From contig CAYJRR010000036.1 of the NCBI GenBank assembly GCA_964372275.1, forward strand, positions 1 to 36,389: 36,389 nt of DNA, written 5' to 3'. Shown in pieces: positions 1-36,389 of this stretch. The notes beneath the pieces are model-generated. The model was not told the DNA's origin. It saw only the letters and a program-made list of their open reading frames with translations, and searched no databases. The DNA comes from an uncultured bacterium. GTDB taxonomy: Bacteria; CAYJRR01. Positions within the stretch are counted from its first letter, which is position 1. Every line of letters begins with the position of its first letter. The position numbers were made by a program, and so were the translations under genes.

Positions 1-74
1 CGGCCGCAGGATCCGAGAAGGAGGATCCACCCCAGGAGAGACGTCACAAAGATCGATCGCACGCGGCGGTTCAT
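1..74 (-). CDS. 5' end of a putative lipoprotein (runs off the window)
   Basis: GAGGAG RBS overlaps the upstream stop, ATG at 74. Reads MNRRVRSIFVTSLLGWILLLGSCG: basic N-region, hydrophobic stretch, lipobox LGSC. Confidence 0.75.
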   Translation of the reverse strand, partial: MNRRVRSIFVTSLLGWILLLGSCG

Positions 75-85
75 CGTCGTTCTCC

Positions 86-3000
86 TCACCAGCCCGTTCC
101 GATGCCGAGGTAGTAGCGGAACCCCTTCCGTTCGATCTCCCCGACCGGGTCGTCGTTGGGCGGGAGATCCCGGAAGATGCGGTCGCCGTTGTGGTCGCCG
201 ATGCCGGTCGTGTCCTGGAGCCCGTAGGCGACGCGGAAGAAGGAGAACCACGGGGTGTAGTTGTAGATGTAGGCCCGGAGCCGAAGCTCGGCGCCGACGT
301 CGGTCAGGATCCGGTTGCCGTTCTTGTAGGCGACCGGAAACGCCTTCTCGAACAGCCCCGGATCGTCATCGCCGTAGGCGTGCCCCATGCCCTTGATGTC
401 GATGCCGGAGTATTCGTCCTCGAGCTTGCTCACCTTCTTGTCGTCGAACAGTCCGACGAACGGAAGCTCCCGCCGCGCCCCGGTGACGGTCAGCGGCCGG
501 ATCTCCCCCTCGACCGGCAGCGGCCGGAAGCTCCACAGGTTGCCGGCGGTGCCGAAGAACTGGAGATAGAGGGAGTCGAAGTAGATCGGCCCGACCTTCT
601 TGTCCCAATCCCGATAGACCGGCATCCGGTAGGCGAGCGACGTGATCAGCATCGTCTCGCCGACGACGCTGAACGGCTCGAAGCCGGCGAACTGGGTGTT
701 GGCGTTGATGTCGCTGAAGGAGGCCTGCGGATGCTGGCCGCCGGCGAAGAACTCGTCGTTGTACTGGACATTCCGGTCGACGTACCCGGCCTGCAGCGTG
801 AACTGCAGGGTGTGCTGCAGGTACTCCCACCAGGGCACGGCGTAGTACTCGGCGTAGGAGGCCTTCAGCGTGTTGAAGGTGTAGCTGGTGAGGTTCTCCC
901 CGTCGTCGACGTCGCCGCCCCCCTCGACGATGTCGGTGAACCCGACGTCCCAGCTGGTGTTGAGCTCCCTCGCCCCGCGCGGGTTGACGTCGAACGTCCC
1001 GCCCCCCGCGAAGCGGTCGACGGTGAAGTAGTTCAGGTTGAAGCCGACGCTCGCCGCGTTGGAGAACCCCTTCTTGCCGAAGCTCCACGGGCCACCGACG
1101 GTGAGGTCCGGGGCGGTGGCGCCGTAGCCGAAATCGAACGAGCGGTAGGTGGCGACGATCCCGGCGTCGTGCCGCGGGCTGATCCGCCAATTGAGCATGG
1201 CGAGGTAGAAGTCGACGCGGGAGGCCAGCTTCAGCTCCGCGAAGTCCCCCTCGTCCGAGATCTGGAAACCCGACTCGCGCTTGCGGTCGAAACGCGCCCA
1301 GATCAGTCCCAGCGTCGGGCGGAACATGTCGTTGAAGTAGCGGACGATGAAGTCCTTGTTCTGCCCCATCAGCACGTCGGCGATCAGGGCGTGCTTCCCG
1401 GCGTAGTCCCACCAGATCAGCTCGCCGCCGGCCTGGACGTTCTGGTCCTCGTAGCGGGCGATCGGCACGAACGACGGCGGCTCGAGATCGCGAATCGCCG
1501 AGTACTTCCGCCCCTCCGGGATCGGAGGCAGCTCCTCGACCGTCTTCAAGTTGCGGTCGACGTCGGCCGTGGCGACCACCGGCAGCGGATCGGACGACTT
1601 TCCGAAGAAGTCGGGCTTCTTCAGGCCGAAGTTCTGGAACCCGTAGGCGTTGAAGCCGGTGTAGAGGAGGTTCCCCCCCTTGGTCTCCGCCGGCCAGAAG
1701 GCGCCGCCGACCACGTTGGTGACCTGTGTGACGGCCCGCGTCGCCAAATCGATCCGGTAGACGTTGAAGATCCCGCTGCGATCGGACGAGAAGAGGACCC
1801 CCTTGCCGTCGGCGGTGTAGATCGCGTCCTTGTCCTCCGCCTTGTCCCAGGTCAGCGGATGGAGGTCGGTCCCGTCGGCGTTCATCTCCCAGATGTCCTG
1901 CTGGTCGTTCCGGTAGACGTAGAAGACGAGCTTCTTGGAATCCGGAGACCACTGCGGCTCGCCGATCTGGGTCCCGTCGGCGAACAGCGTCAGGTAGAGG
2001 AGCTCCTCGCCGTTCGGACGGATGCGGGCCACGTTGTAGGTGCCGTCGTTGTACTTGACGAAGGCGATCCACTGCCCGTCGGGCGACCAGCTCGGGCTCG
2101 AGGCGCGCAGCTCGTGGGTGATCTGCATCTTCCGCCGCCGGTCCTCGGAGCAGGAGGGGTCCCAGTCGTCGGCCTTCTTCCCCTTTTCCTTCTTCTCCTT
2201 CGACCAGGCGATCGCGTCGGCGAGGTCGTAGATGATGAGGTCCTGCCACTCGTATCAGTCGAAGTTGAAATCGCCGGTGAGGCACGGCTCGATGTGGTCG
2301 CCGGTGTAGACGATCCGCGTCCCGTCCGGCGAGAAGTCCCAGCTGGCGTCGCCGACCCCGGAAAGGGAGATGCTCGGGATGCGCTCCAGCTTCTCTTCGT
2401 CGGTCAGCGGCGCGCCCGCTTCACCCTCGGCGCGCGCGGACGAGCCGCGTCCCGGCCCCGCGCCGGCTCCGGTCGAACCACCCGACTCCCCGTCCTTCTT
2501 CTCCTTGTCCTTGTCCTTCTCCGGATCGAGCCAGGTGCCGGTGAAGGCCGGCAGGTCGTCGGGATTGACGAAGGTGATCTTCAGGCTCCCCTTCCGGGTG
2601 TCGAGCGAGCCCCAGGCCTCGCCGGTCGGCGAGACGCGCTGGTAGTAGTGCCAGATCCCCGGCTTCTCGCGCATCCAGCGGCGCTTCCGCTTGGGCATCT
2701 CGGACCACGACTTCATCTTCTTCTCGTCCTTCGACAGCCAGAGCGGTTGCTTCCAGGCGACCTCGGTCCCCTCGTGCAGCCCTTGCTTCTCCAACTCCTC
2801 CTTCACCCGGCCGTACTTGTCCCGGTTCCATTGCACCCACCCCTGCCACATCTCCTCCGGGGTGATGCCCAGGACGTCCTTGATCACGCTCTCCCAGTCG
2901 AACCGGGACTGGTTCTTCGACGCCTCGGCGAACTTGGAGTAGGTCTCCTGCCCGTACTTCTCGGCGAGGTAGAGACCGATCGAGTAGCCATGGTTGTAGC

Positions 3001-3698
3001 CGCGTTCCCCGTCGAGCCCGGTCTTGTCGCCCCGCACGCCCAACTGATCGAGCGTGAGCGTCGCGTCCGGATCGAGGATCGACATCCGCAGCAGCATGTC
3101 GCGGCTGGAGCCCCAGTGGTTGTAGCCGACGTTGTGCGTCCAGAATTCGGCGCCCCCTTCGGTCCACCAGAACGGCGCCGAGTTCCCCTCCCCGAGGGGG
3201 AACTCCATCCCGTAGGCGACGTTGTTCCGGCCGTCCTCCTCCAGCCCCGATCCCTGCACGCCGGCAAGCGACATCCCGATGCCGCGGTTCTCGTTCGCCT
3301 TGAGGGAGACGATGTGCGCGAACTCGTGGGTCATGACGTCCGGGATCCAGTCCATCCGCCCGCGCAGCCGGTAGTAGAGCGGCGTGGCCCAGATGGTGAT
3401 CCAGTCCATGGTGTAGACGGCGAAGCCGTTGGAGATGTCCTCCTGGTCGCGGACGACGACGTGCACCTTCTCCTTGAGGAAGTGATTGAACTGCTCGCAG
3501 ACCTTCGGATACATGATCTCGGCGTACTTCGCCGCGCGCCGCGCGGNNNNNNNNNNAGACGAAGTGCTCCGTCTCGAACGTCTTCCATTCCACATCGGGG
3601 AAGTTGTGGTCGAAGAAGAAGCCGGCGTTCGCTTCGCGCGGAGCGGCGGCGAGCCCCAGCAGCACCACGGCCATCGACATGCGGAGGAGCTTGAACAT
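86..3698 (-). CDS. Large secreted protein: gluzincin-type metallopeptidase + TolB/PD40 beta-propeller + C-terminal Omp85/BamA-like beta-barrel; interrupted by an N-gap and one in-frame TGA
   Basis: Signal peptide MFKLLRMSMAVVLLGLAAAPREANA, then WKTFETEHF. HEFAH..EGGAE zinc motif. Repeated (W/F)SPDG/SPDS motifs. Amphipathic strands end in YYLGIGTGW. ORFs 2255..3595 and 86..2128 are in the same frame, separated only by TGA at 2255-2257. The frame change at 3547-3556 coincides with the Ns. Confidence 0.8.
3547..3556. other. Assembly gap (10 N)
   Basis: Ns in the sequence. The reading frame changes across them, so the true gap length is probably not 10. Confidence 0.98.
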
Positions 3699-3703
3699 TC
3701 GAC

Positions 3704-4750
3704 TCACCATCGGAAGAGGAGGCTGCCGGTGAAGGTGGTGCCGTAGGACTGGGTCAGGTCCTCCAGCGGGAAGAACAGGCCGCTGTTGCGGCTCATCAGC
3801 GGGATCGATACGCCCCCCGCGAGGTCCCAGTTCTCGCCGGCCTGGACGATCACCCGGCCGCTCGCCGAAAGCGCCTCGAAGTCGGAGTCCTCGATCGTCT
3901 CCAGGTCGTTGGCCGGGCTGATGTCGTTCGACGACGCGCCGACCGCCGACTCCATCCGGCGCACGTAGTCGGCCCCCGCCGTGAGCGCAGCGAAACGGAT
4001 CGGCTGGATCGTCAGGTGCAGACCGGTGGACAGCTCGTCGCCCGGTTTGAAGCGGCCGTTGTAGCCGGTCTCGAGATCGCGGACCCACATCGTGACCGCC
4101 GAGAACTTGTGGACGTACCCGGCGCGCGCGACCGCCGCCACCGGCCCGACGCGCTGCTTGGCGTGGAGGGTGAGGCCGGTGTTGGTCGTCCCGGTCCCGA
4201 GCGTCAGGTGCCGGCTCCCCGGGGCCCCGGGGGCCTCCTGTCCCGACGGCTGCTTGGTGTCCCAGGTCACTCCCAGTGAGGTGAGCGTGCTCGCCCCCTC
4301 CCGGTGAAACGCCTGCCAGGTGAAGCCGAACCGGACGTCGCCCAGCCCCGACTCGGTGATCGTCCCTTCTCCGTCGTCGCCGCCGACGCGCTCGGAGGCG
4401 ACCGAGAACGGGAGCGACATGAAGAGGGTCAGGTTGCGGGTGAAGCCGTAACGCGCGTCGAGCGTCAGCCACGAGAGCCGGTATTCGTAGTCGGCGTCGT
4501 CGACGTTTCCGTCGGCGTCGGTCACCTCGGATACGTCGCGGAACTGGTAGGTCAGGCCGTATTCGGCCCACTCCTTCTGCAAGGTGATCGGCCGCGCCAC
4601 CTCCATCCCGGGGTAGGCCGGACGCGAGGTGCGGATGCGGAACGGGCTCTGCCCGGCCCATGCCGGGGTCGCCGTGAGGAGCGCCAGGACCGCCGCCAAG
4701 AGCATCGGACGCCGGCCCCGCGTCGCTTCGGTTCGTTGCGTCGTCGTCAT
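3704..4750 (-). CDS. Outer-membrane beta-barrel 'transporter' (MetA-pathway/phenol-degradation-like family)
   Basis: GAGGA RBS, ATG 4750, signal peptide ending PAWA. Family-like motifs GLGDVRFG, P(S)G, LGTG and KPGDEL. C-terminal LLFRW. Confidence 0.75.
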   Translation of the reverse strand: MTTTQRTEATRGRRPMLLAAVLALLTATPAWAGQSPFRIRTSRPAYPGMEVARPITLQKEWAEYGLTYQFRDVSEVTDADGNVDDADYEYRLSWLTLDARYGFTRNLTLFMSLPFSVASERVGGDDGEGTITESGLGDVRFGFTWQAFHREGASTLTSLGVTWDTKQPSGQEAPGAPGSRHLTLGTGTTNTGLTLHAKQRVGPVAAVARAGYVHKFSAVTMWVRDLETGYNGRFKPGDELSTGLHLTIQPIRFAALTAGADYVRRMESAVGASSNDISPANDLETIEDSDFEALSASGRVIVQAGENWDLAGGVSIPLMSRNSGLFFPLEDLTQSYGTTFTGSLLFRW

Positions 4751-4788
4751 CGTATCCTCGGGGAAAATCACCGTTTTTGGAGCGCGGA

Positions 4789-4818
4789 ACGCTAGCTCGG
4801 CCCGCGAAACGAAGTCAA
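4789..4818 (-). promoter_or_regulatory. Putative sigma70-type promoter for the barrel/peptidase operon
   Basis: TTGACT-N18-TAGCGT on the minus strand, about 40 nt upstream of ATG 4750. Confidence 0.5.
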
Positions 4819-4884
4819 GGGACAACCCGCTCGGGCGCGGCGCCATCGCTCCCCCGCCAAGCCACTCCCGCACGTCGTTTGCCG

Positions 4885-7446
4885 TCACGCCGACCTCCGC
4901 GCGGCGAGATCGATCACCTCGGCCTCCGGCGGCGATCGCCGCAGCCAGGTCGACGCCGTGGCGAGCGCAAGCGCCGCCGATCCCAACCACACCGACCATG
5001 GCCGTCGCGTGCGGCGCGGTCCTCGCCCCATCCACGACGGCACCTCGCCGGCGAAAAGCCGCTCTCCGCCGGAGGAGGCGGCGATCGCGTCGAGTCGGGC
5101 GATTCCGCCGGTCTCGGCGAACTCGGCCTCCGAACGGGAGGGGGGCGAGGCCCAACCGACCGGCAGGCCGGAGGCGTCGAGGATGCGAACGAGGAGAGGG
5201 CCGGAGCCGTCGGGCAGCGGAAGCCAGGCTGTCGCGCGCGTGCGGGAGGTGACGAGAAGAGCGGTTCGACGGGCGGGGGCGGAACCGGCGACGAGTTGGA
5301 CGGTCCAACCGTCACGGTTCGTCGACGCCGTCGCCCGGACGTCGATGCGCACGCCGTCCTCGTCCCCTCTCCTCTCCGACATCGCGGTCACCGCCGCGGC
5401 GCCCGGCACCGGCGGAAGGCCCGGCGGCAACGGCAGGGCCAACCGCGCCATCGCCCGCGCCAAGGCCACGCGGTCGACCGGCACGTCGGCGAGCGGCGCG
5501 GCGAGGGCGACGGCGAAGCCCTCTCCGATCCGGGTGCGGCCGAGGAGCGGGCGCACCGGCCCCGGGGGCGACGTCCCGGCGCGCGAGCCGTCAGCCGGCG
5601 TGGCGATTCGCCAAAACGTCTCGGACGTCGCCCGCGCGCGCGCGTGCGTCGTCCCGGTCCATCCCGGCCTCGTCGGATCGATCCCTTCGAGCGCCTCGAC
5701 CGGCTTGGAGACCGACGCCGGGAGCGGCTCGGCGGGAAGATCCTCACGCCCCGAGCGCCGCGTCTCCTCGGCGAAGATGCGGGGGAGCTCGTCGGCATCG
5801 CGGACGAACCAGAAACGGCCGCCGGTGCGCTGCGCGATCTCCGACATGGTGGTGGGATCGGCTTCGCTTCCCATGGCGACGGTGGAGACGGTGATCCGCG
5901 ATGCGGCGATCCGGCGCAGGAGCGCCTCGTGGTCGGCGAGACGCGACACCGAGACGCCGTCCGAGAGGAGTACGACGTGCTTGAGCCTCGCGTCGAGCGG
6001 CGCGAGCGCGCGATGCGCCTCCTCCAGCGCGGGGAAGAGGTTCGTCCCGCCGGCGAGCCGGATGCGCGCGACCTTCGACGGAAAGTCGGGGACCTCCTTC
6101 ACCTTCGTCGGCGGGACGACCCATTCGTGGAAGTCGGAGAAGGTGACGAGCCCCACCGTCGACTGCGGATTCATCTCCCGATAGGCCGACGCGGTGGTGC
6201 GCGCCGCCACCTCCCACTTCCGCTCGCGGTTCATCGAGTCCGAGCGATCGAGGATGAACACCAGCGCCACGGCGGGCGGTTCCTTCTTCTCGTCGTCGAC
6301 GGTGGCGAAGGGGAGGATCCGTCGCAGGCCGGCCGCCGCCCTGCTTTCGCCCTTGGCGAGCCCCTTCGCACCGGGAAAGGCCAGGAGCCCTCCGCCGCGC
6401 CGCGCGAACGCGCCGAGCACCGACACCGCGCCGGCCGGGAGCGCCTCGGGGTCGATGCCGTCTAGCGCGATCAGGTCGACGCCGTCGAGCGCCTCCACGG
6501 TGCCGGCGGCGGGCCCGCCGGAGGCAGGCCCGCCGGCGGGGAGGCGGTCGACCGCGAGGCGCTCGGTGCGCAGTCCCGCCGCGGCCAGGCTCTCCGCGAC
6601 GATCCCTGGCCCGCCGGCCTCTTCCAGGACGACCGCGCGGGGCGCCGGCGCGATCTCGATCGCGCGCTCGACGACCGTCTCGCCGGCCGCGAGCCGGAGC
6701 GCGTGCGGTCCGGGCCGCGACCCGCGCCAGGTGAACTCCACCGTCCCGTCGAGGTCGATCTCGCGGCGGGCGACGGTCCGGCCGTCGACCGACAGCGTCA
6801 CCGGAACGCGGGCGATGGGCCGCGGACCTCGCGCCCCATCGCCGGCGCGCGCCGCGAGTCGAGCGTCGATCCGCACCGTCTCGCCGATTCGCGCGACGGC
6901 CGGAGGATCGAAGGCGCGGACGATCGGCGCCCGGGAACGGCCCGCCACCGCGACGTCGACCGAGACCCCTTCCGCCGCGAGCCGGGCGGCCGACGCGGCG
7001 AGATCGCCCGCGGTCTGCTCCCCGTCGGAGAGGAGGAGCACGCGTCGATCGCCCGCGGCACCGCGCGCCCGCAGGATCGCGGCGGCCGCCTCGAGACCCG
7101 AGGCGAGGTCCGATCCCTCGACCGCGACGACCCCTTCGACCGCGGCGTCGACCGCGGCGCGGCGCGAAAGCGCCCGGGCCGCCTGGCGGTCCTCGTCCGC
7201 GAGCGAGGCGGAGCGGTCGACGACGACCACCGCGCGGGTGCCGGTCGCCTCGTCCACCGCGACCGCCGGGCGCGGACCCGCGGCGGCGAGCACCGCCAGC
7301 AGCACCGCCCCCCCGAGCGTCGCCGCGAATAGACGGGCGCGCCGGCGCGACAGGTCCCCGTTCCGCCACGCCCGCCAGGCGGAGAGCGCGCCGATCGGCG
7401 CCAGCGGCGCGAGCACGAGGAGGAGCGGATGCTCGAAGGCGATCAC
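4885..7446 (-). CDS. Membrane-anchored double-VWA protein with a central glutamine-amidotransferase-like region
   Basis: GTG start overlaps the upstream TGA (GTGA). N-terminus IAFEHPLLL plus 2 TM. MIDAS motifs VVDRSAS..LLSDG and ILDRSDSM..GGT..VLLSDG. GGGLLA segment. C-terminal TM. Confidence 0.8.
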   Translation of the reverse strand: MIAFEHPLLLVLAPLAPIGALSAWRAWRNGDLSRRRARLFAATLGGAVLLAVLAAAGPRPAVAVDEATGTRAVVVVDRSASLADEDRQAARALSRRAAVDAAVEGVVAVEGSDLASGLEAAAAILRARGAAGDRRVLLLSDGEQTAGDLAASAARLAAEGVSVDVAVAGRSRAPIVRAFDPPAVARIGETVRIDARLAARAGDGARGPRPIARVPVTLSVDGRTVARREIDLDGTVEFTWRGSRPGPHALRLAAGETVVERAIEIAPAPRAVVLEEAGGPGIVAESLAAAGLRTERLAVDRLPAGGPASGGPAAGTVEALDGVDLIALDGIDPEALPAGAVSVLGAFARRGGGLLAFPGAKGLAKGESRAAAGLRRILPFATVDDEKKEPPAVALVFILDRSDSMNRERKWEVAARTTASAYREMNPQSTVGLVTFSDFHEWVVPPTKVKEVPDFPSKVARIRLAGGTNLFPALEEAHRALAPLDARLKHVVLLSDGVSVSRLADHEALLRRIAASRITVSTVAMGSEADPTTMSEIAQRTGGRFWFVRDADELPRIFAEETRRSGREDLPAEPLPASVSKPVEALEGIDPTRPGWTGTTHARARATSETFWRIATPADGSRAGTSPPGPVRPLLGRTRIGEGFAVALAAPLADVPVDRVALARAMARLALPLPPGLPPVPGAAAVTAMSERRGDEDGVRIDVRATASTNRDGWTVQLVAGSAPARRTALLVTSRTRATAWLPLPDGSGPLLVRILDASGLPVGWASPPSRSEAEFAETGGIARLDAIAASSGGERLFAGEVPSWMGRGPRRTRRPWSVWLGSAALALATASTWLRRSPPEAEVIDLAARRSA

Positions 7447-9314
7447 GGAACGATCCAGCCCTTCGCGGTGAGAAGCAGCGCGGCGGCGCCGAACAGGATC
7501 GGGGTCCACGGAAGCTCGGCCCCGACCGGGTCGTTCGAGGCCCACGGCGGCAGCGGCCTCTCCCGGGCCGGCGACGATTCCGCGGTGCGTGCACCGGGGC
7601 CGGCCGCCGCCGCGACCGACTCCTCGGCGTCGACCCCCGCCACCGTCTCGTCGCCTTCGCCCGACTCCCCCGCCAGCCAGCGGACCGCGCTGCCGACCAG
7701 CACCGGAAATCCGAGGCGGAGCGGAAGGTCGGTCTGCGCCGGATCGAATCCGAGCTCGAGCCGGCGAGGTCGGTCCGGCGGTGGTCGCCCGCCGGGCTCC
7801 TCGCGGCCATCCTTCGGGGGACGTGCCCGCCCCCCGTCCCCCCACTTCCCTTCGCGGGCGATCGCAATCGGACCCGCCTCGATGGAGGCGATCGCGGTGT
7901 CGCCGGGCCGCGTCTCCAGGACCGCCGCCACCGACAACGTCAGGTCGTCGAGCGAGACGTCGCGCGACACCGGATGGAACGGATTCCAATCGACCAGGAA
8001 GACCGCTCCGGGGCTCGGCGGTTCGGCCGCGGCGCGCGCGGGTTCGGCCCCCGTCCCCGAGGCGGGCGCGCCGCCGATCACCAGAACGCCGGCCCCCTCC
8101 CGGATCGGAACCCTGGACTCGAGCTCGGGACATCGGTCGAGCACCACCACGTCGGCGGCCGAGAGCGCCCCCGCAATCGCCGTCCCGCGAGCGGCGATCG
8201 CCGCCGGGTCGACGACGCGCAGGCGCACGCCGGCCAGCGCCCGAAGCGCCCCGTCGAGAAAGCGGTTCCCACGCGTGACGAGCGCCACGTCGATCGGCCC
8301 CACCGAGTCGATCCGAACCGATCGACGGTCATCGCGCGCGAGCGCATCGCGTGGCGCCTCGCCTCTGCCCGGTCCATCGCTCGCTTCCGGCGAGAAGGCG
8401 ACGCGCTCCAGCGTCGCCGAGACGACGGGTATCGGCTCCGGAGGAAGGCCGGGCAGATGGAAGCTGGAGATCCACGACCGGCCCCCCTTCACCACGATCT
8501 TCGCGCCGCCGAGCCGGTGGCGCTCGGTGTGAAGCACGAGCTCCGCCGTCGCGTCCCGGCGGCCCACGTTGTCGACGCGGACCCGAAGGTCGAGGCCCCC
8601 CTCCGACGGGGAGCCGGACGAGATCCCCAGCGAGGTCACCGCGAGGTTCTCCCCCGCCTCGCCGAACGCCTGCACGTCGACCGCGATCCGGTCCGGACCC
8701 TCGGCGGCGGCGGCAGGCCCGAGGGCGGCGGCAGGCCCGGCGGCGAGGCCGGCCGGATCGGTGAGCACGACCAGGTGGCGGCGATACGCCCCCTCGACGC
8801 CGAGGAACGACCGCGCCTGGACGATCGCTCGCGCAAGGTCGGCGCCGTTCGACTCGGGCTCGAGCGCGGCCAGCTCCCACGGGGCGATCGATCGCGCGTC
8901 GCGTCCGGCGGCGAAGATCGCAACCGCCTCCTCCTCGGCGAGGGTCCGCGCGATCCGGGCCGCCGCGCGGCGCGCGAGGTCGAAGCGGCGAACGCCGTCG
9001 CGGTCGCGCGCCGCCATCGACGCCGAGAGATCGAGGACGATCGCCACCCGCCTCGGGGCCTTCGCGGCCAGACGCGGACCGGCGATCCCCGCCGCGAGTC
9101 CGCCCAGGCCCGCGGCGAGAACGGCGATCGCCAGCAGCTCCCGCCAGGGGAACGACGAGGCCGCGGTCGCGCGCGCGCGGCGCCAGAGGTCCCCGTAGGC
9201 GACGACGGCGCGGCGGCTCGTCGGGCGAAGAAAGATCGCCGCCAGGGAGAGCAGGAACGCCGTCGCGAGCGCGAGACCCGCCACCCACGGACCCACCCCT
9301 TCCCAGCGGATCAT
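7443..9314 (-). CDS. BatA-like N-terminal TM + VWA domain protein
   Basis: Two N-terminal hydrophobic helices. VAIVLDLSASM MIDAS, VVLTD, D-ALARDD motif, C-terminal TM. ATGA overlap with the DUF58 gene. Confidence 0.8.
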   Translation of the reverse strand: MIRWEGVGPWVAGLALATAFLLSLAAIFLRPTSRRAVVAYGDLWRRARATAASSFPWRELLAIAVLAAGLGGLAAGIAGPRLAAKAPRRVAIVLDLSASMAARDRDGVRRFDLARRAAARIARTLAEEEAVAIFAAGRDARSIAPWELAALEPESNGADLARAIVQARSFLGVEGAYRRHLVVLTDPAGLAAGPAAALGPAAAAEGPDRIAVDVQAFGEAGENLAVTSLGISSGSPSEGGLDLRVRVDNVGRRDATAELVLHTERHRLGGAKIVVKGGRSWISSFHLPGLPPEPIPVVSATLERVAFSPEASDGPGRGEAPRDALARDDRRSVRIDSVGPIDVALVTRGNRFLDGALRALAGVRLRVVDPAAIAARGTAIAGALSAADVVVLDRCPELESRVPIREGAGVLVIGGAPASGTGAEPARAAAEPPSPGAVFLVDWNPFHPVSRDVSLDDLTLSVAAVLETRPGDTAIASIEAGPIAIAREGKWGDGGRARPPKDGREEPGGRPPPDRPRRLELGFDPAQTDLPLRLGFPVLVGSAVRWLAGESGEGDETVAGVDAEESVAAAAGPGARTAESSPARERPLPPWASNDPVGAELPWTPILFGAAALLLTAKGWIVP

Positions 9315-10255
9315 TCGAGCATCCCGGCGCGCCGCAGATCGCGCAACAGGAGGTCCTCGATCGAACGGTCCGGCGGCGCCACCGCGAACGAGCCGCCGGC
9401 GCGCGCGAGCAGCCCCGCGAGCTCCGCCCGCTCCTCGCCGAGGAGCCGGTCGTACGCCTCGCGGACCTTCCGATCGACGCGGATCCGGACCGCCCGGCCC
9501 GATTCGGCGTCGATCAGGCGGAGCCGCCCGCCGGCCGCGGGGAGGGCGTCCTTCCGTCCGAGCACCTGGATCGCGTGCACCTCGAACCCCGCGCGAATCA
9601 ACCGCGCGGCGGCGCCGCGGACGTTCCCTCCAGTACCGGCGGCAGGCCCGGTGCCGGCCGCAGGCCCGTCGCCGCGCAGCGGCTCGTAGAGATCGCTGAC
9701 CAGGATTGCGATGCCGGGGGACGCGGCCTGGACGAACGTCTCCGCCGCCGCGGCGAAGTCGGACCGGCCGCCCGGCTCGAGCGCGTCGACGTAGCGGAAG
9801 AGCGCCGCCGCCCGGCGCCGACCGGCGGCCAGCGGGAACGGGGCCGACATCCCGCCGGCGGTCTTGCCGCCTCCGGCGACCGGCCAGAGCGCGACCCGAT
9901 CCATGCGCGCGAGTCCGACGTAGGCGATCGCCGCGGCGATGCGCGACGCGCGCGTGAACTTCTCTTCGTCCGGGTCGACCATCGACCGGGAGACGTCGAG
10001 CAGCACGTGCAGGTCGTGCTCGCGGTCCTGGCGGAAGACGCGGACCAGCAGCCGGTCGAGGCGCGCGAACAGGTTCCAGTCGACTCCGCGCAGGTCGTCG
10101 CCCGGCGAATACTCGCGGATGTCGACGAACTCGAGCCCGCTCCCGCCGGCGGCGGCGCGTCCGCGTCCGTAGGCCAGGCCCGACGCCCGGCGCCGCGCGC
10201 GCACCGCGAGGCGCTCCAGTCGGGCGAGGAACTCGGGGGGGAAGAGCGAAGGCAC
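9311..10255 (-). CDS. DUF58 domain protein (MoxR-associated)
   Basis: GSGLEFVDIREYSPGDDLRGVDWNLFAR, LLDVSRSM and ILVSDL motifs. GTG start at 10255 inferred from a GAGG RBS. Confidence 0.88.
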   Translation of the reverse strand: MPSLFPPEFLARLERLAVRARRRASGLAYGRGRAAAGGSGLEFVDIREYSPGDDLRGVDWNLFARLDRLLVRVFRQDREHDLHVLLDVSRSMVDPDEEKFTRASRIAAAIAYVGLARMDRVALWPVAGGGKTAGGMSAPFPLAAGRRRAAALFRYVDALEPGGRSDFAAAAETFVQAASPGIAILVSDLYEPLRGDGPAAGTGPAAGTGGNVRGAAARLIRAGFEVHAIQVLGRKDALPAAGGRLRLIDAESGRAVRIRVDRKVREAYDRLLGEERAELAGLLARAGGSFAVAPPDRSIEDLLLRDLRRAGMLE

Positions 10256-10272
10256 CGGTCTCGCGCCTCGCG

Positions 10273-11295
10273 TCAGCCGCGCGCGAACAGGCCGCGCTCC
10301 TTCTCGGTGGCGGCGGCGACGACGGCGCGCACGATCCCGTCGACGTCGACGCTGTCGGCCTCCCCTTCGAAGTTGCGCACCATCCGGTGCCGCAAGCACG
10401 GCGCGGCCCCGGCGACGACGTCGTCCGGACCGACGGCGAAGCGCCCGTCGAGAAGCGCCCGCACCCGCGCCACGCGCAGCATCGCCTGGCCGCCGCGCGG
10501 GCTGGCGCCGTATCGCACCGACCGCTTCACCGAGGCGGGGGCCTCGGGGTGCGCCGGGTGCGTCAGCTCCACGATCCGCACCGCCAGGTCGGCCGCGGCG
10601 TCGGTCACCGGCACCCGGCGCACGAAGGCCTGCATCACGCGGAGCGCCTCCGCATCCGCCACCTTCGCCGCCGACGCCTCCTCGGAAAGGTCATCGCGCA
10701 CGAGGATCGTCTTCAGCTCCGCCGCGGTCGGGTACTCCACCTCGATCTTCATCAGGAAGCGGTCGAGCTGCGCCTCCGGGAGCGGGTAGGTCCCCTCCAT
10801 CTCCACCGGGTTCTGGGTGGCGAGGACGTAGAAGGGGGCGCCCAGCGCGTGCGTCTCGTTCCCCAGCGAAACGGTGCGCTCCTGCATCGCCTCCAGCAGC
10901 GCCGACTGCGTCTTGGGGGTGGCCCGGTTCACCTCGTCGGCGAGGACCACCTGGTGGAAGATCGGCCCTTTCTTGAGCTGGAACTCGCGGCGGCCGCGGT
11001 CGTCGACCGTCACCACCTGCGTCCCGAGGATGTCGGCCGGCATCAGGTCGGGGGTGAACTGGATCCGCGCGTAGGAGAGGTCGACGGAACCGGCGAGCGC
11101 GCGGACCATCCGCGTCTTGCCGACCCCCGGCACCCCTTCGAGAAGGACGTGCCCGCCGGCGACGAGCCCCGTCACCAGGGCCCGCACCGCCTCCGTCTGG
11201 CCGACGATCGCCCGGCCGATCTCCCGTTCGATCGAACGGAACGTTTCGGAAAACCGCCGCGCTTCGTCGCGCGCCTTTTCGACTTCATCGCCCAT
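10273..11295 (-). CDS. moxR: MoxR family AAA+ ATPase
   Basis: HVLLEGVPGVGKT (Walker A), RIQFTPDLMPADILG, VLADEVNRATPKTQSALLEAMQE, ATQNPVEMEGTYPLPEAQLDRF, GASPRG. Confidence 0.95.
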   Translation of the reverse strand: MGDEVEKARDEARRFSETFRSIEREIGRAIVGQTEAVRALVTGLVAGGHVLLEGVPGVGKTRMVRALAGSVDLSYARIQFTPDLMPADILGTQVVTVDDRGRREFQLKKGPIFHQVVLADEVNRATPKTQSALLEAMQERTVSLGNETHALGAPFYVLATQNPVEMEGTYPLPEAQLDRFLMKIEVEYPTAAELKTILVRDDLSEEASAAKVADAEALRVMQAFVRRVPVTDAAADLAVRIVELTHPAHPEAPASVKRSVRYGASPRGGQAMLRVARVRALLDGRFAVGPDDVVAGAAPCLRHRMVRNFEGEADSVDVDGIVRAVVAAATEKERGLFARG

Positions 11296-12970
11296 CGAAA
11301 GACTCCTGGCCTTCGTTCTCCGCGGCGGCGGCCGCCGATCCGGCGGACAGGCTTCGGAAGTAGGACTGCACGGCCCCCCGGTACTCCGCCGGGATCTCTT
11401 CGGCGGCGGCCGCTTCGGCTTCGGCGGCCTTGGTGCTCGCGCGCACGACCTCCGCCGAGGCGGTGTCGTCGATCGCGTCCACGCCCCCGCTCATCCGCCG
11501 CACCACTTCGACGACCGCCAGCCGCCGGTCGAGCGTTCCGCCGAGGAACTGCCGGTCGCCGGAGGCCCCCGCGTCGATCGCGGCGGTCGTTCCGATCGGC
11601 GCCTCGCCGTCGCCGGCCCCTTCGCCCACCCCGGCGCCGACACCGCCGGCGGCGGTTCCGCCCGCCGCCGAGCCGCCCGCCGCGCTCGCGGTGGCGGCGC
11701 CGCCGTCGCGCGTCCGGCCGGCGTAGGCCGGTCCGCGTGTGGAGACGTCGCTCCCGGAAGCGCTGTGTCCGCCCCGGCGTTCCGCGAGTCCGGCCGGACT
11801 TTTGGGAAGGCCGCCGGTCGACGGACCGCCGCTCTTTTCGGAGAGCCGCGTCTCGAGCGCCTCCTCCAGCCCCTTCAACATCTCGGCCGCGAACTCCTTG
11901 AGGTAGGCATCGAACGACTCCTTGAGCGCGGAGGCGAGCTCCGACCCGAGGTCGGTCCGGTCCTTGAGGTAGTCGGACTTCATCTTCGCCGGATCGACCG
12001 CCGGCGCGGTGATCCCGCCTCCCGGCGCCGACCGCGGCGGCGCCATCGAAACCGATCCCGCCGACGTCCCCAGTTCGTAGCGCGCGCCGCTGGCGCTGCT
12101 TCGCGCGTTGAACTCGGCCACCAGCGCGCGAAATCCCGAAGAGGCCATCTCCTCGGTGAAGGCCCGCTGCACCTCGCGCGCGACCGATCCGTCGGCGGTC
12201 GAGGAGACCACGTGGTCGAACCAGGCACGAGCGGAAGGATCGAGGATCGTCGAGCCGCGCGGCGCGATCGGCGTGGGTGTCGGCGCGGCGGCGATCGCGC
12301 CCTGGAGCGATCTCCCGCGGACCGCGGCGGCGGGACTCTCGCGCATCGCGCGCGCGAGCTCGCGCCAGATCCACGCCGCTTCTGGAAGCGCGGCCGTCGA
12401 CTCGCCCGCCTCCCGCTCCGACGCCTCGATCGCCGCTTCGATCGACGGGCGCGTGGCGTCCGGCGCGCGGAACGGAGACCGCCACGCCCGCCCCTCGAGC
12501 GCCGCCGACGCGACCGGCGCGAGCAGCACGAGCGCCAGCGCCGACCGCAGCTCGTCCGGAACGGAGATCGGGAAGAGGTTCGGCAGACGCCGCCGGAGCG
12601 AATCGCCGGCGACGAGGGAGGACGCGTCGGCCACGGCCGCGCGCGCGAGCGGGTCGGACGAGCGCGACAGCTCGAACGCGGCGACGATCCGCCCGCGGGC
12701 TTCGAGCCGTCGATCGAGCTCGCGCGCGGCGGCGGCGCGGGTGGGGGCCCCGCGCCACGCCCCGACGCCCGCCGCGACGGCGACCACCGCGGTCAACAGC
12801 AGGCCCGCCACGCCGAGCGCCCCGTCGGACGCGCCGAACGCGACGCCGAATCGGAGCGCGATCCAGGCGAAGGCGGCGACGGCGATCGCGGCGGGAACGG
12901 CCGAAAGCGCGCCGCGGATCCGCGCCCGCCGGCGAATCCGCGTGATCGCCCTGTCCAGAGTGGCTGAAAT
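11285..12970 (-). CDS. Membrane protein heading the MoxR operon (TM helices, helical and Gly/Ala-rich region, C-terminal P-x2-YR-x2-V-x2-YF motif); start uncertain
   Basis: TM segments flank AAARELDRRL...RIVAAFEL. C-terminal EEIPAEYRGAVQSYFRSL is typical of MoxR-operon accessory proteins. Overlaps the moxR start. Best RBS (AGGAG) precedes ATT at 12970; alternative ATG at 13051. Confidence 0.7.
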   Translation of the reverse strand: MSATLDRAITRIRRRARIRGALSAVPAAIAVAAFAWIALRFGVAFGASDGALGVAGLLLTAVVAVAAGVGAWRGAPTRAAAARELDRRLEARGRIVAAFELSRSSDPLARAAVADASSLVAGDSLRRRLPNLFPISVPDELRSALALVLLAPVASAALEGRAWRSPFRAPDATRPSIEAAIEASEREAGESTAALPEAAWIWRELARAMRESPAAAVRGRSLQGAIAAAPTPTPIAPRGSTILDPSARAWFDHVVSSTADGSVAREVQRAFTEEMASSGFRALVAEFNARSSASGARYELGTSAGSVSMAPPRSAPGGGITAPAVDPAKMKSDYLKDRTDLGSELASALKESFDAYLKEFAAEMLKGLEEALETRLSEKSGGPSTGGLPKSPAGLAERRGGHSASGSDVSTRGPAYAGRTRDGGAATASAAGGSAAGGTAAGGVGAGVGEGAGDGEAPIGTTAAIDAGASGDRQFLGGTLDRRLAVVEVVRRMSGGVDAIDDTASAEVVRASTKAAEAEAAAAEEIPAEYRGAVQSYFRSLSAGSAAAAAENEGQESFDGR

Positions 12971-13013
12971 CGTCCGCTCCTGTCCCGGATTCCGCCGCAA
13001 GACCGGACAGGGG

Positions 13014-13029
13014 AGCAAACGACATGCCT
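13014..13029 (-). promoter_or_regulatory. Putative sigma54 (-24/-12) promoter of the MoxR operon
   Basis: AGGCATGTCGTTTGCT = GG-N10-GC with TTGCT. Confidence 0.55.
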
Positions 13030-13200
13030 CGGTGAAAGGCAACCGCCGCATGCCGCTCGCGGCCCCGTGTAGCGATTTCTTGGCCGGGATCGCCGCGCCC
13101 CGTGAATCGGCGGACGTCCGGCCGCGAAGGGAACGCGACCGGACCGGAATTCCGATGCGGACTCGGAGCGTTGCAGGACCCGGCGCCGATGCGTCCGGCG

Positions 13201-13216
13201 TGGCGCACCCCTTGCT
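13201..13216 (+). promoter_or_regulatory. Putative sigma54 promoter
   Basis: TGGCGCACCCCTTGCT, 24 nt before ATG 13241. Confidence 0.7.
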
Positions 13217-13240
13217 GATTCGGTCGGAAGGGGGAACGCC

Positions 13241-14587
13241 ATGAACGGTCGGGTTCGTCGCGCGGTCGTCGCCATCGCCCTTTTCGGATTCACCGCCGGA
13301 GGGGCCGCTTGCGGAGAGTCGTCGGTCGGGACCTCCTCGCGTCCGTCGGACGACGGAGCCCCCTACGCGTCGGCGCTGGCGAGCGTCACCTCCGGGCTCG
13401 CGCCGCTGACCGTCGACTTCACCGGCGTGGCGGCCGATCCCACGACCGGCGGCGACGACGGCGCGTTTTCGTTCGGGTGGACCTTCGGCGACGGCGAGGC
13501 GTCCGACCTCCAGAGCCCGACCCACGTCTACGAGCTCCCCGGCACCTACGTCGCCTCGTTCACCGTCGCAGACGACGACGGCGACAGCTCCACCAGCACC
13601 GTATCGATCTCGGTCGGATCGGCGGAGCAACCGGCGGTGACCGCCGCCGCCGACCGGACCACCGGGATCGCGCCGCTCGACGTGCAGTTCTCGGCGACCG
13701 TCGCCGGCGGCGACGCGCCGGTGCAGCTCACCTGGAGCTTCGGCGACGGCGAGTCGAGTGCGCAGGCCGCCGCCGCGCACACCTTCGGGATCCCCGGCGA
13801 CTACGGCGTCACCGTCACCGCCGTCGACGCCAACGGCGACCTCGCCGAGGCGCGGATCACGATCCAGGTGGCGGCGCCGCAGGTGGCGACCACCCCGGAC
13901 TTGCTGCTCGTCAACGCCGGCTACACCCTCGACCGCTCCGCCGACGCCTACGAACCGAACGACGCCACCCCGTTCGCCCTGGGCAATCCGTTGGACGACG
14001 AGCAGCCGATCGTGCTGACCGGGAAGATCGACCGCACCGCGGTGCAGTACCACGTCGACGTGATCAACGCCGGCGCCGCGGCCGGCGCCTTCGACGTCGA
14101 CCTCTACCCGGGGGCGGTGACGCCCCCGTCGGCGGCGACCGCCGGCGCGCAAAAGTCGGCGGTCCTCTCTCTGGCTTCGAACGGCACGCGGCGGGTCTAC
14201 TTCTTCCTCGACGACGTCACGCCGGGGATCGCGCACCGCGCCTACCTGCGCGTCGACCGGACGAACACCGTCGGCGAGATCGACGAGCAGAACAACCTCT
14301 CGGCCCCCGTCGAGCTGGTGGCGCCGGCCGACGAGGACTGGTTCTCCGTCGACCTGATTGCCGGGCAGACGCTTCGACTCGATCTCGATCAGCTCCCGTT
14401 CGACTACGACCTCGAGCTCTACACCGACGCCAAGCAGCTCCTCGCCTCTTCGCTGCGCGGCGGCACGAGCCCCGAGTCGATCGAGCGAACGGTCTCCATC
14501 ACCGCGCGGTATCGCGTCCGCGTCTTCGGCTACGCCGGCGCCCGCAGCGCCACCCAGCCCTACCGGCTCCGCGTCACCAGCCACTGA
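13241..14587 (+). CDS. Surface lipoprotein with 2 PKD domains + CARDB-like + PPC-like domains
   Basis: Lipobox GAAC. Two G.APL.V.F..W(T/S)FGDG..H.(Y/F)..PG.Y repeats. PDL..VD..N.V.E.DE.NN (CARDB). YEPND, DEDWF and DYDLELY (PPC). Confidence 0.88.
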   Translation: MNGRVRRAVVAIALFGFTAGGAACGESSVGTSSRPSDDGAPYASALASVTSGLAPLTVDFTGVAADPTTGGDDGAFSFGWTFGDGEASDLQSPTHVYELPGTYVASFTVADDDGDSSTSTVSISVGSAEQPAVTAAADRTTGIAPLDVQFSATVAGGDAPVQLTWSFGDGESSAQAAAAHTFGIPGDYGVTVTAVDANGDLAEARITIQVAAPQVATTPDLLLVNAGYTLDRSADAYEPNDATPFALGNPLDDEQPIVLTGKIDRTAVQYHVDVINAGAAAGAFDVDLYPGAVTPPSAATAGAQKSAVLSLASNGTRRVYFFLDDVTPGIAHRAYLRVDRTNTVGEIDEQNNLSAPVELVAPADEDWFSVDLIAGQTLRLDLDQLPFDYDLELYTDAKQLLASSLRGGTSPESIERTVSITARYRVRVFGYAGARSATQPYRLRVTSH

Positions 14588-14696
14588 TCGGTCTCTCCCT
14601 CGGATCCCGAACCGCGGGCGGTGGGGGTCCGGCTGGACGCGCAGGGATGCGCGTCCATGTCGGGACCGCCATTCCAACCTTTCCGAGGGAGACGCC

Positions 14697-15365
14697 ATGA
14701 GACCGATCGCCGCAGTCGTTGCGCTGTTCGCCGCCGCCCCCGCCATCGCCGCCGACCGCATGCCCGGCCATCCGCCGGTCATCACCGATCTTTCGTCGGT
14801 CGACGTCCAGCTCGCCGACTGGCCCGAGTCGTCGCGCAAGGCCGCCCGCAAGATGGTGGAGAAGTACGGAGCGCCGCAGGAGGCGACGTCCAGCCTCCTC
14901 CTCTGGCGCCAGACCGGCCCGTGGAAGCGGACGATCGTCTACAAGGAGGAGGTCGCGCACGACTTTCCGATGCCGCACGTCGACGTCATCCAGCAGTACA
15001 TCGACTTCCGGGTGCCGGTGGAGAAGTTCGACGAGCTGGCCCGCTTCGACGGCAGCGTGATCGCCGACCGCACCAAGGGTGAGATCTCCGCCCGGTGCAA
15101 CAGCGAGGAGGGGAACATCCTGGCGATCAATCTCGCCAAGGAGATCCTCGACGGGAAGCGGTCGGTCGACGGAGCCCGCACCGCGATGCACGAAGCCGTG
15201 ATGAAGCTCACCGCCGGCACCCCGCCGGCGATCGCGCAGACGTTCCAGTTCAACGTCGCCCGTGGGGGAACGGCCGACCGTGACAAGTCGGTGATGGGGG
15301 AGATGAAGAAGGTGCGCGGCGAGGAAAAGGGGAAGGAGGAGGAGAAGGAGCACCACCGCCGCTAG
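14697..15365 (+). CDS. Secreted conserved hypothetical protein
   Basis: GAGGGAG RBS and a signal peptide. WP..SRKAA..M.EKYG.P..GPWKR..H.FPMPH.D pattern resembles an uncharacterised widespread family. Strong GC3 bias. Confidence 0.8.
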   Translation: MRPIAAVVALFAAAPAIAADRMPGHPPVITDLSSVDVQLADWPESSRKAARKMVEKYGAPQEATSSLLLWRQTGPWKRTIVYKEEVAHDFPMPHVDVIQQYIDFRVPVEKFDELARFDGSVIADRTKGEISARCNSEEGNILAINLAKEILDGKRSVDGARTAMHEAVMKLTAGTPPAIAQTFQFNVARGGTADRDKSVMGEMKKVRGEEKGKEEEKEHHRR

Positions 15366-15400
15366 CGAACCGGTCCGGGCCCGCGCGCGGGCGGGCCGCA

Positions 15401-16282
15401 TCACTCCCGGCCGCGGACGGCGGCGCGCTCGAGGCGGTCCCGGACGACGGCGTGCCGCTCCGCGCCACGCTCGCCGGCGACGGCTCCGGCGCGGCGGATC
15501 GCGCGCTCGACGGCGGCGATCCGGTCCGCGGTCGACGGGTGGGTCGAGAGCCACGCGACCGCCTTCGGCCCTTGCCGCTCGGACCCCCGCAGGATCCGGA
15601 AGAAGTCGACGATCCCGCGCGGATCGTAGCCGGCGTCGGCGGTGAAGCGGACCGCCGCCTCGTCCGCCTCGCGCTCCTGCTCGCGGCTGTGCGCGAGCAG
15701 GAGCCCGGTGGCGGCGATGCGACCGGCGAGCGTCTCGAGGAGCCTGGGGTTCTTCCCCAGGGCGAGCGAGAGGATCGCCTGCAGGCCGTAGGCGTCGACC
15801 AGTTGCCGCGCGGCGTGGCGGCGCACCACGTGACCGGCTTCGTGCGCCAAGACGCCGGCGACCTGCGCCTCGTCCTCCGCCACGAGCAGCAAGCCGGAGT
15901 GCACGTAGAGGTGTCCGCCCGGGGTGGCGAAGGCGTTGACGGTCCGAGCGTCGTCGATCACGTGCACGTGCAGCGCCGCCCCCGGCCGCTCGCGCCCGGC
16001 GGGGCCGAAGACGCGCGCCGCGATCCCCTCGACGTAGCGGACGACGACCGGATCCTCGAGCGGGCGCACGCCGCGCCGCGCCAGCTCCGCCTTCACCTCC
16101 TCGCCGATCCGCGCCTCGTCGCGGTCGCTGATGACGGCCCGCGCAATCGCCGTCTCGGCGCGGGCGCGCTGTCTCGGCGTGCAGCCCGACGCGCCGGAAA
16201 GCGCCGCGGCTCCGGCGGCCACGAGGACGAGAGACAACGACCGGCGGCGGCGCCGCCCGGCGAAGGCCCGATGCGCTGGCAT
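15401..16282 (-). CDS. M48 family (BepA/YggG-like) zinc metallopeptidase, probable lipoprotein
   Basis: VNAFATPGG, AGVLAHEAGH, SREQEREAD, AGYDP and WLSTHP..RI motifs. Signal ends SGC. Start position uncertain. Confidence 0.9.
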   Translation of the reverse strand: MPAHRAFAGRRRRRSLSLVLVAAGAAALSGASGCTPRQRARAETAIARAVISDRDEARIGEEVKAELARRGVRPLEDPVVVRYVEGIAARVFGPAGRERPGAALHVHVIDDARTVNAFATPGGHLYVHSGLLLVAEDEAQVAGVLAHEAGHVVRRHAARQLVDAYGLQAILSLALGKNPRLLETLAGRIAATGLLLAHSREQEREADEAAVRFTADAGYDPRGIVDFFRILRGSERQGPKAVAWLSTHPSTADRIAAVERAIRRAGAVAGERGAERHAVVRDRLERAAVRGRE

Positions 16283-16376
16283 GGGTCACCCTTGCCGATC
16301 CGGCCGCCGGAATCGATCGCGCGCGCCTTGCGCTTCCCAACCTCCATGTCCACGCGCAGAAGCCGGGAGGTCCCGC

Positions 16377-17243
16377 GTGGCCCGATCGATCTGGGCCGGC
16401 TCGATCGGCTTCGGGCTGGTGAACATCCCGGTCCGGCTGTTCACCGCCGTCGCCCACAAGGAGGTGCGCTTCCACCTGCTCCACGGGAAGGACGGCGCGC
16501 GGATCCACCAGCGCCGCGTCTGCTCCGCCGAAGGGGAGGAGGTTCCCTGGGAGGAGACGGTGAAGGGGTACGAGATCTCGCGGAACCGCTACGTGCCGGT
16601 CACCCGCGAGGAGCTCGAGGCGCTCGACCCCCGGAAGTCCCGCACCATCGAGATCGTCGACTTCGTCGACGAAGCGCAGATCGATCCCGTCTTCTACGAG
16701 AACACCTACTACCTGATGCCCGATCGCGGCGCCGCCAAGCCCTACGCGCTGCTGCGTGAGGCGATGCGGCGCAGCGGACGGGTGGCGATCGCGCGGATGG
16801 TGCTGCGCACCCGAGAGAGCCTGTGCGCGCTTCGCGTCCGCGAAGGGGCGCTGGCGATCTCCACCCTGAACTACGCCGACGAGATCGTCGATCCGCGGTC
16901 GATCGAGCCGGTCCCCGGCGAGGAGGGGGCCCCGTCGGCGCGGGAGGTGAAGATGGCGGAGGAGCTGGTCGCATCGCTCTCCACCGAGTGGGAGCCGGCG
17001 CGCTACCGCGACGAGTACCGGGAGCGGGTGTTGGAGCTGCTGGACCGGAAGGCCGAAGGGAAGGAGATCGTCGCGCCCCCCGCGGAGGAGCCGCGCGCCG
17101 AGGTGGTGAACCTCGCCGACGCGCTCCGCAAGAGCCTCGCCGCGGCCCGCGGCCGGCCGAAGCCGGCCGCCCCGGCCCGTGGCGATCGGAGGCGTGCGCC
17201 CTCGCGGGCCGCCCACGAGTCGCGGGAGAAGCGGGGCGCGTGA
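16377..17243 (+). CDS. ku: Ku protein (NHEJ DNA end-binding)
   Basis: GGAGG RBS, GTG start. ARSIWAGSIGFGLVNIPVRL, VKGYE, TIEIVDFV, YYLMP, VVNLADALRKSL motifs. Basic C-terminal tail. Confidence 0.96.
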   Translation: MARSIWAGSIGFGLVNIPVRLFTAVAHKEVRFHLLHGKDGARIHQRRVCSAEGEEVPWEETVKGYEISRNRYVPVTREELEALDPRKSRTIEIVDFVDEAQIDPVFYENTYYLMPDRGAAKPYALLREAMRRSGRVAIARMVLRTRESLCALRVREGALAISTLNYADEIVDPRSIEPVPGEEGAPSAREVKMAEELVASLSTEWEPARYRDEYRERVLELLDRKAEGKEIVAPPAEEPRAEVVNLADALRKSLAAARGRPKPAAPARGDRRRAPSRAAHESREKRGA

Positions 17244-18139
17244 CGGTCGAGGTCGCGGTCGAGGGGCGCAGTTTGAGCCTCTCCAATCTGGACAAGGTGC
17301 TCTACCCGCTCGACCGGTTCACCAAGGCCGACGTGATCGACTACTACGTGCGGGTCTCGCCGGTCCTGCTTCCCCACCTGCGGGGGCGGCCGATCACCAC
17401 CCGAGTCTTCCCGGAAGGGGTGCGGGGACTGTCGTTCTTCGAGAAGAACTGCCCGGCGTGGCGCCCCGACTGGGTTCGGACCGAGCCGGTCTGGAGCGAA
17501 AGCGGTCGACGAACGATTTCGTTCTGCCTGATCGACGACCTGCCGACCCTGGTCTGGGCGGCGAACCTGGCGAAGCTCGAGCTGCACCCGTCGCTCTCGG
17601 TCGTTCCGCGCCTCGACCGCCCGACGGTCGTGGTCTTCGACCTCGATCCGGGCCTCCCGGCCGGTCTGGTGGAGTGTGCGCGGGTGGCGCTCCTCGTGCG
17701 CCTCACCCTCGACGGTCTCGGTCTCGCGTCGTTCCCGAAGACGACCGGCTCGAAAGGGCTCCAGGTCTACGTCCCGCTCCACACCGAGGTCGACTACGGA
17801 CGCACCAAGTCGTTCGCCCGCGCGATAGCCGTTGGGCTGGAGGCGACGGAGCCGCGGCTCGTCGTCTCGAGGATGGCCAAGTCGCTCCGCGCCGGAAAGG
17901 TGTTCGTCGACTGGAGCCAGAACGACGCGCACAAGACGACCGTCGCCGTCTATTCCCTGCGCGCGAGGGAACGCCCGACCGCCTCGACGCCGGTGACCTG
18001 GGAGGAAGTGGAGCGCTGCGCCCGCCGACGCGACCCGCGCGCGCTCGAGTTCACCGCGGCCGAGACGCTCTCCCGCGTCGAGCGCCACGGCGATCTGTTC
18101 GCCCCGGTGCTCTCCCTCCGCCAGCGCCTGCCCCGGTAG
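17240..18139 (+). CDS. ligD: Stand-alone LigD polymerase (primase-polymerase) domain
   Basis: GTGA overlap with ku. LSNLDKVLYP..FTK.D..DYY, FFEKN, ELH, VFDLDP, KTTGSKGLQV, VFVDWSQN, YSLRAR, STPVTWEE. Confidence 0.92.
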   Translation: MTVEVAVEGRSLSLSNLDKVLYPLDRFTKADVIDYYVRVSPVLLPHLRGRPITTRVFPEGVRGLSFFEKNCPAWRPDWVRTEPVWSESGRRTISFCLIDDLPTLVWAANLAKLELHPSLSVVPRLDRPTVVVFDLDPGLPAGLVECARVALLVRLTLDGLGLASFPKTTGSKGLQVYVPLHTEVDYGRTKSFARAIAVGLEATEPRLVVSRMAKSLRAGKVFVDWSQNDAHKTTVAVYSLRARERPTASTPVTWEEVERCARRRDPRALEFTAAETLSRVERHGDLFAPVLSLRQRLPR

Positions 18140-18170
18140 TCCGTGCGTTCGAGCCCGCGCGCCCGGCGCC

Positions 18171-19625
18171 TCAGCGCAGCTCCGGCAACGTCCCCTGCAC
18201 CTCTCCCAGCGCGGCGGTCGGCACCCCGACCGCGTCCATCGCCGTCGCCAGCACCTGCGCGGGATGGCGGCCGGGGGCGACGACGTGGCGGCCGGGCTTC
18301 AAGCCCCCGACGCGACCGGCGAGCAGGCAGGCCATGTTCTCGGTGGAGTGCGCGCTGAACGTCTTCCCCGACGACGGATCGCGGCCGTGGCCCCCTTCGT
18401 GGAGGAAGACGATCGCCGTACGGTGGAGCAGGTTCCCCCCCTCCTCCGGCGTGTCGCGGAGCTTCGCCACCAGGTAGGCGAAGTGTTTCATGTGCCATGC
18501 GATCCCCTTCGAGACTCCGGCCGTCCCGTGGGACGAATGGCCGATCTCGTGCAGGTCGTAGGGGATGCCGGTCAGCGGATGCATGTTCATGTGCGACTGC
18601 GCCATCGTGAACTGCAGCGACGCAACCCGCGTCGAATCGCAGACGAAGGCGTGGTGGATCAGATCACAGAAGGCGCGGGCGCGGGTCTCCTCGTCCGAGT
18701 AGCCGGCGTTCACGTCGAAACCGGAGCCTCCGTTCGAGCTCTGGCCCCCGCCGATCGGCGGGTCCTCCCCCGGGTCGACCGGCGCCTGGCAGGCGCCGCC
18801 GGCCTCGGGCGCGATCGCCTCCACCCGGCGCTCGAGATCGCGCACCTCGTCGAGGTGCCGGGAGAGCCGCGCGCGGTCGGCGCCCCCCAGCTTCGCCACC
18901 AGCCGCTCGGTGTCGGCGGCCACCCGATCGAGGACGCTCTTGCGCTGGCGCAACAGGAACGCGCGGCGCGCCGCCTCGTCCGGGTCGGGCGGGATCCAGC
19001 CGGCGGAGAGCGCCTGGAACGCCGCGCGCGGCGAGACGGTGGCCGGGATCCCCGAAAGCAGGCCGTCGGCGTTCCGCCGGTAGGAGATCATCTCCCGCCC
19101 GCTGGGGGAGCCGACGTTGAGATACCACGAGGCCTGGACGCGATAGACCAGCGACTTGAAGGTGGTGCCGCCGCCGATCGCGTCGGCGACGATCTGGTCG
19201 GAGGTCGGTCCGTTGACCGGCTTCGATCCGGATCGCACCCCCGACAGCAACGGCGAGAGCGACGCGATGTGGAACGAGTCGCTGCGGCCGCCCGCGGGGA
19301 TCGATCCGCCGTTGGCGGTCGGGATCTCCAGCCCCGAGACGACGGTGATCTCGTCCTTCACGTTGCCGTGGTTCGCCAGCGGCGCCAGCGCCGCCTTGAG
19401 GTCGTAGCCGGGTCCGACGACGTCTGGGACGTAGAGGTTGTGGACCGGGTCGTCATCGCCGCCGAGCGACTGGCCGCCGAAGCAGACGAGGAAGCGGTTC
19501 GGGGGGGACGCCGAGGCGGCACGCGCGCGTCGCACCGACCCGGTCATCGCCTCCAGGAACGGCAGGCCGAGGATCGTGCCGCCGATCCCGCGGAGGACGG
19601 CGCGACGAGGCAGCGTGAACCTCAT
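18171..19625 (-). CDS. DUF1552 domain protein (Tat-like signal)
   Basis: MRFTLPRRAVLRGIGG..LGLPFLEAM, TSDQIVA, KSVLD, LG.ADRARL..HLDEVRDLERR, AFVCDSTRVAS, YLVAKL..TPE motifs. ATGA overlap with the upstream gene. Confidence 0.9.
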   Translation of the reverse strand: MRFTLPRRAVLRGIGGTILGLPFLEAMTGSVRRARAASASPPNRFLVCFGGQSLGGDDDPVHNLYVPDVVGPGYDLKAALAPLANHGNVKDEITVVSGLEIPTANGGSIPAGGRSDSFHIASLSPLLSGVRSGSKPVNGPTSDQIVADAIGGGTTFKSLVYRVQASWYLNVGSPSGREMISYRRNADGLLSGIPATVSPRAAFQALSAGWIPPDPDEAARRAFLLRQRKSVLDRVAADTERLVAKLGGADRARLSRHLDEVRDLERRVEAIAPEAGGACQAPVDPGEDPPIGGGQSSNGGSGFDVNAGYSDEETRARAFCDLIHHAFVCDSTRVASLQFTMAQSHMNMHPLTGIPYDLHEIGHSSHGTAGVSKGIAWHMKHFAYLVAKLRDTPEEGGNLLHRTAIVFLHEGGHGRDPSSGKTFSAHSTENMACLLAGRVGGLKPGRHVVAPGRHPAQVLATAMDAVGVPTAALGEVQGTLPELR

Positions 19626-21226
19626 GGCGACACCTCCTCCCGTCGGTAGCCGAACGCCTCGGCCGAGACCACGTCCAGCAGCAGGTCGTCGAAGCGCCCC
19701 GACTCCCGGAACGAGGCTCGCAGCGATGCGAGGTACGGCCCGTCCTCGTACCGCTCCCGCCGCCCCGCCGCGAAGCGGAACAGCTGCGTCACCAGACACG
19801 GCTCGAGGCCGCCGGTCTGGGCGAGCGTCCTCCCGAGCTGCGCCGGACCGTTGAACGGCAGAACCGTTCCGTCCGGCGTCAGGCCGAACAACTCCCCGTC
19901 GCCGGCGATGACGCAGTCGGGCTCGCCGTTGTCGTGCGCGCGCCAACGGCCGGTCTGGTCGTAGTTCTCCAGGCCGAACCCCACCGGATCCATCTGCACG
20001 TGGCACCCGGCGCAGCTCCCCTGATTCCGGTGCTCGGCGTAGCGGTCCCACTTGCACGGCGAGGTGGTGGCGGACGGCGGCTGGTCGACGTCGACGTCGG
20101 GCGGCGGCGGCGGGATGACCTGGCAGAGCAGCCGCTCGCGGATCAGCTTCCCCCGCAGCGTCGGACTGGTATCGCCGAACTTCCCGACCACCGAGAGGAA
20201 GGAGCCGTGGGAGAGGATCCCCGCGCGCTCGCCGGGCCCGGCATACGGCGTCCACGCGAAACCGGTCGCCGGGGCGGGCATGCCGTAGAGCGCGGCGAGC
20301 GTGGCGTCGAGGTAGGTCTCGCCGAGGGTGAACAGCTCGGTCCAGGGCCGCCGCTCGCCGAAGACGATCCGCTCGACCAGCGCCGCCGTCTCGGTCCTCA
20401 TCGACGCGGTCAGGGCGGCGTCGTGCGGCAACTGGTGGTAGCCGAGCCACATCGCGTGGAACCGCTCGACGCGGGCCCGCGCCCGCGGATCGGCGAGGAG
20501 CCGGATCGCGGCCTGGCGGACATCGGCGGGCCGGCGCAACTTGCCGCGGTCGGCGAGATCGAGCAGGGCCTCGTCGGGCGTCGTTCCCCAGAGGAGGAAG
20601 GAGAGGCGGGCCGCGACCTCGTGGTCGTTCAAGCGACGTACGGCCGGGTGTCGCGCCACCGGCCGTCCGATCTCCACCCGGTAGAGGAACTCCGGATGCT
20701 GGAGGAGCGCGCGAACGACCATCCCGGCGGAGATGTAGAAATCGCCGCCCTCGACCGCGAACGACCGGAAGGCGAGGTAGCGGTCGATCTCCGCGTCGGA
20801 GAGCGAACGCCTCAGGGCGAGCCGCCCGAAGCGGGAGATGAACGACCGCAGGCACGCGGCGTCCGACGGTCCGGACGGCACGCATCCGACGACCGCGTCG
20901 CGTTTCGCGGGATCGGCGAGGAGCCGGTCGGCCGCCTCGGTGGCGAGGGTCTCCGCCGCCTCGATCAGGACGGCCGACGGCTGCTGCGTCGTGTAGTCGT
21001 TGTCGAACGGGTCGACGACGTCCTCCGGCAGCTTCGCGAATCCGGAACGGGACTCGTCGAAGAGGAGGTCGCGCACCGTGTGGTCGTACTCGTGGCGCGA
21101 CAGCCGTCGCGCCCCGCTGGGGCCGACGCCGGACGGGACGTCCGGGCCCTCCGGACGTTCCCGCGTGCAGGCCGCCGCCGCCAGACCGAGCGCCGCGATC
21201 GCCGCGATCGATGCGATGTGCCTCAT
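19622..21226 (-). CDS. DUF1592/DUF1588/DUF1595/DUF1587/DUF1585 lipoprotein with CxxCH
   Basis: Lipobox AAAC. RRLSRHEYDHTVRDL, LLQHPEFLYRVE, VAARLSFLLWGTTPD, RAGIL, TSPTLRGK..ERLLC..PPPPP, CAGCH..MDPVGFGLENYD motifs. Confidence 0.92.
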   Translation of the reverse strand: MRHIASIAAIAALGLAAAACTRERPEGPDVPSGVGPSGARRLSRHEYDHTVRDLLFDESRSGFAKLPEDVVDPFDNDYTTQQPSAVLIEAAETLATEAADRLLADPAKRDAVVGCVPSGPSDAACLRSFISRFGRLALRRSLSDAEIDRYLAFRSFAVEGGDFYISAGMVVRALLQHPEFLYRVEIGRPVARHPAVRRLNDHEVAARLSFLLWGTTPDEALLDLADRGKLRRPADVRQAAIRLLADPRARARVERFHAMWLGYHQLPHDAALTASMRTETAALVERIVFGERRPWTELFTLGETYLDATLAALYGMPAPATGFAWTPYAGPGERAGILSHGSFLSVVGKFGDTSPTLRGKLIRERLLCQVIPPPPPDVDVDQPPSATTSPCKWDRYAEHRNQGSCAGCHVQMDPVGFGLENYDQTGRWRAHDNGEPDCVIAGDGELFGLTPDGTVLPFNGPAQLGRTLAQTGGLEPCLVTQLFRFAAGRRERYEDGPYLASLRASFRESGRFDDLLLDVVSAEAFGYRREEVSP

Positions 21227-21274
21227 GCGGCGGAAGGCTCGCACGGGCGATCGCGTCACCCGGTTCCGAAAAAA

Positions 21275-22243
21275 TTATTCCTCGCGCGCCCGCGAAAATC
21301 CGCTCGCTCCGGCCGGTCTCTCGCGAACGCACTCGCGCGGCGTCTTGTCTTCGCGCAGACCCTGGAACGACGGCTGGCGGACGCGCCCCGCCGCCGTCCA
21401 ATCGGAGAAGGCGATCTGCGCCACGTGCCGCGGCTCGACCCAGATCGCCTCCTTCGCCCGCGGCGCGAACGGGGGCCGCCGGTCGAGGCGATCCGGTTCG
21501 AGCGTCCGCCACAGCTCGCGGCGGACCGCGTCGGAGAAGCCGGTCCCGACCTTTCCCGCGTATTCGAAGCCGTGCCCCGCCTCGAACGTCGCGAGGTGGA
21601 GCGCGCCGACGGCCCTCGCGCCGGTGGTGATCGGATTGAATCCGACGATCGCGAGCTCCTGGTTCGCGAGCACCTTCACCTTTCGCCACGCCCGCGAGCC
21701 CGGCCGGTAGGCGGAGCCGATCCGCTTGACGACCACCCCTTCGGTCCGCCGCCGGCGCGCGCGCGCCATCGCCTCCCCGAGCGTCGCGCCGATCGGCGAG
21801 GCGACGGCGATCGGCGGACCGACCCCGGCGAGGACGCCGCGCAGGCGCCCGCGCCGATCTTCGAGTGGCTTCGCGCGCACGTCCTCGCCGTCGATCCACA
21901 AGAGATCGAAGACGACGTATCGCAGCGTCCCTCCCCCGCCCTGCAGGAGCTGGAAACGCGCGATCCCGTCGCCGTCGAGCGCGACCACCTCGCCGTCGAG
22001 CACCGCCTCCGCGACCGGGACGGAGGCGAGCGCGGCCGCCACCGCCGGGAACCGCGCGGAGAGATCGAGCCCCCTGCGCGATTGCAGCGCCACGCGGCGC
22101 GCCGTCGTCCCTACCGTTCCCGGCGGCGCGGCGATCGCTGCGACGGCCCGGAAGCCGTCGTACTTCTCCTCGATCGACCAGCCGGCCCCGATCTCCGAAG
22201 CGTCCGCGAGGTCCGCTTTCATCGGCGGCCAGACGGCAAGCAT
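21275..22243 (-). CDS. ligD: Stand-alone ATP-dependent DNA ligase (LigD ligase + OB domains); start uncertain (22243 or 22285)
   Basis: PMKA; motif I EEKYDGFR; VLDGEVV; YVVFDLL; EGVVVK; WRKVK; OB fold GKVGTGF, WVEP, RQPSFQGLREDK. Confidence 0.92.
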   Translation of the reverse strand: MLAVWPPMKADLADASEIGAGWSIEEKYDGFRAVAAIAAPPGTVGTTARRVALQSRRGLDLSARFPAVAAALASVPVAEAVLDGEVVALDGDGIARFQLLQGGGGTLRYVVFDLLWIDGEDVRAKPLEDRRGRLRGVLAGVGPPIAVASPIGATLGEAMARARRRRTEGVVVKRIGSAYRPGSRAWRKVKVLANQELAIVGFNPITTGARAVGALHLATFEAGHGFEYAGKVGTGFSDAVRRELWRTLEPDRLDRRPPFAPRAKEAIWVEPRHVAQIAFSDWTAAGRVRQPSFQGLREDKTPRECVRERPAGASGFSRAREE

Positions 22244-22469
22244 CAGGTCGATCGGCGAGCGCTCCACCGCGTGTACGATGCGCATCGCCACCGCGCGAGG
22301 GGGCGACTCCGTAGGACGCCGGCCGGGGGGTGCGCTCCCCGGGCATGCATGCCACGCCGGAGCGATCCCCATTTCGCGGACCCCGATCGATCCCCGGAGA
22401 TCTTCTGATTCCTTTTCGTGGACCGCCTCTTGCGCCGCTTCCGAGCCCCGCCCGACCGCGCCATTCCCC

Positions 22470-22485
22470 TGGCGCGTCGCTTGCT
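22470..22485 (+). promoter_or_regulatory. Putative sigma54 promoter
   Basis: TGGCGCGTCGCTTGCT (GG-N10-GC), 40 nt before ATG 22526. Confidence 0.7.
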
Positions 22486-22525
22486 TACCTGAGGTGGCAC
22501 GGTTCGAAAAAGGGGGCGGAAACCG

Positions 22526-23911
22526 ATGGTTCGCCAGGGATCGATCAGGGGAGTTGCGGTGGGGGTCGGGACGGCGTGGATCGCCGCCCTGTCGGCGTGC
22601 GGAGTGCAGACGTCCGAAAACAGCCGCGTCCGGATCGAGTCGATCTCTCCGGCCTCCTCGTCCATCACCGGCGGCGTGACGGTGACGCTGGTCGGAAAAG
22701 GGTTCGACGACGGTGACGAAGCTCCGGAGGTCTACTTCGGGGAGAGCCTGGCGCAGGTCGTGTCGGTCACCGAGAACACCCTCACCGTGACGCTGCCGGC
22801 GGGAATGACCTGCGGCCCGGTGAACGTCCAGGTGACCAACGGCAACGGTTCGGGATACCGCGAGGACGGCTTCTCCTACATCGGCGGCGACACTTCGCTT
22901 ACCGTGACGTCGATCAACCCGCCGACCGGGCAGATCGGCGGCGGCACCGACGTGACGATCGAGGGCTCGGGCTTCTCCGGCGGCGTCGGCGTTTCGCTGG
23001 GCGGCCTGCCGCTGATCAACATCCAGATCCAGGGGGACACCCGCCTCACCGCGCGGATCCCGACCCGCGAGGCCGGAGGGCGATTCGACCTGGTGATCCG
23101 CAACTGCGCTTCCCAGGCGTCGCTCCCCGCCGCCTTCACCTACACCTCGGGCTTGAACGGCGCGCTGATCGACCTGCCGCTGTTCGACTACGTCAATCCA
23201 TCCCAGTTCGGAAACCCGGCGCCGCAGGACCTGATCGATCCGTTCGTGGCGTTCGTCGAGCCGACCGCCACGGCGCTGACCAATCCGCTGCCGCCGACGA
23301 TCGACACCTGCCGCTTCAACGCGCCGGTGCAGAGCGCGCCCGATCTCGCGGTGATCGCGCTCGGCGACCAGGTATCGCTCTCCAGCGGCGGGCAGTCGAT
23401 GACGATCGACAAGCAGTCGGACGACCTCTACTACTACGCCGCGACCGACAACTCGGTCTACGCCACCAGCCGCTTCGTGCCGGGCGGCCGCTACAACTTC
23501 GGGTCGACCGGCGATGGCGAGACCGAGCCGTTCTCGGTCACCGACGCCTTCACCGCGCCGTCGAACTACCAGGTCTCGAGCCCGGACATCGACAACACCG
23601 ATCCGACGATCGTCCCCCGCTCCCAGATGCAGTGGAGCTGGACGGCGACGACGCCGGGCGATTTCTTCGAGATCCTCCTCATCGGCTACTCGAACGCCGG
23701 GACCGAGACGAACGAGGTCCTCTCCTGCTACGTGCGGGACGACGGAAACTTCCTGATCCCGACGAACGAGATCAACAAGTTCAGCGGAAGCACCACGCAG
23801 CTGGTGGTGCTGTCGAACCGGCGGAAGGATTCGGAGTTCCTCGTCCCTGCGAACGGGAGCAAGGGACGGGCGGTGGTCTCGCTCTACAAGGTGGGATACC
23901 TGCGCTTTTGA
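22526..23911 (+). CDS. IPT/TIG-domain lipoprotein with a C-terminal beta-rich domain
   Basis: Lipobox LSAC. Two repeats of SI.P..(S/G)...GG..VT..G.GF..FTY/FSY. Confidence 0.85.
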   Translation: MVRQGSIRGVAVGVGTAWIAALSACGVQTSENSRVRIESISPASSSITGGVTVTLVGKGFDDGDEAPEVYFGESLAQVVSVTENTLTVTLPAGMTCGPVNVQVTNGNGSGYREDGFSYIGGDTSLTVTSINPPTGQIGGGTDVTIEGSGFSGGVGVSLGGLPLINIQIQGDTRLTARIPTREAGGRFDLVIRNCASQASLPAAFTYTSGLNGALIDLPLFDYVNPSQFGNPAPQDLIDPFVAFVEPTATALTNPLPPTIDTCRFNAPVQSAPDLAVIALGDQVSLSSGGQSMTIDKQSDDLYYYAATDNSVYATSRFVPGGRYNFGSTGDGETEPFSVTDAFTAPSNYQVSSPDIDNTDPTIVPRSQMQWSWTATTPGDFFEILLIGYSNAGTETNEVLSCYVRDDGNFLIPTNEINKFSGSTTQLVVLSNRRKDSEFLVPANGSKGRAVVSLYKVGYLRF

Positions 23912-24060
23912 GGACTTCTGGGACGAAGGTTGGGGCGGTCGGCGGACCGTGTAGAAGCGACGCTTTCCCCGTCGGGGAACGCGTCGTTGTCACACGTACC
24001 GCGGCTGTGACGGGGGCGTCCGGGACTGAAAATCCTCGGGATTCGCACCGAGGAATGCAT

Positions 24061-24076
24061 CGGCATCGTCTTTGCT
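24061..24076 (+). promoter_or_regulatory. Putative sigma54 promoter
   Basis: CGGCATCGTCTTTGCT (GG-N10-GC), about 50 nt before ATG 24128. Confidence 0.55.
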
Positions 24077-24127
24077 GTTGAACGCGCCCCCAAACCGGAC
24101 ACGTCGAACCCAGGAGTGCAACATCCC

Positions 24128-25720
24128 ATGAATCGTCTTCTTCGAGTCGCTTCGTTCGGGCTCCTCACCGTCCTGACCGCCGCTTGCGGCGCGAGCACCG
24201 CCAGCAAGGAGGGCACCTCCGACCCGCAGCCGGACGACGACCAGCCGGTCGTCTCCGCGGCCGCGAGCGTCACCTCGGGTGTCGCGCCGCTCGACGTCGA
24301 GTTCACCGGCGTGGCCGCCGGGGGCGACGGCGACCTCGAGTTCCTGTGGGAGTTCGGAGACGGCGAGACCTCCGACGACCAGAACCCCAGCTACGTCTAC
24401 GCGATGAACGGGACGTTCGTCGCGACCTTCACCGCCACCGACGAGGACGGCGACTTCGCCACCGCGACGGTGACGATCTCCGTCGGCTCGGCGAGCGCCC
24501 CGGCGGTGACGGCGGGGGCCGACCAGACCTCCGGCGTCGCGCCGCTCAACGTCCAGTTCACCTCGACGGTCGTCGGCGGCGATGCGCCGGTGACGGTGGC
24601 GTGGAACTTCGGCGACGGCGAGACCTCGGCGGCCGCCAATCCGCTGCACACCTACCTCACCCCCGGCACCTACGGCGCGACGGTCACCGCGACCGACGCC
24701 ACCGGCGACATGGCCTCGGCGACGGTGCTGATCACCGTCGGCTCGGACAGCAAGCCGGTGATCTCGATCGGCGCGACGCCGACCTCGGGGCCGGCTCCGC
24801 TCAACGTCGCCTTCACCTCGATGGCCGCCGGCGGCGATGCGCCGCTGGCCTACGCCTGGGATTTCGGCGACGGCACGACGGGCAATACCGCCAACGTCAA
24901 CCACATCTACAACATGAACGGCTCCTACGCCGCCAAGGTGGTGGTGACCGACGCCAACGGCGACACCGCGCAGGCCACGGTCACGATCGTGGTCAACGAC
25001 AACCAGAACAACGCCACCAAGCCCGACCTCCAGCTCGCCAACTTCGGCTCGTTCGAGTCGGGCCTGGCCGACGACTACGAACCGAACGACGAGGCGGCCT
25101 ACTACCTGGGCGACTACGGCACCGGAAACGCGCTCTACACGGTCGACAACGCCTACATCGACCCGGTCGACGTCACCTACTTCATCGACGTCGTCAACTT
25201 CGGCGCGGCCCTCAACACCCCGTTCGACGTCGACTTCTACCGCAACAGCCCGAGCTCGCCGGGCGCGACGGTGCTGGGCGACGACTACGAGACGGTGACC
25301 AACCTGGGTTCCAACGGTTCGACGCGGCTCTACTTCACCGTCACCGACTTCACCCCGGGGATGACCAACCGCTCCTACGTCCGCGTCGACACCTTCGACG
25401 AGATCGAAGAGTCGGTCGAGGACAACAACCTCACCGCCGGGATGGACGTGACCGTCGACGGCGACGACGACTGGTTCGCCGTCTACGAGCAGAGCGGCTG
25501 GACGCTCCAGATCGACCTCGACATGCTGCCGAAGGACTACGACCTCGAGCTGTACTCCGAGGACGGCGACCTGTTGGCCTCGTCGGGGAACGGCTCGACG
25601 ACGCCGGAGGCGATCGACTACACCGCGACCTACAACGGCCTCTACTTCGTGCGCGTCTTCGGCTACAACGGCGCGCGGGATTCGACCACGCCGTACCGGC
25701 TGAAGGTGCTCGTTCCGTAG
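24128..25720 (+). CDS. Surface lipoprotein with 3 PKD domains + CARDB-like + PPC-like domains (paralog of 13241..14587)
   Basis: AGGAG RBS, lipobox TAAC. Three SG.APL.V.F..W.FGDG repeats. KPDL, YEPND, VDTFDEIEESVEDNN, DDDWF, DYDLELY motifs. Confidence 0.9.
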   Translation: MNRLLRVASFGLLTVLTAACGASTASKEGTSDPQPDDDQPVVSAAASVTSGVAPLDVEFTGVAAGGDGDLEFLWEFGDGETSDDQNPSYVYAMNGTFVATFTATDEDGDFATATVTISVGSASAPAVTAGADQTSGVAPLNVQFTSTVVGGDAPVTVAWNFGDGETSAAANPLHTYLTPGTYGATVTATDATGDMASATVLITVGSDSKPVISIGATPTSGPAPLNVAFTSMAAGGDAPLAYAWDFGDGTTGNTANVNHIYNMNGSYAAKVVVTDANGDTAQATVTIVVNDNQNNATKPDLQLANFGSFESGLADDYEPNDEAAYYLGDYGTGNALYTVDNAYIDPVDVTYFIDVVNFGAALNTPFDVDFYRNSPSSPGATVLGDDYETVTNLGSNGSTRLYFTVTDFTPGMTNRSYVRVDTFDEIEESVEDNNLTAGMDVTVDGDDDWFAVYEQSGWTLQIDLDMLPKDYDLELYSEDGDLLASSGNGSTTPEAIDYTATYNGLYFVRVFGYNGARDSTTPYRLKVLVP

Positions 25721-25738
25721 GGGTCCGGTCCCTTCCCT

Positions 25739-25801
25739 TCCGGCTCCGACTCCGGCTCCCTTCCCTCGCTCCATGGGAAGGGAAACGGAGTCGGAGCCGG
25801 A
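25739..25801. repeat. Long intergenic inverted repeat (REP-like or terminator-like hairpin)
   Basis: TCCGGCTCCGACTCCG-GC-TCCCTTCCC / 9-nt loop / GGGAAGGGA-AA-CGGAGTCGGAGCCGGA, giving a 16+9 bp stem. Confidence 0.85.
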
Positions 25802-25871
25802 GTCGTTTCGGGATGGGAACGGAGGGGAACGCCGGCCCTGCGGGCGACAGGCGTCTGCTAGCATCCGGCCG

Positions 25872-26225
25872 ATGCGCCGCGTCGCGACCCTGCTCTCGTT
25901 CGCGCTTGCCCTCGCCTGTCAGCCCAAGGGACGGTCGGTGCGGGCCTGGATCGAGTCGCGGGACCGGAACGGGGCGATCGTCGCCGGCGCGACGGTGGAG
26001 GTCGACGGCGTGCCGCTGGGTCTCACCGACGCGCGCGGCCTCTACCGCTTGAAGATCCGCCGCCGCGTCGGGGACGTCGTCCGCCTCACCCTCTACGACG
26101 AGCGCGCGGGTCTCCCGCCGTCCGGGGCCTGGAGCGGCGCCTTCACCGTGGGCACCAACGGCGCGCCGGTCGAGTTCGCGGGCGGCCGCATCGTGGCCCG
26201 GGTACAGCGCGCGGAGGCGCCGTGA
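25872..26225 (+). CDS. Small lipoprotein, carboxypeptidase-regulatory/PEGA-like beta domain
   Basis: MRRVATLLSFALALAC lipobox. G..VAGATVEVDG..LGLTDARG motif. GTGA overlap with the next gene. Confidence 0.72.
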   Translation: MRRVATLLSFALALACQPKGRSVRAWIESRDRNGAIVAGATVEVDGVPLGLTDARGLYRLKIRRRVGDVVRLTLYDERAGLPPSGAWSGAFTVGTNGAPVEFAGGRIVARVQRAEAP

Positions 26226-27559
26226 AACGCCGCCGCCTGGCGCTCGGACTGGCCCTGGCGCTCGCCGGATGCAACCCGATTCCGCGGCTGCGGGCGGTCT
26301 TCCATCCGCCGCCCAAGAAGGCCAAGCCGGTTCGCGAAGCGCCGCCCCCCGCCTTTCCACCGCACGTGATTGCGGCCTTCCCCGAGGCGCGCTCGGTCCG
26401 CCTCGACCCGCGCAGCCCGCGCATGGCGCTGGCCGCCGAACGGGTGCTGACCGCCGACGATCCGCACCTCCGCCGCGGTCCGCCGCGGTTCTCCCCCGAC
26501 GGCCGGACGATCGCCTACGAGGAGATCGATCTCGCGCGCGGCGAACGGTCGATCGTCGTCCGCGCGCTCGACGGCGCGATCGTCGCGCGGCTGCCCGTGA
26601 GCCCGCAGCGGGAGCTCGGATCGACGGACCCCCCGCGGCGCGAAGACGGCGGCGAACGCGGGCCGTCGCCGATCGCCTGGGCGCCGTCGTCGGACGCGCT
26701 CGCCTTCACCCGCGAGACGAGTCTCGGCGCCTACGAAGCGGCGATCGCGCGCTTTCCTCCCGTCGACGCGCCGGCTCCGGCAATCGCGCCTGCGCCGCCG
26801 CCGGCGCCCGCGGTCCGGCGGATCGCCGGACCGCCGGTGTCGAATGGATCGCTCGTCTGGTCGCCCGCGGGCGATCGGATCCTGTTCGTCCCGGCGACCC
26901 GTCCCGACGAGATCTGGTCCGCGTCGCCGGAAGCGGCAACCTCCGAGCGCTGGCTCGCAGCGCCGTCCACCATCCACTCGCTGGCGATCGCTCCGGCAGG
27001 GGACCGTGTCTCCTTCTCCGCGGGGGGCGCGGCGCGCGACCTGTTCGTGGTCGACGCCGGACCCGAGGGGCCCCTTGCGCCCCGGCGGCTGACGCGCTGG
27101 CCGTTCGACAACGTCTGCCCCGCGTTCTCGCCGGACGGCGCGACGGTCGCCTTCTACAGCTCCCTTCCGCCGATCGACGGGCGCGGCGGTCTTCCGTCCG
27201 GAACCACGAGCTGGTCGCTGGTCACGGTCGCCGCCGACGGATCCGATCCGCCGTCGGGCTCGGCGCTGTTCGAGCGGGTCCGCGCCTCGCGCCTTTCGAT
27301 CGGACTCGCCTCCCCTCCCTCGTGGTCCCCCGATGGGCGCTGGATCGCCGTCGTCGAGCCGCGCACCGTCGACTTCCGCGCGCTGGTTCTGGTCGAGAGC
27401 CATGGCACGGCACGCCACGAGCTGGCGACCGACTCGATCACCAACGAGGACGTGGCGGTGTCGGCCGACGGCGTGCTCGCCTACCGGTCGCGCGGCGAGT
27501 GGGGCGACCACATCGTCATCGGCTTGACCGGCCGCGGCGCCACGCGCGTGGGCGGCTAA
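26222..27559 (+). CDS. TolB-like (PD40) beta-propeller lipoprotein
   Basis: Lipobox LAGC. Repeats PRFSPDG, WAPSS, WSPAG, PAFSPDG, PSWSPDG, VSADG. Confidence 0.85.
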   Translation: MKRRRLALGLALALAGCNPIPRLRAVFHPPPKKAKPVREAPPPAFPPHVIAAFPEARSVRLDPRSPRMALAAERVLTADDPHLRRGPPRFSPDGRTIAYEEIDLARGERSIVVRALDGAIVARLPVSPQRELGSTDPPRREDGGERGPSPIAWAPSSDALAFTRETSLGAYEAAIARFPPVDAPAPAIAPAPPPAPAVRRIAGPPVSNGSLVWSPAGDRILFVPATRPDEIWSASPEAATSERWLAAPSTIHSLAIAPAGDRVSFSAGGAARDLFVVDAGPEGPLAPRRLTRWPFDNVCPAFSPDGATVAFYSSLPPIDGRGGLPSGTTSWSLVTVAADGSDPPSGSALFERVRASRLSIGLASPPSWSPDGRWIAVVEPRTVDFRALVLVESHGTARHELATDSITNEDVAVSADGVLAYRSRGEWGDHIVIGLTGRGATRVGG

Positions 27560-28665
27560 GGGTTGGCGGGGAAGCCCGGGTTCCCCGATGGAGGGTCCGT
27601 TTCGTCGGCGTCGCCTTCCGGCTCGACCGACAGGACGTCGAGCGCGAGCTCCGCTTCGAGCGCCTTCACCCGATCGCGACTGCGCGCGATCCACTCGCTC
27701 TCGAACCCGACCCGCTCGCCGAGCGCGACCACCTGCAGGTAGGACTGGAAGGCCTGCCGCTTGAACGGCTTCGCCGCCCCTTCGACCGTCCGCTGGTACC
27801 GCTCGCGCTGCGCAGCGTCGAAGGCGGCAGGCGCCGGGACTTGGACCAGCTCGCGGCCGACCCCTTCGAACAGCTCGCCGGTGCGATAGACCGCGGCCGC
27901 CGCCCACGAGGGGTCCTTGATCTGCACCACGTCGGCGTAGGCGGCGCGGGCCGTGGCGAGGGCGTCGAGCTTCTGCCGGACGCGCCGGTCGAGGCGCCGC
28001 TGCGGATACTCGAGGCGGATCTCGAAGACGGCGCGGGCGCGGCGCTCGGCGTCGGCGAACCGCGCCTCGGCCGCGGCGGCGCGCACCGATTCCGGCGGTT
28101 CGGGGATCGCCGCGTAGGCGCGGATCGCCTCCGGCATCTCCCGCCGCGCCGCCCGCGCCTTGCCCGCGTGGAAGAGGCAGACGACCCGGCGCAGTCGCGC
28201 CCCGGCGATCGCCTCCTCGTCGTCCACCGAACGGACGATTTCCCGGTACTCGCGGGCGGCGTCGAGCGGGCGGTTCATCGACTCGAGGGCGTAGGCGGCG
28301 CGAAGGCGGGCGTGCAGCATCGCCTCGCCCCGCCCGTGGGAGGCGACGTAGAGGAAGTATCCGCGCGCGCGCACGGGATCGCCCAACGCCTCGTGGCAGG
28401 CGCCGAGCTCCAGCACCGCTTCGACGAATCGCGACGACTCGGGGTAGCTCTCGAGGAAACGCTGCAAGGCGGGAACCGCCTCCTCGCAACGCTCCTCCTC
28501 CCCGAGCGCGAGCAGCCGATCGAGCTCGGGATCGGGCGTCTCGACGGTCGATCCCGCAGGACCGACGCGGATGATGAGCGGATCCATCGTGATCCGATCG
28601 ATCCTCGGCGCGCAGGCGGCGGCGATGGTGGCGAGGACGGCGGCGGTGGCAACGGCGACCTTCAT
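27556..28665 (-). CDS. Tetratricopeptide-repeat lipoprotein
   Basis: Lipobox AAAC. TPR helices (A...LQRFLESYPESS...AVLELG). C-terminal WAAAAVYRTG..P.P..Y..A.P...A...Y pattern of the kind seen in deltaproteobacterial TPR proteins. Confidence 0.8.
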   Translation of the reverse strand: MKVAVATAAVLATIAAACAPRIDRITMDPLIIRVGPAGSTVETPDPELDRLLALGEEERCEEAVPALQRFLESYPESSRFVEAVLELGACHEALGDPVRARGYFLYVASHGRGEAMLHARLRAAYALESMNRPLDAAREYREIVRSVDDEEAIAGARLRRVVCLFHAGKARAARREMPEAIRAYAAIPEPPESVRAAAAEARFADAERRARAVFEIRLEYPQRRLDRRVRQKLDALATARAAYADVVQIKDPSWAAAAVYRTGELFEGVGRELVQVPAPAAFDAAQRERYQRTVEGAAKPFKRQAFQSYLQVVALGERVGFESEWIARSRDRVKALEAELALDVLSVEPEGDADETDPPSGNPGFPANP

Positions 28666-28689
28666 CGATCCGAGCGGCGAGAATCGGTG

Positions 28690-28717
28690 TTGACCGCGAT
28701 TCGCGCGCGACTACTAT
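28690..28717 (+). promoter_or_regulatory. Near-consensus sigma70 promoter of the histone gene
   Basis: TTGACC-N16-TACTAT, followed by an AT-rich leader and GGAGG RBS (28746-28750). Confidence 0.7.
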
Positions 28718-28754
28718 ACGAGGGTTTTTTCCACGGAAAAGAATCGGAGGGGCG

Positions 28755-28964
28755 ATGGCGAAGAAGGGCGGAAAGAAGGCGGGCAAGGGCGGCGCGGCGT
28801 TCGTCGTCGGTTCCAAGGTGAAGGACGCGATCAAGAAGGCCGGGCTCCGGACCGCCGGCGACGCCATCGACGCGCTCAACGGCATGGTCGACTGGCACAT
28901 CAAGCGCGCCGTCGAGCGCGCCAAGTCGAACGGGCGGCAGACGATCCGTCCCTCCGACTTCTAG
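28755..28964 (+). CDS. Bacterial histone-fold protein (singlet) with a Lys/Gly-rich N-terminal tail
   Basis: 69 aa: VVGSKVKDAIK..G.RTAGDAIDALN..V...I.RAVERA..NGRQTIRPSDF, including the RxTxxxxD histone-fold signature. Resembles Leptospira/Bdellovibrio histones. Good RBS and promoter. Confidence 0.92.
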   Translation: MAKKGGKKAGKGGAAFVVGSKVKDAIKKAGLRTAGDAIDALNGMVDWHIKRAVERAKSNGRQTIRPSDF

Positions 28965-28967
28965 GGG

Positions 28968-29038
28968 TTCGGGGAGGCCCCGAGGAAGCCCGAAGGGCGG
29001 TCCGATTCGGGGAGTCCCCGAGGAAGCCCGAAGGGCGG
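28968..29038. repeat. Tandem pair of 33-bp double-hairpin units (REP-like) between convergent genes
   Basis: TTCGGGGAG(G/T)CCCCGAGGAAGCCCGAAGGGCGG at 28968-29000 and 29006-29038 (32/33 identical). Confidence 0.9.
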
Positions 29039-29086
29039 ATCGTCACGCGGCCGTGTGGGCCCCGCGAATGCGGGGCCAACGTACCT

Positions 29087-29740
29087 CTACGCCGGGCGGG
29101 CGACGACGACCCACAGCGTCGACAGGAAGCGGAACTTGGCGTGGATCTCCTCCACGCGCAGTCCCGCCGACTCCAGCATCGCGCGCAGCTGACGCTGGCT
29201 CATCCAGAGCGGGCTCGTCTTTCCGCGCGCCCGCTTCACCAGGTGCTTCAGCGCGTACTTGTCGACGTTGAAGGTGAGCACGACCGGTCCGCGGGAGACG
29301 CGCGCCAGCTCGCGGAAGACGCGGGGGCGCGACTCCGGCGGGATCAGGTGGAAGAAGCGGACGGTAAGCGTCCCGTCGATCGAGCCGTCGGGGAACGGCA
29401 GGTGCTCGGCATCGCACGCCTGGAACCCGAGCAGCCCGTCGGGCCGGCCGTCGATCTTGCGACGCGCCTCGGCGATCATCTCCCGCGAGATGTCGGCTCC
29501 GACAACCCGGTAGCCCTCGCGCAGGAGGAACTGCGTGAATCGCCCGGTTCCGCACGGGAGATCGAGCACGATCCCCCCCTTGGGGATGCCGCGCAGCGCC
29601 CGCCGCAACGTGCGCTCGTGGAGGATCTGCTTGATCCGGCCGCGGAACAGGCCCTGGTAACGGAGACGGTCGTACCCGCCCGCCATCTGCGGATCGCGAT
29701 ACATCGTCTTCCAGAAGCCGGTGTTCCTCTCGCCCTTCAC
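29087..29740 (-). CDS. Class I SAM-dependent methyltransferase
   Basis: VLDLPCGTGR, VVGADISREM, CDAEHLPFPDGSID, RFFHL, ELARV motifs. GAGGAG RBS immediately after the uvrC stop. Confidence 0.9.
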   Translation of the reverse strand: MKGERNTGFWKTMYRDPQMAGGYDRLRYQGLFRGRIKQILHERTLRRALRGIPKGGIVLDLPCGTGRFTQFLLREGYRVVGADISREMIAEARRKIDGRPDGLLGFQACDAEHLPFPDGSIDGTLTVRFFHLIPPESRPRVFRELARVSRGPVVLTFNVDKYALKHLVKRARGKTSPLWMSQRQLRAMLESAGLRVEEIHAKFRFLSTLWVVVARPA

Positions 29741-29749
29741 GGCCGCTCC

Positions 29750-31615
29750 TCAGCCTTTCGATTCCGGGTGGAAATGACGGTGGACCGCTTCGGCCGCGGC
29801 GCGCGTCATCGAGGGGGCCTTCGTGAGCTCCTCGACCGTCGCCTCCGCCACCCGGCGCGCGCTGCCGAAGGCGGCGAGCAGCGCGCGGCGGCGAGTCTCC
29901 CCGATCCCGGGCACGAGGTCGAGCGCCGATCGCAGCGTCGAGGCGCCGCGGGTCTGCCGGTGGAAGGCGATGGCGAAGCGGTGCGCCTCGTCGCGGATCC
30001 GCTGCAGGAGGAACAGCCCGCCGCGCTCGCGCTGGAACGGGACCGGGTTGGCGCGACCCGGCACGAAGACCCGCTCCTCCGCCGACCCTTTCGCCTTTCC
30101 GTGCGCCGGGTCCTTGGCCAACGCCGCCAGACGCACCCCGGCGATCCCGAGCTCGGCGAGCACCGCCTCCGCGATCCCGAGCTGCCCCTTCCCCCCGTCG
30201 ACGACGAGCAGGTCGGGAAGCGCCCACGTCCCCTCGTTGGCCGGTGCGAGCGCGGATCGGCGGAAGCGGCGGGAGAGCACCTCGCGCATCATCGAAAAGT
30301 CGGACAGTTCCTGGCCGGCGGCGCGCACCGTTTCCAGGTCCCGGACGTGGAATCGGCGGTAGAGCTCCTTCGTCGGCTTGCCGTCGACGAAGACGACCAC
30401 CGCCCCCACCGGCGCCTTTCCCTGGATCGTCGACAGGTCGACGCACTCGATCCGCGCCGGCGGCCCTTCCAGGTCGAGCGCCCGCGCCACGCTCTCCAGG
30501 TCGCGGCGCGCCGAGGCCGAGGCGTCGAATGCGCGGCGGAAGGCGCTCGCCGCGTTGGCGTCGGCGAGCTTCACCAGGTCGCGCTTCCCCCCTCGCTGCG
30601 GCGTGCGCACCTCGACCTTCGTCCCGCGCGTCCGCGAGAGCAGCTCCTGCATCACCTCCACCTCCGGCGTCTCGCGCGGCAGCAACGCCTCCGGCGGGAT
30701 CTCGCGCGTGCCGTAGTACTGGAGCAGGAAGCTGGAGAGGAGCTCGTCGTCGGCGGCGGCGGTCTCCTCGAAAACGAACGTCTGCGTGCCGACCAGGCGC
30801 CCGCCGCGGATCGAGAGCGCCGCGATGACGCCGCGCTCCCCTTCGCGATGCAGACCGAAGACGTCGCGGTCGGCCTCCTCGTGGGTGGTGAGCTTCTGCT
30901 CCTCGAGCACCCGCTCCACCGCTTGCAGCCGATCGCGCAGCCGCGCCGCCTTTTCGAACGACTGCGCCTCCGCGGCGGCCCGCATCTCCGACTCCAGCCG
31001 CTCCAGGAGCTCGGCGTTCTTCCCCCGCAGGAAGAGGTCGACCTGCTCGACGAGCCGCCGGTACTCCTCGCGCGACACGTAGTCGACGCACGGCGCGACG
31101 CAGCGCCCGATCTGGTACTCGAGGCACGGACGGGTGCGGTGGTAGAGCATCGTGTCTTCGCAGGTGCGTAGCGGGAACGTGCGCCGCAGGAACCGAAGCG
31201 TCTCCCGCACCGACCCGGCCGAGGAGTACGGCCCGTAGGTGAGGCTCGCCTTGTCAGGCTTCGGCCGCCGAACCACCGACAGCATCGGCCACTCGTGCCC
31301 CGCGTTGATCCGCAACGAGACGAACTCCTTGTCGTCGCGCAGCCGGAGGTTGTAGCGGGGCTGGTGCTTCTTGATCAGCGTGTTCTCGAGGAGCAGCGCC
31401 TCGGCTTCGTTGTCGGTGACGGTCGTCTCGACGGCGGCCGTCTTCGCCACCAGGAAGGCGACGGTCGGCCGCTCGTCGCCGCCGGCGAAGTACTGCCGCA
31501 CGCGGGAGCGGAGGCTCGCCGCCTTGCCGACGTAGATCACCCGGCCGGAGGCGTCGCGGAAGAGGTAGACGCCGGGGGAGGTGGGAAGGGTGTCGATGTC
31601 GACGGGGGATGTCAT
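29750..31615 (-). CDS. uvrC: Excinuclease ABC subunit C
   Basis: GIY-YIG-like LPTSPGVYLF..IYVGKA, EALLLEN.LIK..PRYN, CLEYQIGRCVAPC, UVR domain FEKAARLRD, RIECVDLS, PDLLVVDGGKGQ, RIRDEAHRFAI, HhH PGIG. Confidence 0.97.
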   Translation of the reverse strand: MTSPVDIDTLPTSPGVYLFRDASGRVIYVGKAASLRSRVRQYFAGGDERPTVAFLVAKTAAVETTVTDNEAEALLLENTLIKKHQPRYNLRLRDDKEFVSLRINAGHEWPMLSVVRRPKPDKASLTYGPYSSAGSVRETLRFLRRTFPLRTCEDTMLYHRTRPCLEYQIGRCVAPCVDYVSREEYRRLVEQVDLFLRGKNAELLERLESEMRAAAEAQSFEKAARLRDRLQAVERVLEEQKLTTHEEADRDVFGLHREGERGVIAALSIRGGRLVGTQTFVFEETAAADDELLSSFLLQYYGTREIPPEALLPRETPEVEVMQELLSRTRGTKVEVRTPQRGGKRDLVKLADANAASAFRRAFDASASARRDLESVARALDLEGPPARIECVDLSTIQGKAPVGAVVVFVDGKPTKELYRRFHVRDLETVRAAGQELSDFSMMREVLSRRFRRSALAPANEGTWALPDLLVVDGGKGQLGIAEAVLAELGIAGVRLAALAKDPAHGKAKGSAEERVFVPGRANPVPFQRERGGLFLLQRIRDEAHRFAIAFHRQTRGASTLRSALDLVPGIGETRRRALLAAFGSARRVAEATVEELTKAPSMTRAAAEAVHRHFHPESKG

Positions 31616-31663
31616 CTGTCGTGCGCGGGAGGCGGTGCAATCGCGGCCGGGACCGGGGGCGCG

Positions 31664-31807
31664 ACCGAGGCCGAAACCGTAGCCGTTTCCGTGTCCGTAG
31701 CCGAAGCCGTATCCGTAGCCGAAAACGATCCGATCCCGAACCCGTATCCGTTCCCTTCCGACTCCGACTCCGGCTCCCTTCCACCGGGCCCACGGGGAAG
31801 GGAGCCG
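31664..31807. repeat. Degenerate hexamer tandem array (NCCGWN) followed by a 12-bp hairpin related to 25733-25801
   Basis: accgag gccgaa accgta gccgtt tccgtg tccgta gccgaa gccgta tccgta gccgaa..., then CGGCTCCCTTCC / 13 nt / GGAAGGGAGCCG. Confidence 0.8.
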
Positions 31808-31988
31808 TCGTGCGGCGAGCCATTTCGGAAACTCCCGAGGGAAGACGGCGGCGATCCCCTCGTACGCGCCGAGGGCGAGGCGGCCGATCCGCCCGGGCGC
31901 GGCGGAGGGGGTGAAAAGTTGCCATTCGCCGGGCGTGCGATGCCCCATCCGCACGGACCGATACAACGCAAAATCAGCTACTTATCCA

Positions 31989-32004
31989 TGGCACGCCCGA
32001 TGCT
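31989..32004 (+). promoter_or_regulatory. Putative sigma54 promoter
   Basis: TGGCACGCCCGATGCT vs consensus TGGCACG-N4-TTGCW, preceded by an AT-rich tract and 26 nt before ATG 32031. Confidence 0.72.
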
Positions 32005-32030
32005 GAACCCTCCCCATGAGGGGGAACGCC

Positions 32031-32339
32031 ATGACGCGCATCGCCATCGTGGTTCTGGGGATCCTGGCACCGGTCGCCGCTTTCGCCTACGAGGCGACGA
32101 CTCTGGTCGACGCGCGCGCCAAGGGGATCGTCGAGGTGAAGCGGCCCGAATGCGACTGCCCGCCGATCGTGACCCTGGTGGAGGGGGAGTCCCGCACCCT
32201 CGTCTCCGGTTCCCCCGCGCTCCTTCAGGAGCTTGCCCGCTTCGAAGGCCAGCCGAAGACGGTCGAAGGCACGCTCGAGCGCATCCGCTACCAATCCGCG
32301 ACGCCCAAAGAGACGATCGTCGCCAAGTCGATCCGCTGA
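32031..32339 (+). CDS. Small secreted hypothetical protein (CxC motif)
   Basis: GAGGGGG RBS, signal peptide MTRIAIVVLGILAPVAAFA, ECDCPP, beta-rich mature part. Confidence 0.72.
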   Translation: MTRIAIVVLGILAPVAAFAYEATTLVDARAKGIVEVKRPECDCPPIVTLVEGESRTLVSGSPALLQELARFEGQPKTVEGTLERIRYQSATPKETIVAKSIR

Positions 32340-32350
32340 TCGCATGCGGC

Positions 32351-33634
32351 ATGCGCGCCGGATGGACTCTCGGGGGCGCGAGGCGTAGCGTGGATCGGGT
32401 GCGCGCTTCAGCCCGGATCGCGGTGATCGCGTCGGCGGTGGCCCCCTTCGGCGCCGGGGCGGTCGAGAAGCCGAAGAGCTGCATCCGCTACGAGCTCGCG
32501 CCGCCGGGGATCAAGGGGGCCTACTACCACAAGCTCGAGAGCGAGCCGGACCGTGACGCCCACGGCATCCACGGCGTCGCGGTCCTCCCCCAGGTCCACT
32601 TCGACCCCACGCGGAACAAGAAGGAGAGGCCCTACGGCCTCGATCCAAAGGGCTACAAGGCGATCGTCTCGATGGACACGCCGAGCGTCTACCTGGGGGG
32701 GAACGCGGGGACCGAAGCCGACGTGGGGCTCACCTGGGACCGCGTCTACGACTCGCCATCGGGGGCTCCGGTCTACACCGACGCGAAGGAGGGGACCTCC
32801 GGAGGCGCACCCGCCAAGGAGATCCGCGTCGTCGCCGGTCCCAAGCCCGGCACCAAGCGGATCCAACGCGGCGACGGCACGATCCTCTGGGAGGGGGCCG
32901 CGGCGGAGGTCGGCCCCGAGATGAACCGCCTCGGGATCGTCCCGAACATGGCCTTCCGCCCCTACTGGCGGGACCAGAAACCCGAGTGCCGTGCCGACCC
33001 GACCAAGTGCTGGCACAACCCGAAGCTCACCGAAACGGCGGAAGGGAAGAGGAACCTCTACGTCTATCCGGGCCAGAAGGTCGACATGACGGTCGAGGAG
33101 GTTCTCGAGCAGCCGGACAATCCCAAAACTCCGGGACGGTTCAAGCCCGGCAGGCTCCGGCTGACGGTGGTCGGGCCGAACGGCGAGCGGTTCCAGACGG
33201 AGTTCGACGCCGCCAAGTTCGGCGAAGGCCGCCCGACGAACTGGAAGCGGGTCAATTCGATCGACCTCGCCAACAACGAGCGGAAAGAGGTCGCGAAGAC
33301 GGCGACGACCGCCACCGGCGGCGGTTGGAAGAGCGTCCATCTGCTCACCGGCCCCACGGGAAACCGACCGGTCCCGTTCACCTGCGGCACGATCGTCAAG
33401 GGGAACGACGCCGCGTTCAAGAACGGGGGATACCACAAGGTGTTCCACGTCTCGCCCATCCAGGCGTTCGGTGCCGTCACCGTCGACATCCACCCGGCCG
33501 GTCCACCTGCGGTTCCGGCCCTTCCCGGAGCGGCGTCGCAGGCGGGGACCAACGCCGGCCGAACCCAGGCGACGGTGCCGACCGCGCCCGCGGGCGGCGG
33601 CGGCGGCGCGATCGGCGCCGGGGTTCGCCGATGA
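32351..33634 (+). CDS. Secreted hypothetical protein, possibly YrpD-like beta-sandwich; start uncertain
   Basis: Strong GC3 coding bias from about 32460. Motif DTPSVYLGGNAGTEADVGLTW, FRPYWR, WKRVNSID. Pro/Ala/Gly-rich C-terminus. Confidence 0.72.
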   Translation: MRAGWTLGGARRSVDRVRASARIAVIASAVAPFGAGAVEKPKSCIRYELAPPGIKGAYYHKLESEPDRDAHGIHGVAVLPQVHFDPTRNKKERPYGLDPKGYKAIVSMDTPSVYLGGNAGTEADVGLTWDRVYDSPSGAPVYTDAKEGTSGGAPAKEIRVVAGPKPGTKRIQRGDGTILWEGAAAEVGPEMNRLGIVPNMAFRPYWRDQKPECRADPTKCWHNPKLTETAEGKRNLYVYPGQKVDMTVEEVLEQPDNPKTPGRFKPGRLRLTVVGPNGERFQTEFDAAKFGEGRPTNWKRVNSIDLANNERKEVAKTATTATGGGWKSVHLLTGPTGNRPVPFTCGTIVKGNDAAFKNGGYHKVFHVSPIQAFGAVTVDIHPAGPPAVPALPGAASQAGTNAGRTQATVPTAPAGGGGGAIGAGVRR

Positions 33635-33656
33635 CGCGGTCTAGCGGGTCCGACTT

Positions 33657-35768
33657 CTACGGCCGCGCGGCGATGGCGGCGGGCTCGACCTTGTAGAGCA
33701 CCTCTTTTTCGAAGGCGGCCATCGCACCGTCGAGCGTCGCTCGGCCGGAGTCGTCGCTCGCGAGTTCGAGGGTCGCTCCGTCCTGGAACCGGGTGACGCG
33801 ATAGGCGGTGAAAGGGGCGAGCCCCCGCAGCTCGATCGTCCCCGAATGGAGGCGGCTTCCGGCGGCCGGCTCCAGCCGGCGCATCTCGCAGCCGACGCGC
33901 GCGTCGAGACCCTCGGTCTGGACGAAGAAGGAGTAGTAGAGGGTCGGCCCCTTGCGCACCACGTGCCCCTCGGGGCGGTCGAAGCCGATGTCGTAGAGGT
34001 CGAGGTACTCGCCGGAGACGAGGTCCTCTTCGTAGTAGAAGTCGATCCAGCGCGACCATTCGGCGGCGCCCAGACCGGCGTCCCCGTCGATCTCCTCGAA
34101 CATCGTCATCAGCTTGCCGCCGAGCCCGAGCATGTTCTGGAAGCTGCCGGAGACCGGATTGTCGTCGCCGTAGGGATCGACGTAGGTGCCGACCAGCGCG
34201 CGTCGGCCCTGGATCGCCTTCAGCGACTTGAACTCGGCACGCGCCTGCCGGTCGTTCTTCGGATCGCCGATGTTGGTCAGGTGCTGCGGCATGTTCAGGA
34301 TCGATTGGGAACGGCCGTCGGGGCAGATCTCGATCACCATCCCCGGGAACTCCTCGTCGGCGATCCGGCGGATCTCGCCGTAGAGACCGGGAAGCGCGCG
34401 ATGGGAGGCGAGCGGGTCGTCGTCGGCGAAGTTGGGTGGCGAGGCGAGCTGGGCCGTCTGCGAATCGAGGTACAGGTGATCGATCCCCATCTCGCCGAAC
34501 GATCGCACCTGCGCGGCGACGTACTCCTGGACCTCGTCGTGGCTCGGATCGAGCAGGTGCAGGTCGTCGTCGTCCTCGAACGGTTCGCCGTCCCGCCCGA
34601 CGATCCGATGCTCGCCGAGCGCGTCGACCGCCTCGTCGCTCTCGGGATCGAGCTGCACCGGCTGGAACCACAGTCCGACCTTGAAGCCGGAGTCGTGGAG
34701 CGCGACGACCAGCTCCTGAAGTCCGTCGCGCGTCTCGAAGGGGATCGGGACGCGCGGGCGCCAGTCCCCCTCCGCTTCGAACCAGCCGTAGTCGAGCTGG
34801 ATCCAGGGGATGCGGTACTGCTGCAGGAGCGGGATCCGTTCGTGGATCTGCGCCGGCGTGAAGTCGCCGGAGCCGGGCGGATCGAGAAGCCAGGTCTTCC
34901 AATGGGGGAGCGCGGCCCAGGACGGAGCCGGCGCATCGCGGAGCGGCCGTCCGGCGTAGACCTCCAGCACCCGGGCGTAGCGCTCCAGCGGTCCGAAGAA
35001 GTCCCCCCGGTGGTAGGTGACGAAGACCGCGTCGGTGTTGAACCGCTCGCCCGCGTCGAAGCGCGTCTGCTGCGCCAGCGCGGCGGACGGGGCGTAGGTC
35101 GCCCCCAGCGAGATCCGCTCCCCGTCGACCGAGACCGGCAGCTCGTAGGTGCCGGGCCGGTGGGTCATCACCCCGACCGCCACCCCGCCGCTCGCGTTCC
35201 AGGCGTAGTTCAGCGGCACCCCGCCGTGGAGCATGCTGCCGCGCTTGGCATATCCGTCGGTGGCGGGGAGGCCCAGGTAGTCCTCCTCGAGGTATTCGGT
35301 GTCGTCGGCCGGACCGTAGTAGACGCGCGCGCCGTCGCCGCCGGTGAGGGTCACGAAGACCGGCGTGCTGCGGTCGAGGCGCATCGCGCGGTCGAAGAGG
35401 TACTGGTGGGAGACGATCCAGGTGTCGGGGTGATCGCGGAGCGCTTCGATCCAGGTGACCCGCGTCACCCCGTCCGCGCGTGCCACGATCCGGGTGAGAT
35501 CGGTCCAGCCGTAGGCTCCGAACAGGTTCGGGACGGAGGTCCGGCTCTCCTCGACGAAGACGGCCGGCCGGCCGTCGGCGGAAAGCTCGACGCCGATCTC
35601 GGCGAACGAGAGCCCCCCGGCGTAGGGCGAAGCATGGAACGAGATCCGACCGTCGGGGATGCGGCGCACCGCCGGCGCGGGGGCTCGACACGGCGCGGCG
35701 TCGCGCCGGCAGCCGGCGGCGCCCAGGAGGACCAGGGCCGGCATCAGTCGTCGCGCCGCGGCACGCAC
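33657..35768 (-). CDS. Glycoside hydrolase family 36-like (alpha-galactosidase/melibiase) lipoprotein
   Basis: Lipobox AAGC. WKTW, IQLDYGWF...GDW, LHDSGFKVGLWFQP, LLDPSH.EV, GIDHLYLD, VIEIC motifs. Confidence 0.8.
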   Translation of the reverse strand: MRAAARRLMPALVLLGAAGCRRDAAPCRAPAPAVRRIPDGRISFHASPYAGGLSFAEIGVELSADGRPAVFVEESRTSVPNLFGAYGWTDLTRIVARADGVTRVTWIEALRDHPDTWIVSHQYLFDRAMRLDRSTPVFVTLTGGDGARVYYGPADDTEYLEEDYLGLPATDGYAKRGSMLHGGVPLNYAWNASGGVAVGVMTHRPGTYELPVSVDGERISLGATYAPSAALAQQTRFDAGERFNTDAVFVTYHRGDFFGPLERYARVLEVYAGRPLRDAPAPSWAALPHWKTWLLDPPGSGDFTPAQIHERIPLLQQYRIPWIQLDYGWFEAEGDWRPRVPIPFETRDGLQELVVALHDSGFKVGLWFQPVQLDPESDEAVDALGEHRIVGRDGEPFEDDDDLHLLDPSHDEVQEYVAAQVRSFGEMGIDHLYLDSQTAQLASPPNFADDDPLASHRALPGLYGEIRRIADEEFPGMVIEICPDGRSQSILNMPQHLTNIGDPKNDRQARAEFKSLKAIQGRRALVGTYVDPYGDDNPVSGSFQNMLGLGGKLMTMFEEIDGDAGLGAAEWSRWIDFYYEEDLVSGEYLDLYDIGFDRPEGHVVRKGPTLYYSFFVQTEGLDARVGCEMRRLEPAAGSRLHSGTIELRGLAPFTAYRVTRFQDGATLELASDDSGRATLDGAMAAFEKEVLYKVEPAAIAARP

Positions 35769-35794
35769 GACCGGGGAGTATACGCCCGGCGGCG

Positions 35795-36389
35795 TCAGCT
35801 CTCCTCGTAGACGGCCAGCGCCTTCCCCTCCAGCTCCTTGATCCTGTCGCGCAAGACGGCGGCGCGCTCGAAGTCGAGGGCTTTCGACGCGTCGAGCATC
35901 TCCTCGCGGAGCTTCTCGACGCGCTTGGGGATCTCGCGGGCGGGGAGGTACTCCCCCTTCTTCTCGGCGGCGAGCGGCACCGTCACGTAGTCGGCCTCAT
36001 AGACCGAGCCGAGCACGTCGCGGATCTCCTTCGTCACCGACTGCGGCGTGATGCCGTGCGCGCGGTTGTAGGCGAGCTGCTTCTCGCGGCGGCGCGCCGT
36101 CTCCCCGAGCGCCTCGCGCATCGACCCGGTCTCGTGGTCGGCGTAGAGGATCACGCGCCCGTTCACGTTGCGCGCGGCGCGGCCGATCGTCTGGATGAGC
36201 GACCGGCCGCTCCGCAGGAACCCCTCCTTGTCGGCGTCGAGCACCGCCACCAGCGACACCTCGGGGATGTCGAGCCCCTCGCGCAGCAGGTTGATCCCAA
36301 CCAGCACGTCGAACGTCCCGAGGCGCAGGTCGCGCAGGATCTCCATCCGCTCCACGGTGTCGATGTCCGAGTGCAGGTAGCGGACCTTC
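35795..36389 (-). CDS. uvrB: Excinuclease ABC subunit B, C-terminal part (5' end outside the window)
   Basis: [84 protein letters not shown] domain [11 protein letters not shown]. Confidence 0.98.

Follow-up and report, generated by a model that had tools for sequence, protein, structure and literature searches.

A bacterial face-to-face histone with a basic N-terminal tail whose likeness to the H4 tail is most likely convergent

Structural work on bacterial histones dates back only to 2023. The closest described systems to the protein reported here are HLp of Leptospira perolatii and HBb of Bdellovibrio bacteriovorus. HLp forms a stable tetramer, around which some 60 bp of DNA are wrapped without sequence specificity, and HBb acts as a DNA-bending dimer (PMC12701072). 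[quoted passage not shown] R48 and N52 of the family logo are conserved in FtF histones and lacking in bacterial dimer histones (PMC11390915), for which no confident assembly above the dimer is predicted. DNA is contacted in HLp by A13, S14, K15, K17, K21, T27, G29, T56 and T57, with A13, S14 and K15 forming the 'paired end of helices' contacts (PMC12701072). Alpha3-truncated histones are recognized by a helix 3 of just 3–4 residues and a shortened helix 2 (PMC11390915). Basic low-complexity tails have already been described on bacterial FtF histones, and FtF tail alignments are given in Supplementary Figures 13, 19 and 20 of the same paper (PMC11390915). The first 6–7 residues of HLp are invisible in its crystals (PMC12701072).

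The window analyzed here is the whole 36,389-nt stretch of contig CAYJRR010000036.1, from the genome assembly GCA_964372275.1 of an uncultured bacterium. A reading made from the sequence only had proposed that the window encodes a histone whose N-terminal tail mimics that of eukaryotic H4. The 69-residue open reading frame on which this was based, with the segments VVGSKVK, RQTIRPSD and KGGKKAGKGGA, is present at 28755..28964 on the forward strand. It opens with MAKKGGKKAGKGGAAFVVGSKVK and closes with RQTIRPSDF. The features of the locus are collected in Table 1.

Table 1 Features of the histone locus, in coordinates of the window
Feature	Coordinates	Strand	Remarks
Sigma-70-like promoter candidate, TTGACC-16 nt-TACTAT	28690..28717	+	About 38 nt upstream of the ATG; consensus match only
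Shine-Dalgarno sequence GGAGG	28746..28750	+	4 nt 5' of the ATG; read directly
Histone gene	28755..28964	+	69 aa, 7.2 kDa, pI 10.6; from the ORF listing and translation
Disordered Lys/Gly/Ala tail AKKGGKKAGKGGAA	28758..28799 (codons 2–15)	+	Five lysines, no acidic residue; pLDDT <50 at residues 1–12
Alpha3-truncated histone fold	28800..28961 (codons 16–69)	+	Helix 1, residues 19–28; helix 2, 37–58; one-turn helix 3, 66–68
Two tandem copies of a ~38-nt GC-rich dispersed repeat (REP-like)	28963..29038		Directly after the stop codon
8-bp GC hairpin GGCCCCGC-GAAT-GCGGGGCC	29058..29077		Between the convergent histone and methyltransferase genes

The protein is an alpha3-truncated bacterial histone. 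An AlphaFold2 (AF2) model was built from an alignment of 95 rows, taken from 122 proteins of at most 100 aa with rows carrying long extensions unlike tails left out. The model has a mean pLDDT of 80.4, with residues 1–12 below 50. It has three helices with a long central one, as in the histone superfamily, and the modelled handshake-dimer interface spans residues 14–69. Helix 2 runs for 22 residues, and the chain stops at F69, directly after the single turn of helix 3. Based on Foldseek, the best match is HLp (9qt0_A; E 5.5e-5, TMt 0.91, rmsd 0.9 Å, 47% identity), followed by HBb and then the archaeal FtF histone HTkC, and the best 50 matches are all histones or histone-fold proteins. The assignment to the histone fold made in the sequence-only reading is thus borne out.

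Sequence searches gave the same order of relatives. Based on phmmer against the PDB, HLp (9qt0) aligns with residues 15–69 of the query at E 1.2e-9, HBb at 2.8e-5, and Asgard and archaeal histones at about 7e-4. Based on a clade profile from a 21-row alignment, the values are 4.1e-16 for HLp, 1.1e-8 for HBb and 4e-7 for HTkC, and eukaryotic histones are absent from the matches at E <= 1e-3. No Pfam family matched the 69-aa protein at E <= 1, the NCBIfam archaeal-histone model scored 18.9 bits, under its cut-off of 50, and PHROGs gave no match at E <= 0.1. An origin from a phage histone was considered and is unsupported, given the blanks in PHROGs and Pfam at these thresholds. Residues 61–68 form the R-x-T-x-x-x-x-D motif. 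R61, T63 and D68 are invariant in the 21 rows, and T63 and D68 also over the 95 rows. By equivalence to R55 and D62 of HLp, R61 and D68 would form the RD clamp.

The fold region holds, besides this putative clamp, the residues expected of a tetramer interface. In the phmmer alignment, query numbering equals HLp native numbering plus six, so that the six HLp contacts map to R55, S58, N59, R61, S67 and F69; five are identical and one is a Thr-to-Ser exchange. None of R55, N59 and R61 varies in the 21-row alignment, and each stays at 90% conservation or above over the 95 rows. A four-copy model predicts a tetramer at an ipSAE of 0.86 (0.87, 0.86 and 0.86 in three runs), compared with 0.02 for the best control; contact agreement is 89% or more and partner pLDDT 82 or more. 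The ipSAE mark was calibrated on two copies rather than four, and was reached by 20 of 30 solved pairs and by one of 23 solved single chains. Given that the HLp tetramer is already solved, the four-copy score may reflect model memory and is read as a measure of likeness rather than of binding. Residues 1–13 of the tail lie outside the confident interfaces of this model. Based on the retained tetramer-interface residues together with the modelled interface, we assign the protein as an FtF histone. It is predicted to be of the tetramer-forming type, and HLp-like action is expected of it.

Conservation extends to the DNA-contact residues of HLp. Of these nine, seven are the same in the query (S20, K21, K23, K27, T33, G35 and T63), and the other two positions differ (A13 to G19 and T56 to Q62). 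Counting K+R against D+E gives 11 to 6 for the core and 16 to 6 for the whole protein, so that the tail raises the net charge per chain from +5 to +10 and would bring 20 extra lysines to a tetramer. The end of the tail lies four residues ahead of G19-S20-K21, which correspond to the HLp residues at the paired ends of helices.

A database search returned 20 relatives. Nineteen are 71–80% identical to the query and all of these carry a tail starting with M-A-K/T-K, and the twentieth (P0021), 62% identical, is tail-less. Five lysines are found in the tails of 16 of the 19 tailed relatives and four in the remaining three. Tail length varies between 12 and 17 residues. A lysine stands five residues ahead of the fold in 17 of 20 sequences, and the K-G-G just N-terminal of helix 1 is kept in the clade. 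In 18 of the 19, one acidic residue (Glu or Asp) stands ahead of the fold; the query has none. Where relatives have a tail of the same length, they read KAAKKAAKGGE or KAGKKAAKGGE compared with KGGKKAGKGGA in the query. The DNA of the tail consists of AAG, GGC and GCG triplets both in the query gene and in the one relative locus with comparable flanks (L013), which makes length changes of a slippage type plausible. Thus, of the GKGG tail whose conservation in the clade was in question, the lysine richness and the K-G-G junction are kept, and the H4-like order of residues is not (3–7 of 11 positions).

Tails of this kind are widespread in the family. Basic low-complexity tails were found in 36 of 110 singlet family representatives, 40 of the 150 representatives listed having been set aside because they are 110 aa or longer. 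Every representative stands in turn for a cluster of many sequences. A quick tree was built from 131 singlets, comprising the query together with its 20 relatives and the 110 representatives. It requires 28 gains or losses of the basic-tail label, compared with a mean of 42.8 after shuffling of the tail labels, and none of 500 shuffles was as low as 28. The query falls in a group of 23 rows, 21 of them tailed, that adjoins tail-less sequences. Only two of the 128 inner branches are well supported, and the tree is therefore indicative only and carries little weight. The sequence-only reading had held that the characterised bacterial histones lack such a tail. This is correct for HBb, and it does not hold for FtF histones of the Leptospira type (PMC11390915, PMC12701072). 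The basic tail is a known feature of the FtF family and is common in it.

For the comparison with H4, we take its residues 5–15 to be KGGKGLGKGGA, as in the sequence-only reading. Residues 4–14 of the query match this 11-mer at nine of 11 positions without gaps, reproducing the count given there, and the spacing K(i, i+3, i+7) of the H4 acetylation sites is present as claimed. The acetylated positions of H4 are K5, K8, K12 and K16 (PMC6136690). Among the 19 close relatives, agreement with the 11-mer is limited to 3–7 positions, eight of the 19 have the spacing, and none of 170 other family proteins exceeds seven of 11. The relatives differ from the query mainly in having Ala for Gly, and the likeness thus rests on a few Ala-to-Gly exchanges. 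A search of the PDB with the 24-aa N-terminal piece returned nothing at E <= 10, so that the tail cannot be linked to H4 by sequence search. In Foldseek, eukaryotic H4 chains appear at E >= 0.1 with a TM of about 0.49 and 18% identity. With neither a conserved order nor a special fold kinship to H4, mimicry of the H4 tail is not supported.

To what extent the match exceeds chance depends on how the comparison is framed. Of 200,000 shuffles of the query's own tail, 0.10% reached at least nine of 11, as did 0.038% of random 14-mers with the tail composition of the clade. Pure chance is therefore an uncomfortable explanation for a single sequence taken alone. The match is not beyond expectation when it is considered that many K/G/A tails exist, that this one was selected in a very large scan, and that a likeness to any one of four core-histone tails would have been taken as a hit. 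The caveat attached to the original claim, that low-complexity K/G sequence can converge, is the most likely reading, given the unconserved order and despite the rarity under the composition nulls. The resemblance to H4, which is specific to the query, most likely arose by convergence of low-complexity sequence. Our literature search found no H4-like tail on a bacterial histone, although one may be in print, for example in the supplementary alignments cited above; 'H4-like' does not occur in the main text of PMC11390915.

The genome (4.64 Mb, 225 contigs, 94.6% complete) holds this gene as its sole histone match, together with four HU/IHF-family genes. Because of the latter, and unlike the situation in Leptospira, the histone need not be the main nucleoid protein. 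A genome search at the level of the phylum returned the query genome alone. In 40 comparison genomes, which are related at the domain level only, a distant histone match was found in five. Once the lineage's own metagenome contigs are set aside, UvrC matches reach only about 50% identity and are spread over names from several phyla, which points to a deep-branching uncultured lineage. Contigs from two public runs, belonging to two studies, match the region without difference (one over 28677-28963, the other over 28681-28899), where one of the two runs may be the source sample.

The neighbours of the histone gene encode a divergent TPR protein, a PD40 beta-propeller protein, a class I SAM methyltransferase and UvrC. 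The methyltransferase gene lies on the opposite strand, convergent with the histone gene and 123 nt downstream of it. A scan of metagenome contigs yielded four short loci only, so that synteny could be compared directly in one relative, L013, where the TPR neighbour is kept beside the histone (49% identity over 194 aa). A linkage to uvrC in the relatives is suggested by UvrC homologs (57–69% identity) on contigs whose sizes (9329, 18461, 4900 and 22225) equal those of contigs bearing histone relatives. A scan of genome contigs with the clade alignment returned one locus (L012), which was discarded because it matches by chance within a very large, repetitive protein.

Upstream of the gene, one promoter-like site was found where shuffled sequences give an expectation of 0.1. 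Downstream, the ~38-nt repeat has 45 blastn-short matches on 32 contigs of the genome, and the summed contig depth is 45–300 at the repeat compared with 3–9 over the gene, with many loose ends. The region 28962-29090 folds at -75.7 kcal/mol (z = -4.0), and none of 200 shuffles was equally stable. A canonical terminator with a T run was not found downstream of the histone gene, and the 8-bp hairpin is likely a terminator or an mRNA-stabilising structure that lacks a T run.

We propose the following mode of action. Two chains would pair into a handshake dimer, and two dimers would meet at the end of helix 2, at loop 2 and at the one-turn helix 3 to give a tetramer. DNA would be expected to wrap around this tetramer irrespective of its sequence. 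The disordered basic arm would emerge beside the DNA-contacting start of helix 1. Its job is most likely electrostatic, with extra contacts to the wrapped or to neighbouring DNA that would raise affinity, compaction or bridging. Selection would then act on charge and on the K-G-G junction and not on the order of residues, and the 9/11 likeness to H4 would be a lineage-specific state reached through Ala/Gly exchanges in a fast-evolving low-complexity segment. Conservation of charge and junction, with order and length free to vary, is as predicted for an electrostatic arm. No experimental test of the role of FtF histone tails was found in the available text of PMC12701072 and PMC11390915, and the role of the HLp tail is not treated in that of PMC12701072; the tail mechanism is accordingly one for which the family offers no experimental precedent. 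Overall, we consider it probable that the protein is a nucleoid-associated histone of the FtF branch typified by HLp, with an electrostatic basic tail whose likeness to H4 is lineage-specific.

Two alternatives concern the protein itself. It could be an HBb-like dimer that bends or coats DNA as HBb (Bd0055) does, with the predicted tetramer a modelling artefact. Among the solved relatives, HBb ranks second (E 2.8e-5; Foldseek TM 0.74–0.86), and the model's prior exposure to 9QT0 may account for the tetramer score. We regard this as unlikely, however, considering that the query keeps R55 and N59, which dimer histones lack (PMC11390915) and which are replaced by S and D in HBb. In addition, HLp outranks HBb by about four orders of magnitude when the single sequence is used, and the lead grows to about seven with the clade profile. 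The second interface of the four-copy model (residues 54–55, 58–59, 61 and 65–68) also uses exactly the residues of HLp. As for the reading frame, translation could begin downstream of the tail, or the frame could be open by chance, as often happens in high-GC DNA: the GC content of the genome is 70%, and 26 ORFs of at least 40 aa overlap the 3-kb stretch that contains the gene. The ATG at 28755 is the earliest ATG, GTG or TTG past the in-frame stop, which lies 54 codons upstream. It is preceded by the Shine-Dalgarno sequence, and L013 likewise has GGAGGG ahead of its ATG. Later in the frame, start codons occur just at codon 22 (GTG) and codon 44 (ATG). Both lie within the conserved fold, where starting would remove residues that are invariant in the relatives. 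GC3 is 0.93 in tail codons 2–15 and 0.96 in the core, 19 of the 20 relatives have a tail of the MAKK type, and these tails stay in frame despite their changes in length. A start downstream of the tail, which would have undone the original claim, is thus ruled against by several lines of evidence; we consider it, or a spurious frame, extremely improbable, and the start codon of the histone ORF is well supported.

The remaining alternatives concern what the tail does. In one, it is a functional analogue of the H4 tail, with lysines 4, 7/8 and 11 reversibly acetylated or methylated so as to switch DNA compaction, as at K5, K8 and K12 of H4. The 9/11 match with its K(i, i+3, i+7) spacing, rare as it is under the composition nulls, and the five lysines kept by the clade are what such a role might leave behind, and bacterial nucleoid proteins, mycobacterial HU among them, are known to be acetylated on lysine. 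The genome also holds one HDAC-family gene and, next to the histone, the convergent methyltransferase gene. Yet the HDAC family is present in nine of 14 control genomes, which makes one such gene here unspecific, and the methyltransferase is a generic member of Methyltransf_25/11 that was not detected beside the histone in the one relative locus, within its 320-nt flank. SET and SIR2 genes were not found in the 94.6% complete genome; neither were MYST and bromodomain genes, although both of these models matched none of the 14 control genomes and their blanks are weak evidence. Neither the HDAC-family gene nor the methyltransferase gene could be tied to the histone. H4 continues past residue 15 with K16 and the basic patch, for which the query has no counterpart, its A14-A15 running straight into helix 1. 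With the order unconserved and the spacing in fewer than half of the close relatives (eight of 19), we think it very unlikely that the tail is an H4-type switch. A looser idea, which we also rate as a long shot, is that in this lineage the FtF tail is a charge-counted regulatory module (five lysines, and K-G-G beside the DNA-contacting start of helix 1) in which reversible acetylation, enzymatic or by acetyl-phosphate, tunes wrapping or bridging. If true, this would be an independently evolved bacterial counterpart of histone-tail regulation, and the H4-like order would be convergence on the same physical solution.

With this locus, the FtF histones gain a clean, tailed member whose lineage has no close genome relatives. 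The comparative result is that the clade keeps the number of lysines and the junction motif and not the order of residues, which points to an electrostatic role of the tail. It also illustrates that a low-complexity segment can come to match the H4 tail strikingly over a short stretch without shared ancestry or conservation; such a match is therefore not evidence for a eukaryote-like histone code in bacteria. The main value of the protein is as a clean test case for the function of FtF histone tails.

Compared with known systems, the protein is most similar to HLp (PDB 9QT0-9QT2), with which it shares the alpha3-truncated fold, the residues of the RD clamp and the interface residues R/S/N/R/(T or S)/F (PMC12701072). 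Both proteins have a short disordered N-terminal segment, but that of the query is longer (about 14 residues), purely Lys/Gly/Ala, and has five lysines. The genomes also differ: four HU/IHF proteins accompany the histone here, whereas the Leptospira species described are without HU, and the neighbours are a TPR protein, a methyltransferase and uvrC in place of the smc and map of Leptospira (PMC12701072). HBb (PDB 8CMP, 8FVX, 9EZZ) has the same fold at 38% identity and an rmsd of about 0.9 Å, and shares the SKVK start of helix 1 and the R-x-T-x-x-x-x-D motif. It differs in the S and D that replace R55 and N59, and just five residues precede its matched fold.

Lysine/alanine-rich disordered arms that add non-specific DNA affinity are found at the C-terminus of mycobacterial HupB, at the N-terminus of Deinococcus HU and in chlamydial Hc1. 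These arms belong to unrelated folds (HU or H1-like), are usually longer and have AKKA or PAKK repeats. The longer tails of this histone family (P0058, P0064 and P0120) resemble them more than the tail of the query does. Like the query tail, the tail of eukaryotic H4 is disordered, basic and N-terminal to a histone fold. The fold of the query is, however, no closer to H4 than to the other nucleosomal histones (18% identity, E >= 0.1), and its tail would sit on a differently shaped predicted tetramer rather than on an H3-H4 nucleosome core. Among prokaryotes, histones of Heimdallarchaeota and Huberarchaea also have lysine-bearing N-terminal tails, which are H4-like in length and composition, with some lysines at H4 positions (PMC6136690). 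Those archaeal histones are of the nucleosomal type, with a full helix 3, hypernucleosomes and tails modelled between the DNA gyres (PMC6136690), whereas the query is a bacterial FtF histone.

The GC-rich palindromic unit that adjoins the histone gene is dispersed across the genome to which the window belongs and is commonly paired, with 45 matches on 32 contigs (blastn-short). In metagenome contigs the summed depth over the two tandem copies is 45-300, compared with 3-9 across the histone gene, and loose contig ends are numerous at the copies. Downstream of one HU gene on another contig of the same genome (C3:82310-82579) lie further copies of the ~38-nt unit, within a distance of ~0.5-1.2 kb (C3:83102-83757). 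The stretch that separates the histone gene from the convergent methyltransferase gene (28962-29090) has an unusually strong RNA fold of -75.7 kcal/mol (z = -4.0), the stability of which was matched in 0 of 200 shuffles.

Features of the window around the histone gene and further along the contig
Feature	Position	Strand	Remarks
Two tandem copies of a repeat unit	28963-29038		Unit of roughly 38 nt, GC-rich, palindromic, REP-like; directly 3' of the histone stop codon
GC hairpin	29058-29077		8 bp; inside 28962-29090; without a T run
uvrC ORF	29750-31966	-	From the first start (TTG); GIY-YIG domain match begins at residue 131
Other gene	10273-11295	-	
Other gene	13241-14587	+	
Other gene	19622-21259	-	
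Other gene	22526-23911	+	
Other gene	24116-25720	+	
Other gene	35795-36355	-	

Beyond the methyltransferase gene, the uvrC ORF as listed carries ~120 residues ahead of the GIY-YIG domain, including a Gly/Tyr/Phe-rich stretch, and its product is 732 aa long in the database's own gene call. The actual start is probably further downstream than the TTG. The six other genes in the table comprise the C-terminal end of uvrB, ~4 kb from uvrC, and genes for a MoxR-type AAA ATPase, for PKD- and TIG-domain proteins and for one protein with PSD2-5/PSCyt3 domains (DUF1585-1595). The genome is the sole representative of its phylum among the genomes compared, and its kinship with all 40 of the 40 comparison relatives is at the domain level only.

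Among histone-family relatives, the top scores in the 50%-identity library go to doublets 118-132 aa long (P0022-P0032 and others), in which one chain holds two FtF-like (face-to-face) histone folds, either half being ~44-51% identical to the protein under study. One doublet cluster, P0025 (25 members), has the source label 'archaeon'. In some members of the family (P0029, P0038, P0039, P0055, P0069, P0108 and P0121), the conserved S-K-P-K-E-I-V-V-V-G-S-K-V-K that marks the start of the histone fold is preceded by an N-terminal hydrophobic segment resembling a membrane anchor or signal peptide. If the segment acts as either, a histone fold of the DNA-binding type would sit outside the cytoplasm. 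The terms 'signal peptide', 'secreted' and 'periplasm' each have 0 occurrences in the main text of the survey that describes alpha3-truncated, FtF and dimer histones (PMC11390915; Schwab et al. 2024). Where transmembrane histones are mentioned in the main text of that survey, it is only as forms without DNA-binding residues.
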